This document shows, piece by piece, positions 1 to 64,000 of a stretch of DNA of 64,000 nt; the stretch's first letter is position 1, and each line of letters opens with the position of its first letter. Origin of the DNA: Patescibacteria group bacterium (GTDB taxonomy: Bacteria > Patescibacteriota > Minisyncoccia > Phycocordibacterales > UBA1550). A program made the position numbers and the translations under genes. The stretch spans positions 48,746-112,745 of the forward strand of contig JBBTUT010000002.1 of assembly GCA_038063615.1 (NCBI GenBank), written 5' to 3'. The notes beneath the pieces were generated by a model, which saw only the letters and a program-made list of their open reading frames with translations, searched no databases and was not told the origin of the DNA.

Positions 1-833
1 CGAAGTTCTGCCATAGCATTTGCGCCCTGCTCTTTATTTGGCGGATTACCATGCCATTTGTAATCGTTTTCAAACATCTCCACACCTTTGCCAGGAATCG
101 TATGCGCGATGATAACCGACGGTTTTTCAAAGATCGCGCGTGCTTCATCTACCGCGTCGACAATCGCTTCCATATTATGTCCATCAATCTCAAGCACATG
201 CCAGCCGAATGCGGACCATTTATCCGCGAGCGGTTCAAGCGGCATTATGTTTTCCGTGAAGCCGTCGATCTGAATGTTGTTGCGGTCCACGATGGCGACG
301 AGGTTGTGAAGTTTTTCTCTCCCCGCGAGCATCGCTGCTTCCCACACTTGCCCTTCGTTCAGCTCGCCGTCACCAAGGAAACAATAGACCGTTCTATTTG
401 AATTTTGCCCGCGGTCAAGGCGGTCTACAATAGCCATCCCCACCGCTTGCGAAAGCCCCTGCCCAAGCGGACCCGAACTCGTCTCAAGCATCGGCAAATA
501 TTCGCGGTGCGGATGCCCCTGCAAACGCGTGCCAAATTTGCGCAGTGTTTTCATTTCTCCCACAGGGAAATACCCCGCATGCGCCATCGCGGAATACAGC
601 ACGGGGCAAATGTGCCCGTTGGAAAGCACGACGCGGTCGCGGTCTTCCCATGTCGGATTCTTTGGGTCTTGTTTGAGAATATGAAAATAAAAAGCGGTAA
701 AAATATCCGCCATACCAAGAGGTCCCGCCGTGTGCCCGCTCTTTGCCTCTACAAGTGCCTCGATAATAGACTTGCGAACCTCAATCGCCTTTTCTTCAAG
801 GAATTTTATTTTATCGTCGTGAAGGTGAGTCAT
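1..833 (-). CDS. Transketolase, N-terminal (TPP-binding) subunit of a split transketolase. 3' end of the gene runs off the window; not in the ORF track because it has no in-window stop.
   Basis: Manual reverse translation from the ATG at 833..831 gives MTHLHDDKIKFLEEKAIEVRKSIIEALVEAKSGHTAGPLGMADIF...GHPHREYLPMLETSSGPLGQGLSQAVGMAIVD...FLGDGELNEGQVWEAAML...IDGHN. These are classic transketolase N-terminal motifs (GH-G / GPLGQG / GDGELNEG). Confidence 0.8.
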   Translation of the reverse strand, partial: MTHLHDDKIKFLEEKAIEVRKSIIEALVEAKSGHTAGPLGMADIFTAFYFHILKQDPKNPTWEDRDRVVLSNGHICPVLYSAMAHAGYFPVGEMKTLRKFGTRLQGHPHREYLPMLETSSGPLGQGLSQAVGMAIVDRLDRGQNSNRTVYCFLGDGELNEGQVWEAAMLAGREKLHNLVAIVDRNNIQIDGFTENIMPLEPLADKWSAFGWHVLEIDGHNMEAIVDAVDEARAIFEKPSVIIAHTIPGKGVEMFENDYKWHGNPPNKEQGANAMAEL

Positions 834-837
834 GTGA

Positions 838-1593
838 CTATGATACCAGATTTTTTAATTCATCAATAGCTGAAACAATGTCCTCACTCTCAAGGATTGC
901 CGACCCTGACACAAGGCGTGTCGCGCCGGCATCGACGAGTCGTTCTGCGGTTTCAAAATTTACCGAGCCGTCGATGCTGATTGGCATTTCGGGACGCAAT
1001 ACGCGAATCGCGCGGATATGTTCAAGCACGCGCTCGTCAAACACTTCACCCTGAAAACCGATCTTTGCGATTCCCATACATTGCACGAAATCGATGCGGT
1101 CGAGATAGAGTTCAAGTGCGGACACAGGCGTTGTAGTATTGATGGCAAGCCCGAGTTCAATCAAGCCCGTCGGCACCGACGCGCGAATGGCCTCAAAACT
1201 TGCCCCGTTAGAGGTAGGTCGTATACGACCGTCAGCTCTAACGGGGTCAATACTCTCCACATGCACAATAATGCGTCGCACTCCCGCACTCACCCACTTT
1301 GGCACAGCGAGCTCGGGGCTCTCGATCATCAAGTCCACCTCAAAATCAATGTCTTCCCACGCAGGCATCCCCTCTTCCTCGGCAACGATCGCATCAAAGT
1401 GTGGCTCGCGCCCAAGCGGATACGGCCAAGTGCGCTCCGGTACAAACTTGCCATCCATAATATCAAGCTGAACAAACGGAACGACCCCGACAAAAAGCCC
1501 CACCTTTTCAACAAGGTCTTCGTAACTCTTTGGCATTATCGCGGGGATGATTTCTGTCATAAAATTGCTTCGCAAACATTTAACAATTGACAT
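838..1593 (-). CDS. rpe: Ribulose-phosphate 3-epimerase, divergent CPR-type. The likely true start is the ATG at 1560 (MTEIIPAIMP).
   Basis: Motifs IIPAIMP, DIMDGKFVP, ISIDGSVN and LVDAGATRLVSGSAIL match the Rpe TIM barrel (IAPSIL, DVMDGHFVP, EVDGGV, AGAD..VAGSAIF). Confidence 0.7.
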   Translation of the reverse strand: MSIVKCLRSNFMTEIIPAIMPKSYEDLVEKVGLFVGVVPFVQLDIMDGKFVPERTWPYPLGREPHFDAIVAEEEGMPAWEDIDFEVDLMIESPELAVPKWVSAGVRRIIVHVESIDPVRADGRIRPTSNGASFEAIRASVPTGLIELGLAINTTTPVSALELYLDRIDFVQCMGIAKIGFQGEVFDERVLEHIRAIRVLRPEMPISIDGSVNFETAERLVDAGATRLVSGSAILESEDIVSAIDELKNLVS

Positions 1594-1663
1594 GTAACAT
1601 TTAACGAATTCCGAATCTTGTACCCGTCAATTGTCCGCGAAGCGGTGTCAACTGTCAATTGTC
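1584..1663. repeat. Cluster of GTCAATTGTC / GACAATTGAC motifs in the rpiB-rpe intergenic region. Same motif family as 14139..14231.
   Basis: Sequence contains caattgacatgtaacat ... gtcaattgtcc ... gtcaactgtcaattgtct. Confidence 0.35.
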
Positions 1664-2095
1664 TAACTTTTGGATTCTCCGCGCATGCCTCTCGTCTCCA
1701 CTAAACGCCGTCTCGAGCCACACGCGCACGACCTCTTTCGCTTCGTCCTCGTCGATGAATCGCGCGCCGAGTGAGAGAATATTCGCATCGTTGTGCTCGC
1801 GGGAAAGTACGGCGATATCAAATGGTCCGCCATAGTACACTGCCGCGCGTGCGCCTTTGACGCGATTCGCGCACATCGCCTCACCTTGCCCCGACCCGCC
1901 GAGAATGATCCCGCGCGCAGTGCTGTCTTTTGCCACCGCCTCCGCAACAGGACGGATAAAATCCGGATAATCATCGAGCGCTTCAAACGAATGCGCGCCC
2001 ATATCCTCCACCTCGTGCCCAAGCACGCGAAGAAAAGGAAGGAGCATCTCCTTTATTTCAAACCCCGCATGGTCACAACCGATGTAAATTTTCAT
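1655..2095 (-). CDS. rpiB: Ribose-5-phosphate isomerase B (RpiB/LacAB family)
   Basis: MKIYIGCDHAGFEIKE...ILGGSGQGEAMCANRVKGARAA is a full-length RpiB signature at 146 aa. Confidence 0.85.
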   Translation of the reverse strand: MKIYIGCDHAGFEIKEMLLPFLRVLGHEVEDMGAHSFEALDDYPDFIRPVAEAVAKDSTARGIILGGSGQGEAMCANRVKGARAAVYYGGPFDIAVLSREHNDANILSLGARFIDEDEAKEVVRVWLETAFSGDERHARRIQKLDN

Positions 2096-2102
2096 GAAAT
2101 TA

Positions 2103-3137
2103 TTATAGAAAGCTTGCTACTCTAACCACATGTTGTACGAGCGTATTCGTATACCCCATCTCATTGTCGTACCATGCCATCACTTTCACGAGATTGCCGT
2201 CCACGACGCGCGTCATCTCAAGGTCGGCGATGGAGCCGTAGAGCTCGCCGATGACATCCGATGAAACGATCGGTTCATCCGTCGCCGTGAAGATGCCCTC
2301 CCAGCGAGGGTCTTTCGCCGCATCGCGGAGGATTTGATTCACTTCTTCGACCGAAGTATTGCGCTTTGCGATGAATGTCACATCGGCGATGGAGCCCGAG
2401 ATTACCGGCACACGCACCGCGATACCGTCAAACTTTCCTTTCAAATCTTTCACGACTTCCGTCACCGATATCGCCGCACCCGTCGAAGCAGGCACCATAT
2501 TTTGCGCGCCCGCACGACCCCCGCGCAAGTCCTTGCCCCCAGGACCATCAACGATCTTTTGCGTACCCGTATACGCGTGCGTCGTATTCAAGATCGCTTT
2601 TTCGATACCAATCGTCTCGTTCAAAATACACACGACGGGACTTGCGGCGTTCGTGGTGCAAGAAGCATTGGAAGAAATTTTTGCATTTGCAAGTTCGCTA
2701 TCATTGATACCCATAAGCGCGGTCACGCACGGCACTTCGGGGAGGTCCTCTCCTTTTATCGGCGCGGTCACCACAACACGCTTCGCACCCTGCGCAAGGT
2801 GAATGTTCGCCTTTTCCGGGCTCGTGAAAAATCCGGTCGACTCCACCACAATATCAATATCATATTTTGCCCACGGAAGATTGGTCGGTTCTTTTTCCTG
2901 CACAAGGATTACTTTCTGCCCGTCCACGATGAACCCTGGCTCATCACCGCCCACAACCTCAACGACAAAATCCGCCTTGCCATATGCCGTATCGTATTTC
3001 AAAAGGTACGCCATATTCGACGGATCCCCGAGGTCATTCACCGCCACGATCTCAAGCTCCGGCCGTGTCCGCGCCAACTTATAAAACGCCCGCCCAATCC
3101 GCCCAAACCCATTGATCGCCACTCGTACTTTTTTCAT
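2103..3137 (-). CDS. gap: Glyceraldehyde-3-phosphate dehydrogenase
   Basis: VAINGFGRIGR Rossmann N-terminus, the ASCTTNA catalytic Cys motif and the WYDNEMGY C-terminal motif. Confidence 0.9.
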   Translation of the reverse strand: MKKVRVAINGFGRIGRAFYKLARTRPELEIVAVNDLGDPSNMAYLLKYDTAYGKADFVVEVVGGDEPGFIVDGQKVILVQEKEPTNLPWAKYDIDIVVESTGFFTSPEKANIHLAQGAKRVVVTAPIKGEDLPEVPCVTALMGINDSELANAKISSNASCTTNAASPVVCILNETIGIEKAILNTTHAYTGTQKIVDGPGGKDLRGGRAGAQNMVPASTGAAISVTEVVKDLKGKFDGIAVRVPVISGSIADVTFIAKRNTSVEEVNQILRDAAKDPRWEGIFTATDEPIVSSDVIGELYGSIADLEMTRVVDGNLVKVMAWYDNEMGYTNTLVQHVVRVASFL

Positions 3138-3249
3138 GTAAATTCGTGATTATTTCAACTATTAAATTATCTGTCTATTTTAGCATACCCAACAAAAAAG
3201 ACACGCGTTTCGTTCCTTTTTTAAAATACCTTCAGAAAAGATCCTGCAC

Positions 3250-3468
3250 CTACCTTCTCTTGGATTGGTCGGCACGCGCGGCGCGAATAACTCGCTCCGA
3301 AAACGGGGTCGGACCTAAAAGTGAAAACGAAATTGATTTATTCCGTACTAAATCTTTAAGCAACGCATTTATGATCGCCGAAAGAGAGAGGCCGAGCTCG
3401 TCAGCAACTTTCTGCGCTTCATTTTTTACCTTTGGGTCTATTTTGATATTTAATACTGCTGTTTTCAT
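3250..3468 (-). CDS. DinJ/RelB-like ribbon-helix-helix antitoxin, apparently an orphan with no adjacent toxin ORF
   Basis: IKIDPKVKNEAQKVADELGLSLSAIINALLKDLV resembles the DinJ N-terminal RHH. The 3138..3249 and 3469..3517 flanks are too short for a RelE/YafQ partner. Confidence 0.5.
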   Translation of the reverse strand: MKTAVLNIKIDPKVKNEAQKVADELGLSLSAIINALLKDLVRNKSISFSLLGPTPFSERVIRAARADQSKRR

Positions 3469-3477
3469 ATACGCTAA

Positions 3478-3506
3478 AGTATATACTTTGTCATTATTGC
3501 TGTCAA
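3478..3506 (-). promoter_or_regulatory. Sigma70-like promoter for the DinJ-like gene: TTGACA, 17 nt spacer, TATACT on the minus strand
   Basis: The minus strand reads TTGACAgcaataatgacaaagtaTATACT about 10 nt upstream of the ATG at 3468. Confidence 0.35.
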
Positions 3507-3517
3507 CGGCAACACTA

Positions 3518-4927
3518 CTATTTCAACCCCTCCTCAAACAGCACCTTGAGCGTTCCCGGGTTTGCGGAGCCTTTGCTTGCTTTCATCCCCTGCCCGATGA
3601 AAAATTGGAAGAGGGCGGTTTTTCCGGATTTGTAATCGGCGACGATGGTTGGGTTTGCGGCGACGATTTCGGCGACGATCTTTTTGAGCGCTTCGATGTC
3701 GTTTTTCTGGATGAAATTGTGTTTTTGCGCAATCTCGTGCGGGTGCCCGCCTTCGGCGTACAAGATGGCGAGCGTGTCTTTCGCACCGCGCGAAGAGAGG
3801 TCGCCTGCTTTGATCATCGTCACGAGGTCGGCAAGCCCCGCCCCTGTCACACCACCAAGAGTCCCATTCTCCTTCATTAAGCCAGCGAGGTCAGAGGTGA
3901 TGTAGTTTTCAATAAGCGCGATCGAGGGACGGTCGCTACCCGTAGCGACCACCGCATCTTCAAAAAGCCCGCCGAGTGTTGCGTCTATGGTAAATATCTC
4001 CGCATTCTCCGGCTTCACGCCGTATTCGCGCACGAGACGCGCGCGTTTCTCCCACGGGAGCTCCGGCAGTGTCGCCGAGAGTGCTTCTTTTGAAAATTCG
4101 GGAATCTCGCTCAACTTCAATTTTGGCAAGTCAGGGTCAGGGAAATAGCGATAGTCGTGCGCGCTTTCTTTCTTGCGTTGCGAAAATGTCGCCTGTTTGT
4201 TCTCGTCCCATCCGCGCGTCTCCTGTACTATCGTTTCGCCCTTGTCCAACATCTTCGTCATTCGTTCCACCTCATATGCGATAGCGCGCTCCACCGAGCG
4301 AAATGAATTCAAGTTTTTCACCTCCACTTTCGTACCGAGCGCATCGGTTTTTGATATTGAAATATTAGCCTCGACACGCATTTCGCCTTTTTCCATATTC
4401 GCATCGGACACACCGAGTGTGCGAAGGAGAAGCTGAAGCTCGCGCGCAAAGTTTCCCGCCTCTTCCGCACTCTTGATTGTGGGTGTCGTCACGAGCTCCA
4501 TGAGCGGCACACCTGCGCGATTGAAGTCCACAAGACTTCCCTCCGAGCCCTCATGCGACGAGCTCGCCGTATCTTCTTCGAGATGCACGCGCTCAATAAC
4601 GACACCGTTCAAAGCGCCCCCCGACACGAGCGGATATTTGTACTGGCTAATCTGGTACCCCTTTGGAATGTCAGGATAAAAATAGTTCTTGCGGTCAAAC
4701 TCGGTAAAGTCCGCAAGTGTACTCCCGAGTGCCACGCCCACGCGCAAAACATGCTTCACCGCCTCGCGGTTGATTACCGGCAATGTCCCCGGATGCGCCA
4801 TACACACGGGGCAAATATTCACATTCGGCTCTGCATTGAAAGGATCATTCGCCGAATTGCAGAACATCTTCGTCTTTGTTTTCAGCTCGGCGTGGACCTC
4901 GAGACCCACGGTTAGTTTATAACTCAT
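3518..4927 (-). CDS. gatB: Asp-tRNA(Asn)/Glu-tRNA(Gln) amidotransferase subunit B
   Basis: MSYKLTVGLEVHAELKTKTKMFC...YFYPDIPKGYQISQ, with a GatB/YqeY C-terminal domain. Confidence 0.9.
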   Translation of the reverse strand: MSYKLTVGLEVHAELKTKTKMFCNSANDPFNAEPNVNICPVCMAHPGTLPVINREAVKHVLRVGVALGSTLADFTEFDRKNYFYPDIPKGYQISQYKYPLVSGGALNGVVIERVHLEEDTASSSHEGSEGSLVDFNRAGVPLMELVTTPTIKSAEEAGNFARELQLLLRTLGVSDANMEKGEMRVEANISISKTDALGTKVEVKNLNSFRSVERAIAYEVERMTKMLDKGETIVQETRGWDENKQATFSQRKKESAHDYRYFPDPDLPKLKLSEIPEFSKEALSATLPELPWEKRARLVREYGVKPENAEIFTIDATLGGLFEDAVVATGSDRPSIALIENYITSDLAGLMKENGTLGGVTGAGLADLVTMIKAGDLSSRGAKDTLAILYAEGGHPHEIAQKHNFIQKNDIEALKKIVAEIVAANPTIVADYKSGKTALFQFFIGQGMKASKGSANPGTLKVLFEEGLK

Positions 4928-4947
4928 AAAATTTTATTTAATCGAGA

Positions 4948-5892
4948 CTAAGCACTGTATCTCGTTGGCTGAACCATAGTTAACAAGTATCCCCTATCTT
5001 CTGCTGTAGTAAGCAATTCAGTCCTAAACCCAATATCCGAAAGCAACTTTGTAACAACAGATTCACTAAACTTTTTTGAGCGAGCAAGTAAAAGGTTTTC
5101 TCCTTGTTTCAAAGTGAATTTTTCTCCTGCTATTTCCAGCGAGATATCTTTTTGAAGTGTAACCCTAATCTCAACTTGATTCTCAATAGCATTCCACGAA
5201 ACCTCCATTTTATAATCTTGACGAAACACCTTTAAATAATCGAGTGTAGCAAAAACAAAATTTTCTATATTTTCACCTTCGTAGTGATGAATAATATTCT
5301 GTGCTTTAACTAAATTTGTTAATTCGACTCCAACAATCATATAGTCCTTCGAGGTCATTGAATCCCTAAAGTTTGTAAGTACCCTGTGTAGGTCTGAATG
5401 ATTTCCTAATGTACTTCCAAAGAAAAGCATGAGATTGACTGAGCCGTTTTTCTTTAGGTCATACATTACATCTGAAAATTGACCCAACTCAAAATCTATT
5501 TGGAATGGATTACACTCTGTTCCACTAAATTCTTTTGTTACCGTTGTGACAGCTAGGTCGAGCAATTCTTGTGATATATCGATGGGTACATAAGTAAATT
5601 TTATATTCCTCTTTGTGAGATACGACAAAATAGGAAAAACAGGGTAACCGTTACCGCAACCAATATCAACAATATTTATTCCCTGACTGGTTGCCAATGT
5701 TTGAACAAAATCCTCAACTCTTTTTTGTAACAATATAGCCTCTGCGGAGTTAATTCCCCCTTCTTTGGCGCGTTGGGTCGCAATCTTGTCCCAATGTTTT
5801 GCTCCTTCACCCAAATAAGCAAACTTTAGAGGAACCTCTCCTCGCCCTTGGATTGCAGTCACTAATTCAGCTTCTTGTCTTTTTGATAACAT
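4948..5892 (-). CDS. EgtD-like (Methyltransf_33 family) SAM-dependent methyltransferase in a locally AT-rich segment
   Basis: VDIGCGNGYPV...YVPIDISQELL...LFFGSTLGNHS resemble the histidine N-alpha-methyltransferase (EgtD) family motifs. GC is clearly lower than in the flanking genes. Confidence 0.45.
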   Translation of the reverse strand: MLSKRQEAELVTAIQGRGEVPLKFAYLGEGAKHWDKIATQRAKEGGINSAEAILLQKRVEDFVQTLATSQGINIVDIGCGNGYPVFPILSYLTKRNIKFTYVPIDISQELLDLAVTTVTKEFSGTECNPFQIDFELGQFSDVMYDLKKNGSVNLMLFFGSTLGNHSDLHRVLTNFRDSMTSKDYMIVGVELTNLVKAQNIIHHYEGENIENFVFATLDYLKVFRQDYKMEVSWNAIENQVEIRVTLQKDISLEIAGEKFTLKQGENLLLARSKKFSESVVTKLLSDIGFRTELLTTAEDRGYLLTMVQPTRYSA

Positions 5893-5957
5893 ATGCGAAG
5901 TATATCATAAAATATCCCCACTCGCCCCAACCTCTCCTGTATCAAAAATTAATGCTT

Positions 5958-6001
5958 CAAAATCACCAAGTTTGACCTATAGGTCAAACTTGGTGATTTT
6001 G
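5958..6001. terminator. Perfect 20 bp stem with a 4 nt loop (caaaatcaccaagtttgacc tata ggtcaaacttggtgattttg) between hicA and the methyltransferase. Terminator-like or an operator palindrome.
   Basis: Perfect inverted repeat read directly in the sequence. There is no clean T-run after it on either strand. Confidence 0.4.
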
Positions 6002-6034
6002 AGGAAATTAATACGCCACACAAAAGTACTGTTA

Positions 6035-6265
6035 TTATTTTAACCAAAGATTTTGCGGGATTCCCGACTGCACAATGACCGACTTGAGAGTGCGCGGGTG
6101 GATCGACTTTTGTCCGTGATACTGAATGTGTGTTTGTCTCACTTTCCCACCATAATGACCAACATAATAAAAATGACTTCCGCCGGAGTGAGAGAGCTGG
6201 AACCTGTGCTCCTTCAAAAAATCAACAACATTTTTAAAGGTCCAATTGTTGAGTCCGCGAGGCAT
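6035..6265 (-). CDS. hicA: HicA-family toxin (YcfA-like mRNA interferase)
   Basis: FLKEHRFQLSHSGGSHFYYVGHYGGKVRQTHIQYHGQKSIHPRTLKSVIVQSGIP matches the HicA dsRBD-like consensus (GSH..Y ... V.V..H ... GTL..I..Q.G). Confidence 0.6.
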   Translation of the reverse strand: MPRGLNNWTFKNVVDFLKEHRFQLSHSGGSHFYYVGHYGGKVRQTHIQYHGQKSIHPRTLKSVIVQSGIPQNLWLK

Positions 6266-6271
6266 AATTCT

Positions 6272-6604
6272 TTACGCGAAGGCGAGGTTAAATTGACCCG
6301 AGCTCAACACATAAGGAGACTTGGTCGCTCGTGCGACGCGTTTGCCAACCCCCTGAACACTTTGCCACATTTGCTCATATTCAGGTTCAATAGCTTGGTT
6401 GAGCACATGCGGACGCAATTTGAATTTACGCGCAGACTCAAGGTAGCCCTGCACCGCCTCATTTAAAAGAACAATGGCTTCAATCTGAGACGCCGCCTCA
6501 ACAATAACATTGAATTCCAGGGCAACACCAAAAAAAACATCTCTTTCCTTAAATACCACATACCGCACTGACCCTTTTTGCAAAGTATTTTTAAAAGCTT
6601 TCAT
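6272..6604 (-). CDS. hicB: HicB-like antitoxin (UPF0150 / RNase-H-like N-terminal domain)
   Basis: VRYVVFKERDVFFGVALEFNVIVEAASQIEAIVLLNEAVQGYLE resembles the HicB N-terminal domain. It lies directly upstream of hicA on the same strand. Confidence 0.45.
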   Translation of the reverse strand: MKAFKNTLQKGSVRYVVFKERDVFFGVALEFNVIVEAASQIEAIVLLNEAVQGYLESARKFKLRPHVLNQAIEPEYEQMWQSVQGVGKRVARATKSPYVLSSGQFNLAFA

Positions 6605-6636
6605 ATCGCAATACTATCACGACCGTTCTCTGGAGT

Positions 6637-7611
6637 CTATACCACCACTTTCAAAAGTTTTAGCAACTCGTCTTGGAATGATTTCATCACCGCATCATCG
6701 AGAATTGAGATTGCGAAGACCTCCGGGCGAATTTTTTTTATCTGCTTTGTCACTTCGGCAACGCGTTCGGGCGTGACCATATCGGTTTTTGTGAGGACAA
6801 TAATCTCGCGCTTGTCGGCGAGCACTTTGTCAAAAGCGGAGAGTTCTTTGCGGACGGTTTCGTAGACAGCCATCGGGTCTTCGTTTTCGAGCGACACCAA
6901 GTGCGCGAGCATTTTTGTGCGCTTCACATGGCGGAGGAATTTATGCCCGAGCCCCTTCCCCTCGCTTGCGCCCTCGATAAGTCCCGGGATGTCCGCGATG
7001 ATGAAGCCGAAACATTCGCCGAGATTCGGCTCGAGTGTCGTAAAGGCATAGTCTGCAGTTTTTGCGCTCGCACGAGTGAGAGCGTTCAGCAAGCTCGACT
7101 TCCCCGCGTTCGGAAGACCAATGAGCCCGATGTCCGCGACTATTTGAAGCTCTATATGGAAATCCGCCTCGTGCCCTTTTGTGCCGGGGATGTGCTCCTT
7201 TGGCGAACGGTTGGTCGAGCTTTTGAAATGCTCGTTACCATACCCGCCACGACCACCCGTAAGCAAGACAATCTCCTCGCCTTCTTTCAAAAGCGACACC
7301 TCCTCGCCCGTATTCAAGTTGCACACGATAGAGCCGATAGGCAGATCAAGTACAAGGTCCTCCCCATTTTTCCCATGGAGACTGTCGCTTCCCCCATCTC
7401 CGCCTCGTTCGGCGAGAAACTCTTTCTGGTGACGATATTTTGAAAGTATGTGCACATCGCGCACGGCGCGCACATGCACCTCGCCTCCGTGTCCGCCGTC
7501 GCCGCCGGAAGGACCGGCAAATTCTTTGCTTTTGATATGCTTCCAGCGCTCGACGCCATTTCCGCCGTCGCCCGCTTTCATATGAATTGTCATTTCGTCG
7601 ATAAAGGCCAT
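6637..7611 (-). CDS. obg: GTPase Obg/CgtA
   Basis: Obg fold with GDGGNG repeats and IADIGLIGLPNAGKSSLLNALT...DIPGLIEGASEGKGLG. Confidence 0.9.
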   Translation of the reverse strand: MAFIDEMTIHMKAGDGGNGVERWKHIKSKEFAGPSGGDGGHGGEVHVRAVRDVHILSKYRHQKEFLAERGGDGGSDSLHGKNGEDLVLDLPIGSIVCNLNTGEEVSLLKEGEEIVLLTGGRGGYGNEHFKSSTNRSPKEHIPGTKGHEADFHIELQIVADIGLIGLPNAGKSSLLNALTRASAKTADYAFTTLEPNLGECFGFIIADIPGLIEGASEGKGLGHKFLRHVKRTKMLAHLVSLENEDPMAVYETVRKELSAFDKVLADKREIIVLTKTDMVTPERVAEVTKQIKKIRPEVFAISILDDAVMKSFQDELLKLLKVVV

Positions 7612-7648
7612 AGGGGTAGTTAATAGTTAAATAGTTAATAGCCAATAG

Positions 7649-8530
7649 TTAATTCGCGTCCACAGCAATCCTTGCGAGCATCATCGCTCCCTCCTTCGAC
7701 CCTGCGACGGCGATGAATCGTTTATTGTGACAGAAGAGTGCATCAGGGACGCCGGAGATCTCGGCGAGCTCTCCGTCAAATTTGCCCGCCCATGCGATCG
7801 GCAGATCCTTTCTGTTTTTGAACGAATGCGCGTCGCTCCGCACCGCTTCGACTTTCCACATGTTGTCGTCGCCACGCGCGGGCTTCACTACGAACAACGG
7901 TTCCGGGCGCGCGCCGAGCGACTCGTACCACGGATAATGATGGTCGAGAACGATGATGCGCTTGTCGACGGCGCGCGCGTACGCTTCTTCAGCGCGGAGC
8001 TTCCCCTCTTCCTCACTGCGTGCGTGAATGATCTCGCGCGCAAGAATTTTCTTTGCGACCTCAAACGCTTCAAAAAAACCTTCTTCCTCGGTGCGCGCCT
8101 CATTCCACGCAGGGCGGAAAGCGCTCACGACATCGTGAAGAAAATACGGCACCACTTCGCCGTGTGCGGCGAATGTTTCAACGCCGTTGTCTCCCGCATC
8201 GACCGGCTGTGCTATCAGTCCATCGATCATTTTTGCCGCATATACAGAGCCCGTGATTTTCTCGCCGTAATGTTTCCATACGAGACCGAACGATGAGTAC
8301 GGAATATTGTTTTCCCTCACCCCCGCGCCACCTATTTGATGATGGTCAAATCGCCCGGCATCTGCATCATAGACTCCGCCCACATCGACGACAAAATCCC
8401 CCGTCGCCCAAACTTCGGGGTCGCGACTGCGCACGACCTCGACTGCTCCATCGTGCAAGAGCGCAAGTGTGGCGCAGGAAAAAACCTCGTCTGTGTGGAA
8501 GTTACCGCTGTGGGTTACGATCTTTTTCAT
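7649..8530 (-). CDS. MYG1/UPF0160-family metal-dependent hydrolase. The start is set at MKKIVTHSG (ATG at 8530); the ORF track start at 8563 runs into the repeat element.
   Basis: IVTHSGNFHTDEVFSCATL is the MYG1 hallmark. Confidence 0.8.
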   Translation of the reverse strand: MKKIVTHSGNFHTDEVFSCATLALLHDGAVEVVRSRDPEVWATGDFVVDVGGVYDADAGRFDHHQIGGAGVRENNIPYSSFGLVWKHYGEKITGSVYAAKMIDGLIAQPVDAGDNGVETFAAHGEVVPYFLHDVVSAFRPAWNEARTEEEGFFEAFEVAKKILAREIIHARSEEEGKLRAEEAYARAVDKRIIVLDHHYPWYESLGARPEPLFVVKPARGDDNMWKVEAVRSDAHSFKNRKDLPIAWAGKFDGELAEISGVPDALFCHNKRFIAVAGSKEGAMMLARIAVDAN

Positions 8531-8632
8531 CCCGTTAGAAGTTTTGTTGTTAAAATTAGTCATAGTGATTTATCCAGCCCTTTGATTATTTCCTTGTCTT
8601 CTGATTAAAGTACATGGAAACTTCTAACGGGA
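8531..8632. repeat. MITE-like cassette, copy 1. About 102 bp, bounded by inverted repeats cccgttagaagtt / aacttctaacggg, abutting the MYG1 start codon and overlapping the DedA stop.
   Basis: The left arm at 8531-8543 is immediately 3' of cat (the ATG on the minus strand). The right arm is at 8619-8632. The interior is AT-rich and carries a conserved aaggaaa-aataat core shared with copy 2. Confidence 0.5.
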
Positions 8633-9235
8633 TTCAAGTTTTTGATGTTCGAGCCGTTCATAATAAGAGGTAATGAGTTTCTGAAGCAAAATGAATCCTA
8701 CCACGAAAACCACGATGAGCAAAACGAAGTGCGACGCTTTTCTCGTAAAGACGACCGCGGCATGCCCAAACATATAGCCCGCAACCGCATAGATAGCCAC
8801 CCATGCGAACGAAGCAATCGCTTCCGCTTTCATAAAAAGCGGGAACGATATGCGGAGAACCCCCGATAGCACCAGCACCGCATGGTTTACGCCGTAGATA
8901 AACTTGGAAAGGAATATCGAGAGGAACGGCTTTTCACGAAATCGCGGTAAGAAATAGAAGACGCTTTTTTCTGCAAAACGAGCGATGTACGCGAGCTTTT
9001 CCATCCGCGCGATGAACATGCCGAAAACATACCAAAACGCATCACCCAAAAGCACACCGACGAATGCGACCCAGAGTACATCGCCGAAATCAAGAGCGCG
9101 CAAGCTCGCGAGCATTCCCGCGATGATCAAAAACGCCTCCCCCTCTATGAGCATCGCTACAAAAAGAGCGCCATACGCCAAAAAGCGATGGTCTTGGACA
9201 AGCGGGATAAAAAAGTCAATGGATTGCTCGAGCAT
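8624..9235 (-). CDS. DedA-family (VTT/SNARE-associated) membrane protein
   Basis: AMLIEGEAFLIIAGMLAS is the DedA motif, with multiple transmembrane segments. Confidence 0.6.
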   Translation of the reverse strand: MLEQSIDFFIPLVQDHRFLAYGALFVAMLIEGEAFLIIAGMLASLRALDFGDVLWVAFVGVLLGDAFWYVFGMFIARMEKLAYIARFAEKSVFYFLPRFREKPFLSIFLSKFIYGVNHAVLVLSGVLRISFPLFMKAEAIASFAWVAIYAVAGYMFGHAAVVFTRKASHFVLLIVVFVVGFILLQKLITSYYERLEHQKLESR

Positions 9236-9238
9236 AAT

Positions 9239-9580
9239 TTAATCTTGAGAGAGAAGTTTGTCCGCGATAAAGCCAGCTACTGAAACAACGAGCGACCCCA
9301 AAAGTGCCGGCACGAATCCAGAAACATGGACACCTGTTATGAATGAGCCGATCCCCCAAAAGAGGAGCGCGTTGATGACGAACGAAAAAAGTCCGAGCGT
9401 GAGGATATTGACCGGTAAAAGGATGATGTTGAGAATCGGACGCACTGTGAGCATCACGAGCCCCCAGAAAAACGCGATAATGAGCGCAGTTGTGAACGAA
9501 GCGATACTGATACCGTCGATAACGCTCGGCAGAGCGAGGAATGCGAGTGCGACGAGGATCCATTTTGCAAGAAGCCGCAT
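9239..9580 (-). CDS. Small 3-4 TM membrane protein, YvlD/DUF360 (phage-holin-4_2-like) family
   Basis: LIIAFFWGLVMLTVRPILNIILLPVNILTLGLFSFVINALLFWGI closely resembles B. subtilis YvlD-type proteins. Confidence 0.5.
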   Translation of the reverse strand: MRLLAKWILVALAFLALPSVIDGISIASFTTALIIAFFWGLVMLTVRPILNIILLPVNILTLGLFSFVINALLFWGIGSFITGVHVSGFVPALLGSLVVSVAGFIADKLLSQD

Positions 9581-9590
9581 AAAAAATAAA

Positions 9591-10601
9591 CTATGCTTGG
9601 GGAATAAGATTTTTTATCTCACCATTGCTGAACGCAGTGACATTTTCGACCGTCGTGTCGAGGATGCGCTTGATCGCCTCTTCGGTATTGAATGCATTGT
9701 GCGGTGCGATGATCGCGCGCGGATGCTCGATCAAATAGTGATTGGCGAGTGTGGTTTTCAAGCTTGCTTCGTTCGGATGCGCGCTGAAAAGCAATCTCGT
9801 CTCGTCTTCGACAAAGCCCTCTTCTTCGAGCACATCGAGGCCGACGCCGAGGAGGATCCCCTCGCGGAGGCCTTTCACGAGCGCTTCCGTTTCTACGAGC
9901 GCGCCGCGTGCGGTATTGATGAGCACGCTCCCCCTTTTCATTTTTGCGATATTGTCGACATTCAAAATATGATGAGTTTCCTTCATATAAGGAAGATGCA
10001 CACTCACGATGTCGGACTGAGCGAGGAGGTCGTCGAACGATACATACGAAAAGCCGAGCTCTTGCGCGAGGTTGTCTTTCGGGTGCGCATCGAATGCGAT
10101 GACCTTCATATCAAATCCTTTCACCATTTTGATCATATGCACACCGATGCGCCCCGTGCCGAGAATGCCGATTGTCTTCCCCTTGAGGTCGAAACCGCGA
10201 AGCCCCGCCTGCGAAAAGAGCCCCTCTTCTTGAACTTTTTTCACGCACTCATACAGTTTGCGTGAGACCATGAGGAGGAGCCCGACCGCAAACTCGGCGA
10301 CAGTGTTTTCTCCGTAACCGGGAACGAACGAAACTGTGATCCCGCGCGCCTGCGTTTCAGTACGGTCGATGTGGTCGTACCCCGTCGAGCGCGCCGCGAT
10401 GTGTTTCAGGTTCGGGAACCGGTCGAGCTCCGTTTTTCCAACGGGAGAATTCACGAACACCGAGAGCACTTCCGCTTGCTCATCGCGCATATCCGGATAG
10501 TCGGTGGTGATGCCTTTCAAAAAAGTTATCTCGTGCCCAACAAGGCGCTCCTTCACATACCCCGCCTCCCAATCTTCATTGTAAAAATATATGATTTTCA
10601 T
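9591..10601 (-). CDS. D-isomer-specific 2-hydroxyacid dehydrogenase (glycerate/hydroxypyruvate reductase or D-lactate dehydrogenase-like)
   Basis: GILGTGRIGVHMIKMVKGFDMKVIAFD NAD-binding motif, and the catalytic region VSVHLPYMKETHHILN ... NTARGALVE. Confidence 0.8.
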   Translation of the reverse strand: MKIIYFYNEDWEAGYVKERLVGHEITFLKGITTDYPDMRDEQAEVLSVFVNSPVGKTELDRFPNLKHIAARSTGYDHIDRTETQARGITVSFVPGYGENTVAEFAVGLLLMVSRKLYECVKKVQEEGLFSQAGLRGFDLKGKTIGILGTGRIGVHMIKMVKGFDMKVIAFDAHPKDNLAQELGFSYVSFDDLLAQSDIVSVHLPYMKETHHILNVDNIAKMKRGSVLINTARGALVETEALVKGLREGILLGVGLDVLEEEGFVEDETRLLFSAHPNEASLKTTLANHYLIEHPRAIIAPHNAFNTEEAIKRILDTTVENVTAFSNGEIKNLIPQA

Positions 10602-10702
10602 CCCGTTAGAAGTTTAATTGATAAAATTTACTACAAAAATGATTTAACCTATTATTTGTTTCCTTACCATCTTTAAAAACTCTCGGGAAACTTCTAATGG
10701 GA
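10602..10702. repeat. MITE-like cassette, copy 2. About 101 bp, arms cccgttagaagttt / aaacttctaatggg, abutting the start codon of the 2-hydroxyacid dehydrogenase.
   Basis: Same arm sequence as copy 1 with one mismatch, and a similar interior (tgattta-cc...atttgtttcctt...ggaaacttcta). Confidence 0.5.
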
Positions 10703-10742
10703 TTCATAAAATTAACTTACTATGTAGTACATTGTACCACAA

Positions 10743-12014
10743 TCACGCCGTCAGCGTAAAATACCAATCCGACACATTCGCGCCTGTGCGCCCCGTGTCG
10801 ATATGCGAGCCGACTTTTTCGAAAAATGCATACGACTGACTCTCGGCGATTGCCGTCTTTGGGTCCACACTTATTTCCTGCGCGCGGAGCAAAACCTCCG
10901 TATCGCCAAGAGCTCCCGCGAAAGGCGTATTGTCCCATCCGTCCGATGTTGCCGCGACGACAACGACCCCTTCGCGCATCGCTCCAAGCGCGCCGAGTAC
11001 GACCTCGAGGCACCGCCCGCCCTTGCCCTCTCCTTTCACCGTCACCGTAGTTTCCCCGCCAAACAAACGACATGTTTTCGGGGCGACCGCATCACGCGCG
11101 AGCATTTCACCCACTTCGCGCGCCTCACCCTGAAGTTCCGCATTCTCTATTTTCGTACCATACCCAAGCTTCTCTGCCGCGCTTTTCATCGCGTCAAGCG
11201 CCTTCATATTGGTCACAAATAATATGTTGCGGACTCGTTCAAAGTAGCGATCTTCCTTTGGGGTCTCCAGAAGATTGGGAATGTTCGTGATTCCATACTT
11301 TTCCAAGACAGCGCGCGCATCGTCGACGGTAGTCTGATCAAGGACCGTCGGTCCGGACGCCACCGTCCCCATATCGTTTCCCGGCACATCGGAAAAGATA
11401 AGCGCCGCCACAATCGCCGGATACGCGAGTTTTGCAAATTGTCCGCCCTGTATTTGAGATGTGTGCTTCCGCACCGTGTTCAATTCGACGATGGTCGCTC
11501 CTTTGTCCATGAGCGTTTTTGTCACCGTCGCGAGATTGTCACAAGAAATATCGTACGGCAAACACAAGAGCGACGACGCACCGCCCGATATCACCGTAAT
11601 CAACAGGTCGCGCTCGGTGAGCCCTTCGAGAAGTTTTGCGATCGATTTCGTCGCTTCAACATTCGCCTCTGAGGGGAACGGGTGCGTGCCGATGTGCGAG
11701 CGCAGTTTTTGCAGTGGCGCCCCGCGCACATCGAGGATGATGCCGTCCGTGAGCCACCCGTGAAGCTTCTCTTCAAACACTTCTCCCGCATCAAACGCGC
11801 ATTTCCCGATCCCGACAAAAAAGATGCGCTCGTACGCATTGAGCGCGAAAAATTGCTCGCCGATCCTCAAAAATTTCCCATCGACCTCTACTTGCGACCG
11901 CACCACCTCTTTGGTCAAGACCGCTTGATACCCCGCCTCAAGGATCTCAAGCGCATCGCGCCGAAGCCCCGTCGTCGCAAGCTCATCGGCATTTTTGATG
12001 ACAGAGAAAGACAT
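10743..12014 (-). CDS. Glycerate 2-kinase (MOFRL family)
   Basis: GGETTVTVKGEGKGGRCLEVVLGA and VISGGASSLL, with typical MOFRL length and architecture. Confidence 0.75.
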   Translation of the reverse strand: MSFSVIKNADELATTGLRRDALEILEAGYQAVLTKEVVRSQVEVDGKFLRIGEQFFALNAYERIFFVGIGKCAFDAGEVFEEKLHGWLTDGIILDVRGAPLQKLRSHIGTHPFPSEANVEATKSIAKLLEGLTERDLLITVISGGASSLLCLPYDISCDNLATVTKTLMDKGATIVELNTVRKHTSQIQGGQFAKLAYPAIVAALIFSDVPGNDMGTVASGPTVLDQTTVDDARAVLEKYGITNIPNLLETPKEDRYFERVRNILFVTNMKALDAMKSAAEKLGYGTKIENAELQGEAREVGEMLARDAVAPKTCRLFGGETTVTVKGEGKGGRCLEVVLGALGAMREGVVVVAATSDGWDNTPFAGALGDTEVLLRAQEISVDPKTAIAESQSYAFFEKVGSHIDTGRTGANVSDWYFTLTA

Positions 12015-12148
12015 AATCGTAATTTATGCTATTATACTTTGAATTACAAAGCTCGTCGAGGCGTGCTGTTTTGAGGGGGTTTCGAGCGTGACGACGCGAG
12101 AACTTCAGACTTTTTTAAGCTTCAAAAAAGTCGTACCCTCAAAATAGC

Positions 12149-13429
12149 ATGCCGAGTAAGAGTTTTGAAATTCAAAGTTCCACTCTCATGATCGAGACAT
12201 TTTTCGACAGCATCCTCTATACATTCCTCTTTGTCACCCTCTACCTCGAGGTGTTTTTCCTCATCACCTTTTTCGAAGAACGATTGAAGCTTGCCGTAAA
12301 ATCCTCAAGCGCAAAACTTTCCTACTACCCATCGACCACCATTATCGTCCCCTGCTGGAACGAGGAAAAAACTGTTTCAAAAACAGTAGACTCGCTCCTC
12401 GGCTTGCACTATCCAAAAGACAGACTGCAAATTTTCATCATTGACGACGGCTCGACCGATAGCACTTGGGAAGTCATCCAAAAATTTGCAGATAATCCTC
12501 AGATCAAACTTTTCAAAAAAGAAAACGGTGGGAAACATACCGCGGTCAATCTCGGTATCGAAAATTCCACGAGCGAGCTCATCGGATGTCTCGACGCAGA
12601 CTCTTTCGTAGATAAAAACGCGCTCCATGAAATAGCGCGCGCCTTCAATGAAGACCCGCACATGATGGCTGGAATTCCTACAATTATAATCCATGAGCCA
12701 AAAACGATTCTCCAAAAAATGCAGAGAACAGAATACCACAACATCGCATTTTTTAAGCGTATGCTTTCACCACTTGATGCAATCCACATCACTCCTGGAC
12801 CATTTTCATTTTTCCGCCGTGAAGTGTTCAAAAAGATCGGCCTTTTCAAAAAGGCGCACAATACTGAGGATATGGAGTTGGCGCTTCGTATGCAAAAACA
12901 TCACTTGCGCATCAGGAGTGTGCACACCGCCCTCGTTCACACCACCTCCCCGGAAACACTCTACAAGCTCTACCGCCAACGACTTCGCTGGGCATATGGC
13001 GGAATGAAAAACACCCTCGACTATCGCTTTATGATGTTCCGCCGAGAATACGGCATCCTTGGGATGATTACGCTCCCCCTTTCATTTTTCGGCGTCTTCA
13101 TTTTTCTCTATAATTTCGGCTTTGTCGCATTCCATGCCACGCGCACCATTGCCGACAAAGCACTCCAAATAAGCACGGTGGGGATCTCGTTCGCACTCCC
13201 GCGCTTTGACTCATTCTTTTTCAACACAAACTTTATGGCAATTCTTTCCTATGTCTTTCTCGGACTCGGGCTCGTCATCATTTGGAATGGCACCAAGCTC
13301 GCCGAGGGTCGTTTCCGCCCCAGCATGGGCATCTTTTATTACATCTTCCTTTATGGTATTGTGGCACCAATCTGGTTCACCCGCGCGGTCATCAATCTAG
13401 TCTTTTCCCGTGGAACCAAGTGGCGATAA
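12149..13429 (+). CDS. Processive family-2 glycosyltransferase (PgaC/NodC/cellulose-synthase-like) with N- and C-terminal TM helices
   Basis: IIVPCWNEE, IFIIDDGSTD, CLDADS (DXD) and the QRLRWAYGG (QxxRW) motif. Confidence 0.75.
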   Translation: MPSKSFEIQSSTLMIETFFDSILYTFLFVTLYLEVFFLITFFEERLKLAVKSSSAKLSYYPSTTIIVPCWNEEKTVSKTVDSLLGLHYPKDRLQIFIIDDGSTDSTWEVIQKFADNPQIKLFKKENGGKHTAVNLGIENSTSELIGCLDADSFVDKNALHEIARAFNEDPHMMAGIPTIIIHEPKTILQKMQRTEYHNIAFFKRMLSPLDAIHITPGPFSFFRREVFKKIGLFKKAHNTEDMELALRMQKHHLRIRSVHTALVHTTSPETLYKLYRQRLRWAYGGMKNTLDYRFMMFRREYGILGMITLPLSFFGVFIFLYNFGFVAFHATRTIADKALQISTVGISFALPRFDSFFFNTNFMAILSYVFLGLGLVIIWNGTKLAEGRFRPSMGIFYYIFLYGIVAPIWFTRAVINLVFSRGTKWR

Positions 13430-14135
13430 TATGAGAGCAAAAATAGAAACAAAAAAATATGTAATTGCCTTTGCCACCACCGCCACGGTGTTTTTTGGCG
13501 CGCTCCTCGTAAGCAACCGTTTTGAGGCACAAAGACTTGCTGAAATAAAAAATGTCGAGAGCAAAATTTCACTTGACATACTCTCCTCTGAAACACAGTT
13601 CGCACTTCTCAAGGAGTCCTCTTGCAAGGCAATCGATCACTCGACCACATTCTCAGAAGAGCTCAGTTCTCTTGCCGCGAAACTTTCATATATGGAAGAT
13701 AATCTGGGCGACAGCAATGCCGAGGTGATCAACCTCAAAAAATACTACTCGCTCCTCCAGATTAAAGACTATCTCTTGGTCGCGCAGGTCAAAGAAAAAT
13801 GCGGGGTCAAGCCCATCACCATCATTTACTTTTATTCGAATAAAGGCGACTGTACTGACTGCAAAAAAGAGGGCTATGTTTTAACAAAGCTGCGTGAAGA
13901 GTTCCCCGAGCTCCGTATCTATGCATTCGATTACAATCTCGACCTCTCGGCGGTCAAAACGATGAAGTCTATCCAAGGCGTCAGAAACACCCTCCCCGCC
14001 CTCGTCATCTGGGAAGAAAATTATTACGGTTTCAAGAGCACCGAGGATATCGAAAAGATCATTCCCCAGCTCAAAAAGCTCCGCGCCACCCGCGAAAAAG
14101 CCGCGACCGCGACGAGCACGAAGGGAAACAATTGA
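13410..14135 (+). CDS. Membrane-anchored thioredoxin-like (CxxC) protein. Alternative start MRAKIETKK at 13431.
   Basis: N-terminal TM helix, then ITIIYFYSNKGDCTDCKK ... LPALVIWEE, which resembles a thioredoxin-fold CxxC motif and cis-Pro region. Confidence 0.3.
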   Translation: MEPSGDNMRAKIETKKYVIAFATTATVFFGALLVSNRFEAQRLAEIKNVESKISLDILSSETQFALLKESSCKAIDHSTTFSEELSSLAAKLSYMEDNLGDSNAEVINLKKYYSLLQIKDYLLVAQVKEKCGVKPITIIYFYSNKGDCTDCKKEGYVLTKLREEFPELRIYAFDYNLDLSAVKTMKSIQGVRNTLPALVIWEENYYGFKSTEDIEKIIPQLKKLRATREKAATATSTKGNN

Positions 14136-14138
14136 CAT

Positions 14139-14231
14139 GTGACAATTGACCGTAGACACAAAAGCGCGCCCTATGGGCGCGCTTTTTAAGTTTGCATTGG
14201 TCAAATGTCAATTGTCACATGTCAATTGTCA
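14139..14231. repeat. 22 nt inverted repeats (caattgacatgtgacaattgacc / ggtcaattgtcacatgtcaattg) bracketing the bidirectional terminator. The right side also carries a tandem ATGTCAATTGTCA pair.
   Basis: Read directly from the sequence. The motif is shared with 1584-1663. Confidence 0.45.
14163..14188. terminator. Bidirectional rho-independent terminator (agcgcgccc tat gggcgcgct + TTTTT, with an A-run upstream) between convergent genes
   Basis: GC stem of 9 bp, 3 nt loop, and T/A runs on both sides. Confidence 0.75.
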
Positions 14232-14238
14232 GTTGTCC

Positions 14239-14763
14239 CTACTCCCCCCTCTCAATCAAATCCATAAACTTTAAAATCTCTTTTGTATAAGTCGGAATGA
14301 CCGATGTATTGTAGTGCCAGAGTTTCTCTTGCGTCGTCTTGTCTTTGTAGTAGCGCGCGGTGTTTGGATTGTTCCCGCCCAAATTGCGCGCCACGGTTTC
14401 GATGGCATCATCAAAACTCTTAAACTCGATGTTGCACGAGCCCCAGCCGAAAGGATTGTTGTCACAGGCAAATTTCCCGCCTGTGGACTCCTTGATCGCG
14501 ATTGCGGGCAAAAGGCGCCAATCGAGATTATTCTTCTCGGCTTCTTTTACCATCTTTGCGCCAAAGCCCTCGAGTGGCATGTCGCGCTTTGCGAAGTATG
14601 CATCGATTTTTTTTGCATGCTCGTCAGAAAGCGAGATATAGGTCCCCTGCCCCTCATTGTTCACGAGAGAGAGAAAACTGCTATGAAGCATTGCGAGCGG
14701 TGATCCGGTTGTTAAAAACGGAATGAGCACCAGCCCTCGCATGAATTGTTTTGTTTGTTCCAT
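14239..14763 (-). CDS. Secreted lysozyme-like protein, possibly glucosaminidase (FlgJ C-terminal) family
   Basis: N-terminal signal-like segment. LLPAIAIKESTGGKFACDNNPFGWG resembles the glucosaminidase core. Confidence 0.3.
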   Translation of the reverse strand: MEQTKQFMRGLVLIPFLTTGSPLAMLHSSFLSLVNNEGQGTYISLSDEHAKKIDAYFAKRDMPLEGFGAKMVKEAEKNNLDWRLLPAIAIKESTGGKFACDNNPFGWGSCNIEFKSFDDAIETVARNLGGNNPNTARYYKDKTTQEKLWHYNTSVIPTYTKEILKFMDLIERGE

Positions 14764-15168
14764 AGATAGCGGTTTAGCTCCGCAAAACTCCGTGTTGGTG
14801 TGATCCTAAAGTCTCTCTAAAGAAAAAGGCACCATATAAAGGTGCACTTAGTCTCTATTGAAGATGAGTCAATCCTAGCATAGTCGAGCTAAAAAGTCAA
14901 TGATTTTAGGGTGTTTTAAAACACTAGTTTTAGAAAATTTGTCATTATATCCTTATCCTACAATGGTATTATAGGACAGCCATTTACAAACCCAACTTGG
15001 TGTTTTGCGGTCAAAAACTGTCCTTGCGCCTGTTTTTTAACAATTTCAAAGATCCCCCCACTCACATAATTTCCAAGATACAAACCCGCACCAAAACTTG
15101 ACAAAAATTCACCAAAAAGGTAAGGTTGCCGTAGATTTTGTTTTAAATTTCCGTTTAAAGGAGGAGCC

Positions 15169-15732
15169 ATGAGGAAAATAATCACGATTTCCGGAGTTTC
15201 TTGCTCAGGAAAAACAACATTGTGTAAGTACCTGTTTTTAAGTGGAGACTGTCGTATCGTGGAAAGCGTCACCGCGAGAGCTCCTCGCGCGCGCGACCAA
15301 AACGGCGAATTCTTCTACCTTTCGAAAGAAGAATTCGCTCAAAAGGAAAGTTCGCAAGAGTTTCTCTGGGTGACTCCATGGATTCATGGTGCCCAATATG
15401 GGACGCTCAAAAAATCCATTGATGATGCCGTCGCGTCGAACAAAACCTCACTGATGGACATCACAATAGGGAGTGTCCCCGACCTCGTTGATTATGTTGG
15501 AGACAGCGCTGAAGTTATTGCTCTCCACATCCTCTCGCCGGGACCAAAGATTCTGCGAGAGCGGATGAGAAAAAGAGGAGAGACTCTCAATGATATCGAA
15601 CAAAGGATTTCTGAAGGTCAGGATTGGGATTTTCAGGCTCAGATGTTCGTGGCGGATTGTCCAATTCAATGTATCTCGAACGCGGGGACATTGATTGATT
15701 TTCTCGCCGAGGCAAAATCAAAAATTCCCTAG
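15169..15732 (+). CDS. Guanylate-kinase-like P-loop kinase, preceded by a strong Shine-Dalgarno sequence (aaaggaggagcc ATG)
   Basis: ISGVSCSGKTTL Walker A, and TARAPRARDQNGEFFYLSKEEF resembles Gmk TTRPPR..E.DG.DY.FVS.EEF. Confidence 0.55.
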   Translation: MRKIITISGVSCSGKTTLCKYLFLSGDCRIVESVTARAPRARDQNGEFFYLSKEEFAQKESSQEFLWVTPWIHGAQYGTLKKSIDDAVASNKTSLMDITIGSVPDLVDYVGDSAEVIALHILSPGPKILRERMRKRGETLNDIEQRISEGQDWDFQAQMFVADCPIQCISNAGTLIDFLAEAKSKIP

Positions 15733-15771
15733 TTCCCTAGCAAAATGCCCACTGATTTTAGTGGGTATTTT

Positions 15772-16248
15772 TTATATTAGAATATCCACCTCCTCAATAT
15801 TCTTTTCCAAAATACAATCCCCTTCCCCAAAAAGAAACCTTCCTTTGAATTTTTTGCCGGCAAAAAAGAGCGGCATCCAGTGCGGGTCATCCGGCCACAT
15901 CTCGGCAAAAGGGATCTCGTCGCGGGAGAACCACTGCGGGAGCATTTCCTCACTTTCTGTCGGCTCCCCATGATATTCGCGTGCGCGAAAGATGTGTACC
16001 TCAAGAATCTCCGGATTCCCTTCAAATTCAAAATCCATAAGCCCCGCTTTTTCAAGAATAGGTATCTCTATCCCCGCCTCCTCGCGAAATTCCCTCCGCG
16101 CCGCCTCCTCTATCGTCTCTCCATCTTCCACTTTCCCGCCAAACCCATTCCACCTCCCCGCCCCAAACCCGCGCTTCTTTTTCCCCAAAAGCACATGAGT
16201 ATCAGTATGAAGGAGGCACAAAGTTAAAACTTTTTTCTTTTGCTCCAT
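15772..16248 (-). CDS. NUDIX hydrolase (MutT/MTH1-like). Start set at MEQKKKVL.
   Basis: Nudix box GGKVEDGETIEEAARREFREEAGI. Confidence 0.8.
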   Translation of the reverse strand: MEQKKKVLTLCLLHTDTHVLLGKKKRGFGAGRWNGFGGKVEDGETIEEAARREFREEAGIEIPILEKAGLMDFEFEGNPEILEVHIFRAREYHGEPTESEEMLPQWFSRDEIPFAEMWPDDPHWMPLFFAGKKFKGRFLFGEGDCILEKNIEEVDILI

Positions 16249-16325
16249 AGTTGGTAAATATACCACGCACCCCAACACAAAACAATCCTCCCCCAAATAA
16301 TACCTCTCTCTTCCTCCACATCCGC

Positions 16326-16369
16326 CACCATTATCTATTCCAAGTCATGACTTGGAATAGATAATGGTG
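16326..16369. repeat. Perfect 44 nt palindrome, family P1, 22 nt upstream of the PaaX-like gene 1 start
   Basis: caccattatctattccaagtca|tgacttggaatagataatggtg is its own reverse complement. Confidence 0.8.
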
Positions 16370-16391
16370 TATAATACAAAGTAAATACACC

Positions 16392-16946
16392 ATGGACAAA
16401 TACGAAAAAGGCGAACTTGCAAAAGAGATACTGCTTGGCATTGCGGCTTGTGGTTTCATCGTCGCAATGGCGGCGATGCCTGGGCTCGGTAAAGTAGTGC
16501 CACTTTTTAAAAATTTCAAAAGGGCAAAAGACCGCCACCGGATAAATCAAGCATTCCAAAAACTTCAAAAAAGAAAGCTGGTAAACATTTATACAAAAAA
16601 TAGTACCGAAGTCGTAGAGATTACCGAAGCGGGAAAGAAAAAAGTTCTTGAATACAATCTTGGCGAGATGAGATTAAAAGTCCCAAAGAAATGGGATGGC
16701 TGGTGGAGAATCGTGATGTTCGACATTCCACAGCCAAAGAAGAAAGCACGCGACGCGGTGAGCTGGAAGATAAAAGAGCTTGGTTTGTACCCGATCCAAA
16801 AGTCAGTTTTTGTATCACCATACTTATGTAAAAATGAAATTGATTTTATTGGAGAATTTTTTGGAGTACGCGACCACATCATCTACATCAAAGCAAAAGA
16901 GATCGAGGGTGTACGCAAACTCAAAGAATATTTTAACCTTGAATGA
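16392..16946 (+). CDS. PaaX-family-like transcriptional regulator, paralog 1 (wHTH N-terminal domain plus PaaX_C-like WDGxW domain; short form)
   Basis: C-terminal KKWDGWWRIVMFDIPQPKKKARDAVSWKIKELGLYPIQKSVFVSP parallels E. coli PaaX WDGKWLLLL...QL.W.GFG.L. The N-terminal half parallels PaaX_N. It is 45% or so identical to the ORF at 47433..48017. Confidence 0.5.
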   Translation: MDKYEKGELAKEILLGIAACGFIVAMAAMPGLGKVVPLFKNFKRAKDRHRINQAFQKLQKRKLVNIYTKNSTEVVEITEAGKKKVLEYNLGEMRLKVPKKWDGWWRIVMFDIPQPKKKARDAVSWKIKELGLYPIQKSVFVSPYLCKNEIDFIGEFFGVRDHIIYIKAKEIEGVRKLKEYFNLE

Positions 16947-17009
16947 CGCATCGGCACCAATTGACCCCATCGCAAACAAAAACCGCAACGAGTTAACTCA
17001 GTTGTCTCT

Positions 17010-17047
17010 TGTTATCTATTTCAAGCCATGACTTGAAATAGATAACA
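17010..17047. repeat. 38 nt palindrome, family P1, one central mismatch, 63 nt downstream of the PaaX-like gene 1 stop
   Basis: tgttatctatttcaagcca|tgacttgaaatagataaca. Confidence 0.75.
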
Positions 17048-17077
17048 GGGGGAACCGACAAAAAACTAATTCCATTT

Positions 17078-17380
17078 CTAAGACTCGTCTAAAATAATGC
17101 GCTTGGCAAACCCACCGCGCTCGCACGCTTTCTTTTCCTGTTCAGCGCGAAGCGCTTCTTTTGAAAACCCTTTATATGCCATCACGGCATCCAAGACCTC
17201 GGCGATATCGGCAAGCTCTTCGATGTTTTCAGCCATTAAAAACTCCTCCACCTCCTCGCGTAGCTTTTCCTTGAGTTTCATCCCATATTCCGCCTCATCG
17301 GCAATATGAAAGACCGCCTTCTCTCCTTTCGCCTCGATTCGCTCAACGATCTTGTCCCGCACGAGTTTATTGTAGTGCAT
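17078..17380 (-). CDS. MazG-like all-alpha NTP pyrophosphohydrolase (HisE/YpjD-like, about 100 aa)
   Basis: MHYNKLVRDKIVERIEAKGE...ENIEELADIAEVLDAV is the typical MazG/NTP-PPase small-protein pattern. Confidence 0.6.
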   Translation of the reverse strand: MHYNKLVRDKIVERIEAKGEKAVFHIADEAEYGMKLKEKLREEVEEFLMAENIEELADIAEVLDAVMAYKGFSKEALRAEQEKKACERGGFAKRIILDES

Positions 17381-17381
17381 A

Positions 17382-18002
17382 TTATAAATTGCTTAATTTC
17401 CTCCCCACGATCTGTATCCACTTTATTCTACCAGATGGAGTGACGGTACTGGAAACGACTTCAAATCCGGCATCAGAAAAATATTGCTCCAACTCGCCCT
17501 GTGTAAAGTAGCTGAAAAATAATTCATACGGATAACCATAGTCATCCATATCTTTTATTTCCTCTTCTGACTTGTCGGCGCGCTGTTCTTTCACCGCCAC
17601 ATAGAGATATCCGCCTTCTTTTATTTTCTCTTTAAATTTCTTGATGAGTGGCACGATCTCTTTCTTCGGAATATGGAGAAGTACTGCCTGCGCAAATATG
17701 CCGTCAAATGTTTCGGGAAGCGTGTCTATATCGCGCGCATCAAGGGTAGCGAACCGCGCTTGCGGGACTTCCCTCTTCGCGATGCTTATCATATTCTCCG
17801 AAAGATCCGCGCCGACAACGGTCATTCCTTTTTCGATAAAATATTTTGACTTCACTCCCCCTCCGCACCCAACATCCAAAACAAGCGAACCTTTCGGAAG
17901 AAGCGAGCAAAAATGCTCGGTCCCCGATACCCACCAATCATCATCCTTGTGGGTCCGGTGCCAATCCTCGGCGATTTTATTGTAGGTGTCTTTGATATTC
18001 AA
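17382..18002 (-). CDS. Class I SAM-dependent methyltransferase
   Basis: VLDVGCGGGVKSKYF motif I and VVGADLSENMI motif II. Confidence 0.75.
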   Translation of the reverse strand: MNIKDTYNKIAEDWHRTHKDDDWWVSGTEHFCSLLPKGSLVLDVGCGGGVKSKYFIEKGMTVVGADLSENMISIAKREVPQARFATLDARDIDTLPETFDGIFAQAVLLHIPKKEIVPLIKKFKEKIKEGGYLYVAVKEQRADKSEEEIKDMDDYGYPYELFFSYFTQGELEQYFSDAGFEVVSSTVTPSGRIKWIQIVGRKLSNL

Positions 18003-18008
18003 AGTATT

Positions 18009-20468
18009 TTACGCCCCGTGGCACTTCTTGTATTTCTTGCCAGATCCGCATGGGCACAAATCGTTCCTGCCTGTCTTGTCGGAGTGAATGGGTTCTGTGG
18101 CGGATGCGGTGTCCTCTCCCTCGCCGACTTCCTTTGCCTGCGCCACGCGCACGCGTGCTTCGGCTTCTTCTTTTGCAAAGCTACCCTCGCCGATGGCGGG
18201 AAGCAAGCGCAAAATTTCATTCTGCACCGATTCTTTCATCTCGCGAAACATGCGCAGTCCGTCTTTTTTATATTCCACGAGCGGATCGCGCTGACCGTAG
18301 GCGCGCAAGTTTACGGATGATTTCAAGTACTCCATCGCATCCAAGTGCTCCATCCACATCATATCGATGACCTGAAGGATGAGGCGTTTCACCGCATGGT
18401 AGAACTCCGCTTCACCGAGCACGGCGATTTTTTCATCAATTTGTTTCGTGAGCTCCGGGTCGCCCGCAACGATCTCGGTGATATATACCTTTGCCCCACC
18501 GTCCCCCATCAAAACATCCCGACGAACTCCATACACGAACGCGCGCTGTTTGGTCATCACATCATCATAGGAGAGCACATGCTTGCGCGCGTCAAAATGG
18601 AACCCTTCGATTTTTTCCTGAGCGGTCTCGAGGGAGCGCGAGATGAGCTTGTTTTGGATTGCTTCATCCTCGGGGATGCCGAGCCGTCCCATCATCTTTT
18701 TTACAATATCCGAAGCAAAGACGCGCATCAAGCTGTCTTCCATTGAAACGAAAAACTGCGTCTCGCCCGGGTCCCCTTGGCGTCCCGCGCGACCGCGGAG
18801 CTGGTTGTCGATGCGGCGCGCCTCGTGGCGCTCGGTACCAAGCACAAAAAGTCCGCCCAGAGATTTGATCTCCTCATACGCTTCGGGAGTCGCGGGGATA
18901 CCGCCGAGCTTGATGTCCACGCCACGCCCCGCCATATTGGTCGCGATGACGACGCTCCCTTTGCGCCCCGCTTGCGCGATGATCTCGCCTTCTCGTTCGT
19001 GATTTTTCGCATTGAGCAATTCATGCGGTACTCCTTCTTGCCTGAGATACCCCGAGAGGAGCTCGTTCTTTTCGATAGAAACCGTGCCGATGAGCACCGG
19101 CTGTCCTTTTTCATTGAGCTCTTTCACTTTGCGCGCGATCGCTTGAAACTTCCCGCTCTCCGTCTGAAAGATGAGGTCCGAGCGATCGATGCGCGCGACG
19201 GTGCGATTGGTCGGGATGGGAGAAACTTCGAGACCGTAGACCTTGAAAAATTCTTCGCTCGATGTCTCGGCGGTGCCCGTCATCCCCGCGAGCTTGCCGT
19301 AGAGGCGGAAATAATTTTGAAATGTAATCGACGCAAAAGTGCGCGACTCTTGCTGTATCTTCACGCCCTCTTTCGCCTCGACGGCTTGGTGAAGACCCTC
19401 CGACCAACGACGGCCCGGCTGGAGACGCCCTGTGAATTCATCCACAATCATCACCTCGTCGTTTTGCACGACATACTCCTTGTCGCGACGAAAGAGCGCC
19501 TGAGCACGGACAGCCGTTTCCAAATGATGCACATACTTCACCCCGCGCTCGGTATAGATATTTTCAATACCCAAAAGCTCCTCGGCGCGCGTGATGCCTA
19601 GATCCGTGAGCTGAATCGCTTTCAGCTTTTCGTCAACCGTATAGTGCTCGCCCTCGCTGAGCTTGGATGCGATGCCCGCAAATACCGTATACAGATTTTC
19701 CGCATCGCCCGACGGCGCGGAAATGATGAGCGGGGTGCGCGCCTCGTCGATGAGAATGGAATCGATCTCGTCCACGATCGCATAGTGGTAGTCTCTTTGT
19801 GAAAGATCCTCCGGCGTGTACGCGATATTGTCGCGCAGATAATCAAAACCAAATTCGTTGTTCGTGCCGTAGGTAATGTCAGCACGGTATGCATCACGCT
19901 TCGAGCACGGACGCATAAACTCGTGGATGACTTTAAATGAGCCGAGCTCGTCTCGCGCGGTGTCGAGGTCTTGATGGTTCGGATCATAGAGGTACGAAGT
20001 AGCGTGGTTGAGGACGCCGACCGAGAGACCGAGGAATGAATAGATCTGCCCCATCCATGTCGCATCACGGCGAGAGAGGTAGTCATTCACGGTGACGATG
20101 TGCACGCCCTTGCCGACGAGCGCATTCAAATATGCGGGAAGCGTTGCGACGAGTGTCTTTCCTTCGCCCGTCATCATCTCGGCAATCTTGCCCTCATGGA
20201 GCGCGATGCCGCCCAAAAGCTGGACATCGTAGTGGCGCTGACCAAGCGTACGGCGCGATGCCTCGCGAACGGCCGCAAACGCCTCGGGGAGAATGTCTTC
20301 CAGAGTTGCTCCCGAAGCGAGTCGTGCGCGAAACTCCACCGTTTTCTCACGGAGCGCATCGTCCGAAAGCGCCTGAAATGCAGGCTCAAAACTATTGATT
20401 TTCTTTACCAATGGAGCATATGTTGAAGCCGCCCCACCCCCACTGAATAAGGTTTTCAGAAATGACAT
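18009..20468 (-). CDS. secA: Preprotein translocase ATPase SecA
   Basis: Full-length SecA with DEAD motor motifs and a C-terminal zinc finger CPCGSGKKYKKCHG. Confidence 0.95.
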   Translation of the reverse strand: MSFLKTLFSGGGAASTYAPLVKKINSFEPAFQALSDDALREKTVEFRARLASGATLEDILPEAFAAVREASRRTLGQRHYDVQLLGGIALHEGKIAEMMTGEGKTLVATLPAYLNALVGKGVHIVTVNDYLSRRDATWMGQIYSFLGLSVGVLNHATSYLYDPNHQDLDTARDELGSFKVIHEFMRPCSKRDAYRADITYGTNNEFGFDYLRDNIAYTPEDLSQRDYHYAIVDEIDSILIDEARTPLIISAPSGDAENLYTVFAGIASKLSEGEHYTVDEKLKAIQLTDLGITRAEELLGIENIYTERGVKYVHHLETAVRAQALFRRDKEYVVQNDEVMIVDEFTGRLQPGRRWSEGLHQAVEAKEGVKIQQESRTFASITFQNYFRLYGKLAGMTGTAETSSEEFFKVYGLEVSPIPTNRTVARIDRSDLIFQTESGKFQAIARKVKELNEKGQPVLIGTVSIEKNELLSGYLRQEGVPHELLNAKNHEREGEIIAQAGRKGSVVIATNMAGRGVDIKLGGIPATPEAYEEIKSLGGLFVLGTERHEARRIDNQLRGRAGRQGDPGETQFFVSMEDSLMRVFASDIVKKMMGRLGIPEDEAIQNKLISRSLETAQEKIEGFHFDARKHVLSYDDVMTKQRAFVYGVRRDVLMGDGGAKVYITEIVAGDPELTKQIDEKIAVLGEAEFYHAVKRLILQVIDMMWMEHLDAMEYLKSSVNLRAYGQRDPLVEYKKDGLRMFREMKESVQNEILRLLPAIGEGSFAKEEAEARVRVAQAKEVGEGEDTASATEPIHSDKTGRNDLCPCGSGKKYKKCHGA

Positions 20469-20541
20469 TGGGCCAGTTTAGCACAAAAAACGACCTCCGC
20501 CGAATTTTACGAAGGACCGCCCTTCGTAAAATTACAAAAAC

Positions 20542-20569
20542 AAAAACCCCGCCGAAGCGGGGTTTTTGT
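20542..20569. terminator. Rho-independent terminator-like hairpin (ccccgc cgaa gcgggg + T-run, A-run upstream; bidirectional) inside a 1 kb non-coding region
   Basis: Read from the sequence. Preceded by a second hairpin at 20505-20531 (ttttacgaagg...ccttcgtaaaa). Confidence 0.5.
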
Positions 20570-20595
20570 TTGAGCGAAATATTATTTACGCTTTG

Positions 20596-20662
20596 TAGTC
20601 TTCTTTGCTTTCTTTGCTACTTTCTTTGCCTTCTTTGCTACTTTCTTTGCTTTCTTTTTTGC
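20596..20662. repeat. Short tandem repeat of 9-12 nt units (ttctttgct / actttctttgct), about 6 units
   Basis: tcttctttgct ttctttgct actttctttgcc ttctttgct actttctttgct ttctttttt. Confidence 0.7.
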
Positions 20663-21114
20663 TGCCATTTTTTTATGTGCTATTCGCTGATGCAGTGATG
20701 CATCCTCGAACATGTATGCAAATTATTTTATCTACAACAATTACTCGACCCGATCGTGTATGAGTAAATCTCATCATCAATCGCGTACAATTATTGGATC
20801 ATGTCTTGTGTGAAAATTCTCTCACACGGTGTACTGTGATCTACTACTATTATCGCGCATACAAAAATCAAACACAATACTTTTTAAAAATAAAACTGTG
20901 GATAACTTTTTTTCTTTGTCGTGAAGAAAATTTTTTTGAAACAAAAAAAATTTTACATCTGCTCCACGAAATTTTAATTTCATAAATTTAATTTCGCATT
21001 CCATTTTCCAATTTCAAATTTAAACTTCCCTTTCACTGCACACGCATCCGGACCTATGGGCCCGAATGCGTGTGCAGTGAAAAAATTTCAAAACATACCA
21101 GACAAAAATTAAAT

Positions 21115-21154
21115 CTTCCGCCTTCTATGTCCTATAGGACATAGAAGGCGGAAG
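21115..21154. repeat. Perfect 18 bp stem with a 4 nt loop (cttccgccttctatgtcc tata ggacatagaaggcggaag). An imperfect 14 bp hairpin lies just upstream at 21034-21079.
   Basis: Read from the sequence. Confidence 0.7.
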
Positions 21155-21172
21155 AACTTGGAAATTAAAAAA

Positions 21173-21196
21173 ATCCGCCAAATTGGCGGATTTTTT
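21173..21196. terminator. Bidirectional rho-independent terminator (atccgcc aaatt ggcggat with flanking A and T runs)
   Basis: Read from the sequence. Confidence 0.6.
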
Positions 21197-21380
21197 ACTC
21201 CTGTACTCTTAAGGCCAGCGGGGGCGAGCTCCAAAACAAATGTCTATGAGTGCAGCCGCTAGCCATAGGAACACACGATACTATTTAATACGATGAGCGT
21301 AGAGTACCGGGCAGTGTCTAGCCGACGCGAAACTCACCATTCACCATATGTTCTGTATTATAAACAATTTATACAAAAAC
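21197..21380. ncRNA. Candidate small structured RNA, about 185 nt, GC-rich relative to its surroundings and bracketed by terminators. Identity unknown.
   Basis: No ORF. The segment lies between the terminators at 21173-21196 and 21381-21408 and has GC-rich stems (ggccagcgggggcgagctcc ... ccgggcagtg). Confidence 0.2.
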
Positions 21381-21408
21381 AAAAAGCCCCGCTTTCGCGG
21401 GGCTTTTT
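21381..21408. terminator. Bidirectional rho-independent terminator (gccccgc tttc gcggggc + TTTTT, A-run upstream)
   Basis: Read from the sequence. Confidence 0.65.
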
Positions 21409-21491
21409 GTAGACATTCGTTTGTTTTGGAAGTACCTAGAGGTTTCCCTCACTGCACTCATGTAACCAATATAGCAAATTCACAGGAAAAG

Positions 21492-22133
21492 TCAAGCTCC
21501 AATCAATTTTACCTGTTTCGTAACCTCGCGCACAACACCTTTAATGATGCCTGAAACATCCTTATTTCTAAAATCTTCGGCTATTTCCAAAGGTACTTTT
21601 TGTATCGAGTCTACTGCGGACAAAGCAACGACCCAGCTCATGATATCTTGTTCCGGATAAACATCTTGCCACCACGATATCCACGAACGCACATCCGTTT
21701 CTTTCGCAATGCACGCAAGATCGAAATAATCTTTATACTCTTCCCTCCCGCATATCGCGACAAGCTTCATTACCGTTATGTCTTTGATGCTTGCAAGCCG
21801 AAAAAAATCCGTAGAATTTACCGGCTCCAAAAGCGTATTGAACCGAGAGATGAATGATATTTTCACGCCGTCGATAACACACCACAAGGTATCCTTAGTT
21901 TCAAAAAGAATCTCTACTGTGGTTTTTTGGAAAATATCAACAAGACTCTTTTTTAAAGCAAGCGTGTCTATCGGCTTCGCGATAAAATAATCGAGGTCCA
22001 CGCTTTTTCGATGCCCGACATAAAGCGCGAGCGCTGTTCCTCCGGCAAGATAATACTCTGGATCAATATTTTCAAAAACAAGGCGCGCAACAGTACACAT
22101 GGTGTCGGTAATTGTTTCTTGGTGAAGTGTCAT
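21492..22133 (-). CDS. AbiEii/AbiGii-family nucleotidyltransferase toxin (type IV TA / abortive infection)
   Basis: YLAGGTALALYVGHRKSVDLDYF matches the AbiEii nucleotidyltransferase motif (GG.A...R.S.D.D). Confidence 0.6.
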   Translation of the reverse strand: MTLHQETITDTMCTVARLVFENIDPEYYLAGGTALALYVGHRKSVDLDYFIAKPIDTLALKKSLVDIFQKTTVEILFETKDTLWCVIDGVKISFISRFNTLLEPVNSTDFFRLASIKDITVMKLVAICGREEYKDYFDLACIAKETDVRSWISWWQDVYPEQDIMSWVVALSAVDSIQKVPLEIAEDFRNKDVSGIIKGVVREVTKQVKLIGA

Positions 22134-22363
22134 GACAAAAGAAAATTTTTGAGATAGTGATATTTCCGTGCTGGGATACTCGTCGGCTTCATTGTTTCAA
22201 ACACTTGCGTCACTTTGGCATTCCCATATTCTCGTATCGCTTTCACAAGCAAAATGAGTCCACCGTACGAGAGAATCCTCTGTATTACAAAATCCGTGGA
22301 GAGCGTGTCAATGCTTTCCACACTGATGTCCCACAAGACTTTTTGGAGATCTTGCTTGTTCAT
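22130..22363 (-). CDS. Small 77 aa partner protein, translationally coupled to the AbiEii toxin. Putative cognate antitoxin (AbiEi-like fragment).
   Basis: Its stop overlaps the toxin start by 4 nt. There is no confident domain call. Confidence 0.3.
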   Translation of the reverse strand: MNKQDLQKVLWDISVESIDTLSTDFVIQRILSYGGLILLVKAIREYGNAKVTQVFETMKPTSIPARKYHYLKNFLLS

Positions 22364-22399
22364 AGATGTTTTTATTGTACCATATTTTCTGGATTTATC

Positions 22400-24424
22400 C
22401 TAGAGTTTTATTCCCGATATCGGATAAGCTTTCAATACCTTTTCCGCTTCGGCGCGCTTGCCGTTTGCCATCAAGATTTGTAAATAATATTTTTCAGCAA
22501 CCTCAAACTCCGGTGCAAGCTCGAATGCGCGTTTGAACAACTCCTCTGTTTTCGCCGTGTCTTTCTTGCGGTAATAAGCGCTTCCCAATTCAAAAAGCAT
22601 GGTTTGTTTTGCCGGAGAGAGTTCAACAGCCCTCGTGAGATACGGCAATGCTTTGTCCATCTCCCCCATCTTCGCGAAGTATGATCCCGCAAAAAGCTGG
22701 TAGCGCGCATCGCTGGGAAGCTCTTTCACCTGTTTCTCAAGCTCCTCTCCAGCGAGAACAATATACTGTTTCTGCAAATCCGATATTCCTTTTGTTTGGT
22801 CAAAGGCGGTCGTTGAGAACGATGCAAGCTGTTCGCGTGCTTCAGCCGTTCCAAATGAATCGTATGCAATGGTGTCCTTGAAGAGCTTGAGGTTATTCAA
22901 TGGGTCCGCAGATCGCTCCGTCAGCGCGCGAATGAGCGTCGTGTTTTGCTTGAAACCATTGTAATTCACGGTGTAGATGAGTACGAGCGCGAGGATGAAA
23001 GCCCCGCCTGAAACAAAGATAGTCAGGTCTTCCTCTTCCGTCACTTTCTTCTTACTTTCCACTTTCGACTTCGAATCAGCTGATTTCGTGGCTCGGCCAT
23101 AAACACTTTCCATTTGTGGGTGGCTCATACTTTCAACGAATGCAAGAATCGTTCCAAAATAAATGAGCGACGAAATACTGTCGAACACAAAAAGATTTTG
23201 AAAAAAGTATCCGCCGAGGAGACCCGTGAGCACACTTTTTTCAACGACCGAAAGCTCGTCCGCGCGACGCCAGATGCAATACACCGCGCATCCAAAAAGT
23301 GAAATATACCCGAGAGCACCGAGAATACCGCCCGCGATAAGCCAGTCAAAAAACACATTGTGTGCGCGATCGAACCACTGCTCCTGCCCCCACATATTCG
23401 GGTCATAGTATTTATTGAAAACGAAATTGAAATTCTCCATCCCCCAGCCGAGGATTGGGCGCTCCTTGAACCCTTCGTATGCCATACCCCAGACCATGAG
23501 GCGCGCTTTGCCTGTCCCCTCGCTTGGCGAAATAGCCGCAAGACGCGAGAGGATAGGACTCTGCTGTATGAACGATGCGTCGCGAAGCGCAATGAAACCG
23601 CCGACAAAAATAAACATCGCGAGTAAAATACCGATAGCCCCTCTTCGCACCGCTTTATTGTTTCTCTCAAAGATCGCGACGAGAAGCGTGATGAGTCCGA
23701 GTCCCGCAAAAAGCCCGAGCACCGCCCCGCGAGTCCCCGAATGGTAGAGCACGAACATTTGCAAAAGAATGATCGCGCCGTATATCGCCACACGCACTCT
23801 TTCTCCTGCTGTCGTAAAACTTTGGCGAACGAGAAAAAATCCCGCGAGAAAAATATTGAAGAGCGCGTAGGTGCTCATGTACTCGGCATTGCCGAGTGTG
23901 CCATTGATACGGATGCCGTCCTGCACAACTTTAAACACTCCCGCCCACTGCATGACGCCATAGAGCGCCATGATTACGCCGACGCCAAGGTGGAAGTTTA
24001 AATACGGGCGCCACATGTCGCGCGCCGTAAGTACGGTAGACGCGACGACAAAATATGCGAAAAGATGAAAGTAGGTCACCACGCCCTCCATGCGCTCAAA
24101 GTTGGACCAAAAACTTTTTGTAGGATTTTCGCCAAAAATAGCAGAAAGTGTGATGATACCGAGAAATGCTACAAACGCACCGAGGAGCCAGCCGAACCAG
24201 CTGGTTCGTGTCTTGGATATAAACTTTAATCGATATGCGGGGTCGATGAAAGCGAGAACGAGCCATGCAGAAAACATTATCTCAACGACAATCCGAAACG
24301 CGAAATTCTTCCCCACAATAAACGGGAAAAAAGTAGTTTGCGAAAGAATGACGAACGGGATAAACGGCACCGCCACAAACCCCGCCAAAACCACCGCATT
24401 CGCCAAAATTTTGTGTATGTTCAT
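22400..24424 (-). CDS. O-antigen ligase / Wzy_C-family polymerase-like membrane protein with C-terminal TPR repeats. Start set at MNIHKIL.
   Basis: About 12 TM segments with the YHSGTRGAVLGL Wzy_C/WaaL motif. The C-terminal 230 aa have TPR-like periodicity (AYYRKKDTAKTEELFKRAFELAP). Confidence 0.7.
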   Translation of the reverse strand: MNIHKILANAVVLAGFVAVPFIPFVILSQTTFFPFIVGKNFAFRIVVEIMFSAWLVLAFIDPAYRLKFISKTRTSWFGWLLGAFVAFLGIITLSAIFGENPTKSFWSNFERMEGVVTYFHLFAYFVVASTVLTARDMWRPYLNFHLGVGVIMALYGVMQWAGVFKVVQDGIRINGTLGNAEYMSTYALFNIFLAGFFLVRQSFTTAGERVRVAIYGAIILLQMFVLYHSGTRGAVLGLFAGLGLITLLVAIFERNNKAVRRGAIGILLAMFIFVGGFIALRDASFIQQSPILSRLAAISPSEGTGKARLMVWGMAYEGFKERPILGWGMENFNFVFNKYYDPNMWGQEQWFDRAHNVFFDWLIAGGILGALGYISLFGCAVYCIWRRADELSVVEKSVLTGLLGGYFFQNLFVFDSISSLIYFGTILAFVESMSHPQMESVYGRATKSADSKSKVESKKKVTEEEDLTIFVSGGAFILALVLIYTVNYNGFKQNTTLIRALTERSADPLNNLKLFKDTIAYDSFGTAEAREQLASFSTTAFDQTKGISDLQKQYIVLAGEELEKQVKELPSDARYQLFAGSYFAKMGEMDKALPYLTRAVELSPAKQTMLFELGSAYYRKKDTAKTEELFKRAFELAPEFEVAEKYYLQILMANGKRAEAEKVLKAYPISGIKL

Positions 24425-24531
24425 AGTTTCCCTATCGTACCATAAATTTACGAAAATCGAGAGCGAATTTTGTCCGTATGTTCGCAAAAAAACTCAGTCG
24501 TAATTACTTCTATTTTTGCTTCTTTATACTG

Positions 24532-24807
24532 TTAAACCCCGCCAATCTCTTTCAATAATTCCAATGTTGTTTTAACAGACGGATTTTCTGTGTTTAAAAA
24601 TACCACTCGATCCTTAAATTTTTTAGCTATAGGACCCAGGAACTCCGCTCCCCACGATGGAGAAAAAGCGACAACTCCGTCAAAATCGATCATGACAGGT
24701 TCGTCTTTTTTTATTTCGTTCAACAATGGGGAAAAAGCGAGAGAGGCCTCTCTTCCTGCTGGGCGGGACATTAGTATTGTTCCAAATTTTTTTAAATAAA
24801 TTTTCAT
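24532..24807 (-). CDS. STAS-like DUF4325-family protein (putative anti-anti-sigma-type partner)
   Basis: 91 aa with GTILMSRPAGRE...IDFDGVVAFSPSWGAEFLG, the DUF4325/STAS-like pattern. Sits immediately downstream of a GHKL-ATPase protein. Confidence 0.45.
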   Translation of the reverse strand: MKIYLKKFGTILMSRPAGREASLAFSPLLNEIKKDEPVMIDFDGVVAFSPSWGAEFLGPIAKKFKDRVVFLNTENPSVKTTLELLKEIGGV

Positions 24808-24811
24808 ATAT

Positions 24812-25531
24812 TTAGAATGTTATATATGCAAGACACCCGCGAATAATATTTTTAGTTGCCTTCATGTTCAGAATACCATCATCCTTATGAAGGAGCACTT
24901 CCGTATTGCCAGACTGAAACACAAGTCCTATAGGATTTTCAGTAATAACCTTCTTCACAAACTTTAGACCGTTCCCCCTCTCTTCTGGAGCACGACCTGA
25001 CAAAATTTCCATAAAAGCCACAGAGAGTGCCGCCTCATCAGTATTCAAACTTGGTCTCACTCGCTTTAAACTTGCGAGCACCCCGATACCGCGATCCGCC
25101 AACACTATCTGTCGTCTTGAAATATCGTATCCGAAAAATATACCTGGGACATCCGGCCAATTTCCAATATTGTGGTCAAAAGAATTATTTCCTATTTCTC
25201 CAGTAACTGCAAGTACAAGGGAAGAGATATGAGCAAGGGCAGGCACCGTTGCAATTTCGTCGTACATTCTTTTGATCCGCGCCTGAAAAACACCGCTGTT
25301 TTGACAATAAAACATTTCTGGTATTTCTGTCTCGTTCACACACCAATCCTTTGCCAAAACGAAGATATCCTTCAAGTAAATCCCCACTTTTGCTTTTGAA
25401 TACAATCGATGTCCACCTTCCGATTTTTCAGCATGAAAACGACCGGATTTATCCCAGCGACGGAGAGTATCAATGGAAACACCTAGTATTTCTGCCGCTT
25501 CCCCAATAGAGATAAGGTCTTTCTCGTTCAT
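24812..25531 (-). CDS. Fusion of a MerR-type HTH (N-terminal) and a GHKL/HATPase_c (RsbW-like serine-kinase-type) ATPase domain. Start set at MNEKDLISIG.
   Basis: ISIGEAAEILGVSIDTLRRWDKSGRF...HRLYS is a canonical MerR HTH. The C-terminal part has an N-box EIGNNSFDHN, G1 LADRGIG and G2 GNGL. Confidence 0.55.
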   Translation of the reverse strand: MNEKDLISIGEAAEILGVSIDTLRRWDKSGRFHAEKSEGGHRLYSKAKVGIYLKDIFVLAKDWCVNETEIPEMFYCQNSGVFQARIKRMYDEIATVPALAHISSLVLAVTGEIGNNSFDHNIGNWPDVPGIFFGYDISRRQIVLADRGIGVLASLKRVRPSLNTDEAALSVAFMEILSGRAPEERGNGLKFVKKVITENPIGLVFQSGNTEVLLHKDDGILNMKATKNIIRGCLAYITF

Positions 25532-25557
25532 CCCTAACATGATAACATAACAAAAAA

Positions 25558-25629
25558 ATCTATGCAAGAATTCAAAAATCTATGCACTCATCGAGCAGTC
25601 ATGCATAGATATTTGGCAAAATCTATGCA
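25558..25629. promoter_or_regulatory. Cluster of ATCTATGCA repeats (three direct, one inverted forming ATCTATGCA-N15-TGCATAGAT) immediately upstream of the MerR-GHKL gene. Candidate operator.
   Basis: Sites at 25558, 25578 and 25621, and an inverted copy at 25602. Confidence 0.4.
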
Positions 25630-25743
25630 TGACTATTTTAATAACTGTTCCAGCATACCCCATTGTTGCCAAAATATAACATTTTGACCTCAACGGGATT
25701 CATGGTGCCACTATCGTAACATAATTGCAGAAAACGAGAAATC

Positions 25744-26418
25744 CTATTTGTTGTATTTTTTTAGTAACCATGAGCTTGACTGCACTTTCCCACCACCAAC
25801 ATTAAAAACCATCTCCACGCCAAGTTCTTTACAGATCTTTGCCTCAGGAATATCCGCCTCCGCCTTGCGGTCGCCACCATTCGCAAATACCTGTGGTCTG
25901 ATTTTCTCAATTGCTTCTCCAACATCTTCGCGCTCAGTCTCAAGAATAAACACATCATCAACACAACTAAATCCTCGAATAATCCCCGCGCGTTCTTCTT
26001 GATTCATAAAGTTTTTCCCTTTCTTGCGGATGAGCCAGTTATCGCAATTTAACACTACGACCAATCTGTCACCAAGCTTCTTTGCCTCTTCAAACATTTG
26101 CAAATGGCCGATATGAACAGGATCAAACCCTCCACTTACAATTACTACGCGCTTTGCAGTTTCACGCCCATAATCATCTTCGTAGCGAATAATATCATCT
26201 TCTTGCGGATTACCATAAACAAACTCGAAATATGCGCCGGGCAATAATCTATGTTTCTGCATCGGTTCTACTTTATAAAAACCAAAATGCCACTCGGTGC
26301 GTTGGCTATGCGACTGCAAGCTTGTGCGACCCCGCACAAGGATAAATTTAAGCCAAGTATGCTTGGTGTTAAAAAGTTTCCACATCGTCCCCCAAGGTCG
26401 TACGATTTTCATGCCCAA
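25744..26418 (-). CDS. Cytidylyl/adenylyltransferase (RfaE domain II / TagD-like) with an N-terminal cupin-like extension
   Basis: VVIVSGGFDPVHIGHLQMFEEAKKLGDRLVVVLNCD is the (H/T)xGH nucleotidyltransferase motif. Confidence 0.5.
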   Translation of the reverse strand: MGMKIVRPWGTMWKLFNTKHTWLKFILVRGRTSLQSHSQRTEWHFGFYKVEPMQKHRLLPGAYFEFVYGNPQEDDIIRYEDDYGRETAKRVVIVSGGFDPVHIGHLQMFEEAKKLGDRLVVVLNCDNWLIRKKGKNFMNQEERAGIIRGFSCVDDVFILETEREDVGEAIEKIRPQVFANGGDRKAEADIPEAKICKELGVEMVFNVGGGKVQSSSWLLKKYNK

Positions 26419-26484
26419 TACTATAACATAAAAAAATGCGCAAAACTATCAAAATAAGCAAAAATATTGTAGTATATTCAATAT

Positions 26485-27519
26485 ATGAAAAAAGCACTCA
26501 TCACCGGCATCACGGGGCAAGACGGTTCATATCTCGCGGAACTTCTCCTTGAAAAAGGATATGAAGTTCACGGTATAATCAGACGCGCAAGTACATTCAA
26601 TACCTCACGCATCGATCATCTTTATCAAGATCCCCACATCAAGGGCGTAAAATTATTCCTACACTATGGAGATCTCTCCGACGGAAGCAACATCAACAGA
26701 CTTCTCACGCAAATAAAACCGGACGAAATTTATCATCTCGGCGCTCAAAGTCATGTGCGCGTAAGTTTTGATATACCGGAATATACCGGCGATGTAACGG
26801 GGCTCGGAACACTCCGCATCCTTGACGCAATTCAAGAAACGGGAATCAAAACAAAATTTTACCAGGCATCATCAAGCGAAATGTTTGGAAAAGCGCTTGA
26901 GATCCCCCTCAAAGAAACCACACCATTTTATCCTCGCTCGCCATACGGCTGCGCAAAAGTATATGCGTACTGGATAGCAAAAAATTACCGTGAATCCTAC
27001 GGTGTTTTTGCCTCGAACGGCATACTTTTTAACCATGAGTCCCCTCGTCGCGGAGAAACATTTGTGACTCGTAAGATCACGCGAGGACTCGCGCGTATCA
27101 AACTCGGCAAGGAGGAAAAACTTTATCTTGGGAACCTCGATGCAAAAAGAGACTGGGGGTATGCAAAAGACTATGTGTATGGGATGTGGCTGATGCTCCA
27201 ACACACAGAGCCGGATGATTTCATTCTCGCCACAAACGAAACGCACAGTGTTCGTGAATTCATCGAAGAAGCATGCAAGCATCTTGGTTTTGAACTTAAA
27301 TGGAAAGGAGAGGGTGTAAATGAAAAAGGTATCGATAAAAAATCAGGAAAAACTATCGTAGAAATTGACGCAAAATACTTTAGGCCTGCCGAAGTTGATA
27401 TTCTCCTTGGGGACTACTCAAAAGCAAAAAATAAGCTCGGGTGGGAACCAGAAACAAAATTCAAGGAGCTGGTGAAACTTATGGCTGAAGAAGATCTTAA
27501 AAATGAACAAAAATTCTAA
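26485..27519 (+). CDS. gmd: GDP-mannose 4,6-dehydratase
   Basis: [34 protein letters not shown]...[10 protein letters not shown] match Gmd over the full length. Confidence 0.95.
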
Positions 27520-28435
27520 AATTTTTGTTGCAGGGCATCGCGGGCTTGTTGGCTCCGCTATTGTACGCGTGCTCCAAAAAAATGGCTTCACGAACCTCGT
27601 TCTCAAAACACACAAGGACATGGACCTCACCGACCAACACGCGGTCACTGAATTTTTTGCAGAAGAGAAACCTGAGTATGTTTTTCTTTCCGCGGCAAAA
27701 GTGGGCGGTATTATGGCAAACAAAACTATGCCTGCCGACTTTGCCTATAACAATCTCGCAATCCAGACAAACATCATCCATAGCGCCTACATACACAAAG
27801 TAAAAAAGTTGTTATTTCTCGGAAGCTCCTGCATCTATCCAAAACTCTGCCCACAGCCGATAAAAGAGGAATATCTTTTATCCGGAGAACTTGAGTCATC
27901 GAACAAAGCGTATGCAATAGCAAAAATAGCGGGCATCATTATGTGCCAATCCTACAACGAACAATACGGCACAAATTTCATTTCATTGATGCCGACCAAC
28001 CTCTATGGACCCCACGATAACTTCGATCTCGAAAACTCGCATGTCCTCCCTGCGATGATTCGAAAATTCCACGAGGCAAAAGTTAACGATGCACCAAGTG
28101 TTACTTTATGGGGCACAGGAAGCGCGAAGCGCGAGTTTCTCCATGTGGACGACCTCGCGGAAGCAAGTTTATTCTTGATGCAGAATTACAACGACTCCTC
28201 CATTATCAATGTCGGCACTGGCGAAGATGTGACTATTAAAGAACTCGCGGAAAAAATAAAAGAAGTTGTTGGATACAGGGGTGAAATCATTTGGGATATC
28301 ACCAAGCCCGACGGCACCCCAAGAAAACTCCTTGATGTCAGCAAGCTTCATACACTTGGATGGGGACACTCTATATCGCTCAATGATGGTATCTCCTCGA
28401 CATATAAATGGTTTAAGGAAAACCATAAATACTAA
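27503..28435 (+). CDS. fcl: GDP-L-fucose synthase (GDP-4-keto-6-deoxymannose 3,5-epimerase/4-reductase)
   Basis: [16 protein letters not shown]...[10 protein letters not shown]...YAIAKIAGI are Fcl/WcaG motifs. Confidence 0.9.
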
Positions 28436-29298
28436 ATCCTAACCCACCCTTCTGGAATTATATTTGGCTGCGGGTCTGGCTCCTTATTCACCCATTTCTT
28501 TGGCGCAATAACTATTTTGTTTGGATTTTGATTGAGGTATGCACCCCACCATGAAAAAGAGGAGTTTGCGATAATATTGTGGGCGCACGAGGACATGAGA
28601 ACTAACTCTTCGTAATCCTGAAGGGTTGGATTTGAAACATACCTAAAATCAGAATGTTCGCCAAATTCTTTTTTGACCCAGTCGATATCGTCAGAAAAAA
28701 AGTAAAAGACCGGTGATTCTACTTTTGCCTTAATCAGATTGATGGTCTTTTCATAATACTCCTTGGAACAAAGTCCATGAGCGATATTGGTTTTGGGGTC
28801 GCTCACATAATCTCCCCGTCGAATATGCACCGAGACGCTCCTTGTTTTATCAATCTTATTTTTCTCCGTGAGAAAGACCTCAGATTCAAGTTCTTTTTTG
28901 AGAGCAAACTCTTTGAAAACTTTATCTTTAACATCTATGAAGTTTTTCTCTGACTGAAAGTACCCTTCAATATAGTTATGGCTTTTCTTAAAAAAGTTTG
29001 GGTCATAATCCACATAATACCTCTTTAAAATCCTAAAGTTAAAAAACCTCATAGCTTTTGAAAAAATCCCGAAGGGATACTTATAGGACTTGACCTCATC
29101 CGGAGTCGCAATAACTGCCGAAAGATTAAATGGGAACATTCTGTACTGCCGTGGCGTATCGGCTGTTACATAACGAGGATCATCATACCCAGTAATATCA
29201 AGTTTTAGCGTTTGACTACACACCGAAACAACCTCAAGCCCAGTGGCGTACTGAAACATCTGGTTCCCTAACCCGCCTTTTAATTTAACGACAATCAT
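28432..29298 (-). CDS. Alpha-1,2-fucosyltransferase (GT11). Start set at MIVVKLKGG.
   Basis: [11 protein letters not shown] and HIRRGDY, the GT11 motifs I and II. Confidence 0.8.
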
Positions 29299-29300
29299 AG

Positions 29301-30026
29301 TTATTTTTTGAACAAAAAACACCCACATGCGTAATTTTGAGATTGAACAAGTTTTGGGTCAGCGTGTTCAATAAAATCTCCCTGCTCGACTGTATCAGTA
29401 ATTAAAGAAAACTCAGCAAGTTTCAAATCTTGGAACATGCCCAAAACTTGGTCATAACTATAAATTCTATGCGCATTGAATTCTATTTTTGGCTTACCAA
29501 CAGGGACAACAAATAACAAGTAGCCACCAGAGGAAAGGACGCGGCTAAGCTCTTTAGTTGCTTTTATATCACCATCTGGATCGATTGCATCACCATACCT
29601 ACCAAGACCAACATGCTCAACAGTGTGCATACATGAAAGTGATTTCATTGAACTATCTGCAAATGGGAGATTCGTGAGGTCAGCCACACCACTTTCAATG
29701 CCGGAGAGTTTCAATTGTGCCGGCCGATAATCGTAAAATTTTATATGGACAAACGCGGACACGATGCTAGAAAAATAGAGTGATGAAGAAATATCAGTAT
29801 GAAACCCCGAGTTTATCTCCTTCACTTTTCGCGCCGCCCACGCTGTATGATAAACATAATGCCGATCAAACCCCGTTTTAACCGTTTTATCTTTTACTTG
29901 CGGGTAAAAATCCTCAAACGCCAAGCTGAAGCGACAGCTTTTATCCATACTCATAAACTGAAAGTAATCCCTTAAGACAAATGGTGTGAGAAATAAACGA
30001 ATTACTTTTTTAATTATTTTTTTCAT
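29301..30026 (-). CDS. DUF268-like putative SAM-dependent methyltransferase
   Basis: HTVEHVGLGRYGD..DPDGD resembles DUF268 methyltransferase-fold proteins. Confidence 0.35.
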   Translation of the reverse strand: MKKIIKKVIRLFLTPFVLRDYFQFMSMDKSCRFSLAFEDFYPQVKDKTVKTGFDRHYVYHTAWAARKVKEINSGFHTDISSSLYFSSIVSAFVHIKFYDYRPAQLKLSGIESGVADLTNLPFADSSMKSLSCMHTVEHVGLGRYGDAIDPDGDIKATKELSRVLSSGGYLLFVVPVGKPKIEFNAHRIYSYDQVLGMFQDLKLAEFSLITDTVEQGDFIEHADPKLVQSQNYACGCFLFKK

Positions 30027-30036
30027 ACAATAATAC

Positions 30037-31134
30037 TTATTCTACAATAGAAAGTAGAGCATCAATCTCTTTTTTAACATCTGCGACGCTTATATTTTTT
30101 ATACACGGAGCTGGCTCTCCTTTTGAGAGACCTTCTGCGCATTTCCATCCATCCCCTCTACACTTCATGTTGGGATTAAATACGATCCTATTTATATCTA
30201 GATTACCATAAGGAAAGAAGCGCCCAAAATGACCACCACCCATTATCGCAATTGATGGGGTCCCGACGGCAACGGCTAAGTGAAGCGTTCCTGTATCGTT
30301 TCCAAAATACAGCTTTGCACCAGCAAGCAAATGCGCGAGGGAAGGTAGACTTGTTCTACCTATAAGGTTGATAACCTTATCTCTGTGTTTCGATTGTTTC
30401 ATTATTTCTTCTCCGAGCAATTGTTCTTCCGTTGTCCCCGAAAGAACTACGGACAACCCTTTTTCTACTAAATAATCCACAATTTCAAACATTTTGTTCA
30501 ATTGCCACATCTTGTACGTCGCCCCAGCTCCAGGAACGACAGCAACATATTTTCCAGATTCTAAGGCATATTCTTTGTAAATTTGTTCATAGTGTTTCTT
30601 GTCCAGAAGAGAAACATCGATTGTTGGGAACAATGCCTCACATGGCTTGCCTACGACATTTGAAACAAAGGCCATATTTTTGTCTAGCTCATTTAGACTG
30701 TCCGGGATTGCAATTGTTTTAAAATCCAAGACTTTCGGTGCTCTTGTATCCTTCATTATGATGTCTCCAATTTTTTCACTGGTGTAAACAGGATAAATAG
30801 CGACATCAAATCCTTTCTGTGCAAGATTTTTTATAAATGCCCTTCGGTGCCAAAAATTTGTTCGAAATTTTTTCTGATCAAAAATAATTACATCATCTAT
30901 AAAGGGAAATAACGGAGTGAGCTCTGCGCATACACTATTCACTACTAAGCTAATGTCGTAATCTTTATAGTACTCACGATAATACTTTAGTGTTGGTATA
31001 AAAATTACAAAATCACCCAGTACATCTTTTCTGAAAATTAATACGCGTCTTTTTTTATGTATTTCTTGTCGAACAAACCGACACTCAAGTGCGATAAGAT
31101 TATCCATAATATTTTTTACAATTTGCCTCAACAT
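30037..31134 (-). CDS. Glycosyltransferase family 9 (heptosyltransferase-like)
   Basis: VLIFRKDVLGDFVIFIPTLKYY...AVVPGAG...LIGRTSL...FGNDTGTLHLAVAVGTPSIAIMGG, the GT9 pattern. Confidence 0.7.
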   Translation of the reverse strand: MLRQIVKNIMDNLIALECRFVRQEIHKKRRVLIFRKDVLGDFVIFIPTLKYYREYYKDYDISLVVNSVCAELTPLFPFIDDVIIFDQKKFRTNFWHRRAFIKNLAQKGFDVAIYPVYTSEKIGDIIMKDTRAPKVLDFKTIAIPDSLNELDKNMAFVSNVVGKPCEALFPTIDVSLLDKKHYEQIYKEYALESGKYVAVVPGAGATYKMWQLNKMFEIVDYLVEKGLSVVLSGTTEEQLLGEEIMKQSKHRDKVINLIGRTSLPSLAHLLAGAKLYFGNDTGTLHLAVAVGTPSIAIMGGGHFGRFFPYGNLDINRIVFNPNMKCRGDGWKCAEGLSKGEPAPCIKNISVADVKKEIDALLSIVE

Positions 31135-31135
31135 A

Positions 31136-31912
31136 TTATGTGTTCTCTTGATTTACAAGCATCACATTGTCCGAAACTGTTTTACTCTTGAGTAATTTTC
31201 GCACTATCAAATCAACCTGAACAGTGGTCAATGAAAGCAACAATTTAAAAAGCCAATTAGTAATTATCTTCTTCGTAAATAAATGGAGGTTTGCACCATC
31301 ACTATATATATTCACATTATATTTATTAGCAATATATTCAAGAGTTTTTAATGAATAAAAGGAGACATGCTGTCCGTGGTTTAAACCATAATATTCCCAA
31401 TCATCTGATGGTGCCTCTTTCCCTGAAAACAAAACGGTTGAAAAGAATATATTCGGAGAAATGGAAAATATTTTACCAATTTCATTTTTCGGATCTGCGA
31501 GATGTTCGAAGCATTCAAAACATGTCACTGCTTCAATTTTTTGATTGTTATATTCAAGCCCTTTCATAAACAAATTCGGTGTGTATGCGTCATCAGTCAG
31601 GAAATCCAGACCGTAGTCGCGCATCAGGCGCGCGAGCATCCCGTATCCACCGGCAAAATCAAGGAAGGTCGCTTTCGTGTTAAAAAGGAATAAAAAAAGT
31701 ACCAGAGTTTTGCGAGATAAATACACATTGCGCAACACATATCCCGTATCGGTTGTGTTTATCGGTTCTTTGTAGGCCTCACTAAGCCATATTGGGCTAC
31801 CAACAAACATAAACCCACACTCATCGCATAAATAATACTCGGCATTGTAAACACCCCTTACCTTCAAGGTTTTTACAAGAATTGCTTCAGATTGGCAGAT
31901 CTTACATTTCAT
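31136..31912 (-). CDS. SAM-dependent methyltransferase with N-terminal CxxC...CxxC zinc ribbon
   Basis: MKCKICQS...CDECG, then FLDFAGGYGMLAR motif I. Confidence 0.45.
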   Translation of the reverse strand: MKCKICQSEAILVKTLKVRGVYNAEYYLCDECGFMFVGSPIWLSEAYKEPINTTDTGYVLRNVYLSRKTLVLFLFLFNTKATFLDFAGGYGMLARLMRDYGLDFLTDDAYTPNLFMKGLEYNNQKIEAVTCFECFEHLADPKNEIGKIFSISPNIFFSTVLFSGKEAPSDDWEYYGLNHGQHVSFYSLKTLEYIANKYNVNIYSDGANLHLFTKKIITNWLFKLLLSLTTVQVDLIVRKLLKSKTVSDNVMLVNQENT

Positions 31913-31923
31913 AAGTTATGAAT

Positions 31924-32874
31924 TCAATTTAACACAAACTGTAGCTTTCTCAATATTCTCACAAAAACGGTTTTAACAAGTAAAGAACTATAATTTGTAT
32001 CCGCCTCTTCATTTACCACAATCGAAGCTGGGTGAACAATTGTTCCAATCTTGCCAGTCGGTATTTCACTAAAGATACCATCTAACTTCTTCGTATGCGT
32101 GGCATTTTCATCAAAACCAATATTTGATACTAGATTTACATTTGGAAGAATAACTACACCATTGTTGTTATATACAGAATAGACCCATTGCCCATCCCAT
32201 GTATCAATTTTATTATCATAAAGTCTATCAAAAAGATTAAGCCAGTATTTTTGAACCCTCTTATCTTCAAATATTTGTGCAATACGATTCCTCTTTTTGA
32301 ATTCCGGGTAGGTTTTCATATCAATATCATATTCCCTCCATGCTCTCCGCCATGTCGCCCACCCCCAAATATGTGGAAAATTTGAAAAGTAATAGCTCGC
32401 ATCTCCGTATTTTTTACCAAATTGGAAATTATCACCCGAAATCATTTTTACTTTATCGATATTTCTGTATTTACCCAGCAACTCTTGACAGAAAGAGAAG
32501 AAGGACTGATCAGGCAAGCAATCATCCTCTAAAACAATCCCCTCTTCAACATTATCAAAAAACCATGTGATAGCGCTTGATACCCCTTTTTTGCAACCTA
32601 AATTTTGGTCAGAATATTTTCTATGCACTTCGCATGCCCAATCAATATTCTCTGTTACCATTCTTGTATCTTCGCAGAGCTTTGATTCATCTTCTCTGTT
32701 CATCCTTGGCCCATCGGTGGCAATATACAATTTTGAAGGTTTAATTTTTCGTATAACTTCAAAAACCCGCTTAGTCGTATCGGGCCGATTAAAAACTACA
32801 AAAAGAATTGGCACGGGAAATAAGCTTATATCTTTATTTGCAGACAAATCTTGTATTGTGTAAGTATCATCCAT
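31924..32874 (-). CDS. GT-A-fold putative glycosyltransferase, paralog A (same family as 38830..39795)
   Basis: ILFVVFNRPDTTKR...YIATDGP...HIWGWATWRRAW. The paralog shares GGGWGTWKNRW and VAIFVYNRLDNT. Confidence 0.4.
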   Translation of the reverse strand: MDDTYTIQDLSANKDISLFPVPILFVVFNRPDTTKRVFEVIRKIKPSKLYIATDGPRMNREDESKLCEDTRMVTENIDWACEVHRKYSDQNLGCKKGVSSAITWFFDNVEEGIVLEDDCLPDQSFFSFCQELLGKYRNIDKVKMISGDNFQFGKKYGDASYYFSNFPHIWGWATWRRAWREYDIDMKTYPEFKKRNRIAQIFEDKRVQKYWLNLFDRLYDNKIDTWDGQWVYSVYNNNGVVILPNVNLVSNIGFDENATHTKKLDGIFSEIPTGKIGTIVHPASIVVNEEADTNYSSLLVKTVFVRILRKLQFVLN

Positions 32875-32890
32875 AAAAATAAATCCTTAT

Positions 32891-33862
32891 CTATTTCCTT
32901 TTACAAAATAAATAATAATTATCTTTTACATACTCTGTCTCTTCGTCATAAATCTTGTCATATATTTCTGTAACATTTTTTATATCTTCTGCAAAAGCGA
33001 ATGTATCTGCTGATTTCTGATATGCAAGAAGTAGGTATTTTGCCTTGAAGTAATCAATACTCTTTACATAGCTTTGCATAGCTTCATTTGACTCTGAGAG
33101 TGCCCAAGTGCTTATAAATAGATCAACACCGCTTATTATCTTGCTTATTTCACCAAAAATCTTTTTGTTTAAAGGGATGACATTTATTGAGCCCTTTTTA
33201 ATATAAATTTTATTATTATGCACAATATGAACTGCTTCCCTCCCGAATATTGTCTTTAAATACACTGCTTGTATGTATGAAAAGATAGGGATATCAATTA
33301 TAATATATGTTGATTCCTTATTCATTTTTTTATATATCTTGGACATATTGCCATAACCACCACCAACTTCAACCACAGTATTGATGTTCGATGAATTAGT
33401 TTCAGTTTCTTTAAAAAACTTAATCAGGTGATACAGATGATGGATATTATTTCCTGATGTAACATACCCAATATCATTTAGAAGAGGTTTGCCAATATTA
33501 TATTCACGAAGGATTTCTTTTGCCTTGTTTCTTGTTAAATATGTAGAAATAAGTTCCTTCTGGATATTTTTCCACTCACTATGTGTATACATGAACATAG
33601 TTGCTTTAATAACTTGATGGTTTAAAAATGAAAATGAAAAGTTATTTGAAAAATATTTTTCAATTTCAAGCATATTTTTGTTCCACTGAGGTACAATAAA
33701 CTCCGAGAAATCATAATTATCTTTATTAACTAAATATAAATTTTTCATTTCAGAATAAATTACCTCAAAATCTTTTTTACTAATACGCCTCTCGAATGGT
33801 GCCGTGAGAACAGAATAAGAATATCGATATATTTTAGAAATGATTTGCTTTACTTTTTGCAT
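32891..33862 (-). CDS. Class I SAM-dependent methyltransferase (putative sugar O-methyltransferase), very AT-rich
   Basis: VVEVGGGYGNMSKIY motif I. Confidence 0.45.
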   Translation of the reverse strand: MQKVKQIISKIYRYSYSVLTAPFERRISKKDFEVIYSEMKNLYLVNKDNYDFSEFIVPQWNKNMLEIEKYFSNNFSFSFLNHQVIKATMFMYTHSEWKNIQKELISTYLTRNKAKEILREYNIGKPLLNDIGYVTSGNNIHHLYHLIKFFKETETNSSNINTVVEVGGGYGNMSKIYKKMNKESTYIIIDIPIFSYIQAVYLKTIFGREAVHIVHNNKIYIKKGSINVIPLNKKIFGEISKIISGVDLFISTWALSESNEAMQSYVKSIDYFKAKYLLLAYQKSADTFAFAEDIKNVTEIYDKIYDEETEYVKDNYYLFCKRK

Positions 33863-34812
33863 AATATTTTTTTAAGTTTATACTTGATTCTTAAATAGTA
33901 ACCCTTGGTGCTGTTTCTTTTAATATATGTCGGTTTCGAAAATTTTATTTGTAAGGGTGGATATATTTTCCCAAAAGTGCTTTCATAGTTTGATATTAAA
34001 ATATTATCTCTGTTTATTAATTCATCCATAATATTTTTAGTGAAGTCGCTGCAGTCAAATGTGCATATAAAAGAAAGAGTTTCATTATTAAAAATATAAT
34101 AGTGCTCTAGGAAAATATCTCTCCAATTATAATTCATTTTACCATTATTATATTCTCTCATAAAATATGATTCGTTGAAGTGTATGCGATGTAAGTATTC
34201 AGAATCTGGGCAGGTATAAGCACTTAGTCCAGCACATAAGAATCTCCAAGCAAACCCTTGTGTGTCATAACCATGCGAAGTTGGATAACCACCCGTTTTG
34301 TTGAATGCACTTTTGGTATACAAAAAATTTACATAAAGCGGAGAAAAATTTTTATTTTTTGAAAGTAAAGATGCAAGTTGTATTTTCCCCCCAGGATAAG
34401 GAGATTTTTCTATGTGATGTATATTGTGAATATTATTACCACTGAACTTAACCGATCTATCTATGGTTACCCCATCACATCTTTTTTCTTTCAAAAATTT
34501 TATCATTTTTGAAAGTGTTCCATCTGGCAACACATCATCGCTATCAAGACAAAAGATAACATCCCCTTCGGCACTAGATATGGCGGTGTTGCGAGCGGCC
34601 CCACCACCAAGATTTTTATCGTGCCAAAAATACTTTATGGAGGAATTTTTTTTTGCCAATTCAACAATCAATTTTCGTGTATTGTCGGTCGAACCATCAT
34701 CAACAAGCACTACCTCAAAAGGAATATCTAAATCCTGCCTGTAAGCTGAAGCAACTGCTTCCTCAAGCGTTCTTACGCAATTATAACAAGGGATGATGAT
34801 GGAGAGTTTCAT
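33850..34812 (-). CDS. Family-2 glycosyltransferase. Start set at MKLSIIIPCYN.
   Basis: SIIIPCYNCVRTLEEAVASAYRQ...VVLVDDGSTDNT...CLDSDD. Confidence 0.8.
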   Translation of the reverse strand: MKLSIIIPCYNCVRTLEEAVASAYRQDLDIPFEVVLVDDGSTDNTRKLIVELAKKNSSIKYFWHDKNLGGGAARNTAISSAEGDVIFCLDSDDVLPDGTLSKMIKFLKEKRCDGVTIDRSVKFSGNNIHNIHHIEKSPYPGGKIQLASLLSKNKNFSPLYVNFLYTKSAFNKTGGYPTSHGYDTQGFAWRFLCAGLSAYTCPDSEYLHRIHFNESYFMREYNNGKMNYNWRDIFLEHYYIFNNETLSFICTFDCSDFTKNIMDELINRDNILISNYESTFGKIYPPLQIKFSKPTYIKRNSTKGYYLRIKYKLKKILCKK

Positions 34813-34823
34813 TTTTAAAGTGG

Positions 34824-35720
34824 TTACAAAAACATCCAATTTGCAGGGATATAATCTGTCGATGGAAGATTGGGGCAAGAATGGTGTGATTTTGGAGAAA
34901 AAACAATTTGCCCTTCTTTTTTGCCGAGCCAAGCACCCCACCAACTGAAAGTACTATTACCGAGAATATGATGCTTGCAGTGAGTCATGAGCCTCATGTC
35001 CTCATGGTTTTTTTTATCACCATTGTGCGAAACATAAATAGTTGGATATTTTAACTTTAAATTATTGCGCGCCCATTCTGGATCATCGGAAAAAACATAA
35101 AAAATGGGATCTTTTATTTTTAAGGCAATTTCCATTACTGCGCGGTGATAATATTCCAGCGGAAGAACCCCATTGATCATCTTTGTATTATCTCCATGAC
35201 GAACATGGAGACTGACTGAATTGCTTCCATCTATATCTTTTATCATTCGGCTGTTTATTTCATCAGGGACCTCTTTGAAAGAAAGTTCTTTTCTTATGAT
35301 ATTTTCAATATTTTTGAAATATTTCTCTGACTGCCAGTATCCTTCAACATAGACATCATTTTGTTGCTTTGTCGCCAAGATACATGGATCAAATTTAAAA
35401 TAATTTTTTTCCGGTTCTAAAATATATTTTCTCTTATAATAAGAATCTGGCTTACTGTAGAAACGAATGAGGTGTCTAAAAATTTTATTTTTAAGCAGAA
35501 AATTAAACTTAACCATGTCTTCTTTTGATGCCTGCTTTGCTGTAATATTGAAATTATCAAGACCGCAGACCCTAACCCCACGAATTGGATCTGGCTCAAT
35601 TTCCTTGTATCCAGAAATATCGACCTTGTGTTCTGTTTTATTAAGTACCGCTAAGTGGCACCCAAATGCGTATTGGAATAATTGATTTCCTAGCCCAGCA
35701 CTTATGTTGCTTATGATCAT
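34824..35720 (-). CDS. Alpha-1,2-fucosyltransferase (GT11), second copy
   Basis: AGLGNQLFQYA and HVRHGDN, the GT11 motifs. Confidence 0.8.
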   Translation of the reverse strand: MIISNISAGLGNQLFQYAFGCHLAVLNKTEHKVDISGYKEIEPDPIRGVRVCGLDNFNITAKQASKEDMVKFNFLLKNKIFRHLIRFYSKPDSYYKRKYILEPEKNYFKFDPCILATKQQNDVYVEGYWQSEKYFKNIENIIRKELSFKEVPDEINSRMIKDIDGSNSVSLHVRHGDNTKMINGVLPLEYYHRAVMEIALKIKDPIFYVFSDDPEWARNNLKLKYPTIYVSHNGDKKNHEDMRLMTHCKHHILGNSTFSWWGAWLGKKEGQIVFSPKSHHSCPNLPSTDYIPANWMFL

Positions 35721-35725
35721 GAATA

Positions 35726-36364
35726 CTAGTTAGATTCAATCACCATAATATCTCTTTCTATTTTAAATGAAAGATAACTATAATTAGCCACCAAATCTTG
35801 GATTTGTTTTACGGTTGGATAATCATGTGTCCCATCAAAACATCTAGCATCGTCGATTAAAATAATATCTTTTGCATTTTTTCTCGAAAAAATCGTGAGT
35901 AATTCTTTTATAACCGGCGTTTCTACCTCCCCTTTCGCGGTACCTTCGCCGGAATAATGAGCATCGAGCCAGAACAAAGCTGGCTCACTAATTGTGGGCA
36001 ATATTTCTATAAGTTTTTCTCCGCTGTCACCATGTATTAAGGTGACATTTTTATAATTAGCAAAATTATTTTTTGCATTTTCAAACAAAAAGTTGTCGAG
36101 CTCTATTGATACAATCTTAGAAAAGATATTTTTTACAGCGTTTATCATCAACCCCCCAGCTGTGCCAGTTTCTATAAAAGTTTTTAATTTGTTTTTTTTA
36201 CCAAACCTTCTAACGATTTTTTGTTTAATTAAATCTGGAGGAGGAACCGGCTGGCCTTCAAGAGACCATCTTAGTACAGCTTTTTCGTCCCGGATTCTTT
36301 TGATTATAGATTGTGGGATTATTTTTTTAAAAAATGCTTTTATTTTTTTATTCATATTTTTCAA
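35726..36364 (-). CDS. Class I SAM-dependent methyltransferase (TylF/MycF-like O-methyltransferase fold)
   Basis: FIETGTAGGLMINA motif I and ILIDDAR. Confidence 0.45.
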   Translation of the reverse strand: MKNMNKKIKAFFKKIIPQSIIKRIRDEKAVLRWSLEGQPVPPPDLIKQKIVRRFGKKNKLKTFIETGTAGGLMINAVKNIFSKIVSIELDNFLFENAKNNFANYKNVTLIHGDSGEKLIEILPTISEPALFWLDAHYSGEGTAKGEVETPVIKELLTIFSRKNAKDIILIDDARCFDGTHDYPTVKQIQDLVANYSYLSFKIERDIMVIESN

Positions 36365-36412
36365 GTTAATTTAAAGCCCTTATTCAAGAATAACGCCTAT
36401 TTTCCATGATAC

Positions 36413-37270
36413 TTAAAAAGTGCCATTTCTGCAAATTATTTTCTTAGAAAGGTCAAAAACCGTGCATTCTCGAATATTAATCCTTGGAATGCCTAAACTA
36501 TTTTTTGTCTTCTTTGCGAGTTTTTGCGTGTTTGAATACGCAAAATCAAAACCGGCCTGCTCAACTATTTCTTTTGAAAAATTATTAAAATCATAGATTC
36601 CACCAAAAGGATAGGCAAAACTTCTTACTTTTTCTCCAATTATATATTCAAGTGTAAGCTTGCTTTTTAAAATTTCTTTTTTCTGTTCTTCTGGGGTTGC
36701 GCTCGCAAGCCTTTGGTGTGTTTCTGTATGAGCGCCTATTTCTATCAATGGGTGTTCATAGAGTGATTTTATTTCTGTTTCACTTAAAAAAACTGCTCGG
36801 TCAGATTCTTTATATTTCATATCCCATTCAAACGATGCTTTTCTCCCGAGTGCGCCAGTTGTTATGAATATTGTTGCTGGTATATTATATTTTTCAAGTA
36901 AAGGAAGGGCATTGATTATGTTGTCGCGGTATCCATCATCAAAAGTAACCGCGGCCTCATTCCCTTTAAGTGTTCCCGCTATGAGTAGCCCGCTTAATTC
37001 TGAAAGAGGTATAATATTGTAATGTTTTTTGAGGAACTGTAGGTGATTTTCAAAACACACAGGTGTCACACATAGCATAAGTGGATCAGCAGATGTTGTC
37101 GAGATACGATGGTAAAGTAAAATTGGCGCGGTCTTGTAAAAAGTTTTATAAAATATATTAGCGATTTTTGCCTGAGTATGTAGTAGCAGAAAAAATAAAC
37201 GATGCATCGATACATAAAGACCGGTTGCTTCAAAAAAGGGTTTTATATAAATCTTTAAAATTCTTTTCAC
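36413..37270 (-). CDS. Polysaccharide deacetylase (NodB / CE4)
   Basis: AAVTFDDGYRDN...ATIFITTG...EIGAHTETHQRL, the CE4 motifs. Confidence 0.75.
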   Translation of the reverse strand: MKRILKIYIKPFFEATGLYVSMHRLFFLLLHTQAKIANIFYKTFYKTAPILLYHRISTTSADPLMLCVTPVCFENHLQFLKKHYNIIPLSELSGLLIAGTLKGNEAAVTFDDGYRDNIINALPLLEKYNIPATIFITTGALGRKASFEWDMKYKESDRAVFLSETEIKSLYEHPLIEIGAHTETHQRLASATPEEQKKEILKSKLTLEYIIGEKVRSFAYPFGGIYDFNNFSKEIVEQAGFDFAYSNTQKLAKKTKNSLGIPRINIRECTVFDLSKKIICRNGTF

Positions 37271-37992
37271 GGTTTTACTGCTTTAACTGTTATAATTAAC
37301 GGAAAATTTGGATCATTTTTCCCAAGTATCCTGCTCGAAGTATCCTCTTGCGCAAGACCCGCATAAAAATATATTCCCGAACGAGCGTTTCCATAGGTGG
37401 AGATGTTCAATTGTTTGGAGCTAAATTTTTTTTCAAATAGATACTTCGCTGACGCCTCAGTAAATCTCCAATAATCACCCTCAACACCCGAAACACAATC
37501 AATTCTACTTATGGAAGGCAATGTCACGAGAAGGACGCCACCGCTCTTAAGTATTCGGTGGCACTCAGAAATCCCCGCATCAACATTATCAATAAACTGA
37601 AATACCTGAGTAAGTATTATGCAGTCGTAAGAATTATCAGCTATTTTTTTAAGATGTCGCAAGTCATCGAAAATGTTTGCCATCTTGTTTTTTTCATCAA
37701 GATCCAAAACATCGCTTTTAACAACCTTCTCTTTCCCGTAGGTTGTGGTGTAGTTATTGTTTAACAGTTCGAGACATGTCCCATGGATGTCTTTCTGGTT
37801 TTGTTTAAGGAAATTCTCAATATAAAAACGGTCAATTGGTACTCCTCGGTCAAACCCATAGTAGTTGCTGAGTGGACCAGTTGTACTTCTGCAAAAATAG
37901 AATGCCGCAGGTTTTATTATTCGTCGCAGAAGTTTTCTTGTACTTTCAGAAAATGGAAGTTTTTTAATGATTTTTTTTAAATATGAGTACAT
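37267..37992 (-). CDS. Putative SAM-dependent methyltransferase
   Basis: HGTCLELLNNNY...DCIILTQVFQFIDN...LKSGGVLLVTLP, the Methyltransf_11/23-like pattern. Confidence 0.4.
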   Translation of the reverse strand: MYSYLKKIIKKLPFSESTRKLLRRIIKPAAFYFCRSTTGPLSNYYGFDRGVPIDRFYIENFLKQNQKDIHGTCLELLNNNYTTTYGKEKVVKSDVLDLDEKNKMANIFDDLRHLKKIADNSYDCIILTQVFQFIDNVDAGISECHRILKSGGVLLVTLPSISRIDCVSGVEGDYWRFTEASAKYLFEKKFSSKQLNISTYGNARSGIYFYAGLAQEDTSSRILGKNDPNFPLIITVKAVKP

Positions 37993-38015
37993 AATATTGA
38001 AAAGTTTATCACTTT

Positions 38016-38789
38016 TTACATTTTTTTTACAAACAGGTAATCTTTTTCATCTATTTCATCAACAAAGGAATACCCTCGAGGTTCCAGAAAATCGGTAATC
38101 TTTTCCAATCTGTCAGAATTTTGAGACTCCAAAAGAATATGGGTGGGTAAATTTCTAGAAAAATCGAGTCCATGCAATATTTGAAGTTCATATCCCTCAA
38201 CATCCGCAACAAAAAGATCAATAGGCCTATTGCATGAAGTTATTGCTTGCCCGTCTATTATCGACTGAATTGTTTGCGCTGGTACAGTGATTTCTCTGCA
38301 ATCTATATTTTGTGCTTGCTCACTATCTTTAATCCACTCTGAACTATTCTCAATACTACTTTTTACGAAAGACATAAAATTACAATCAATAAAAGACACC
38401 GTGCTCTCACGGTAGTCAAATGAGACACAAGCACTTTGTATTACCACCGAATTTTTACGATTTCTTTGACACAATTTACTTATAGGTAAGGGTTCAACAA
38501 TAATCCCTTCCCACCCCATAAACTTTTCGAGATAATAGGTAGGATCAAAACCATAACCATCATTACCCCCGCATTGTACAAAAAACCCATTTTTCTTGGT
38601 AATATGTTTCAGTAGTGCCTCATGACCAGAGTACGGCTTTGAATATTTTTCTGAACCAAAAAACTCATACAAATCCCTCTTGTATGGCGCAATTTTACTT
38701 CTTATAAATGGGAAGATTTTACCGATATTCTTTCGCGGGTTTTGTATCAGTTTCTTTATTTTTTGAAGATTTGTCTCTTGATATGCCAT
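38016..38789 (-). CDS. FkbM-family methyltransferase
   Basis: FFVQCGGNDGYGFDPTYY and DLFVADVEGYELQIL. Confidence 0.55.
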   Translation of the reverse strand: MAYQETNLQKIKKLIQNPRKNIGKIFPFIRSKIAPYKRDLYEFFGSEKYSKPYSGHEALLKHITKKNGFFVQCGGNDGYGFDPTYYLEKFMGWEGIIVEPLPISKLCQRNRKNSVVIQSACVSFDYRESTVSFIDCNFMSFVKSSIENSSEWIKDSEQAQNIDCREITVPAQTIQSIIDGQAITSCNRPIDLFVADVEGYELQILHGLDFSRNLPTHILLESQNSDRLEKITDFLEPRGYSFVDEIDEKDYLFVKKM

Positions 38790-38829
38790 AGGTTTTTATA
38801 TTTTTTATTACAATACTTAAAATTAATCT

Positions 38830-39795
38830 TTACGCAAGGATGCGTTTTAATAGTTTTGTAATTCTTAGTGCCACCAGTATCTTTACAAAATAATGCAATA
38901 CTCTGTCTCTTTTCCTTTTACCTATTTTACTATAAAATTCTTTTAATAACCTTACTGCTTCTGTATTTTCAACAATATTATCTTCAAAAATTATTTCTTC
39001 TTCATCGCTCAATTCAACCTCAAATTGGTGCTTCCCAAGAATTTTATTAATTGCAGAAAAGTGAGTGCCATTAAATAACCCGTTATTCTTTATTAAAGGT
39101 TTCGGTGAATTTACCGCAAGTCCATTGTTGCGTGTAATCGCAACATACCAACATATATCCCAAGGGATTGGATTTAATTTCAAGCTAGATAAACAATTAA
39201 ATGCGCCATCTAATTCCATTTTTCCCCTCTGTTCAATCGATAAAGCGTCTAATCCCTCTGCTTCATTTTGAAACCACTTGAATTTATCCCAGCGATTTTT
39301 CCAAGTACCCCACCCACCTCCAGTATTTTCTGAGTATCTCCAGAAAAATACTTTGTTGTACCCAGCTGGCATTTTAATAAATGTGAAGGTTGCAATATGC
39401 ATGACCTTCTCTTTGTCTTCATAAAAATCGAGAGCATTATTCATAAATGTGAGAAAGTTTTTTGCAGACACACCATCGTCCTCTAAAACGATAATTTTGC
39501 CATATCTGTTTACTATTTCAGTCACACCTTCAATTATATTTCTTTCGATATAGAAATTTTCTTTCCGTTCAATTATATTTACAGACTTAAAACCGGTTAT
39601 TGTTTTTATATACTGACGCACAGCATCAACAGCTTTCTTATTTTTTGCAGTTTTCGGCGCATCAGAAAAAATAAAGATATCTGTTTTTTGGGCTAGATAA
39701 TTATTTTTTAGCGCTTCTATTGTCTGCCTTGTATTATCCAAGCGATTGTACACAAAAATGGCGACAGGAGCTTGCGTTTTATTTAGATTATCCAT
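38830..39795 (-). CDS. GT-A-fold putative glycosyltransferase, paralog B (same family as 31924..32874)
   Basis: VAIFVYNRLDNTRQ...IFSDAP...GGGWGTWKNRW. Confidence 0.4.
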   Translation of the reverse strand: MDNLNKTQAPVAIFVYNRLDNTRQTIEALKNNYLAQKTDIFIFSDAPKTAKNKKAVDAVRQYIKTITGFKSVNIIERKENFYIERNIIEGVTEIVNRYGKIIVLEDDGVSAKNFLTFMNNALDFYEDKEKVMHIATFTFIKMPAGYNKVFFWRYSENTGGGWGTWKNRWDKFKWFQNEAEGLDALSIEQRGKMELDGAFNCLSSLKLNPIPWDICWYVAITRNNGLAVNSPKPLIKNNGLFNGTHFSAINKILGKHQFEVELSDEEEIIFEDNIVENTEAVRLLKEFYSKIGKRKRDRVLHYFVKILVALRITKLLKRILA

Positions 39796-40582
39796 GTTTT
39801 TGTAACGCTCGAGGATGATTACCTGGCGTGCTAATAAGTATTGATTTTGCGCGAGTAATGCGTTTTTCTGGTGGCGGTGGGGTTATATAATCTTTGCCAT
39901 ACATCAAAGATAAATATTCATGTACTTTTTTAGGTGCAGGATATAATTTACTCTCAAACTCAATATAATTAAGCGGGTAAATATAAGATTTTGGTATTGC
40001 ATAATAATACCAATTATCCTCAACAGTTTGGGCTACCTTGTCACTTTTAAATGGAGAAAGTAACAGCCAAATAAATTTGCACAATAGGTAGATAGAATAA
40101 TTAAAAAAGACATTTTCTCTGGAAATAACAGCTTTAGCGCGTGATCGACCAGTAAAGTACAGTAATCCCTTTCTCAAAAAGTCAGGCATCTTAGGATAAA
40201 TTACTGATGGGAAAATATCGATGTAGATTCCCTGATGATACGACTCTTCACCTGTTTCATTTTCGTGTAAAAATGTAGAATAACAATCACAGAGTTTTGC
40301 GAAGTGCTGCTTATATGCTTTGTCTGTTTTGGCGGTCTGCAGGAAAATATCTTGCGGGAGTTCTTTCTCTGCTATTTTTAAGAATTTTTTATAATCCTCT
40401 ACTGGCATTGACACATCAATGTCATCATCCCAAGGAATAAATCCTTTTTGTCGTACCGCACCAAGCAGGGTCCCAAAATCTATCCAAAAGACCAACCCAT
40501 GTTTGTCACAAATTTCTTTCAACGCATCCAGAAGATATATCTCTTTTTTCCTATACTCAATGTAGTCTTTTTCGCTTATCAT
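39788..40582 (-). CDS. LicD-family phosphotransferase (cholinephosphotransferase / fukutin-like)
   Basis: YLLDALKEICDKHGLVFWIDFGTLLGAVRQKGFIPWDDDIDVSM, the LicD nucleotidyltransferase-fold motif. Confidence 0.75.
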   Translation of the reverse strand: MISEKDYIEYRKKEIYLLDALKEICDKHGLVFWIDFGTLLGAVRQKGFIPWDDDIDVSMPVEDYKKFLKIAEKELPQDIFLQTAKTDKAYKQHFAKLCDCYSTFLHENETGEESYHQGIYIDIFPSVIYPKMPDFLRKGLLYFTGRSRAKAVISRENVFFNYSIYLLCKFIWLLLSPFKSDKVAQTVEDNWYYYAIPKSYIYPLNYIEFESKLYPAPKKVHEYLSLMYGKDYITPPPPEKRITRAKSILISTPGNHPRALQKHG

Positions 40583-40592
40583 ATATTTTATG

Positions 40593-41219
40593 TTATTTTT
40601 TTACCGCAATCACCCTTATGAATGTATAGTCAGTATCCCCAAATGGGGCAAAACCAGACTTTTCCTCTTTAAATACGACTTCAAATCCTGCCTTTATTAG
40701 TTTTTTGTGCAATCTGTCTATATCTATGAATCTACGAAAATGGCCTTCATAAATGTAGGCGTCTGGCTCACCATGAACAGGATCTCCTAATTTGTATATT
40801 TCGTTCTTCTTCCCCCTTGTTTCGATTAGTAGTTTACCATTGTTTTCTATGTGTTCATATGTCCACTTAATAACATCATCTTCCTCTTTTTCTGTAATAG
40901 AATGTAGCGTAAAACGAGAATAAACATTGTCAAAAAAGCCTATTTCGCCTAATTTTGTAAAATCAGCACACATAAATTTTAAATTGGGGATGTTATTTTT
41001 TTCTGCTAACACAGATATTTCATTTTCACATTGATCTACTGCTAAAACGTCAACGCCATGATCACTAAAAAGAAAACTATCTCTGCCATTTCCGCAACCA
41101 AGTTCTAATAAAGAATTTTTTTCTTTTATATAATTTTCTAATACGAACTGCGCGAATAAAGACGCTTGTAAAGGCGCATTCTTTATTTTATAATAATTTT
41201 CCCAATATTTTTTGTCCAT
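40593..41219 (-). CDS. Class I SAM-dependent methyltransferase
   Basis: LLELGCGNGRDSFLF, VLAVDQCENEI and MCADF. Confidence 0.7.
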   Translation of the reverse strand: MDKKYWENYYKIKNAPLQASLFAQFVLENYIKEKNSLLELGCGNGRDSFLFSDHGVDVLAVDQCENEISVLAEKNNIPNLKFMCADFTKLGEIGFFDNVYSRFTLHSITEKEEDDVIKWTYEHIENNGKLLIETRGKKNEIYKLGDPVHGEPDAYIYEGHFRRFIDIDRLHKKLIKAGFEVVFKEEKSGFAPFGDTDYTFIRVIAVKK

Positions 41220-41264
41220 GTTTTATATTATTACCTAATTAACTGCGTAAATTCTTGTATATTT

Positions 41265-42566
41265 TTAATTTTTTTGGGTGAAAATTTTAATTATACCATC
41301 TCTTGATCTTTTAAAAAGGAGCAAGCTGGCTACAACCACAAGATATGATATCATAGTCCCCCATGCAGATCCTTTGGGGCCAAACTGCGGAATCAGAATA
41401 ACATTAAGCAGAATATTTGCTGTAGCGCCAATAATGCTTGTGTATAAAAATATTCTGCTAAGATTTTCGACGATGAGGTAATGTTGCGCAAGAACTACTA
41501 GCGTTATAGCGATACTTGTCCATAGGTATATTCGAAGAATCGGAGATGATTCAGCAAAGGCTCCTCCAAAAACAATTTGGATAATTAATGGCGCAAAAAT
41601 AAACAGCGGAAGAGCAATTACGGCTGTTGCCACCACGGTAACCCATGATAGAGCTCGAAATCTTTTTGCATACAATGAAAAATTTGTTTTTTTTGCATTT
41701 ACTATTGCTGGAAACATTGAACTAATAATTAACCCAGGCAAGAATGCCCAAATTTGAGTAAGCTTAACAGCGGCGCCGTAAATTCCGACAGTTGCAGAAT
41801 CGAGATAGTGTAAAAGTAACACCTGATCCATTTTTGCATATATATATCCAGAAAATCCAGCTAGAAGTAACGGCCATGAGTCTCGCATTAGTTGTTTAAA
41901 TATATCTAAACGAAAATTCCACAAAAAAGGACTGTTGTTAAAACGAACAATATAAATATAAAGATACCATGCGACAGATATGATTGCTTCAATAAAAATT
42001 ATTACAGCAAAGTATATAATACCTTTGTTTAGAAACACGACAAGAATCTTAAGCGCAGGTATGAAAAAAGCTAGGAAAATGGAAATTTGGGAGCTAAATT
42101 TTGCTTTTACTTGAGCGTTGAAAAGAATTCCGACTGTGCCTATTGGGCTAATGATGAAAGCTAACGCGCAAATACCAATTAATATAGTTAAGATTGAATC
42201 ATTGCCTAAGAGAAGTGAGATCACAATTGACAATAAGAACGCGAGTATCCCAAAAATTAATTTTGAAAATATAGCAGTTCCAAGTAGCTCATTTTCTTTT
42301 TCTGGATTAGTAATAAGATCACGATATAAGATTTGATCAATACCCAATGATGCAAATACTGAAATAATGGCTACAAAACTTTGGGCATAATCAAGTTTCC
42401 CAAGGTTCTCTGGCCCAAGGTAGCGTGCAACAATTGCAACAGTAAGAAATGATGTAAAGAAAGTAGTAATACGCGCAGCAAACATCCACCCCATGTTTCT
42501 GAAGTACTTCTGAAAGCCAGCATGTGCCCATGTTTCTTTTATGTATGAGGCGGTAATTGGGGGCAT
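41265..42566 (-). CDS. Wzx-type polysaccharide flippase (MOP/PST family)
   Basis: 433 aa with about 12-14 TM segments and the typical PST N-terminus. Confidence 0.7.
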   Translation of the reverse strand: MPPITASYIKETWAHAGFQKYFRNMGWMFAARITTFFTSFLTVAIVARYLGPENLGKLDYAQSFVAIISVFASLGIDQILYRDLITNPEKENELLGTAIFSKLIFGILAFLLSIVISLLLGNDSILTILIGICALAFIISPIGTVGILFNAQVKAKFSSQISIFLAFFIPALKILVVFLNKGIIYFAVIIFIEAIISVAWYLYIYIVRFNNSPFLWNFRLDIFKQLMRDSWPLLLAGFSGYIYAKMDQVLLLHYLDSATVGIYGAAVKLTQIWAFLPGLIISSMFPAIVNAKKTNFSLYAKRFRALSWVTVVATAVIALPLFIFAPLIIQIVFGGAFAESSPILRIYLWTSIAITLVVLAQHYLIVENLSRIFLYTSIIGATANILLNVILIPQFGPKGSAWGTMISYLVVVASLLLFKRSRDGIIKIFTQKN

Positions 42567-42650
42567 AATATTGGGACTTTATTGGAGGATAATACCATTT
42601 TCCCTACTTATTTTCTATAGGGGATGGTATATTAAACAGGAAAGAATATC

Positions 42651-43421
42651 ATGAAATTTAGCATAATTACCCCAACATACAAGAGGAGAAAATTGCTTGA
42701 GCGAGCTGTTCAGTCGGTTCTTCGCCAGACCTATACCGAATGGGAAATGATCATTGTGAACGATTCTCCGGATGATTCTTCATACCAAGTGCTTCCTTTC
42801 TCCGTCTCTGACCCGCGAATTCATTACCTTGCGAATGATACAAATCGTGGTGTAAACTATTCTCGTAATCGGGCTCTCGACAGTATTTCCGAAGATTCAG
42901 ACTGGGTTGTTTTTTTGGATGATGACGACTACCTAGCGCCTGACACACTTACGACTTTTCACAAACTAGTCACTTCTCACCCAAAGGGAATGTGGTTCGT
43001 CACCAATCGCGCATACGCAGGAGGAAAGCTAGTCACAAAATACCCAAAGCTGGAAACATGGTATTCATATATCAAAGATGTTCTCATCTTAAAACGATGC
43101 AAAGGCGATGTAACACATTGTATAAAAGCAAACCTACTTACCAACATTAGATATTCAAAACACATCAAGCAAGCCGAGGAATGGTTATTCTACTACCAAA
43201 TTGCGCTTCGAGAAAAAATATTCTACCACGACCACAATAGTACTTTGACTGATGGGTATGATAAAGTTTCTGGGCTCAACTTCCGTAAACGCACTCGCGC
43301 CGAGCAATTCAAAACGCTCCGTGTCTTTATCCGCGAAGGGTCTGAACTTCACCTTCTCCATCACCCAACATTTCTCATTTATCTTTTCATGCGGTTCGTG
43401 CGACTGTGCCTCAAACCGTAG
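42651..43421 (+). CDS. Family-2 glycosyltransferase
   Basis: FSIITPTYKRRKLLERAVQSVLRQTY...IIVNDSPDD...VFLDDDD. Confidence 0.8.
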   Translation: MKFSIITPTYKRRKLLERAVQSVLRQTYTEWEMIIVNDSPDDSSYQVLPFSVSDPRIHYLANDTNRGVNYSRNRALDSISEDSDWVVFLDDDDYLAPDTLTTFHKLVTSHPKGMWFVTNRAYAGGKLVTKYPKLETWYSYIKDVLILKRCKGDVTHCIKANLLTNIRYSKHIKQAEEWLFYYQIALREKIFYHDHNSTLTDGYDKVSGLNFRKRTRAEQFKTLRVFIREGSELHLLHHPTFLIYLFMRFVRLCLKP

Positions 43422-43426
43422 GAGAA

Positions 43427-43502
43427 AGCGCCTTCACCATATAAGTCCCCTCAAGCACATATCCCCACTTGCGGTAGTATTCGCGGACGCCGATGCCGGA
43501 GA
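43427..43502. repeat. Displaced duplicate of the elp3 3' coding end, about 76 bp and about 88% identical to 44767..44842
   Basis: Minus-strand translation keeps the Elp3 C-terminal frame ISGIGVREYYRKWGYVLEGTYMVKAL, versus ...WGYRLEGTYMVKAL* in the intact gene. Confidence 0.7.
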
Positions 43503-43546
43503 TAGCTTTGAATACCTGATTTTAGTCTAATTCCCCCAAATAGGTA

Positions 43547-43595
43547 TATTACGGGGAGTTTGACTCCCCGTAATTGACATATTACGGGGAGTTTG
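43547..43595. promoter_or_regulatory. Direct repeat tattacggggagtttga (twice) with an internal inverted repeat (attacggggag / ctccccgtaat), upstream of the AAA+ ATPase gene
   Basis: Read from the sequence. Contains TTGACA at 43575-43580. Confidence 0.3.
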
Positions 43596-43611
43596 ATACC
43601 CTTAAAGGTAT

Positions 43612-44745
43612 ATGAGGATTCCAAGACTATATGCTGACATAGGAAGCCGTCTCCAACCAAACAAGGTCTTGGTTATCTTTGGTCCGCGTCGTGTCGGCAA
43701 AACGACCCTTATCACCGACTTTCTCTCAACATACAAAGGAAAATATCGCTTAGAATCCGGTGACGATATTCGTGCGCGTGAAGTCCTTGGATCAGAAGAT
43801 CTTTCCTTGTTGAAAGAGTATGCGGCAGGATACGACCTCATCGTAATTGATGAAGCACAGCGCATACCTAAGATTGGCTGGGGACTGAAACTGCTTGTTG
43901 ATCATATCCCGGGAATTCGCATCATTGCTACCGGCTCATCATCGTTTGAGCTTGCCGGGCAGATTGGCGAGCCACTCACCGGGCGCAAAAACACAATAAC
44001 ACTCTTCCCTATTTCTCAGCTCGAGTTGCTCGCCTATCACGGTGGGAACCGCCACGACCTCTCCGTAGAAATTACTGAGCGGCTTGTATTTGGCAGCTAT
44101 CCAGAAGTTGTCTCTACTAAAAACACAGGCGAAAAAAAAGATATTCTTGGAGAAATTGTCGGATCATACTTGCTCAAAGATATCTTGGAGCTTGACCGTA
44201 TTCGCAATACAAAAATATTAAGCGACCTCGTACGGCTTGTCGCGCTTCAAGTGGGAAATGAAGTATCTTTGAGCGAGCTCGCGACAATACTTGGAATAGA
44301 CAGGAAGACGGTCGCTCGATATCTCGACCTTCTCGAGAAATCATTCATCCTTTACAATCTACGCGGATATAGCCGTAACCTTCGCAAAGAGGTGACCAAG
44401 AAAAGCAAATACTATTTCTACGACACGGGTGTACGAAATGCGGTCATTTCAAACTTCAACGATCTTTCTCACCGCGATGACGCTGGAGCGCTGTGGGAAA
44501 ACTTTATGGTAATCGAGCGACTTAAAACGCGTTCATACAAAAACATACCTGCAAATGATCACTTTTGGCGCACATGGGATCAAAACGAAATTGACTTCGT
44601 TGAAGAGCGCGACGGAAAACTTTTTGGTTATGAATTTAAGTGGAAAAATCTAAAAGCGAAAGAACCGAAGGGTTGGCGCGAAACATATCCTGAGGCAAGC
44701 TACGAGGTAATCACTCCCGAGAATTATCTAAAAATACTCGAATAG
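43612..44745 (+). CDS. AAA+ ATPase with C-terminal DUF4143 (AAA_14 / DUF4143 family)
   Basis: VLVIFGPRRVGKTTL Walker A, LIVIDEAQRIP Walker B, and a C-terminal DUF4143-like region (FFYDTGVRNAV...). Confidence 0.75.
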   Translation: MRIPRLYADIGSRLQPNKVLVIFGPRRVGKTTLITDFLSTYKGKYRLESGDDIRAREVLGSEDLSLLKEYAAGYDLIVIDEAQRIPKIGWGLKLLVDHIPGIRIIATGSSSFELAGQIGEPLTGRKNTITLFPISQLELLAYHGGNRHDLSVEITERLVFGSYPEVVSTKNTGEKKDILGEIVGSYLLKDILELDRIRNTKILSDLVRLVALQVGNEVSLSELATILGIDRKTVARYLDLLEKSFILYNLRGYSRNLRKEVTKKSKYYFYDTGVRNAVISNFNDLSHRDDAGALWENFMVIERLKTRSYKNIPANDHFWRTWDQNEIDFVEERDGKLFGYEFKWKNLKAKEPKGWRETYPEASYEVITPENYLKILE

Positions 44746-44762
44746 TTAGAGAAAAGAGTGCG

Positions 44763-46448
44763 CTACAGTGCCTTCACCATATATGTCCCCTCGAGCCGGT
44801 ATCCCCATTTGCGGTAATATTCGCGGACGCCGATGCCGGAGATGATGGCGAGTTTGGCGTAGCCGGCTTCGCGCGCGATGCGTTCTGCTTCGACGAGGAG
44901 GCGGCGGCCGAAGCCGATGTGCTGGCTTTGCGTGCCTGCGGTGCCGATTGGGGTGAGCTGCCCGTAGGTGTGGAGCTCGCGCACGAGTGCGGCGTCGCGG
45001 AGGACCTCGAGTGGTCCGCCGACGAATTCTTCGCCGTGATTGTCGGGGAGGCGCAGGCGAAGAAAAGCGGCGAGTTTGCCCTCGTTCGGCTCTTCAAAAC
45101 TAAGAAAGATCTCGCGCCCTGTTTTAGTGCGATACTCGGTCGTCGTGAGCGGAAACTTTTCCAAGTCAATGACGGCGCCACGCACTTCGCGACAGCGGAT
45201 GCATACGCAGTGCCAGTTGTGCTTTTTCATATCATTAAAAAGCCATTGGCGGAGATTTGAAATTTTGCTTCCCGCTTGAATGTAGGTCGCGGGGATGTCG
45301 CGGATGACCCGAATGATGCGCACATATTTCGGCACCTGTTTTTTTGCGCCGACGAGCACGCGAAAAAGCTCCTCGTCCGTGTACGGCTTGAACCCGCCTT
45401 CCTTCCATATTTGAAAAAGCTCACTCCCCTCGAGCACCATACACGGATACACCTTGAGCATATCGGGTTGAAAATCCTCGCCGGAAAAAAGCTCGCCAAA
45501 CATTTCGATGTCGCGCTCCACGGTCGAGCCGGGAAGATTGGGCATCATATGGTATACGACTTTGAGTCCCGCATTGCGGAGGCGCTCAGTTGCCTGTGCC
45601 ACCTGCGCAATCTTCATATCGCGTTTTGTTTGTTTGAGGACAGCATCATCAAGATGCTGAACACCAATCTCGACTTTGGTCACACCGAGCAGACGCAGTC
45701 GTTCAATTTCGTAAGTCGTAATGTAATCGGGACGCGTCTCTATTGAAAGTCCGATGATGCGCGTTCCCGCCGTTTCGTTTTCATTTTGTAATTCCGCAAG
45801 AGACTTTACACCCTTTGGTGTCTGCATGTCTTTCTGTTTTCCAAAATTGTTGCATGCGCGATAGCATTCAGCGAGAAATTCTTCCTGATATTTCGGATGA
45901 TAAAAACTCCAAGTCCCGCCGATGACGATCATCTCTATCTTGTCGGTCGCGTGTCCGTTCATCACGAGCGCAGAGAGACGGCTCGTCACTTGGTCGTACG
46001 GATCGAAGTCGTTGGCAAGGGCGCGCGCGGCGGCCGGCTCTTTTGAAAGATAGCTCTTCGGCATTTTCTCTTCGGTCGGACAATAGGTACACCGCCCCGG
46101 ACAGGGATACGGTTTGGTAAGGAGCGACACGACCGCAACGCCGGAATTGCTTCGTGTCTTTATTTTTTTCAAAACAAGCTCCGCGTCAAGATTTGGCATC
46201 TCATCCCCTGTTGCGATGACCTCTTTGTACAAGGCAAGCATTTCCGCATTGGTAGGCATTTTTGGACCCAATCCATCCTCAGAAACCGCCGTATTCGGCT
46301 CATTTTGCCCCATAGAAGCGGGTTTGTTCTGTCGAGAGGGGATGTTTTGGCGAAGCTCCAAAATACGCGCATAGAGCACCGGATTGGTGGCGATGCGCCG
46401 TTTGAGCTTGTCCAAGTCCTTTTCGGTTTTTATGTCGGTGAAAAGCAT
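44763..46448 (-). CDS. elp3: Elp3-type radical-SAM / GNAT tRNA uridine(34) acetyltransferase. Start set at MLFTDIKTEK.
   Basis: CPGRCTYCP radical SAM cluster motif, a C-terminal GNAT domain (GFGRRLLVEAERIAREAGYAKLAIISGIGVREYYRKWGY), and typical Elp3 length. Confidence 0.85.
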   Translation of the reverse strand: MLFTDIKTEKDLDKLKRRIATNPVLYARILELRQNIPSRQNKPASMGQNEPNTAVSEDGLGPKMPTNAEMLALYKEVIATGDEMPNLDAELVLKKIKTRSNSGVAVVSLLTKPYPCPGRCTYCPTEEKMPKSYLSKEPAAARALANDFDPYDQVTSRLSALVMNGHATDKIEMIVIGGTWSFYHPKYQEEFLAECYRACNNFGKQKDMQTPKGVKSLAELQNENETAGTRIIGLSIETRPDYITTYEIERLRLLGVTKVEIGVQHLDDAVLKQTKRDMKIAQVAQATERLRNAGLKVVYHMMPNLPGSTVERDIEMFGELFSGEDFQPDMLKVYPCMVLEGSELFQIWKEGGFKPYTDEELFRVLVGAKKQVPKYVRIIRVIRDIPATYIQAGSKISNLRQWLFNDMKKHNWHCVCIRCREVRGAVIDLEKFPLTTTEYRTKTGREIFLSFEEPNEGKLAAFLRLRLPDNHGEEFVGGPLEVLRDAALVRELHTYGQLTPIGTAGTQSQHIGFGRRLLVEAERIAREAGYAKLAIISGIGVREYYRKWGYRLEGTYMVKAL

Positions 46449-46456
46449 GATAAATG

Positions 46457-46550
46457 GTAGAATGTTGAATATCGAATATGGAATGTCGAATTGGATGCAA
46501 TTCAATACGGGCTTGATTCAATATTCAATATTCTACATTCGATATTCTAC
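46457..46550. repeat. Low-complexity imperfect inverted repeat of GAATAT/CGAAT-rich arms in the divergent elp3 / methyltransferase promoter region
   Basis: ggtagaatgttgaatatcgaatatggaatgtcgaattg ... caatattcaatattctacattcgatattctacc. Confidence 0.5.
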
Positions 46551-46562
46551 CCCATACTACCA

Positions 46563-47297
46563 ATGCGCAAAGAATATGCAAATGAAGTACTCTCGGCGTC
46601 AAAAGCGGGATACGAAATAATAGCGGAGGATTTTTCGCGGACGCGAGGAAAATTTTGGAAAGAGCTTCTTTTTGTGCGGGACATGATTCCAAAAGGGGCG
46701 CGACTTCTCGATGTTGGCTGCGGGAACGGAAGATTCCTTGGTTCTCCACTCGACGAGTCGATTGACTACACAGGAATTGATTTCTCGGAAGGATTGATCA
46801 GTGTCGCACGGGAACGCTACGATTCACGAGCACACACCACATTCGTCGCTGGCGATGCTCTTACCCTCCCCTTCCCCGACCACTCATTTGATATCGTGGT
46901 TTCTTTTGCCGTGCTTCACCATATCCCCTCGCGCGCATACCGCGTGGAATTTTTGCGTGAGGTGGCGCGCGCAGTGAAACCCGGCGGACTCATTATTATC
47001 ACCGCATGGAATGTGTGGCGCGCGAAACCGCGGATAATTTTAAAATACGCATTCAAAAAGATCTGCGGGCTTGCCAGCCTAGATTTTGTACTTAAAAATT
47101 TTTGCGGGCTTTCGCGTCTCGATTTCGGCGATGCATTCCTCGGTTTTGGAAAAGAAAAAAACGCGCGCTTCGTGCACGCGCTTTCGAAACGCGAACTCTT
47201 CTCCCTCGCGCGCGAAGCAGGGCTTACGGTAGAAAAATTCGACATCATCCGCCGCCCCTTCGGAGAAGAAAACTTTTTTATGATCATGCGCAGCTAA
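46563..47297 (+). CDS. Trm9-like (Methyltransf_11) SAM-dependent methyltransferase, divergent from elp3. Start set at MRKEYANEV.
   Basis: LLDVGCGNGRFL ... GIDFSEGLISVAR ... FVAGDALTLPFPDHSFDIVVSFAVLHHIPSRAYRVEFLREVARAVKPGGLIIITAWNVW parallels the Trm9/ALKBH8 methyltransferase motifs (AV.HH.ST...R...L.E..RVLKPGG...WA.EQ). Confidence 0.5.
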   Translation: MRKEYANEVLSASKAGYEIIAEDFSRTRGKFWKELLFVRDMIPKGARLLDVGCGNGRFLGSPLDESIDYTGIDFSEGLISVARERYDSRAHTTFVAGDALTLPFPDHSFDIVVSFAVLHHIPSRAYRVEFLREVARAVKPGGLIIITAWNVWRAKPRIILKYAFKKICGLASLDFVLKNFCGLSRLDFGDAFLGFGKEKNARFVHALSKRELFSLAREAGLTVEKFDIIRRPFGEENFFMIMRS

Positions 47298-47343
47298 CCC
47301 CGTAACCCCTATCTCCACAACTATCTCCCCAATCTTATCTTTT

Positions 47344-47389
47344 TCTCTTCAGCCTGTTTGATACTATAGTATCAAACAGGCTGAAGAGA
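47344..47389. repeat. Perfect 46 nt palindrome, family P2, 44 nt downstream of the PaaX-like gene 2 stop
   Basis: tctcttcagcctgtttgatacta|tagtatcaaacaggctgaagaga. Confidence 0.8.
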
Positions 47390-47432
47390 AATTCAACGAG
47401 ACCTCCTCGAAACGAGTGCTCCTGCGGATAAT

Positions 47433-48017
47433 TTAAAGCTTGAATGTCTTCTTAATCTGCTCCACGCCTTCAACATCATGGGCGACAACAATACGAATAT
47501 ATTTTCGAACATCAAAACATTCTCCAACAAAATCAATCTCCTTGGTGCAAGGAAACGGCGTAATAAACACTGACTTTTGATACTGCGCACAACCAAGCTT
47601 CTTGAGGGCGAGATTGACTGCTCGACGCGCCATCTTTTTTTCTTCAGGAACATCGAACATAATTAAACGCCATGTTCCATCCCATTTTTTTTGAGGAGAT
47701 ATTTTCATCAAATCAAGCTGATTTCGCTTTGCGCGATTATACCCTAAGTCGGTAAGCGAATAATAATCATCTCCATTTTTCGTACTCTTTTTTACAAACC
47801 CTCTTTTCTCAAGCCGTGAAAATGAGCGGTGAACCTCCCATCTATCTTGAGAGTTTCGCGGAAGAAAATATTTAAAAAGTTGCACGGCGTTGGGAGCAAC
47901 GATTGCTGTTGTTAAAAGCCCAACACCAAGCAAAATATTCAGAATCATCTCCTGTCGTTCTTGTTTTTTCAAAATCATCTCCTGCTTCTTTTGTTTTTCT
48001 TTTTCTTGTTTTTTCAT
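47433..48017 (-). CDS. PaaX-family-like transcriptional regulator, paralog 2, with a K/E/Q-rich N-terminal extension
   Basis: SFSRLEKRGFVKKSTKNGDDYYSLTDLG (PaaX_N-like wHTH) and KKWDGTWRLIMFDVPEEKKMARRAVNLALKKLGCAQYQKSVFITP (PaaX_C-like). Homologous to the ORF at 16392..16946. Confidence 0.5.
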   Translation of the reverse strand: MKKQEKEKQKKQEMILKKQERQEMILNILLGVGLLTTAIVAPNAVQLFKYFLPRNSQDRWEVHRSFSRLEKRGFVKKSTKNGDDYYSLTDLGYNRAKRNQLDLMKISPQKKWDGTWRLIMFDVPEEKKMARRAVNLALKKLGCAQYQKSVFITPFPCTKEIDFVGECFDVRKYIRIVVAHDVEGVEQIKKTFKL

Positions 48018-48026
48018 ATTAAATCA

Positions 48027-48068
48027 TTTACAGCCTGTTTGATACTATAGTATCAAACAGGCTGTAAA
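48027..48068. repeat. Perfect 42 nt palindrome, family P2, 10 nt upstream of the PaaX-like gene 2 start
   Basis: tttacagcctgtttgatacta|tagtatcaaacaggctgtaaa. The 34 nt core is identical to the 47344..47389 copy. Confidence 0.8.
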
Positions 48069-48178
48069 TGTAAACAGGGATGAACAGGGAATTAAGGAAC
48101 TTACAAAAATCTACTGATTCGTCTATTTCGCTGACAAACTCACAAAAGTGACCCGTACAATTAAGGTCGAGCAACTTC

Positions 48179-49564
48179 TTAAAAAATATCGGCCTTTTTG
48201 TCTTCGTCGCTTTCTTCGACGATTTCAAAATCGTCTGTATTCGCTTCTGAGGAAGAATCAATTCCGCGTTCTTCCTTTTCTCGCGTGAGGCGAATGCCGC
48301 CGAGCGCAAAAACTCCGAGGAATGCGGCGCCGATATACCATGGCCACAAGCTCCCCTCTTTTTGTGTCAGCGGTGTTTGAGTATCGGGAAGCGCGACGAT
48401 GGCAGAAGCTTCTTGTTGTTGCGGTATTGATGCGGTGCGCGGTTGAGTGACAGCTTTCACTTTTGGTTTTTCTTCTGCTTTTGGAGCTGGCGCTTCTGCG
48501 GTTGCCGTTTCATTTTTGGTCTCAACGCGCGAGCCGTTCGGAAAACGGAGCTCGATGACGCTCCCCTCCGGCGTCGCAAGCCCCGTCACTTCGCTTGCAA
48601 AAGTCGCGTTCTTTTTTACACCGAGAATCGTATTTTTAGGAAATGTAAAAATTTTTTCAGCACTTGCAACTTGCCATCCCGACAAATCGATTTCGTCCCC
48701 TCCGCGATTTTGGATTGTAAAAAATGAGCGCGCCGTATCGCCACCCGCGTTCAAGGAGAGGACTGGCAAGACAACGCGCACGAGCATTCGGTCTGTCGCC
48801 GTCATGCTCCCCGACACGACATCGAGGACTGCGGTGTATTCGCCGGGATAATAATAGGTGTGCGAAACACTGCTGCCTTCCGCCGATGCGCCATCGCCAA
48901 ACGACCATGTCGTGCGCGCGGGCGCTGAATAACCATTTTCGAGGCCGGCAATTTTACCTTCAAAAATTATTGGCGCGCCCGCAAGCACCACCCGCGTTTG
49001 CGGTCCTGCTTGGGCGGTCATTTGAGAGCTTGTCGGCGCGGATGATGTGTTTGTATTTGCCACAGGCATCGTAGCGGTGTTTTGTGGAGCGACGCTTGTA
49101 CCCGGTGAAATTGCGTTTGCAACACCTGGTGTCGGTATTGCTTCGCTCCACACTCCGCCAATTTTCTGAGTAGAATTTTTGCTTCCTTTAATTCCGGTGT
49201 ACGAAACGGTGTCAATAGTATTTGTGTCTGACGACTTGATGCTGATTGTCTCGCCTACATCAAGCAATGAAAATGAGCTATCAAAAAGTATTCCAGAAAA
49301 TCCACTGTGTTCAGTTAAAAATGCTGTCGCATCGTCTGCTATAATCGCGTAACCGCCAGAAGCGAGTGTTACATCTCCCTGCACTGATTTTAATTTGTGA
49401 TTTGTTCCCCCTTCAAAAAATTTCCACAGAGACAAATCGGCTGACGCTCCGCTGTTTGAAATCTCAATCCATTCATTTCCCGTGTATTTTATTTCTGAAA
49501 TCAAAACCTGCGCGGACACCATCCGCGCAAAAAATAATATTGAAATAACTGCTATCGTTTTCAT
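48179..49564 (-). CDS. Secreted, membrane-anchored surface protein with two lamin-tail (LTD) domains and a PKD domain. Start set at MKTIAVISILFF (signal peptide).
   Basis: VLISEIKYTGNEWIEISN is an LTD motif, SFGDGASAEGSSVSHTYYYPGEYTAVLDV is a PKD motif, and there is a C-terminal TM helix plus acidic tail. Confidence 0.55.
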   Translation of the reverse strand: MKTIAVISILFFARMVSAQVLISEIKYTGNEWIEISNSGASADLSLWKFFEGGTNHKLKSVQGDVTLASGGYAIIADDATAFLTEHSGFSGILFDSSFSLLDVGETISIKSSDTNTIDTVSYTGIKGSKNSTQKIGGVWSEAIPTPGVANAISPGTSVAPQNTATMPVANTNTSSAPTSSQMTAQAGPQTRVVLAGAPIIFEGKIAGLENGYSAPARTTWSFGDGASAEGSSVSHTYYYPGEYTAVLDVVSGSMTATDRMLVRVVLPVLSLNAGGDTARSFFTIQNRGGDEIDLSGWQVASAEKIFTFPKNTILGVKKNATFASEVTGLATPEGSVIELRFPNGSRVETKNETATAEAPAPKAEEKPKVKAVTQPRTASIPQQQEASAIVALPDTQTPLTQKEGSLWPWYIGAAFLGVFALGGIRLTREKEERGIDSSSEANTDDFEIVEESDEDKKADIF

Positions 49565-49723
49565 AAAGACCCGCTGTGTAAAAATTTTTGTAACGAAACT
49601 TTCAATTTTCTCGGCGAGGCGAAGAGAAAATTCTAAAGAATATCGGGATATTTTGAAGAATTTTATCGAAGCCATAGCCGAAAATTTAAAGTTGTAGTAA
49701 AAATTTTTACACAGCGGGTCTTT
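49565..49723. repeat. 25 bp perfect inverted repeats (aaagacccgctgtgtaaaaattttt / aaaaatttttacacagcgggtcttt) separated by 109 nt. The left arm abuts the LTD-gene start codon and the right arm overlaps the stop of the upstream ATPase gene.
   Basis: Read from the sequence. Confidence 0.7.
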
Positions 49724-51696
49724 TAATCATCCCCGCGCAAGATTGCGGTGAGCACATCTTCGGGAACTTCTCTGACTTTCGGTTCTTCGCGTTTTTGTTC
49801 CGGTGCGCGCGGCGACTCCGCACGGTTTCCTTCGCTTGCTTGCGGTACTGCTTTTGGCGCATGCGCTGATTGTGTGCGCGCATGCGGTGGCGGTGGAACA
49901 ACCGAGGCAACGGGTTTCTTTTCTGTCCCAATGACTCCCGCGAGCGCATCTTTCAAGCTCCCCAAATTCCCCACGCTCGGACCTTTGCTTTTCACGGGCA
50001 CAAAACCGCCATTCTCCGGTCTTGATTGAGCGAGGGTTGAAAGGGGGACGGCTTTTCCTGCGTCCTTTTGTGCGGAATAATTTTCGCGAGCCTCAATTTT
50101 CGGGATGTCCTTGAATGCCTGCGCAAACGGCTTTTCGAGCTTCTCCGGTCTGGATATTTCCTCTCGTTTTGGTTGTGGCTTTTCAATTCGCTCGGCTTGT
50201 CCGCCTAGGTTTTTCTCAGCAAAATTTTGACGAGGTCGCTCGAACATCGCATTGCTGTTTCGCTTTACAAGTGGCGCGCGTTCCGCCGGCGTTTCTTTTT
50301 TTGGTACATAGTCCGTGCGCGGAGCAGTGCGTTCAGGTACTTGCGCATGTCGCGCTTCAATGGACACTGCACGACGCGATTCTGCAGAATCGTCATTTCC
50401 TCCGCCAAACCATTCGGCAATATCCTTTTCCACTTTCTCGCGCGGATGCCCATAGAGCTCGCGCGACGACTTGATGACTTCATCGCGAAGCGATTTTGCA
50501 GGTGCCGCGATAGGTCCGAGCGTGACCGCCGAGAATGGGTGCGAAGCAACGCCATCGATCATGAGTTTCAGATAAATCTGCGTGAAGCCCAGGCTCACCA
50601 TATCCTCTGCTGTAAAAACGGGAGCATATTCTTTTTCAAGTTCCTCTGCATCCGGCGCGCCGACGCGAAACATAATCTGTGTGCCGACATTGCCAAAAAC
50701 CGCATCGGCAACCTTCTCATCCATTTGTTTGATGTACTGGTGCGCAATAGTCAAAGCGAGCTTGTATTTGCGCGCCTCGGACAAAATATCCGCAAATGAC
50801 TCGTTGGCAAAGTTCTGAAACTCATCCACATACATATAAAAGTTGGGGAGCTTTTTGAGCTCACCCTCGGTGAGGTCCGCGCGCGACATCGCCGCAAGAT
50901 AGATCTTGGTAATAATCATGCCTCCCAAAAGGGCAGCGTTCCCCTCGCCAAGCTGACCTTTTGAAAGATTCACAATGAGGATCTTTCGCTCGTCCATCAT
51001 TGTGCGCAGGTCAAAGCTCGAGTGTGGCTGTCCGATGATATTTCTGATGAGCGGATTTGAGGTGAACTGCCCGAGCTTGTTTTGCACAGCGGGAGTCGCC
51101 TCTGCTGCAAACTTTTCGGTATACTTTGCAAACTCCTCAACCCAATAGGCCTTTACCGACGGGTCCTTCACATTGTCCACGACTTTCTTTCGGTACACTT
51201 TGTCGGTGAGCATTCTGTTCACGCCAAGAAGTGTCGAGTCTGGGTATTCAAGAAGAGCGAGGAGGCAGTTCATAAGAATGTATTGCATTCTGTCTGAGAA
51301 AGATTCTGCTCCAAAAATCTTTTTGAACGCACTGAGAAGGCCATTGGCAACGAGATGTCGCTTGTCTTTACCTACATCCTCCATCACATTGAAAGAAATA
51401 GGGTAATCAGAATCAAACGGTGCAAAGTAAACAACATCTTTTATTCGGTCTTCTGGAATATAATCAAGAAGGAGCGCTGCGGATTTGCCGTGCGGGTCGA
51501 TGAACGCAAACCCTTCGCCGTTCTTGATATCCTGTACCACCATGTTTTCAATACAGGTCGACTTCCCCATACCGGTCTTCCCGATGATGTACATATGCCG
51601 CGTGCGGTCCTCCGCCTTGATCCCAAACGGAATTCGTTTGTTGCGCCGATCCGTCTCGGCGAAATAGGTGATGCGATTTTTGTCGTAGAGGTACAT
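49723..51696 (-). CDS. TraD/VirD4/TrwB-family (type IV coupling-protein-like) P-loop ATPase, soluble, with a long low-complexity C-terminal tail
   Basis: YIIGKTGMGKST Walker A, FAFIDPHGK, and YMYVDEFQNF Walker B. The last 250 aa are P/E/K/A-rich and likely disordered. Confidence 0.5.
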   Translation of the reverse strand: MYLYDKNRITYFAETDRRNKRIPFGIKAEDRTRHMYIIGKTGMGKSTCIENMVVQDIKNGEGFAFIDPHGKSAALLLDYIPEDRIKDVVYFAPFDSDYPISFNVMEDVGKDKRHLVANGLLSAFKKIFGAESFSDRMQYILMNCLLALLEYPDSTLLGVNRMLTDKVYRKKVVDNVKDPSVKAYWVEEFAKYTEKFAAEATPAVQNKLGQFTSNPLIRNIIGQPHSSFDLRTMMDERKILIVNLSKGQLGEGNAALLGGMIITKIYLAAMSRADLTEGELKKLPNFYMYVDEFQNFANESFADILSEARKYKLALTIAHQYIKQMDEKVADAVFGNVGTQIMFRVGAPDAEELEKEYAPVFTAEDMVSLGFTQIYLKLMIDGVASHPFSAVTLGPIAAPAKSLRDEVIKSSRELYGHPREKVEKDIAEWFGGGNDDSAESRRAVSIEARHAQVPERTAPRTDYVPKKETPAERAPLVKRNSNAMFERPRQNFAEKNLGGQAERIEKPQPKREEISRPEKLEKPFAQAFKDIPKIEARENYSAQKDAGKAVPLSTLAQSRPENGGFVPVKSKGPSVGNLGSLKDALAGVIGTEKKPVASVVPPPPHARTQSAHAPKAVPQASEGNRAESPRAPEQKREEPKVREVPEDVLTAILRGDD

Positions 51697-51756
51697 TGGT
51701 ATCAGTATACGAAAAAAATAGCGACCTGTACATTACGCAGGTCGCTATTTTCGTTT

Positions 51757-53016
51757 TTACTCCCCTCTCAGCGCCTCCTTCGTATACACATTCCTCGGGT
51801 CCCAGAGGAACCAGGAGTTGAGGCCGGAGTCGTAGGTGGCTTGGATCTGCGCGCGGACTTCCGTGGCGCCGTAGTTGCCACCGTAGTCAAAATCTTGGAG
51901 CCACGGACGGAGCTTGTTTCGGCTGTATGGTTCTTTTGTATAAAGTGCGGGCGTCGAGGTGCCGATGCGCTGTGCTCCAAGGTGAAGCGCGGGGGTCGTC
52001 GTTGCTTCGGCTCTCTCTGCGGCGCGACTCATCGAAAACTGCACAACATCGTACACATGCTGATTTGGATTTTTCCAGCCATTGAAATTTGGCGGATAGT
52101 GCGACGGGTACACCATCGGCGAAACGAAATCAAAGTATGGGAGCGCGCGCTCGAGCACTTGCCCGATATTCAGGTCGTCGGTATTGGTCGCGGTCATTCC
52201 AAAAAGATCGGCGGAAAGCTTTGCTCCCGTATCTTTGAGCGCGTCGTGCAAGTATGCGAAAAAATGCTCGAGCGCCTCCTCCTTGCTCACCCCTTTTTCT
52301 CCCCACGAAAAATAAATGTTCTTCATATCGCCGTCCGAAGGAAAACGAATGTAATCAAAATTGAGTTCGTCGAAACCCAGCGCATACGACTCTTTGCCGA
52401 GTGCTGCGATGTAGTCCCAAAACGGCTTCGCGCTCACATCCACGAAACTCAAACCTTTTTTGTCTTTCCATACCCCGCCATCGCTCGCGCGCTTGACCGC
52501 GAACTCAGGGTGAATCTTTGTATAATAGGGATCCTGAAACACCGTGATGCGCGCGATGGCATAGATTCCCTTTTCGTGAAGATGCGCGATGAATTCACGG
52601 AGGTCTTTCGTACGGCACCCCAGACCAACATTGTCTTTGAGGAGCGGGTCTGTCGCTGGAAACACGATTGTACCGCTGAAATCCTTCACATCGATGATGA
52701 TGCTGTTCACCTCTGTCATGTCGGCGATATGCACCAGCTTTTCACGAAAGCTCGGCATCGTCGCAACGCATGCGGTCATATAGATTGCCTTCACCGCATC
52801 GGGAGTTTCGATATGGGTCACCTTGACCTCGAGCTTGTCCAATAACACATTCAAAGCGACATCCTCAGAAGTCGTCGCTGTGGTGACGGGGATATCGCCG
52901 GCTTCATCCGAACGATACGCCACCGAGAAAATCGTGGGGATAAAAAAATAAAAGACGGAGAATGCTCCGGCTGCAAAGACACCCCCTATCGCGATGTGCT
53001 TGTGCGCGCGCTTCAT
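51757..53016 (-). CDS. Putative glycoside-hydrolase-like TIM-barrel protein (DUF4015/YngK-like) with an N-terminal TM anchor
   Basis: IIIDVKDFSGTIVFP ... GIYAIARITVFQDP ... FDELNFDYIRFP pattern. The family assignment is tentative. Confidence 0.35.
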   Translation of the reverse strand: MKRAHKHIAIGGVFAAGAFSVFYFFIPTIFSVAYRSDEAGDIPVTTATTSEDVALNVLLDKLEVKVTHIETPDAVKAIYMTACVATMPSFREKLVHIADMTEVNSIIIDVKDFSGTIVFPATDPLLKDNVGLGCRTKDLREFIAHLHEKGIYAIARITVFQDPYYTKIHPEFAVKRASDGGVWKDKKGLSFVDVSAKPFWDYIAALGKESYALGFDELNFDYIRFPSDGDMKNIYFSWGEKGVSKEEALEHFFAYLHDALKDTGAKLSADLFGMTATNTDDLNIGQVLERALPYFDFVSPMVYPSHYPPNFNGWKNPNQHVYDVVQFSMSRAAERAEATTTPALHLGAQRIGTSTPALYTKEPYSRNKLRPWLQDFDYGGNYGATEVRAQIQATYDSGLNSWFLWDPRNVYTKEALRGE

Positions 53017-53249
53017 TATTGTGTATGAGGAGGGACTATTTCACTCTCGGCAGACGGGAGGGCCTGCTCGGCATCGTCGATGAGTTTTTTGCAGTTACTG
53101 CAATAAGTGACCGATGAGAGATACGCGAGAACCACGATACCAAGCCCGCTTGCGACGAGAAGAGTCGTTTGCACCCACGATGGAAGCCCGAGGATAGGGA
53201 GCGCCACCACCAAAGCGCCGAGGAATATCATTGCAGTGTGTTTTGTCAT
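53016..53249 (-). CDS. Small 77 aa two-TM membrane protein with a CxxC near the C-terminus
   Basis: MTKHTAMIFLGALVVALPILGLPSWVQTTLLVASGLGIVVLAYLSSVTYCSNCKK. A family P1 palindrome sits at its start. Confidence 0.3.
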   Translation of the reverse strand: MTKHTAMIFLGALVVALPILGLPSWVQTTLLVASGLGIVVLAYLSSVTYCSNCKKLIDDAEQALPSAESEIVPPHTQ

Positions 53250-53303
53250 AGGGATAGAATACAGGGAATAATGAAAATATTCAATAGCGATGATCGGACC
53301 ACC

Positions 53304-53347
53304 GCCCATTATCTATTTCAAGTCATGACTTGAAATAGATAATGGGC
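53304..53347. repeat. Perfect 44 nt palindrome, family P1, third copy, far from the PaaX-like genes
   Basis: gcccattatctatttcaagtca|tgacttgaaatagataatgggc. Confidence 0.8.
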
Positions 53348-53361
53348 ACATTTACTTTTAA

Positions 53362-54072
53362 CTAGCGCGCAGGCGCCACTATTACCACAAACTCTCCGCG
53401 GACGCGGTCGGGTTTTTGGGCAAAATGAGCGCGCGCCTCGGCGACCGTGCCTCGCACAAATTCCTCATATATTTTGGTCAGCTCACGCGCGACAATGACG
53501 CCACGGTCTGCGCCACAAAATTTCTCGAGCGACTCAAGCGCTTTTTCGATGCGATGCGGTGATTCGTAAAATGCCATTACGCGCTTTGACTCGGCAATCT
53601 CTTTGAACAAAGTTTCCCTGCCTTTCTTGTGCGGAAGAAACCCGAGAAAGGTGAACTCCGCAACCGAGATGCCCGCCGCCGAGAGCGCGGTCACGAGCGC
53701 GGATGGTCCGGGAATTGGGACAATCAAAACCGCGTCGCCAAATTTTTCACGCACCTGCGCGACGAGGAGCATCCCCGGGTCCGAGATGCACGGTGTTCCA
53801 GCATCCGATACGAGCGCGAGATTTTTCCCCTCTTCGAGAAGCGCGAGAATTTTGTCCACCTTCGCGAGCTTCGACTGCGCATGGTAGCTCATCTTGGGCG
53901 TCGCGATGTCATATTTGGAAAGCAACCGCCCCGTCACGCGCGTATCCTCGCACAAAATGAGATCAACCTCTTTGAGCACGCGCAAAGCCCGCAGGGTGAC
54001 ATCCTCGAGGTTTCCTATCGGCGTGCCGATGATGAAAAGTTTGCCTTGAATTTTATTGGAAGGTGTTGCCAT
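53362..54072 (-). CDS. rsmI: 16S rRNA (cytidine1402-2'-O)-methyltransferase
   Basis: LFIIGTPIGNLEDVTLRALRVLKEVDLILCEDTR, a tetrapyrrole-methylase fold of the RsmI type. Confidence 0.85.
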   Translation of the reverse strand: MATPSNKIQGKLFIIGTPIGNLEDVTLRALRVLKEVDLILCEDTRVTGRLLSKYDIATPKMSYHAQSKLAKVDKILALLEEGKNLALVSDAGTPCISDPGMLLVAQVREKFGDAVLIVPIPGPSALVTALSAAGISVAEFTFLGFLPHKKGRETLFKEIAESKRVMAFYESPHRIEKALESLEKFCGADRGVIVARELTKIYEEFVRGTVAEARAHFAQKPDRVRGEFVVIVAPAR

Positions 54073-54078
54073 AGTTTT

Positions 54079-54759
54079 TTATTGAGAAAGTATTTCCTCC
54101 GCACGCTTAATGTCATACGGATACGCGATCGGGATCCAGAGTTCGCTCTCCACCACCTGCATCGGATGGTCGTGTATGTATCGTTCGATCATCTCCGTCA
54201 AATAGTACTCGCCATTTTTTGTATGTTTGGCTTCATAGTCAAAAATTTTAGGAGTGAGCACATATACGCCCGTTGCCACAAGATTTGATTTTGGATGCTC
54301 GGGCTTCTCTTCGATGTTTTGAATTGTGCCATCCTCGCGCATGACCACCACACCAAAAGCGCGCGGATCATCAACAAAAGAGACAAGGAGTGCCGAATCA
54401 TTCTTCATGCATTGAGCAATACTTTCTTTCCCATGAATGTCATCAGCGTACATAAGCAAAAACTTTTCTTCATTCTCGAGATGCAGGCGACAAAGCTTGA
54501 GTGCGTGCGCGGTGCCAAGCGGTTCATCCTGTTCGACATAGGTCACCCGCTTCCCCAAAAATGTATCACCCAAAAAATCGTGCATCATTTCGCTCTTGTA
54601 CCCCACGACGATCACCACTTCGTTGATGACCTCGGGCAACGCTTCCCAGATATGCTGGATGAGCGGTTTGCCGAGGACCTCGACGAGCGGTTTCGGCCGC
54701 TCAAGCGTAAGCGGATGGAGCCGTCTCCCCTCTCCTGCCGCGATGATAACTGCTTTCAT
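54079..54759 (-). CDS. Sugar-phosphate nucleotidyltransferase (NTP_transferase, e.g. glucose-1-phosphate thymidylyl/uridylyltransferase-like)
   Basis: MKAVIIAAGEGRRLHPLT..PKPLV is the G-x-G-T-R nucleotidyltransferase N-terminus. Confidence 0.8.
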   Translation of the reverse strand: MKAVIIAAGEGRRLHPLTLERPKPLVEVLGKPLIQHIWEALPEVINEVVIVVGYKSEMMHDFLGDTFLGKRVTYVEQDEPLGTAHALKLCRLHLENEEKFLLMYADDIHGKESIAQCMKNDSALLVSFVDDPRAFGVVVMREDGTIQNIEEKPEHPKSNLVATGVYVLTPKIFDYEAKHTKNGEYYLTEMIERYIHDHPMQVVESELWIPIAYPYDIKRAEEILSQ

Positions 54760-54925
54760 CCCGTTAGAGACAGGAGATTTGTCCCGTTAGAAGTCGCGAG
54801 GGTTCGCAGCGTGTAGTCACTTCTAACGGGATAAAATCTCCGTGCCTAATTACATTATACTGCCAATAATATTTATTCAACATATGTCTATATTACCAAA
54901 AAATAACATAAGGGTCTCTAACGGG
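54760..54925. repeat. Composite MITE-like cassette. An outer copy (arms cccgttagagac / gtctctaacggg) carries a nested 48 bp mini-copy (cccgttagaagt-gac...gtc-acttctaacggg at 54783..54830). It abuts the start codon of the NTP-transferase gene.
   Basis: All four arms were read from the sequence. The nested copy has extended flanking inverted repeats ggagattt / aaatctcc. Confidence 0.5.
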
Positions 54926-55001
54926 ATTCATACTGATTGCAATCATAGCAAACCCGCACGAACAAAAAAAGGGGCCGGTAGCAACCGACCCCTCGAATAA
55001 C

Positions 55002-55460
55002 TCAAACAGAAGCTTTCTTTAATGCATCTACAGCGATCTTCCCGAGAGTGAAACTTCCACCACAATCTTCTCCTGACCCGATGAAGTCGAGCCCCTCCGC
55101 TTTTGCGAAGCTCTCTTTCTTTTGAAGATCACCTGAGCACCCGACAAGGTGGACATTCTCGCTTCTAACACGGTCCAGCGCTATCTTTATGAATGTTAGC
55201 GTCGTTACGATCTTGTTCTCTTTTTTTAGGGTATCCGTAGATGACGAGAACCCCGCCAAATACACAAAAGCCATCTCGACTTCTTTATCCCATAAAAGAT
55301 CGAGAATCTTTGGAATCTGCACCAGGGTTACATCTTCTTTCCCGGACACAACAACCAAAGAACCTTCCCCGTAAACCCCTGTTTCGAACGGTATGTTGTC
55401 TTCCGGGTTTATAATGGAGTGACAACTCATCAGCAAAGTACACTTCCTCTTTTGATTCAT
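55002..55460 (-). CDS. Hypothetical protein, 152 aa
   Basis: ORF only. Weak resemblance to a DsrE/YchN-like fold (VHLVGCSGDL); not callable. Confidence 0.25.
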   Translation of the reverse strand: MNQKRKCTLLMSCHSIINPEDNIPFETGVYGEGSLVVVSGKEDVTLVQIPKILDLLWDKEVEMAFVYLAGFSSSTDTLKKENKIVTTLTFIKIALDRVRSENVHLVGCSGDLQKKESFAKAEGLDFIGSGEDCGGSFTLGKIAVDALKKASV

Positions 55461-55547
55461 AGCTCCTCCTCCTTCATTTTTTTGATTTACTGTTTCTACC
55501 CAAATACTAGCATTTTAATGGACAAAGTCAAGACTAAAATCTGTGCG

Positions 55548-55617
55548 CGATGGAGGCACTCGAACATGGGACCTCGTCGTTATCAGGGCGACGGGAGTGC
55601 CCGCATCCGTCGCCCGC
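55548..55617 (-). pseudogene. tRNA-Ile-like pseudo-copy D: D-arm 3' part, a 28 nt GC hairpin insert (GGCGACGGATGCGGGCACTCCCGTCGCC), anticodon loop CTGATAA, a degenerate T-arm and a 3' acceptor strand
   Basis: Aligned by eye to the intact tRNA-Ile. The T-stem strands are not complementary and there is no 5' acceptor strand. Confidence 0.4.
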
Positions 55618-55644
55618 TCTATCTAAATTAAGTTCATTGTGCGC

Positions 55645-55670
55645 GATCCAGGACTCGAACATGGGAAACT
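55645..55670 (-). pseudogene. Partial tRNA-Ile copy: T-arm plus 3' acceptor strand (CCCATGTTCGAGTCCTGGATCGCGCA), 17 nt after the intact gene
   Basis: Near-identical to the 3' 26 nt of the tRNA-Ile, with one T-stem mismatch. Confidence 0.5.
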
Positions 55671-55686
55671 TATCTGCTTTTCAAAG

Positions 55687-55760
55687 TGCGCGATCCAGGA
55701 CTCGAACCTGGGACCTCGTCATTATCAGTGACGCGCTCTAACCACCTGAGCTAATCGCGC
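55687..55760 (-). tRNA. tRNA-Ile (anticodon GAU), 74 nt, no encoded CCA
   Basis: GCGCGATTAGCTCAGGTGGTTAGAGCGCGTCACTGATAATGACGAGGTCCCAGGTTCGAGTCCTGGATCGCGCA. A 7 bp acceptor stem, GTGG D-loop, anticodon loop CTGATAA and TTCGAGT T-loop. Confidence 0.85.
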
Positions 55761-55785
55761 ACTTTGAAAACCAATTTTAAAAACC

Positions 55786-55855
55786 TCGTCGTGATTAGGG
55801 CGACGGGAGTGCCCGGCATCCGTCGCCCGCTCTAACCACCTGAGCTAATCGCGCT
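55786..55855 (-). pseudogene. tRNA-Ile-like pseudo-copy A: an intact 5' acceptor strand and D-arm, then a 29 nt GC hairpin insert and an altered anticodon region (CTAATCA), with no T-arm
   Basis: GCGCGATTAGCTCAGGTGGTTAGAGCG is identical to the intact gene's first 27 nt, followed by GGCGACGGATGCCGGGCACTCCCGTCGCC CTAATCA CGACGAGGT. Confidence 0.4.
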
Positions 55856-55917
55856 TTTCAGCACTTGGAGAACATACCATAAAACACCCCTTTACGCAAC
55901 GATTTCGTTAAAAAAGC

Positions 55918-55946
55918 CGGGTACGCAATGCGTACCCGACCATACT
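55918..55946 (-). terminator. Rho-independent terminator on the minus strand (cgggtacgc att gcgtacccg + TTTTTT) after the two mini-ORFs
   Basis: Read from the sequence. Confidence 0.6.
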
Positions 55947-55964
55947 TCATCCTTTTTAAGGGTC

Positions 55965-56108
55965 TCACAGACCTAATCGTTTTGCAACCGATGTTGTAAT
56001 GAGATAGCTTAAAATAAGCACTGCAATAAATAACAACAAGAAGAGCACCTCCCCTATGCCATTGCCACTCCTCAAATCACTTTCCTTCCCCTCATTTCTT
56101 TCTTCCAC
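55965..56108 (-). CDS. Mini-ORF 2: a 47 aa peptide (GTG start) with a charged N-terminus and one C-terminal TM helix, preceded by GGAGGTG
   Basis: Manual translation gives VEERNEGKESDLRSGNGIGEVLFLLLFIAVLILSYLITTSVAKRLGL. It is below the ORF track's 60 aa cutoff. Confidence 0.3.
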   Translation of the reverse strand: MEERNEGKESDLRSGNGIGEVLFLLLFIAVLILSYLITTSVAKRLGL

Positions 56109-56142
56109 AACACACCTCCGTTTTTAATTTATCACCTATTAT

Positions 56143-56310
56143 TTATTTCAGCGTGCTAACGAACCATAAAAGGAAATCTGCCGTTAGGTCTAAAGAAAGA
56201 TAGATCAGAGCGGAAGCCAGCAATGCGGCAATCAGTAGAGTCACCTCCATCTTCACGCCAATACTGCCATCGCTCCATTCTCTTTTCTTCTCGTTAAATT
56301 TCTTCATCAT
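56143..56310 (-). CDS. Mini-ORF 1: a 55 aa peptide with a charged N-terminus and one C-terminal TM helix, preceded by a strong Shine-Dalgarno sequence GGAGGTGG
   Basis: Manual translation gives MMKKFNEKKREWSDGSIGVKMEVTLLIAALLASALIYLSLDLTADFLLWFVSTLK. Confidence 0.35.
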   Translation of the reverse strand: MMKKFNEKKREWSDGSIGVKMEVTLLIAALLASALIYLSLDLTADFLLWFVSTLK

Positions 56311-56382
56311 CCACCTCCGTTAATAGGATAGTAAAAAAACAATCTCCGTCGATTAAAGCACGGCACCGTGCAAAAGTCAAAC

Positions 56383-56410
56383 AAAAAACCCGCCATATGG
56401 CGGGTTTTTT
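56383..56410. terminator. Strong bidirectional rho-independent terminator (cccgcc atat ggcggg with A and T runs) about 255 nt past the 16S 3' end
   Basis: Read from the sequence. Confidence 0.75.
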
Positions 56411-57026
56411 GTTTGAAAAATTGCATGTATGTAATATCTAAAAATTATTTGTTGAGTATTCTTTCTTTTGTTCCGTTCTTCGCCTTGCTTTGCCGTCCGT
56501 TTTAAAAAAACAGGCGATTAAGCAAGGTCTTGCGTACCGGTAACCCTTCCGGTAAGGGAGCCCCTTTTTGAGATGGGAGGGCCTTCATCTTAATTCCTTG
56601 CGGAAAAAACCGACCAATTCAGCGTATCGCAACCACGAGGGCGTACGATACAACATTATATTTTGAATTGATTCACGACCAGCTTCCGCTAGCCGTGCCT
56701 TGTTACGACTTAGTCCTTGTTACCAAGCTTACCTTAGGTCCACGCGAGGTGGAACTTCGGGTACTCTCGGCTCCCCTGACTTGACGGGCGGTGAGTACAA
56801 GACTTGAGAACGTATTCACCGCAGTATAGCTGACCTGCGATTACTAGCGATTCCAACTTCATGAGGTCGAGTTTCAGCCCTCAATCCGAACTGGGGCCAC
56901 CTTTATTAGGATTAGCTCAGGGTTACCCCGTCGCGACCCGTTGTAGTGGCCATTGTATCAAGTGTGCAGCCCAGGGTATCAAAGGGACATGCTGACCTGG
57001 CGTCATCCTCTCCTTCCTCCCCCGCC

Positions 57027-57153
57027 TTTATTCGCGAAGCGAACAAAGGCAAGTCAAAAGTTAAAAGTCACAAGTCGAAAGTAGATGCATTTTGCATTCA
57101 CTTTTTACTTTACACTTTCTACTTTCCACTTGCCTTTGCGCTTCGTGCGCAAA
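57027..57153 (-). other. 16S insertion 1: an AT-rich extended hairpin of about 116 extra nt replacing the small loop before the GGAGGAAGG region (E. coli position about 1165)
   Basis: Sense strand reads TTTGCGCACGAAGCGCAAAGGCAAGTGGAAAGTAGAAAGTGTAAAGT...ACTTTCGACTTGTGACTTTTAACTTTTGACTTGCCTTTGTTCGCTTCGCGAATAAA, full of (G/C)AAAGT repeats. No ORF. Confidence 0.6.
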
Positions 57154-57388
57154 GGCGGGGGCAGTCTCGTCTGACACATATAACAGACAACGAGGGTTGC
57201 GTTCGTTGACCCACTTAAGGGGACAGTTCAAACCACGAACTGACGACGGCCATGCATCACCTGTCCATAAGTCCTTGCGGAGTTACCGAGTTTCCTCGGT
57301 CTTTCTTATGGATTTCTAACCCTGGTGAGGTTCTTCGTTTACCATCGAATTAAGCCACCTGATCCACCGCTTGTGCAAGTCCCCGTCT

Positions 57389-57420
<32 letters not shown>

Positions 57421-57918
57421 TCCCAGGCGGATCTCTTAACGCGTTAGCTTCGCCTCTCAGAGGGTCGATACTCCGAAAAGCTAGAGATCATCGTTTAGGG
57501 CGTAGACTACTGGGGTATCTAATCCCATTCGCTACCTACGCTTTCGTGTTTCAGTGTCAGAAATGTGCCAGTTTGCTGCCTTCGCATTTGGTGTTCCCCA
57601 TGATATCAACGGATTTCACCCCTACACCATGAGTTCCGCAAACCTCTCACACCCTCTAGTCGTGCCGTTTCAGCCGCAATTCTCCGGTTAAGCCGGAGGC
57701 TTTGACGAATGACTAACACGACCACCTACACACCCTTTACGCCCAATAATTCCGGATAACGCTTGGGGTACTCGTATTACCGCTGCTGCTGGCACGAGTT
57801 TAGCAACCCCTTATTCATGAGGTACTATCAAAAATTTCTCCCTCATAAAAGATCTTTACATCCCGAAAGACTTCATCGATCACGCGGCGTCGCTCCATCA
57901 GACTTTCGTCCATTGTGG

Positions 57919-57949
<31 letters not shown>

Positions 57950-58189
57950 ATGGTCCGTGTCTCAGTACCATCGGTGGGGGTCAGGCTCTCACCTCCCCTA
58001 AGCGTCATAGCCTTGGTAAGCCATTACCTTACCAACTAGCTGATACTCAATAAGCCAAGCCCCAAGCGATAAATCTTTACTCCGAAGAGACTATCAAGTA
58101 TTAGCCCGCCTTTCGGCGGGTTATTCCTGACTTGGGGGTTTGTACCTATTTATTACTACCTCGTTCGCAACTCCGAGCATCACGCTACG

Positions 58190-58292
58190 CGCGATACACG
58201 AGTCAAAAGTCGAAAGTCCTTAAAGTCCAAAGTAAATACGAATTGTATTCACTTTTGACTTTCGACTTTATAAACTTTTTGACTTGTGCATC
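58190..58292 (-). other. 16S insertion 2: an AT-rich hairpin expansion of helix 6 (V1 region), about 95 extra nt, with the same AAAGT/GACTTT repeat flavour
   Basis: Stem base CCGAGCATCAC ... GTGATGCTCGG. The interior reads CAAGTCAAAAAGTTTATAAAGTCGAAAGTCAAAAGTGAATACAATTCGTATTTACTTTGGACTTTAAGGACTTTCGACTTTTGACTCG. Confidence 0.6.
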
Positions 58293-58674
58293 ACACCCAA
58301 TGTGATGCTCGGCGTTCTACTTGCATGCCTTATCCACGCCGCCAGCGTTCATCCTGAGCTAGGATCAAACTCTCTTAAAAAGAGCATTTGAATTAACTCT
58401 CAAGAACGGAACAAAAGAAAAAATACTCTTTTGTATTCTTGTTATTTTACTCACAAGATCTGCCCAACTGCTAAAATCGAACAGATCCTTTTTTGGACTT
58501 GCAATCCAAACTTTAGATGTTTACATATATGCAATTGTCAAAGGTCGTTTTGCTTTCGGGCAAATACCCTGAAAGCAAAAGCGCTCATTCCTAAGCGCTT
58601 GAGCAGTATATACTTGTGTCGAAAAGAAGTCAAGCGCGAATTTTAGGCATATTTTATAGGCAAAATAAAGGTTT

Positions 58675-59871
58675 TTAGCTCTTTACCTCCCACAAATCCC
58701 ATACATGCTTTGCGACATCGATCGGCGTCCCCTCGAGGGAAAAATAGTGCAGGTCGATGAACGGGAGCGAGTTGCATTCGATGATCCCCCACCTCTGCGT
58801 ATCGGGGTCTTGCGTAGGGTCCGGAATAATGAGATCGAAACCGAGGACAGGAGCCGAGACCAGCTCGCCGGCCTTTTTGAAAATAGCATACATTTTCGGA
58901 TGCACCTCCGGAAGCATTTCTTTCGTATGCCCGCCACGGAATCTCCCCGTTTTCGCCGACAGGTCGATGACGGTGCCGAGTGGAAGCACGCTGTCCAGAG
59001 TATATCCTTGTCGCTCAATGAAACTGACAAGGTCCTCATCGATGAGAATTTCATTCAGTCGCTCATTTCTCTTGCTATTTTTCTCCACGATCAATTCGCG
59101 AATATTTTTTATTCCATCTCCCGTTGCTTGCGGAGGGTCGCCGCGGAAAAATCCAACCAGCACATTGTCAACGACCGTCGCGCGATAGATGCTGCCGAAG
59201 AGGTGCTCCTGCAATACCATCGCGGGAGTGATCTGACGAGCGATGGAAACAGCTCTTTCCAATTCTTCCACATTTTTTATGTTGGTCGTAGTATGCCGTC
59301 CTCGGGAACCAGACTTCGGCTTGATGATGAGCGGTTTACTCAGTTTTTCAAATGCAAGGATGGCTTCGGACATACTTGATATCTTTCTTGTCGTCGGAGT
59401 TGGAATGCCGGCGGTGTTGAGTCTTTCTGCCAAAATAAATTTATCGTCGATCCAGTCGTATCCTCCTTGAGGAAGCCATGGCGGAATAGGCAAGCTCTGA
59501 AAATAAAAAGTTCCACCATTTATTTTCACCCGATAGTGCTCCAGAGGCCTCCCCAAAAAGACAGATTGCTCCATCTCTATCCCCCTCCTTTGCGCTTCCT
59601 CCCAAACAAGCTTCGAGCGACCGCTCCGCGCTTTCTCTACATCGGTGCTATGACGGAGTATACCCATCAGCCGAAACAGATCGAACGACCGTTTTTCCAA
59701 AAAATCCGCCGCACCCTGAAATTTTTTTGTCGGCAATTTAGGTAAAAAGGACGAAAAAGCATCGCCAAATCTGCCTATGATCTCATCAATAAAGTTTGAT
59801 GTAAAAACAAAGCGATGATTGACAACACTGTTCCCGCACGCACTGCATGTTTTTTCTGCCTTTTTTGTCAT
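58675..59871 (-). CDS. Stand-alone ATP-grasp enzyme related to the cyanophycin-synthetase N-terminal ATP-grasp domain. Start set at MTKKAEKT.
   Basis: KPKSGSRGRHTTTNIKN ... FFRGDPPQATGDGIKNIRELI parallels CphA KP.DGNHGRG.T.NI and VVGDGKSTI.ELI. There is no Mur-ligase domain. Confidence 0.55.
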   Translation of the reverse strand: MTKKAEKTCSACGNSVVNHRFVFTSNFIDEIIGRFGDAFSSFLPKLPTKKFQGAADFLEKRSFDLFRLMGILRHSTDVEKARSGRSKLVWEEAQRRGIEMEQSVFLGRPLEHYRVKINGGTFYFQSLPIPPWLPQGGYDWIDDKFILAERLNTAGIPTPTTRKISSMSEAILAFEKLSKPLIIKPKSGSRGRHTTTNIKNVEELERAVSIARQITPAMVLQEHLFGSIYRATVVDNVLVGFFRGDPPQATGDGIKNIRELIVEKNSKRNERLNEILIDEDLVSFIERQGYTLDSVLPLGTVIDLSAKTGRFRGGHTKEMLPEVHPKMYAIFKKAGELVSAPVLGFDLIIPDPTQDPDTQRWGIIECNSLPFIDLHYFSLEGTPIDVAKHVWDLWEVKS

Positions 59872-59896
59872 AAAATCAAAGGTACCTGATCCCAAT

Positions 59897-60238
59897 TTAT
59901 CCCTGTATAAGCGTGAGCAATTTCCCCTCAACATCATCAGCCACGGCAGGTGGTGCTTTCTCTACAAATACCAAGTCTCGCTTGCTCCAATCCATTGTCC
60001 GTACCTGGTCGGCAAGAATTACTCCCTTAACTTTTTCTCCCTCATATAAAACATCGAAAACATGACCTTTAATTTTTGATGTTATTGGACAAAAAAGAGC
60101 GCGACCACTTATTGCGTTATATGCATCCAAAGAAACAACCATCGCGGGGCGACGACCACTTTGCTCATGCCCCTTTGTCGGATCAAAATCAATCCAAACA
60201 ATATCTCCACGACACGGTATATATTTTACTCTTGCCAT
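59897..60238 (-). CDS. mazF: MazF/PemK-family endoribonuclease toxin
   Basis: RGDIVWIDFDPTKGHEQSGRRPAMVVS is the canonical MazF/PemK motif. Confidence 0.85.
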   Translation of the reverse strand: MARVKYIPCRGDIVWIDFDPTKGHEQSGRRPAMVVSLDAYNAISGRALFCPITSKIKGHVFDVLYEGEKVKGVILADQVRTMDWSKRDLVFVEKAPPAVADDVEGKLLTLIQG

Positions 60239-60483
60239 GGTGGGAGTATCTCGTTGCCAACATCTGGACCCCAGTCAATCAACTCATGCTGATTTTTCTT
60301 ATCAAAATTTTTAAGCAAACCTTCAAGTGTATATTTAGGCTTTTTAGGACTACTCAACACAATCGAGCCATTTTCGACAGAAAAAGAAACGGTGCCCCCC
60401 TCGCGAATTTCCACCTCACGAACAATTTCTTTGGGAATACGCACCGCTAAGCTATTCCCCCATTTTTGATACTTTGTGGTCAT
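60226..60483 (-). CDS. mazE: MazE/AbrB-family (SpoVT-AbrB) antitoxin
   Basis: KWGNSLAVRIPKEIVREV swapped-hairpin motif. Its stop overlaps the mazF start. Confidence 0.8.
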   Translation of the reverse strand: MTTKYQKWGNSLAVRIPKEIVREVEIREGGTVSFSVENGSIVLSSPKKPKYTLEGLLKNFDKKNQHELIDWGPDVGNEILPPWQE

Positions 60484-60490
60484 ATGGGAA

Positions 60491-60634
60491 GTATATACTA
60501 TGTATATACGGTGTCAACTAATTACACCACACAATTCCTAAAACAATGGTGGCTGTCCTCAATTATCCAAGATATCACAAGACCAAATTACACCACACTT
60601 TTGACAAAACAATGGTGGCTGTCCCCATTATCTC
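60491..60634. promoter_or_regulatory. mazEF upstream region: a double 8 bp palindrome GTATATAC-tat-GTATATAC, plus two 49 nt direct repeats (aattacaccacac...aaaacaatggtggctgtcc...attatc)
   Basis: Repeats at 60520-60568 and 60586-60634. Candidate operator sites for MazE/MazF autoregulation. Confidence 0.4.
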
Positions 60635-60637
60635 TGA

Positions 60638-61645
60638 CTATAAACTTGCTTTGAAGAGCGCCATATGGCGAATCATGGCATTATAACCAATATCTCCGAG
60701 ATGAACCATTTGGGGCACACTAGTGAGGGTGAACTGATCGGCAAATTTTGCTATCGTGCAGTTTATTGTTTCTCCATATGTCTGTTTTGGGCCACAACCC
60801 AACTCATCATTTGAAGCCATGCTGGCTATCGTGCCATTAAGGATGGTCATCTTCATCTCTGCCTGCGTAGCAGTAGCAAGCCGAACATTGTCATTATATT
60901 GAACTATATCAGTACCAAGGAAATCAAGTCCTAAAATATTTGATATGCCGCTGTTTGCCAAATTAATATTTCGAGGCAAAAGTCCGCCATTTTTCTCAGC
61001 TAAAACAACAGCTGCTTCAGAATATGCAGTTATATTAACTTCAACACTCTTCGCTACTGCGTCTACAATATCAACAGCAGCGCGGAACCTAAAATCAAGG
61101 GGTAATGGGACATCAACTTTGAGTACCTCATCTTTTTCAATAGAACCGTTGCGCGTAACAACCTGGAGGAGGATGACCCCTTTTGGTTTTGGCATTGAGA
61201 CTGAAAAATCGCCGGACGAACCAATCTCAACTTCTTTTGCGGTCCCACTCATTTTCCCATCAACCATTTCAGTAGCACGAATTTTCGCATTTAAAATTAT
61301 GCCTTTAGCCGCCTTGCCGTGTACTACAACCTCATTTGCTGTCTTTGTGGGGATGACCGAAGGCTGAGTTGGGGTAGCCGATACCACTTTTGTTTTCGTT
61401 GCAGGAACGCTAGTTTGTGCGTTTGTTTTTTGTACAGAAGAAACAACAGTTGAGTTAATTTCTTCTGCAGAAGCAGGGGTTTGAGTTGGATTATTAATCT
61501 TAGTCTGAATGGTTTCAGGCGTTGTTGATACTTGAATACCGACTACTTTTAGTTCTTCACTCTTCACCTGCTGATACGCCCAAAATGCTCTACCCGCAAT
61601 AGCAAGAATTATCACTGCAAAAATTATCAGTATATATTTTTTCAT
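60638..61645 (-). CDS. Secreted, membrane-anchored hypothetical protein (N-terminal signal/TM, T/S/P-rich linker)
   Basis: MKKYILIIFAVIILAIAG signal anchor. No recognisable domain. Confidence 0.4.
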   Translation of the reverse strand: MKKYILIIFAVIILAIAGRAFWAYQQVKSEELKVVGIQVSTTPETIQTKINNPTQTPASAEEINSTVVSSVQKTNAQTSVPATKTKVVSATPTQPSVIPTKTANEVVVHGKAAKGIILNAKIRATEMVDGKMSGTAKEVEIGSSGDFSVSMPKPKGVILLQVVTRNGSIEKDEVLKVDVPLPLDFRFRAAVDIVDAVAKSVEVNITAYSEAAVVLAEKNGGLLPRNINLANSGISNILGLDFLGTDIVQYNDNVRLATATQAEMKMTILNGTIASMASNDELGCGPKQTYGETINCTIAKFADQFTLTSVPQMVHLGDIGYNAMIRHMALFKASL

Positions 61646-61736
61646 TTCCTAAAGTATACCACGTAAACAAAAAAACCTACCCCTTATTCTGTCATCCCAT
61701 TAGAGCTGGGACACGCTGCGTAAAACTCGTGACATC

Positions 61737-62612
61737 TTAACGGGACTGTCGCTTCTCAAGCACCACAAGGAGCGGGCTGGCGATGAATACTGATGAATAT
61801 GTACCGATGGCGATACCGATCCAGAGGATGAGAGAGAAGTCTTTTGTTGACGCGGGACCAAAGAAGAAGAGTGTTGCGAGAACGAGCATCACGGTGAGAG
61901 AGGTATTGATTGAGCGGGTGAATGTTTGGCGAAGTGACATGCCGACAGTTGTTGCAAAATCATTGGAAACGCGATTCTTCAGGTTCTCTCGGATACGGTC
62001 GAACACAACAATCGTGTCATGCACCGAAACGCCCATGATTGAGAGGAGGGCGACCACGAAAAGCGTGTCCACTTCTTTGCCCATCCAAACGAACACGCCT
62101 GCTGGAACAATGATGTCGTGGAGGAGAGTGACCGTTGTAATGGCGCCGTACTTCCATGAGGAGATCGGTTCGGAAACCTTGCGAAATGCGTATGCGACGA
62201 AGAGAACAATACCGAGAATCACCAGAACGATTGCCTTCCACGCATTATTGCGGAGCTCTTTGCCGACTGTTGGTCCGATAGAGTTCAAGCGTTTCTCTTC
62301 CATTTTGAGAGTCCCGTCGAGGCTAAGCGCGGCTACGAGCGCCTGACGGTCCGTCTCGGAAAGAGCTTTGGTCTTGAGCATCACCTCACTCTCCCCTGCC
62401 ATCTGAATGTGCGCGCCTTCAAACCCTGCTTTATCAAGAGAAGCTTTGAGTGTGTCACCGTCGGGGCGTTTCTCGTATGAAACTTCCATGATAGAACCCC
62501 CGGCGAAATCAATACTTGCATTGAAACCCTTGACCACCATCGCATAAAAAGAGAGGGCGATGGTGATTGCCGAGAGAGTAAAGAAAATTTTGCGATATTT
62601 TACGATGAACAT
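61737..62612 (-). CDS. secF: Protein translocase subunit SecF
   Basis: Six-TM SecF pattern, with FAGGSIMEV and a conserved C-terminal TM bundle. Confidence 0.9.
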   Translation of the reverse strand: MFIVKYRKIFFTLSAITIALSFYAMVVKGFNASIDFAGGSIMEVSYEKRPDGDTLKASLDKAGFEGAHIQMAGESEVMLKTKALSETDRQALVAALSLDGTLKMEEKRLNSIGPTVGKELRNNAWKAIVLVILGIVLFVAYAFRKVSEPISSWKYGAITTVTLLHDIIVPAGVFVWMGKEVDTLFVVALLSIMGVSVHDTIVVFDRIRENLKNRVSNDFATTVGMSLRQTFTRSINTSLTVMLVLATLFFFGPASTKDFSLILWIGIAIGTYSSVFIASPLLVVLEKRQSR

Positions 62613-62645
62613 GATAATTAGTTATTAGGTTTTAGCTTTTAGGTG

Positions 62646-64000
62646 TTAGCGAATTCTCAAAAAACCGCTGCCGAACAGGAACCTCACAAAAGTGCCGTGC
62701 CCTTTGACCGGAAGAGCAAAGAGGAATGCGCGGGAGAGGGTGATCGCTGAGAACATCGAGATGACGACACCGAGACCGAAAGTGAGCGCAAATCCCTTGA
62801 TCAAGCTCGTGCCGAACCAGAAGAGGATGACCGCGGTAATAATACTTGAAATATTCGAATCGCGAATCGAAGTCCATGCGCGCGCGAAGCCCTCGATGAT
62901 TGCGTCGTGGACTCCATGCCCTTTGCGGAGCTCCTCTTTCGTGCGCTCGAAGATGAGGATGTTTGCATCCACCGCCATACCCATAGAAAGAATGAAGCCA
63001 GCAATGCCCGCCGCCGTGAGCGTGATGTGGAAGAACTTGAAAAGCGTGAGCATCAAGACTACATAAATGAGGAGAGCGATAGTCGCCACAAATCCTGGGA
63101 GGCGATACCAGACGATGAGGAAGCCGGCGACAATAAGAAGTCCCCATACGCCCGCCCAGATACCCGCATTGAGTGCCTTTGCACCGAGCGGCGCGCTGAT
63201 GGTTTGCGTCGAAACGAGCTCGAGCTTGTCCACGGGGAGCGCGCCTGAGTTGAGGCGACCCACAAGTGTACGCGCTTCGATGGTGGTAAACTTGCCGGTA
63301 ATCTGCGCCTTGCCACCCGTGATGGCCTCGCGCACGACGGGTGCGGAGATGGGCTCGCTATTGCCGAGCTCGCGGTCGAGAAAGATAGCAATCGGCTTGC
63401 CGATATTTTCTTTAGTCAGCTTAGCAAAAAGCTCCGAGCCATGCTCATTGAAGACGAGGGAAATGATAGGCGCGCGCGTCGTCTGGTCAAACTCAAGCAC
63501 GGCGCGCTCAAGGAAACGACCATTGAGCTCGGTCGGCTGGTATGGACCGGCGAGAAGCTCGGCGGGGATATTCAATGGTTTACCGGCTGCTTGGTCGGCT
63601 TTAAACTTCTCGATCGCTTTATTGTACTTTTCGAGCTCTGCAGTAGACCGTTCCTTCATAAACTCTAGCTTTGGCGTCTGACCGATCATCTCGACTGCCT
63701 TTTTCACATCGGTAATACCCGGAAGCTCCACAATAAGGCGCTCTTCGACAGGACCCGTGATCCCGCCTTTTTCCTCGATCTGCACGACCGGCTCCGAGAC
63801 CCCAAAGAGATTGATACGGCGTTCCACCACATCGCGAAGGGATGCCATCGCGTCTTTCACTTCTTCCGGTTTTATCGACGAGACATCTGCCTGATACACG
63901 AGCTGGACCCCGCCAGAAAGGTCGAGACCGAGCTTGAATGGGAACTTTTCCGCAAAGCCCTGACCGTATACCGTTTTGCCCGAGTGGAGCGCCGGCTCCG
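62646..64000 (-). CDS. secD: Protein translocase subunit SecD. The N-terminus lies beyond the window; the reading frame stays open to position 64000.
   Basis: GLDLSGGVQLVYQAD ... a C-terminal 6-TM SecD/RND-type bundle. The ORF track start at 63899 is a GTG inside the continuing frame. Confidence 0.9.
   Translation of the reverse strand, partial: EPALHSGKTVYGQGFAEKFPFKLGLDLSGGVQLVYQADVSSIKPEEVKDAMASLRDVVERRINLFGVSEPVVQIEEKGGITGPVEERLIVELPGITDVKKAVEMIGQTPKLEFMKERSTAELEKYNKAIEKFKADQAAGKPLNIPAELLAGPYQPTELNGRFLERAVLEFDQTTRAPIISLVFNEHGSELFAKLTKENIGKPIAIFLDRELGNSEPISAPVVREAITGGKAQITGKFTTIEARTLVGRLNSGALPVDKLELVSTQTISAPLGAKALNAGIWAGVWGLLIVAGFLIVWYRLPGFVATIALLIYVVLMLTLFKFFHITLTAAGIAGFILSMGMAVDANILIFERTKEELRKGHGVHDAIIEGFARAWTSIRDSNISSIITAVILFWFGTSLIKGFALTFGLGVVISMFSAITLSRAFLFALPVKGHGTFVRFLFGSGFLRIR

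What the first reader, a model, noticed from the sequence alone, without database searches (positions are those of the whole stretch)
8531..10702. Family of about 100 bp cassettes bounded by CCCGTTAGAAGTT inverted repeats, inserted flush against start codons
Two copies (8531..8632 and 10602..10702) share 13-14 bp terminal inverted repeats and related AT-rich interiors with a conserved aaggaaa(c/t)aa(a/t)taat block that looks like a -35/-10 promoter (for example TTTAAA, 17 nt spacer, TAATAG). In both, the arm abuts the ATG exactly (cttctaacgggATGAAA; both proteins start MK).

This is what a promoter-donating MITE would look like, or a shared cis-regulatory module whose arms form a 5' hairpin. 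The first copy's arms also overlap the stop of the upstream gene.
Basis: seen in the sequence. Interest (0 to 1): 0.7.

Follow-up and report, generated by a model that had tools for sequence, protein, structure and literature searches.

The report
Mobile hairpin elements at start codons
The two ~100-bp cassettes are copies of a small mobile DNA element with CCCGTTAGA ends that inserts at TGAA and rebuilds the gene's start codon behind itself. Relatives occur in many uncultivated bacterial phyla, some of them in frame inside genes.

Summary
Two cassettes on the gene (minus) strand, at 8530-8632 and 10601-10702, carry 16-nt inverted arms and abut the ATG exactly. The window holds two further copies, at 54759-54926 and at 1204-1245.

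They are copies of a non-autonomous, MITE-like transposable element.
- The terminal inverted repeats are 12-13 bp: (Y)CCCGTTAGARRN.
- The target-site duplication is 4 bp (TNNA, here TGAA).
- Close relatives of this groundwater Patescibacteria genome have clean empty sites for all three start-codon copies, each with a single (A/T)TGAAA.

The abutment follows from the insertion geometry. The element's terminal purine plus the duplicated TG rebuild an RTG start codon. In copy 1 this turned TTG into ATG.

The native extended -10 promoters lie upstream of copies 2 and 3. That of copy 2 is retained in its empty allele, and each empty copy-3 allele has its own extended -10. So promoter donation is not needed.

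They come from Patescibacteria, Omnitrophota, Planctomycetota, Desulfobacterota and others, and 21 viral-contig loci also carry them.
- About 27% abut start codons.
- About 16% lie in frame inside genes, read as P-V-R...S-N-G.

No transposase was found and no published description turned up. My verdict is a new family of a known kind.

The parts
8530..8632 (-). Copy 1 of the element (103 bp): T-CCCGTTAGAAGTTT ... AAACTTCTAACGGG-A in gene orientation. It lies between the DedA-like gene and the MYG1-like gene.
   Evidence: 16-nt arms, 100% complementary. Empty sites in L128, L131 and L132; present with 5 interior substitutions in L126.
8526..8529 (-). Target-site duplication TGAA, downstream copy. 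Together with the element's terminal A (8530) it forms the ATG of the MYG1-like gene (8530..8528).
   Evidence: empty allele ...AAAAACTTGAAAAAGATAG... against filled ...AAAAACTTGAA-T[element]A-TGAAAAAGATCG...
8633..8636 (-). Target-site duplication TGAA, upstream copy. It is the relic of the original TTGAAA start of the MYG1-like gene.
8624..8626 (-). New stop codon (TAG) of the DedA-like gene, supplied by the 5' arm (CCCGT-TAG).
   Evidence: ORF 8624..9235. In the empty allele L128 the frame instead runs on ...EHQKLEKDSNAQR*, overlapping the next gene.
10601..10702 (-). Copy 2 of the element (102 bp). One arm carries a G>A change (CCCATTAGAAG). It lies immediately before the ATG of the 2-hydroxyacid dehydrogenase gene.
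   Evidence: The empty site in L126 (97% identical protein, same aquifer) reads ...GTTATAATCATGAAAATAATA....
10597..10600 (-). Target-site duplication TGAA, downstream copy, which is part of the working ATGAAA start.
10703..10706 (-). Target-site duplication TGAA, upstream copy, which is part of the vestigial ATGAAT.
10606..10707 (-). Vestigial-start uORF. The old ATG (10707..10705) reads through the whole element (33 codons, MNPIRSF...QLNF). It stops at the TAA of the 3' arm, leaving 4 nt (CGGG) between the stop codon and the working ATG.
   Evidence: (uORF 33 codons; first base of the stop codon 7 nt upstream of the new start) and the sequence.
10731..10760 (-). Native promoter-like site TTTACG-18-TACAAT with a TG extension, upstream of copy 2.
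   Evidence: The same TGGTACAAT is present in the empty allele L126, and TGnTACAAT lies 8-29 nt before the ATG in L130-L132.
54759..54926 (-). Copy 3, a composite form (168 bp). It has outer arms CCCGTTAGAGAC/GTCTCTAACGGG, an AT-rich stretch and an inner hairpin with the same foot. It abuts the ATG of a nucleotidyltransferase gene and is flanked by TGAA (54755-54758 and 54927-54930).
   Evidence: The same architecture occurs before unrelated genes in L093 and L106. It is present in L157 (92% identical protein) and absent in L158 and L159.
54783..54830 (-). Inner 48-nt hairpin of copy 3 (CCCGTTAGAAGT...ACTTCTAACGGG).
   Evidence: -25.7 kcal/mol, z = -7.2.
54942..54950 (-). Extended -10-like TGCTATGAT, 10 nt upstream of the vestigial ATGAAT of copy 3. 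It follows the intrinsic terminator of the upstream gene at 54994..54969.
   Evidence: Read from the sequence. Terminator. L157 has TGCTATTAT, and the empty alleles have TGATATAGT or TGGTATAGT.
1204..1245 (-). Short family member (42 nt) in frame inside the ribulose-phosphate 3-epimerase gene (838..1593). It is read as P-V-R-ADGRIRPT-S-N-G.
   Evidence: Orthologs of 85-78% identity lack it, while an 88% and a 69% ortholog carry it; the 42-nt DNA was read for the 69% ortholog (L154) and is identical.

Best explanation
**What it is.** The cassettes are copies of a non-autonomous, MITE-like transposable element.

**What is shown.**
- The element is bounded by terminal inverted repeats of 12-13 bp, (Y)CCCGTTAGARRN. 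The outer 9-10 bp are the same in many bacterial phyla.
- It duplicates 4 bp of target, TNNA, within a preferred site R|TNNA|Y.
- In this genome three copies landed on (A/T)|TGAA|A at the first codons of genes.
- The element ends in a purine that pairs with its first base. The downstream copy of the duplication starts with TG. Together they recreate an RTG start codon directly behind the element, so the gene stays intact.
- In copy 1 the original TTG became ATG. The upstream gene acquired a new stop codon from the arm.
- In C...G-ended relatives the old ATG stays upstream and the working start becomes GTG.
- The same ends are free of stop codons in two of three frames (CCC GTT AGA = PVR; TCT AAC GGG = SNG). 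Short copies whose length is a multiple of 3 persist in frame inside genes.

**What is inferred.**
- Movement is catalysed in trans by a transposase that makes 4-bp staggered target cuts. That enzyme is not identified.
- Transcription still starts at the native promoters upstream, so the element is transcribed as a leader or intercistronic hairpin.
- The downstream gene is translated by coupling or reinitiation. Ribosomes from the vestigial start or from the upstream gene melt the hairpin and terminate in or next to the arm.
- This is tolerated because the lineage hardly uses Shine-Dalgarno sequences.
For: **Empty sites for all three start-codon copies.**
- Copy 2: L126 (protein 97% identical, same aquifer) has a single ATGAAA where the window has ATGAA-T[100 nt]A-TGAAA.
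- Copy 1: L128 (90%) has the clean empty site CTTGAAAAAG against CTTGAA-T[...]A-TGAAAAAG. L131 and L132 (82%) also lack the cassette, with diverged junctions.
- Copy 3: L158 and L159 (80% and 79%) have a single ATGAAA, and L157 (92%) has the element.

**Family-wide signatures that the search pattern did not demand.**
- The flanking 6-mers are direct repeats in one register only.
- The middle 4 nt are identical in 71 of 145 elements, against 10.2 +/- 2.8 in shuffles.
- The base next to each arm is complementary in 93%.
- Perfect arm length peaks sharply at 12 bp (64 of 146, with 102 of 146 at 12 bp or more).
- Pairs such as ATGAGT|..|ATGAGT and TTTTGC|..|GTTTGT keep the direct repeat where the inverted repeat fails. 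This favours a 4-bp duplication.

**Start-codon regeneration.**
- 39 of 145 and 45 in the extended set abut ATG or GTG of an ORF of at least 60 codons.
- ATGAAC|..|GTGAAG-type pairs occur in L030, L039 and L070.

**In-gene copies.** Twenty-one of 132 interrupt long ORFs. Seventeen of these have lengths that are multiples of 3. They read through in frame 0 or 1 and never in frame 2.

**Multi-copy, near-identical elements within a contig** occur in L035, L010 and L029.

**Native promoters and translation.**
- The native promoter of copy 2 is retained upstream in both filled and empty alleles; copy 3 and its empty-site relatives each have an extended -10 before the old ATG.
- Only 5 of 53 genes in the window have a Shine-Dalgarno-like motif.
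- The uORF frame is stop-free in 14 of 33 start-abutting elements, against 5 and 7 of 33 in the other two frames.

**No other explanation from libraries.** There is no Rfam match even at E <= 1.
Against: - No autonomous copy and no transposase were found. Arm pairs 0.25-8 kb apart in about 150 loci enclose ordinary genes. No protein family recurs next to the elements. tblastn with the ISEcp1 transposase finds nothing.
- Copies of only 30-51 bp still have duplications (for example L084, L119, L006, L072). That is hard to reconcile with a transposase synapsing two ends of duplex DNA. They may be deletion derivatives, or the substrate may be a hairpin or cruciform.
- The in-gene copy at 1204 has no recognisable duplication. 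Its 42 nt plus GCAAGT are identical in a 69%-identical ortholog. That points to recombination or repeated site-specific acquisition rather than simple random transposition.
- The family survey is ascertainment-biased.
- About 500 chance matches are expected in 596 Gb (my arithmetic), so a minority of the hits may be chance.
- All the hits are metagenome bins, so some phylum labels could be binning errors.
- The translation-coupling step is inference only.
Confidence: 0.82

Rival explanations
1. Promoter-donating MITE. The element is mobile, and its AT-rich interior supplies the promoter that drives the gene it abuts.
For: - The interiors are AT-rich.
- Copy 3 contains TTGAAT-15-TATAAT on the gene strand (sequence).
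- Correia elements set a precedent for promoter donation (review PMC10969869).
- Copy 3 follows an intrinsic terminator.
Against: - Native extended -10 promoters lie just upstream of the vestigial ATG for copies 2 and 3. That of copy 2 is retained in its empty allele, and the copy-3 empty alleles each carry their own.
- No gene-strand promoter-like site is scored inside copies 1 or 2. The only one in copy 2 faces the other way.
- Copy 1 lies inside an operon whose genes overlap in the empty allele.
- The TATAAT of copy 3 is TTTAAT in the 92% relative L157.
- Interiors are not conserved across the family.
Confidence: 0.12
2. A conserved cis-regulatory RNA module, such as a leader hairpin, an RNase III site or a riboswitch-like element, that is vertically inherited upstream of particular genes.
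For: - The arms form stable hairpins: -29.1 kcal/mol (z = -5.1) for copy 1 and -22.7 kcal/mol (z = -2.6) for copy 2.
- The first two bases of the start codon are paired in the stem.
Against: - Presence/absence differs among 97-80% identical relatives.
- The downstream genes are unrelated, and some copies lie inside coding sequences.
- Target-site duplications are present.
- Arm length is fixed at about 12 bp rather than being selected for stability.
- There is no Rfam match at E <= 1.
- The interior of copy 1 diverges about as fast as the flanking genes: 92.2% against 92.7-95.6%.
Confidence: 0.04
3. An invertible promoter (inverton): a DNA segment flipped between inverted repeats by a site-specific recombinase.
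For: - It is a ~100-bp segment bounded by inverted repeats directly upstream of genes.
- The same repeats recur at several loci, as with master invertases.
Against: - All 7 independent assemblies that carry copy 1 or copy 2 have them in the same orientation.
- Family members as short as 30-50 bp could not be inverted.
- Flanking direct repeats and empty sites are not expected for invertons.
- Some copies lie in frame inside genes.
Confidence: 0.02
4. An intervening sequence removed after transcription or skipped during translation. This could be intron-like excision at the flanking repeats, or ribosome hopping between matching take-off and landing codons.
For: - The flanking direct repeats could serve as ambiguous junctions.
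- The hairpin has a conserved foot.
- Short members often have a Y-shaped interior with two GC-rich hairpins.
- In one case a tRNA sits between the arms (L103).
Against: - If the elements were removed or skipped, frame would not matter. Yet 17 of 21 in-gene copies are multiples of 3 and stop-free. They occupy only the two frames in which the arms have no stop codon.
- Positions 1 and 6 of the flanking 6-mers match far less often than positions 2-5. That fits a DNA duplication, not codon matching.
Confidence: 0.03
5. The same mobile element, but moved as a single-strand hairpin or cruciform by a structure-specific enzyme (REPIN/RAYT-like, IS200/IS605-like or integron-integrase-like) rather than by a two-ended DDE transposase.
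For: - Minimal copies of 30-50 bp with duplications exist.
- The foot contains GTTAGA/TCTAAC, the same hexamers as the R boxes of integron attC sites (from my own knowledge of attC).
- The stems covary beyond the conserved 9 nt.
Against: - HUH (IS200/IS605, RAYT) and tyrosine-recombinase systems do not create target-site duplications (established knowledge). A 4-bp duplication is seen here.
- The polarity is opposite to attC: 5'-GTTAGA...TCTAAC-3' here against 5'-RYYYAAC...GTTRRRY-3' in attC.
- The arm length is fixed at 12-13 bp, as for a protein-binding terminal repeat.
Confidence: 0.12

Closest known systems
Bacterial MITEs in general, such as the Correia elements of Neisseria (review PMC10969869)
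   Same: - Small size (30-170 bp) with no coding capacity.
- Terminal inverted repeats and a target-site duplication.
- Multiple copies per genome.
- Presence/absence between strains.
- Frequent location directly upstream of genes.
- Transcribed as hairpins.
   Different: - The ends and the duplication differ. Correia has 26-bp repeats and a TA duplication (my own knowledge). Here the repeats are 12-13 bp and the duplication is TNNA.
- The same terminal 9-10 bp occur across several phyla, not within one genus.
- Promoter donation is documented for Correia and is not supported here.
- Insertion rebuilds the start codon.
Rickettsia palindromic elements (RPEs; Ogata et al. 2000, as summarised in PMC10969869)
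   Same: Palindromic repeats inserted in frame into unrelated housekeeping genes and apparently tolerated as extra peptide segments. Examples here are Rpe in the window and RsmH-, HolB-, PheT-, ProB- and Sua5-like genes (assigned by eye) in other genomes.
   Different: - RPEs are ~100-150 bp and restricted to Rickettsia.
- RPEs encode family-specific conserved peptides. Here only the end tripeptides (PVR/SNG or PLE/LTG) are fixed.
- In-gene copies here are 42-81 bp.
- Sequence relatedness to RPEs was not tested.
piggyBac / IS1380 superfamily transposons
   Same: - A 4-bp target duplication with T...A. piggyBac uses TTAA and IS1380 uses 4 bp (my own knowledge).
- Short terminal repeats beginning CC(C) and containing TAGA. 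piggyBac is CCCTAGAAAGATA (my own knowledge). ISEcp1 is CCTAGATTCTACG (read). The element here is CCCGTTAGAARN.
   Different: - No transposase of this or any other family was found near or between the arms.
- There is an extra Y/R base between the duplication and CCC.
- The resemblance is a lead, not a demonstrated relationship.
REP / REPIN elements mobilised by RAYT transposases
   Same: Short hairpin-forming palindromes dispersed in many copies, non-autonomous, and probably moved in trans.
   Different: - REPINs lack target-site duplications, are intergenic, and carry a conserved GTAG-type head (my own knowledge).
- Duplications are clear here, and copies sit in genes and on start codons.
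Integron attC sites
   Same: - Hairpins of variable length and sequence with a conserved foot containing TCTAAC/GTTAGA.
- Found in many environmental lineages.
   Different: - The polarity of the two boxes relative to the loop is reversed.
- There are no cassette ORFs between successive sites and no integrase nearby.
- A 4-bp duplication is present.

Membership tests
MITE (miniature inverted-repeat transposable element) | Terminal inverted repeats | tested here: met
   16-nt arms in copies 1 and 2. Family-wide perfect arm length peaks at 12 bp, and the adjacent base is complementary in 93%.
MITE (miniature inverted-repeat transposable element) | Target-site duplication flanking the element | tested here: met
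   TGAA flanks all three start-codon copies. The middle 4 nt of the flanks are identical in 71 of 145 elements against 10.2 +/- 2.8 in shuffles. Filled-versus-empty comparison confirms this.
MITE (miniature inverted-repeat transposable element) | Small size and no transposase gene inside | tested here: met
   Lengths are 30-168 bp. The interiors hold no ORF beyond the vestigial uORFs.
MITE (miniature inverted-repeat transposable element) | Presence/absence polymorphism at orthologous sites | tested here: met
   - Copy 2 is absent in L126.
- Copy 1 is absent in L128, L131 and L132.
- Copy 3 is absent in L158 and L159.
- The in-gene copy is absent in P0123-P0129.
MITE (miniature inverted-repeat transposable element) | Multiple copies per genome | tested here: met
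   Four copies in this 64-kb window. Two or three near-identical copies per 8-kb locus in L010, L029, L035 and L067. Whole-genome copy number could not be counted.
MITE (miniature inverted-repeat transposable element) | A related autonomous insertion sequence with the same terminal repeats | tested here: inconclusive
   None was found in about 1.1 Mb of fetched loci. The tools cannot scan collections for arm pairs more than 600 bp apart.
Correia / CREE elements | 26-bp terminal repeats, a TA duplication and outward promoters | tested here: not met
   The arms are 12-13 bp of different sequence and the duplication is TNNA. No gene-strand promoter is scored in copies 1 or 2.
Rickettsia palindromic elements | In-frame insertion in protein-coding genes | tested here: met
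   This is met for the family and for the copy at 1204-1245. It does not apply to the two cassettes of the finding.
Rickettsia palindromic elements | Sequence homology to RPE families, with a conserved encoded peptide | not tested
   No RPE sequences were compared. Only the PVR/SNG end tripeptides are conserved here.
piggyBac / IS1380 superfamily | DDE transposase of that superfamily associated with the ends | tested here: inconclusive
   tblastn with the ISEcp1 transposase against all loci and the window found nothing. The query is a distant one, and only DNA near MITE copies was searched.
piggyBac / IS1380 superfamily | 4-bp duplication and CC-initial terminal repeats | tested here: met
   TNNA duplication and (Y)CCCG... 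ends. The ISEcp1 end CCTAGATTCTACG was read.
REPIN / RAYT | No target-site duplication; an associated RAYT gene | tested here: not met
   A duplication is present. No recurring neighbouring gene was found.
Integron attC | 5'-RYYYAAC ... GTTRRRY-3' order of the R'' and R' boxes, arranged in cassette arrays next to intI | tested here: not met
   The order here is 5'-GTTAGA ... TCTAAC-3' on both strands. The elements are dispersed, not in arrays with ORF cassettes.
Invertible promoter (inverton) | Both orientations present in a population | tested here: not met
   Seven assemblies all show the same orientation.
Known structured RNA families (Rfam 15) | A covariance-model match | tested here: not met
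   Only 16S rRNA and a tRNA are found in the window at gathering thresholds. Nothing is found at E <= 1 in 8400-10850.

The most novel reading that the evidence does not exclude
A pan-phylum superfamily of minimal hairpin transposons whose ends are adapted to very gene-dense genomes.
- The 9-10 conserved terminal bases are open in two reading frames. In the third frame they carry a stop codon (TAG or TAA).
- The terminal purine plus a TG-initial duplication rebuilds a start codon.
- As a result, insertions at start codons, at gene junctions and in protein loops are near-neutral and keep translational coupling.

The elements would be moved in trans by a transposase not yet linked to them, possibly related to IS1380/piggyBac. 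They may be carried between Patescibacteria, Omnitrophota, Planctomycetota and Desulfobacterota by phages. Copies of only 30 bp may mean that the substrate is a hairpin or cruciform rather than two separate duplex ends.
Probability: 0.3. Interest if true: 0.7.

Novelty: new member of a known kind. Interest (0 to 1): 0.55.

Why it matters
- **A gap in what is known about these lineages.** Patescibacteria and other ultra-small or uncultivated lineages are thought to carry few mobile elements. The full-text searches found no paper mentioning MITEs together with them.
- **Horizontal spread.** One family with the same ends occurs in several phyla and on viral contigs. This implies horizontal spread of a mobilising activity through subsurface communities. 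It also gives a sequence tag (CCCGTTAGA...TCTAACGGG plus a TNNA duplication) for tracing that spread.
- **Gene annotation.** The elements displace true starts, create vestigial ATG uORFs, change TTG or ATG to ATG or GTG, truncate upstream genes, and add 14-27-residue loops to housekeeping enzymes.
- **How streamlined genomes tolerate selfish DNA.** The start-codon-regenerating geometry is a clear example.
- **A natural test of translation.** It bears on reinitiation and coupling in organisms that largely lack Shine-Dalgarno sequences.

Tried and rejected
- **Known RNA families.** Rfam gave nothing at gathering thresholds or at E <= 1.
- **Integron attC.** The hexamers are the same but the polarity is reversed, so I rejected it on reading the sequence.
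- **Tyrosine-recombinase core site** (arm - 6 bp - arm, as in tandem copies in L054 and L035). I rejected it because variable targets with identical duplications need staggered cuts and fill-in, not homology-dependent exchange.
- **A 2-bp duplication with 14-bp repeats.** The 4-bp model is favoured instead.
- **RNA splicing or ribosome bypassing.** Rejected because of the frame constraint on in-gene copies.
- **Inverton.** No flipped orientation was seen.
- **tRNA-derived element.** Only L103 has a tRNA between the arms. The follow-up script over the other loci crashed before finishing.
- **Autonomous partner.** Long-range arm pairs enclose ordinary genes, including the 2.7 kb between the two inverted copies in L029, which encodes a secreted protein. 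All-against-all clustering of 734 neighbouring ORFs gave only housekeeping families. tblastn with ISEcp1 found nothing.
- **Literature.** The arm sequences returned only primers and shRNAs. Searches on MITE plus CPR and on MITE plus start codon found no description.
- **AlphaFold model of the Rpe protein with the insert.** Quality was only moderate (pLDDT 67). The insert is a low-confidence segment between strand 88-92 and helix 114-120. That fits a surface loop but is weak evidence.

Full report
**1. Observation**

The window is bacterial. It has a 1720-nt 16S rRNA gene with insertions and a tRNA-Ile. Its proteins match contigs from the Hainich H41 aquifer metagenomes, and their homologs are labelled Patescibacteria, Paceibacteria or Yonathbacteria.

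The genes around the finding are on the minus strand:
- a MOFRL-type glycerate kinase (12014->10743);
- a 2-hydroxyacid dehydrogenase (10601->9591);
- a holin-4-like membrane protein (9580->9239);
- a DedA/VTT protein (9235->8624);
- a MYG1-like protein (8530->7649);
- Obg (7611->6637).

The two cassettes are real. Their 16-nt arms ATCCCGTTAGAAGTTT/AAACTTCTAACGGGAT are 100% and 94% complementary and lie 73 and 72 nt apart. Both abut ATGAAA. The motif is far above chance in the window.

Two further copies exist.
- A composite lies at 54759-54926, abutting the ATG of a nucleotidyltransferase gene.
- A 42-nt hairpin lies at 1204-1245 inside a ribulose-phosphate 3-epimerase gene, read as ...HVESID-PVRADGRIRPTSNG-ASFEAIR....

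**2. A large family with signatures of transposition**

I scanned one genome per species (596 Gb) for CCCGTTAGA-N30-90-TCTAACGGG.

By my arithmetic about 500 chance matches are expected in that much DNA, so the count alone proves nothing. But the hits share features that the pattern did not ask for:
- The arms continue as perfect complements to exactly 12 bp in 64 of 146 elements, and to 12 bp or more in 102 of 146. Chance would give about 1.6%. Positions 10-12 are variable but matched, giving a consensus CCCGTTAGARRN.
- The base outside each arm is Y on the left and R on the right, and the two are complementary in 93%.
- The six bases on either side are direct repeats in one register only. 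Per-position identity is .48 .76 .62 .63 .76 .44, against about .25 in other registers.
- The middle four bases are identical in 71 of 145 elements, against 10.2 +/- 2.8 when flanks are shuffled among elements.

Pairs such as ATGAGT|..|ATGAGT, ATGCGT|..|ATGCGT and TTTTGC|..|GTTTGT keep the direct repeat where an inverted-repeat reading fails. The best model is therefore an element Y-CCCG...CGGG-R with a 4-bp duplication TNNA in a preferred target R|TNNA|Y.

The host labels are strikingly non-random:
- many classes of Patescibacteria;
- about a dozen Omnitrophota;
- about twenty Planctomycetota (Pirellulales, Phycisphaerae, Brocadia);
- Desulfobacterota;
- Cloacimonadota;
- a few others.

All are metagenome bins. 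Twenty-one viral-contig loci also carry the elements, and one 30-kb contig has several.

**3. Empty sites prove insertion and explain the abutment**

I fetched orthologous loci through protein look-ups.

- **Copy 2.** L126 comes from the same aquifer and its dehydrogenase is 97% identical. It reads ...TGGTACAATACGCTATGTAGCAAGTTATAATCATGAAAATAATA.... The window reads ...TGGTACAATGTACTACATAGTAAGTTAATTTTATGAA-T[100 nt]A-TGAAAATCATA....
- **Copy 1.** L128 (90%) reads ...CATCAAAAACTTGAAAAAGATAGTAAC.... The window and L126 read ...CATCAAAAACTTGAA-T[101 nt]A-TGAAAAAGATCGTAAC.... L131 and L132 (82%) also lack the cassette, with more diverged junctions.
- **Copy 3.** L158 and L159 (80% and 79%) have a single ...ATGAAAGCTGT.... 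The window and L157 (92%) have ATGAA-T[166 nt]A-TGAAAGCAGT.

Each insertion therefore duplicated TGAA. The element's last base (A) plus the duplicated TG form the ATG that abuts the arm.

In copy 1 the ancestral start was TTG, overlapping the end of the DedA-like gene. The insertion made it ATG and gave the DedA-like gene a new stop codon, the TAG in CCCGTTAG.

In C...G-ended relatives the old ATG stays upstream and the working start becomes GTG (ATGAAC|..|GTGAAG in L030, L039 and L070).

Family-wide, 39 of 145 elements, or 45 in the extended set, abut an ATG or GTG that opens an ORF of at least 60 codons.

**4. Copies inside genes are translated, not removed**

In 21 of 132 elements, deleting the element in silico joins long open frames. 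Seventeen of these have lengths that are multiples of 3.

They read through in the frame giving PVR...SNG (16 cases) or the frame giving PLE...LTG (7 cases). None uses the third frame, where the arms contain TAG and TAA.

By eye, the host genes look like HolB, PheT, Sua5/YrdC, RsmH and ProB. This frame constraint argues against splicing or ribosome bypassing.

For the window's own Rpe gene:
- Orthologs of 85-78% identity lack the 15-residue insert.
- An 88% ortholog and a 69% ortholog have it. In the 69% ortholog (L154) the 42-nt DNA plus GCAAGT is identical, although the flanks are about 70% identical.
- This indicates recent, repeated acquisition or recombination.
- A moderate AlphaFold model places the insert in a low-confidence segment between a strand and a helix.

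**5. What the cassettes do to expression (inferred)**

This genome hardly uses Shine-Dalgarno sequences: only 5 of 53 genes have such a motif. It typically has a TGnTAnnAT extended -10 element 8-25 nt before the ATG.

For copies 2 and 3 that promoter lies upstream of the vestigial ATGAAT. The promoter of copy 2 is retained in its empty allele L126. The empty copy-3 alleles each have their own extended -10 directly before ATGAAA (copy 3 read from the sequence). The element is therefore transcribed as part of the leader and can fold into a hairpin that pairs the first two bases of the start codon.

In copy 2 the vestigial ATG opens a 33-codon uORF that runs through the whole element. It stops at the TAA of the 3' arm, with 4 nt between the stop codon and the real ATG.

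Among 33 start-abutting elements that retain an old start codon, the interior is stop-free in the uORF frame in 14. The other two frames are stop-free in 5 and 7. Twelve uORFs end within 7 nt of the new start or overlap it, and two fuse in frame.

In copy 1, ribosomes finishing the DedA-like gene terminate inside the 5' arm.

I therefore propose that translation of the downstream genes is maintained by hairpin melting and termination-reinitiation coupling. This is suggestive statistics plus inference, not demonstration.

The promoter-donor idea is not needed for any of the three copies. No gene-strand promoter is scored inside copies 1 or 2. The TATAAT inside copy 3 is TTTAAT in L157.

**6. 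Mechanism of movement**

What is shown is the terminal repeats, a 4-bp duplication with a symmetric target preference, and multi-copy near-identical sets within contigs (L010, L029, L035). There is also a composite subfamily that has moved as a unit to unrelated genes (window, L093 and L106).

These are the hallmarks of cut-and-paste or copy-in transposition by an enzyme acting in trans. I could not find that enzyme:
- Long-range arm pairs do not enclose a transposase.
- No protein family recurs nearby.
- There is no ISEcp1-like ORF.

One lead deserves testing. The ends CC(C)..TAGA and a 4-bp T..A duplication resemble IS1380/piggyBac. ISEcp1 is CCTAGATTCTACG, and piggyBac is CCCTAGAAAGATA with TTAA (my own knowledge).

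An unresolved point is that copies of only 30-51 bp still carry duplications. Either they are deletion derivatives, or the substrate is a hairpin or cruciform.

**7. Comparison and novelty**

The family meets every testable criterion of a MITE except a known autonomous partner.
- It behaves like Rickettsia RPEs when inside genes.
- It resembles Correia elements in sitting upstream of genes, but it is not a member of either family.
- It fails the tests for attC sites, REPINs, invertons and known RNA families.

The full-text searches found no description of it, and no paper that mentions MITEs together with the candidate phyla radiation.

I rate it a new family of a known kind. Its unusual features are:
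- conservation of the ends across phyla;
- start-codon regeneration;
- ends that are compatible with coding;
- a minimal size of 30 bp.

These features make it moderately interesting.

Noticed in passing
window 5957-6002, 16326-16369, 17010-17047, 21114-21155, 47342-47391, 48025-48070, 53304-53347; also L159 about 510-560: There are perfect 38-50-bp palindromes with no spacer in intergenic DNA, falling into at least two sequence families...CAGCCTGTTTGATACTA|TAGTATCAAACAGGCTG... and ...ATTATCTATTTCAAGTCA|TGACTTGAAATAGATAAT.... The centre GATACTATAGTATC reads as an extended -10 (TGATACTAT) on both strands. A palindrome with the same centre occurs in a 79% relative. They may be bidirectional promoters or another repeat family.
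   Followed up: no
window 1-64000 (gene starts): Only 5 of 53 long ORFs have a Shine-Dalgarno-like motif. Many have TGnTAnnAT 8-25 nt before the ATG, which suggests short-leader or leaderless mRNAs as the norm in this lineage.
   Followed up: partly
window 56661-58380 (minus strand): The 16S rRNA gene is 1720 nt against a 1533-position model. It carries inserted hairpin regions at 57019-57161 and 58169-58316 whose arms do not have the CCCGTTAGA ends.
   Followed up: no
L103 4972-5125: In a Saccharibacteria bin the arms CCCCGTTAGA / TCTAACGGGG directly flank an intact tRNA-Thr(CGT). A partial copy of a tRNA 3' portion and a second 3' arm follow. This is the only such case confirmed; the scan of the other loci stopped early.
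   Followed up: partly
L145 4734-4776 and 9059-9116, L147 2709-2758, L150 3740-3798 (viral contigs): In these elements a perfect Shine-Dalgarno sequence (AAGGAGGT) lies just inside the 3' arm, 10 nt before the abutting ATG. In Shine-Dalgarno-using hosts or phages the element therefore does carry the ribosome-binding site.
   Followed up: no
L126 6607-6951, L128 3102-3470; L126 4509-4634, L128 4506-4675: Genes for PF05635 (23S rRNA intervening-sequence protein) appear at different intergenic positions in otherwise syntenic relatives. Other, unrelated hairpin-rich insertions of 120-170 nt sit between the dehydrogenase and holin-like genes. Intergenic DNA in this lineage turns over quickly.
   Followed up: no
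window 1573-1672 and 14128-14229: A second inverted-repeat family is built on ACAATTGACATGT / TGTCAATTGT motifs. It is unrelated to the CCCGTTAGA arms.
   Followed up: no
window 55675-55773: 20-nt complementary flanks extend the acceptor stem of tRNA-Ile (55686-55760) by about 11 bp. This looks like a processing stem downstream of the 16S gene.
   Followed up: no

What the first reader, a model, noticed from the sequence alone, without database searches (positions are those of the whole stretch)
16326..17047. PaaX-like regulator gene bracketed by two copies of a 38-44 bp perfect palindrome (family P1)
The 184 aa PaaX-family-like regulator gene (16392..16946) has a perfect 44 nt palindrome 22 nt upstream of its ATG and a near-perfect 38 nt copy of the same palindrome 63 nt after its stop.

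These palindromes are far longer than an ordinary dimer operator. Bracketing a regulator gene this way suggests either a self-contained autoregulatory loop (the protein binds both sites) or a mobile, hairpin-ended cassette. The same architecture recurs with a different palindrome around the paralog at 47433..48017.
Basis: partly seen in the sequence, partly recalled or inferred. Interest (0 to 1): 0.75.

Follow-up and report, generated by a model that had tools for sequence, protein, structure and literature searches.

The report
Mini-PaaX gene bracketed by private palindromes
A 184-residue PaaX/Cas2-like DNA-binding protein gene sits between two copies of a long palindrome; the same gene-plus-palindrome unit, each with its own palindrome sequence, recurs across ultra-small (CPR) bacteria, lies at different places in related genomes, and I found no description of it.

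Summary
A perfect 44-nt palindrome (16326-16369) lies 22 nt before the ATG of ORF 16392-16946. A 38-nt copy (17010-17047) lies 63 nt after its stop. A third copy is at 53304-53347. The paralog at 47433-48017 (minus strand) has its own 50- and 46-nt palindromes.

The protein is a truncated PaaX: a winged helix plus a Cas2-like domain, with no C-terminal domain.

The architecture is family-wide. In 80 CPR loci, long loopless palindromes are 42-fold denser beside the gene. They are locus-specific in their arms and share a R-Y-N-A|T-N-R-Y centre.

Two residues on helix 1 of the Cas2-like domain track the central bases. A -10-like hexamer is enriched just after the upstream copy.

The 842-nt unit is absent between the same neighbouring genes in one related genome (L122), and no such gene lies beside the MazG-like gene in two others. 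The paralog's ortholog sits elsewhere on a conserved backbone. The solo copy at 53304 is absent from seven relatives.

Best reading: an accessory cassette encoding a dimeric palindrome-binding, probably self-repressing protein, with solo sites elsewhere. Its genomic behaviour resembles REPIN-RAYT. Binding, repression and the agent that moves it are all inferred.

The parts
16237..17078 (.). Whole segment present in this genome but absent from related genome L122. It contains P1a, the gene and P1b.
   Evidence: blastn: window 15791-16236 matches L122 5756-5311, and window 17079-17380 matches L122 5302-5001. So 842 nt here correspond to 8 nt there, where the MazG-like and NUDIX genes overlap.
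16326..16369 (.). P1a: upstream 44-nt perfect palindrome, centre AGTCA|TGACT. Putative operator overlapping the promoter.
   Evidence: promoter scan
16347..16375 (+). Sigma70-like promoter match ATGACT-17-TATAAT (10/12). The -35 is the palindrome centre and the -10 abuts the palindrome.
   Evidence: Alone this is not above shuffle expectation. Family-wide enrichment of a -10-like hexamer at this position has p = 0.0017.
16392..16946 (+). PaaXL1 gene, 184 aa. Winged helix (H1 8-19, strand 23-26, recognition helix 45-60, wing 64-77), linker helix 79-92, then a Cas2-like beta-alpha-beta-beta-alpha-beta domain 105-180. Invariant F110-D111. Specificity residues Q114 and D121.
17010..17047 (.). P1b: downstream 38-nt copy with 1 mismatch, lying in a convergent gap. 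Its role is unresolved: a second binding site, a roadblock, or a cassette boundary.
53304..53347 (.). P1c: solo 44-nt perfect copy of the P1 palindrome, between rsmI and a small membrane-protein gene. Absent at this site in 7 related genomes.
47342..47391 (.). P2a: 50-nt perfect palindrome downstream of the paralog, centre GATACTA|TAGTATC.
47433..48017 (-). PaaXL2 paralog, 38% identical to PaaXL1, with E at the residue-114 position and R at the 121 position. Its 72%-identical ortholog lies at a different site in L121.
48025..48070 (.). P2b: 46-nt perfect palindrome upstream of the paralog. It overlaps a promoter-like site, TTTACA-16-TACTAT.
5955..6004 (.). P3: solo loopless palindrome of the same architecture (perfect over 5957-6002, centre CCTA|TAGG). 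No cognate gene in the window.
21114..21155 (.). P4: solo 42-nt perfect palindrome, centre CCTA|TAGG. No cognate gene in the window.

Best explanation
The locus is a small accessory cassette of about 0.73 kb from palindrome to palindrome. Its single gene encodes a truncated PaaX-type protein made of a winged helix plus a Cas2-like dimerisation domain. The cassette carries that protein's own palindromic recognition site on each side.

Proposed mechanism:
- The protein binds the palindrome as a symmetric dimer.
- Helix alpha-1 of the two Cas2-like domains reads the central 8 bp. Residue 114 reads the base at +-2 and residue 121 the base at +-4.
- The winged helices would read the arms, as in PaaX, whose operator spans 39 bp.
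- The upstream site overlaps the gene's core promoter, so the protein represses itself.
- The downstream site and the solo copies elsewhere in the genome are further binding sites. Their role (looping, roadblock, or target or remnant of cassette movement) is not settled.
- Each paralog has a private palindrome, giving several orthogonal protein/site pairs per genome.
- Over evolutionary time the palindrome-gene-palindrome unit and the solo palindromes appear at new intergenic places. Genomically the system behaves like a REPIN-RAYT partnership, but with a different protein.

Shown here: the anatomy, its conservation across the family, private specificity, residue/base covariation, promoter overlap by position, and presence/absence and relocation on conserved backbones.

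Inferred: binding, repression, and the dimer geometry.

Unknown: what moves the unit.
For: 1. Fold and homology. PaaX_M hits at 1.8e-17 and 5.2e-19. The AF2 model has pLDDT 81.7 and shows a wHTH plus a ferredoxin-like Cas2 fold. The best PDB match is PaaX 8a39 over about 180 columns. phmmer against 8a39 gives E = 0.005 across the recognition helix, the wing and beta-1. The PaaX operator is 6-N27-6, and PaaX represses its own promoter (PMC9493321).

2. Family-wide architecture.
- In 80 loci, 61 loopless palindromes (arms at least 16 nt) lie within 350 nt of the gene, against 10 in the remaining 377 kb. That is a 42-fold density.
- With a relaxed score, the upstream side passes the 99th percentile of shuffles in 44/79 loci, the downstream side in 48/80, and both in 32/80.
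- Upstream and downstream copies at one locus resemble each other (median 0.73 identity) far more than copies from different loci (0.33).

3. Recognition code.
- Residue 114 is Q or H when the centre is ..CA|TG.. (8/8, in two separate clades).
- Residue 114 is E when the centre is ..TA|TA.. or ..GA|TC.. in every family-type locus. This holds inside a single cluster of at least 55% identity.
- Residue 121 is R when the base at +-4 is A (four clusters), and mostly D, N or E when it is G.
- These are the two strongest of all protein-by-DNA position pairs, z = 12.8 and 12.5.
- An out-of-sample locus, L094, has E114 and a CTATAG centre.

4. Promoter overlap. P1a reads ATGACT-17-TATAAT. A -10-like hexamer follows the upstream palindrome on the gene side in 23/43 loci, against 38/139 control flanks, p = 0.0017.

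5. Solo copies carry the genome's own arm variant.

6. Accessory or mobile behaviour.
- The 842-nt unit is absent in L122, where the two neighbouring genes overlap; no PaaX_M gene lies next to the MazG-like gene in L123 or L124 either, but there the NUDIX neighbour is missing too.
- The PaaXL2 ortholog (72% aa) sits between murC and a 119-aa ORF in L121. L117 and L118 have empty sites there.
- Homology between orthologous cassettes ends at the outer edges of the palindromes.
- P1c is absent from 7 relatives.
Against: - There is no binding or expression data. All function is inferred from sequence.
- The residue/base covariation rests on related sequences, so only about 2-4 independent switches support each rule.
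- The promoter match at P1a alone is not above shuffle expectation. CPR promoters are not characterised.
- The downstream copy lies in convergent gaps and shows no -10 enrichment. Solo copies occur in co-directional, convergent and divergent gaps roughly as random intergenic placement would give: about 9:4:5 observed against 61:24:15%. That is not what a classical regulon looks like.
- Palindromes stay symmetric even at positions that vary among copies within one genome. Dimer binding alone does not require this. It points to intrastrand pairing or template-switch correction.
- Asp111 is invariant beside the specificity residues, which suggests chemistry rather than mere binding.
- Many orthologs keep their neighbours, so movement is rare.
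- No target-site duplication was seen, and the empty sites examined carry no palindrome.
- All comparisons use metagenome-assembled contigs, and long palindromes can cause misjoins.
Confidence: 0.55

Rival explanations
1. The wHTH-Cas2-like protein is an active nuclease. Guided by its winged helices, it cuts or nicks at the dyad of its palindrome, as duplex or as an extruded cruciform or hairpin. Repair or copying then spreads solo palindromes and occasionally the whole palindrome-gene-palindrome unit. This would be a non-HUH functional analogue of IS200/REPIN-RAYT, or a homing-like element.
For: - Asp111 is invariant in 87 sequences and sits at the Cas2 catalytic position at the end of beta-1.
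- The specificity residues 114 and 121 flank it, which places the Asp pair of a dimer at the DNA dyad.
- Cassettes and solo copies are gained at new sites.
- Symmetry is preserved at variable positions, as in REPIN spacers (PMC3337134).
- There is one gene copy per palindrome family, several families per genome, and mostly vertical inheritance, as for RAYTs.
- In L098 and L094 the arms are chimeric, or homology breaks inside the palindrome.
- In one population a single mismatch appears flipped between arms.
Against: - Copy numbers are low: about 3-8 copies per family were seen, not hundreds.
- A hydrolytic Cas2-type site cannot by itself perform strand transfer.
- E. coli PaaX, a plain repressor, has Glu at the same position, so the acidic residue may be structural.
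- There are no target duplications, and empty sites have no palindrome.
- The chimeric palindromes may be assembly artefacts.
Confidence: 0.25
2. It is an ordinary host transcription factor with a small regulon. Each paralog is a repressor whose operators lie at its own gene and at a few target promoters. The presence/absence differences are ordinary gene gain and loss.
For: - PaaX-family homology and a long spaced operator in the family.
- Promoter overlap of the upstream copy.
- Solo sites conserved between related strains at dut|argS and upstream of a dgkA-like gene.
- Conserved synteny of many orthologs.
Against: - A 44-nt perfect palindrome cannot arise at a new site (P1c) by point mutation. 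It must have been copied there.
- Downstream copies and several solo copies lie in convergent gaps with no promoter.
- The genes next to solo sites have no common function: rsmI, ftsQ/dus, dut/argS, priA.
- Arms diverge fast between species while symmetry is kept.
- The gene always travels together with both palindromes.
Confidence: 0.15
3. It is an RNA-level element. The palindromes are transcribed and form 20-25-bp hairpins at both ends of the mRNA and in other transcripts. The Cas2/VapD-like domain binds or cleaves these hairpins, giving mRNA stabilisation, processing or termination.
For: - Cas2 and VapD relatives include ribonucleases (PMC3351183, listed).
- The hairpins are strong.
- Compensatory, symmetry-keeping changes occur.
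- C-run/G-run clamps often sit at the stem base.
- One family-type palindrome in L119 is flanked by A- and T-tracts like a bidirectional terminator.
Against: - Almost all copies have no loop and a self-complementary centre, which an RNA hairpin does not need. The centre is the most conserved part and covaries with protein residues.
- The -10-like hexamer lies downstream of the upstream palindrome, so that copy is probably not in the gene's own transcript.
- Copies occur in divergent gaps.
- Canonical GC-rich terminators exist separately in the same genome.
Confidence: 0.05

Closest known systems
PaaX repressor of phenylacetate catabolism (E. coli, Pseudomonas; PDB 8a39, 3l09)
   Same: - N-terminal winged helix followed by the central Cas2-like (PaaX_M) domain.
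- Direct sequence similarity over the recognition helix, the wing and beta-1, and the best whole-chain fold match.
- A long inverted-repeat operator, TGATTC-N27-GAATCA, and repression of its own promoter.
   Different: - No PaaX_C ligand-binding domain; the protein ends after the Cas2-like domain.
- Far below the TIGR02277 cut-off: 44.8 bits against 264.55.
- No paa genes nearby.
- The site here is a fully self-complementary 38-66-nt palindrome with a conserved centre that covaries with Cas2-like domain residues, a feature one search does not report for PaaX.
- A site lies on both sides of the gene, there are solo copies, and there are several private protein/site pairs per genome.
REPIN-RAYT systems (REP-associated tyrosine transposases and their palindromic repeats)
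   Same: Shared features (PMC3337134, compared):
- A short gene of about 500 bp flanked by its cognate palindromic repeats.
- Each gene specifically associated with one repeat family.
- Several unrelated pairs per genome, each gene in single copy.
- Mostly vertical inheritance.
- Dispersed extragenic copies.
- Variable positions that keep the hairpin.
   Different: - The protein is not an HUH/Y1 transposase. There is no HUH motif and no IS200-like Pfam hit.
- The repeats are loopless perfect palindromes, not REP doublets with a spacer.
- Only a handful of copies per family were seen, not tens to hundreds.
- No GTAG/CGTC tag.
Cas2 / VapD (ferredoxin-like nucleases)
   Same: - The C-terminal domain has the Cas2 beta-alpha-beta-beta-alpha-beta fold.
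- Weak but consistent Cas2 profile hits over beta1-alpha1-beta2. TIGR01573 gives 22.6 and 24.7 bits against a cut-off of 24.5. PADLOC Cas2 models reach 3e-6.
- The acidic residue at the end of beta-1 is invariant.
   Different: - Fused to a winged helix.
- No cas1, no CRISPR array and no other cas gene in the neighbourhood.
- Scores better with PaaX_M than with Cas2.
IS200 (smallest insertion sequence, about 0.7 kb, one small ORF, terminal hairpins)
   Same: Unit size of about 0.7-0.84 kb, a single small ORF, and strong hairpin-forming sequences near both ends. (Knowledge of IS200 is from memory; not tested here.)
   Different: - A different protein family.
- Both ends here are the same symmetric palindrome.
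- No multiple identical copies in a genome.

Membership tests
PaaX superfamily (wHTH + PaaX_M) | Central Cas2-like domain PF20803 above the gathering score | tested here: met
   63.6 and 68.6 bits against a cut-off of 24.
PaaX superfamily (wHTH + PaaX_M) | N-terminal PaaX-type winged helix (PF07848) | tested here: inconclusive
   - The Pfam hit is only E = 0.15, for the paralog.
- phmmer against PaaX 8a39 gives E = 0.005 over the recognition helix and wing.
- AF2 gives H1-strand-(low-confidence H2)-H3-wing.
PaaX proper (TIGR02277 equivalog, phenylacetyl-CoA-responsive repressor) | Full-length match above the equivalog cut-off, including the C-terminal PaaX_C ligand domain | tested here: not met
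   44.8 bits against 264.55. The match covers model positions 37-150 of 279 only. The protein ends at residue 184/194.
PaaX proper (TIGR02277 equivalog, phenylacetyl-CoA-responsive repressor) | Linkage to paa catabolic genes | tested here: not met
   The neighbours are NUDIX, a MazG-like gene, a methyltransferase, SecA and guanylate kinase.
Cas2 | Score above the curated cut-offs (PF09827 23.8; TIGR01573 24.5) | tested here: inconclusive
   PF09827 gives 22.4 and 21.1 bits, both below. TIGR01573 gives 22.6 (below) and 24.7 (just above).
Cas2 | Encoded with cas1 next to a CRISPR array | tested here: not met
   No cas gene appears in the called neighbourhood. No arrayed repeats were reported around the genes.
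REPIN-RAYT | The gene encodes an IS200-like HUH/Y1 transposase | tested here: not met
   No such Pfam or NCBIfam hit. No conserved His-x-His among the invariant columns.
REPIN-RAYT | The gene is flanked by its specific palindromic repeat family, which is also dispersed in extragenic space | tested here: met
REPIN-RAYT | Tens to hundreds of repeat copies per genome | tested here: inconclusive
   There are 3 P1 copies in 64 kb, plus 4 further distinct sites in contigs of the same population. No whole genome was available.
Classical insertion sequence / transposon | A known transposase or recombinase, target-site duplication, and multiple near-identical copies | tested here: not met
   - No transposase domain.
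- No duplication at the junctions compared.
- Paralogs within the window are 38% identical.
- No relatives in IMG/VR.

The most novel reading that the evidence does not exclude
These cassettes may be a previously unrecognised class of minimal mobile or 'domesticated-selfish' element, seen so far in CPR-type MAGs. The only gene would encode a winged-helix-guided Cas2-like nuclease that acts at the dyad of its own long palindrome. That action would copy or relocate the palindrome-gene-palindrome unit and seed solo palindromes. It would be a REPIN-RAYT/IS200-like lifestyle built on the Cas2 fold rather than the HUH fold. It would also show a Cas2-fold domain reading specific DNA sequence.
Probability: 0.25. 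Interest if true: 0.9.

Novelty: new variant of a known kind. Interest (0 to 1): 0.7.

Why it matters
- **Scale.** CPR/Patescibacteria genomes are tiny and poor in recognisable regulators and mobile elements. Here a single family accounts for many of the long perfect palindromes in these genomes. It comprises 630 clusters at 50% identity with E <= 1e-30 and 2700 with E <= 1e-10, with several paralogs per genome.
- **A testable recognition code.** Each protein comes with its private DNA site, which offers a ready-made protein-DNA recognition code. Residue 114 pairs with the base at +-2 and residue 121 with the base at +-4, on a Cas2-fold helix. If confirmed, this would be the first sequence-reading role for that fold and a set of orthogonal DNA-binding modules.
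- **Genome evolution.** If the protein also cuts, the system would be a new kind of gene/repeat partnership and would bear on what Cas2-like proteins did outside CRISPR.
- **Assembly.** The palindromes break assemblies. Many contigs carrying the gene are only 0.8-1.1 kb, and contigs end inside P1a. The palindromes also coincide with apparent rearrangement breakpoints. Both matter for CPR genome reconstruction.

Tried and rejected
- **Membrane anchor.** The hydrophobic N-terminal stretch (residues 13-39) first looked like a transmembrane helix. With an 87-sequence alignment, AF2 models it as H1 plus strand 1 of the winged helix, at the place where a wHTH has its first helices. Rejected as unsupported.
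- **Invertible segment (Hin/hix-like).** No orientation difference was seen in any syntenic pair or strain contig.
- **Phage or plasmid origin.** No relative in IMG/VR. PHROGs gives nothing or a weak 'transcriptional regulator' hit.
- **Defence system.** PADLOC gives only weak Cas2 hits.
- **Intrinsic terminators.** Canonical GC-rich, T-tailed hairpins exist separately. The palindromes lack T-tracts and also occur in divergent gaps.
- **HUH transposase in disguise.** No His-x-His motif and no conserved catalytic Tyr among the invariant columns.
- **Winged-helix-to-arm recognition code.** Covariation between recognition-helix residues and arm positions did not rise above the phylogenetic background; the best was z about 5 for residues 50 and 53 with positions 14-15.
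- **Simple deletion leaving a solo palindrome in L098.** Only one flank is syntenic, so this is a rearrangement or a misassembly, not a clean excision.
- **Literature.** Searches for PaaX + Cas2-like + palindrome, Cas2 + PaaX, and Patescibacteria + palindromic + intergenic + repeat found no description of this family.
- **Exhausted caps.** P2, P3 and P4 could therefore not be searched outside the loci already fetched.
Full report
**1. Observation**

The sequence is as described.
- 16326-16369 is a 44-nt palindrome with 22 perfect pairs and no loop. It ends 22 nt before ATG 16392.
- 17010-17047 is a 38-nt copy with one mismatch. It starts 63 nt after the stop at 16946.
- The consensus has a third, perfect 44-nt match at 53304-53347, and none is expected in shuffles.
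- The window holds 13 hairpins/palindromes with arms of at least 13 nt, against none in five shuffles.
- Seven of these share one style: no loop, AT-rich arms and a self-complementary centre. They are P1a, P1b, P1c, P2a (47342-47391), P2b (48025-48070), P3 (5955-6004) and P4 (21114-21155).
- The rest are ordinary GC-rich terminators with T-tails.
- The paralog at 47433-48017 is on the minus strand. It is bracketed by P2a and P2b.
- A profile of the family finds only these two genes in the window.

**2. The protein**

- Both ORFs hit Pfam PaaX_M, the central Cas2-like domain of PaaX, at 1.8e-17 and 5.2e-19. They hit Cas2 models just below or at the cut-offs.
- With an 87-sequence alignment, AF2 gives pLDDT 81.7. 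The model has H1 8-19, a strand 23-26, a poorly defined 27-44, helix 45-60, a beta-hairpin wing 64-77, helix 79-92, and then a beta-alpha-beta-beta-alpha-beta domain 105-180.
- The best PDB match of the first AF2 model, over the whole chain, is E. coli PaaX 8a39. Cas2 structures match the C-terminal domain.
- phmmer aligns the recognition helix, the wing and beta-1 to 8a39 at E = 0.005.
- The PaaX_C domain is missing, and the TIGR02277 equivalog score is far below its cut-off.
- The protein is therefore a 'mini-PaaX', not PaaX itself.
- The hydrophobic N-terminus, which I first took for a membrane anchor, is modelled as the first elements of the winged helix.
- F110-D111, R120, Q136, S138, P143 and E149 are invariant in 87 sequences.

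**3. The architecture holds across the family**

- The family is large. There are 630 clusters at 50% identity with E <= 1e-30 and 2700 with E <= 1e-10, nearly all 180-200 aa long.
- The named records are mostly Patescibacteria/CPR MAGs (Yonath-, Jorgensen-, Staskawicz-, Lloyd-, Azam-, Giovannonibacteria and others). A few records carry other labels. Several genomes have more than one paralog.
- In 80 loci from species-representative genomes, 61 loopless palindromes with arms of at least 16 nt lie within 350 nt of the gene (55 kb in total). Only 10 lie in the other 377 kb. The density ratio is 42.
- With a mismatch-tolerant score, 44/79 upstream and 48/80 downstream flanks exceed the 99th percentile of shuffles, and 32 loci exceed it on both sides. 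Many sub-threshold loci still keep the 8-12-nt centre.
- The two copies at one locus resemble each other (median 0.73 identity over 18 nt, despite some register errors). Copies from different loci do not (0.33).
- Across 96 palindromes the centre is R-Y-N-A|T-N-R-Y. The commonest forms are GCTA|TAGC, GTCA|TGAC and ACTA|TAGT. The arms are family-specific, and the 5' arm is strikingly poor in G.

**4. Evidence that the protein reads the palindrome**

I compared 56 gene/palindrome pairs. Two protein-by-DNA position pairs stand far above all others.
- Residue 114, the first residue after the invariant F-D-I-P at the start of helix alpha-1 of the Cas2-like domain, tracks the base 2 from the dyad (z = 12.8).
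- Residue 121, seven residues on and so probably on the same helix face (not checked on the model), next to invariant R120, tracks the base 4 from the dyad (z = 12.5).

The rules are as follows.
- Q or H at 114 goes with ..CA|TG.. centres in all eight cases. These fall in two clades that share under 45% identity.
- E goes with ..TA|TA.. or ..GA|TC.. in every family-type locus.
- Within one cluster of at least 55% identity, the Q members (W1, L001-3, L007-8) have CATG centres. The E members (L004-6, L009, L028) have TATA centres.
- R at 121 goes with A at +-4 in four clusters. Acidic or polar residues go with G, with a few exceptions.
- A locus not used for the analysis, L094, has E114 and CTATAG centres.

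The number of independent switches is small, so this is strong circumstantial evidence, not proof. The simplest reading is that a two-fold dimer places its two alpha-1 helices on the central 8 bp. The winged helices would then reach the arms. That geometry is compatible with the 39-bp PaaX operator TGATTC-N27-GAATCA (PMC9493321). It would also put the invariant Asp111 pair at the DNA dyad.

**5. Autoregulation**

- At P1a the only strong plus-strand sigma70-like match is ATGACT-17-TATAAT. Its -35 is the palindrome centre and its -10 abuts the palindrome.
- At P2b a match uses the centre as its -10.
- Such matches are not rare in shuffles.
- Across the family, however, a hexamer with at least 5/6 identity to TATAAT lies at the gene-side edge of the upstream palindrome in 23/43 loci. 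The three control flanks together give 38/139 (odds ratio 3.1, p = 0.0017).
- The upstream copy is thus placed where a bound dimer would occlude the promoter, as PaaX does at Px.
- The downstream copy shows no such signal. In this window it lies in convergent gaps, so its role is open.

**6. Solo copies**

- A scan of metagenome contigs for P1-like sequences returned 21 loci. Most have no PaaX-like gene nearby.
- The window comes from Hainich H41 groundwater. Contigs from that site carry the same P1 core at four or more further places: ftsQ|dus, dut|argS, upstream of a dgkA-like gene, and hypothetical|priA.
- Solo copies carry the arm variant of the gene-flanking copies of their own genome. 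An example is L084 compared with L087.
- All copies are intergenic. They occur in co-directional, convergent and divergent gaps in about the proportions of such gaps.
- Positions left free by my search pattern change on both arms together. For example, one column pair reads T-A in 10 copies and C-G in 8, with none unpaired. The covariation score is 0.313 against 0.164 +- 0.015 in shuffles, 0/500.
- Within this one genome, P1a and P1b differ at positions 17-18 from the dyad, yet each is symmetric.
- Something beyond dimer binding therefore keeps the arms complementary. Candidates are intrastrand pairing under selection or template-switch correction.

**7. Mobility**

- Many orthologs keep their neighbours, for example L008/9/14 and L016/22/27. 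No inversion was seen. The cassette is therefore mostly inherited vertically.
- On conserved backbones it is nevertheless present or absent. The segment 16237-17078 (842 nt: P1a, gene, P1b) corresponds to 8 nt in L122, where the MazG-like and NUDIX genes overlap.
- L123 and L124 have no PaaX_M gene next to their MazG-like gene, although NUDIX is missing there too.
- The paralog's ortholog (72% aa) lies in L121 between murC and a 119-aa ORF. That is about 0.7 kb upstream of rsmI, not about 5 kb downstream of it as in the window.
- L117 and L118 have an empty site there, with no palindrome. The window's own P2 site holds an unrelated ~190-aa ORF in L117, L119 and L121, and no ORF in L120.
- Alignments of orthologous cassettes from different places lose similarity at the outer edges of the palindromes.
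- The solo copy P1c is missing from the rsmI|small-gene gap of seven related genomes. A 44-nt perfect copy cannot arise there by point mutation.
- The unit, and solo palindromes, have therefore been copied to new places, though rarely.
- I found no target duplication, no known transposase fold, and no relatives in viral contigs.

**8. Comparison with known systems**

The protein belongs to the PaaX superfamily but fails the tests for PaaX proper and for Cas2 proper. The genomic behaviour matches the published description of REPIN-RAYT systems point by point (PMC3337134):
- a short single-copy gene flanked by its own palindromic repeat;
- one repeat family per gene;
- several unrelated pairs per genome;
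- vertical inheritance;
- hairpin-preserving variation.

The differences are that the protein is not an HUH transposase, the repeats are loopless perfect palindromes, and copy numbers are low. Literature searches found no description of the family or of its palindromes.

**9. Verdict**

The best-supported explanation is a dimeric palindrome-binding, self-repressing mini-PaaX carried on an accessory palindrome-bounded cassette, with solo sites elsewhere (confidence about 0.55).

The main rival, that the Cas2-like domain is an active dyad-specific nuclease driving the spread, is not excluded (about 0.25). It would make this a new kind of element.

Caveats:
- All function is inferred.
- The covariation has few independent events.
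- All comparisons rest on metagenome assemblies, which long palindromes can disturb.

Noticed in passing
window 5955-6004 and 21114-21155: Two further solo loopless perfect palindromes (P3, P4) share the centre CCTA|TAGG and have different arms. No cognate PaaX-like gene is in the window. L009's gene, with E114 and R121, is flanked by ACCTA|TAGGT-centred palindromes, so a third or fourth paralog probably lies elsewhere in this genome.
   Followed up: partly
L086:3872-3909 versus L091:6868-6905, L096, L100 (same dut|argS site): The single mismatched pair of this P1 copy is swapped between arms in otherwise near-identical intergenic sequence: T...G in one set of contigs and C...A in the other. 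This is what an inversion of the palindrome would produce, rather than two independent point changes.
   Followed up: partly
L098:11508-11553; L094:1-85 versus L088:230-335: In L098 a P1-like palindrome has a left arm of one subtype (CCGTAG) and a right arm of another (TTCAAG), beside the ortholog of a cassette neighbour but with no PaaX-like gene. In L094, homology to L088 breaks 16 nt from the dyad inside the left arm. Either the palindromes are rearrangement breakpoints or these are assembly misjoins. L094 starts only 53 nt away.
   Followed up: partly
96 palindromes from window and loci L001-L101: The 5' arm of these palindromes is strongly depleted in G (4-12% at positions 5-28 from the dyad). 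C-G pairs are therefore almost always oriented with C on the 5' arm. Many copies end in a C-run...G-run about 20-27 nt from the centre. I have no explanation for this.
   Followed up: no
table; L105, L111 (contig ends): Many public contigs carrying the gene are only 0.8-1.1 kb. Strain contigs end about 52 nt beyond the start codon, inside the perfect palindrome P1a, but pass through the imperfect P1b. Long perfect palindromes evidently break short-read assemblies of these genomes.
   Followed up: partly
window 20560-21490: This is an almost 1-kb stretch without convincing ORFs. It contains a 48-nt imperfect inverted repeat (about 21033-21080), P4, and two canonical bidirectional terminators (21168-21196 and 21379-21410). 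The terminators bracket about 180 nt that could be a small RNA. No Rfam family matched at gathering threshold.
   Followed up: no
window 43540-43596: There are three copies of ATTACGGGGAGT. Two form a 27-nt palindrome and the third is direct. They are interleaved with a TTGACA-like hexamer just upstream of the ORF starting at 43612. This looks like the operator of a different regulator.
   Followed up: no
window 25556-25634: Repeated AATCTATGCA boxes (three direct and one inverted, forming a 38-nt hairpin at 25597-25634) lie upstream of the minus-strand gene ending at 25567. This is another candidate regulatory site.
   Followed up: no
window 56661-58380 and 55686-55760: The 16S rRNA match spans 1720 nt for a 1533-position model, so it has about 190 extra nucleotides. 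I recall CPR 16S genes often carrying such insertions; not checked here. tRNA-Ile follows it, and no 23S rRNA match was reported anywhere in the window.
   Followed up: no
L119:14745-14786 and L121:13944-13985: Two 42-nt loopless palindromes with a CGGCCG centre lie just downstream of the LTD/PKD gene in two related genomes. They differ at several positions on both arms symmetrically (CCCAATAAGAACA versus GCGAATAAGCGCG). Symmetry-preserving evolution of palindromes is thus not limited to the PaaX-like-associated type.
   Followed up: no
L080:2944-3540 and 4149-4766: Two PaaX-like genes lie in tandem about 600 nt apart in one MAG. This is the only locus of 80 with two copies.
   Followed up: no
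window 16249-16325 (minus strand): In L122 the NUDIX gene overlaps the MazG-like gene, as in an operon. Here the cassette separates them, in antisense orientation. NUDIX has an extended -10-like TGGTATATT about 8 nt before its ATG, so cassette insertion seems to have come with a new promoter for the downstream gene.
   Followed up: partly
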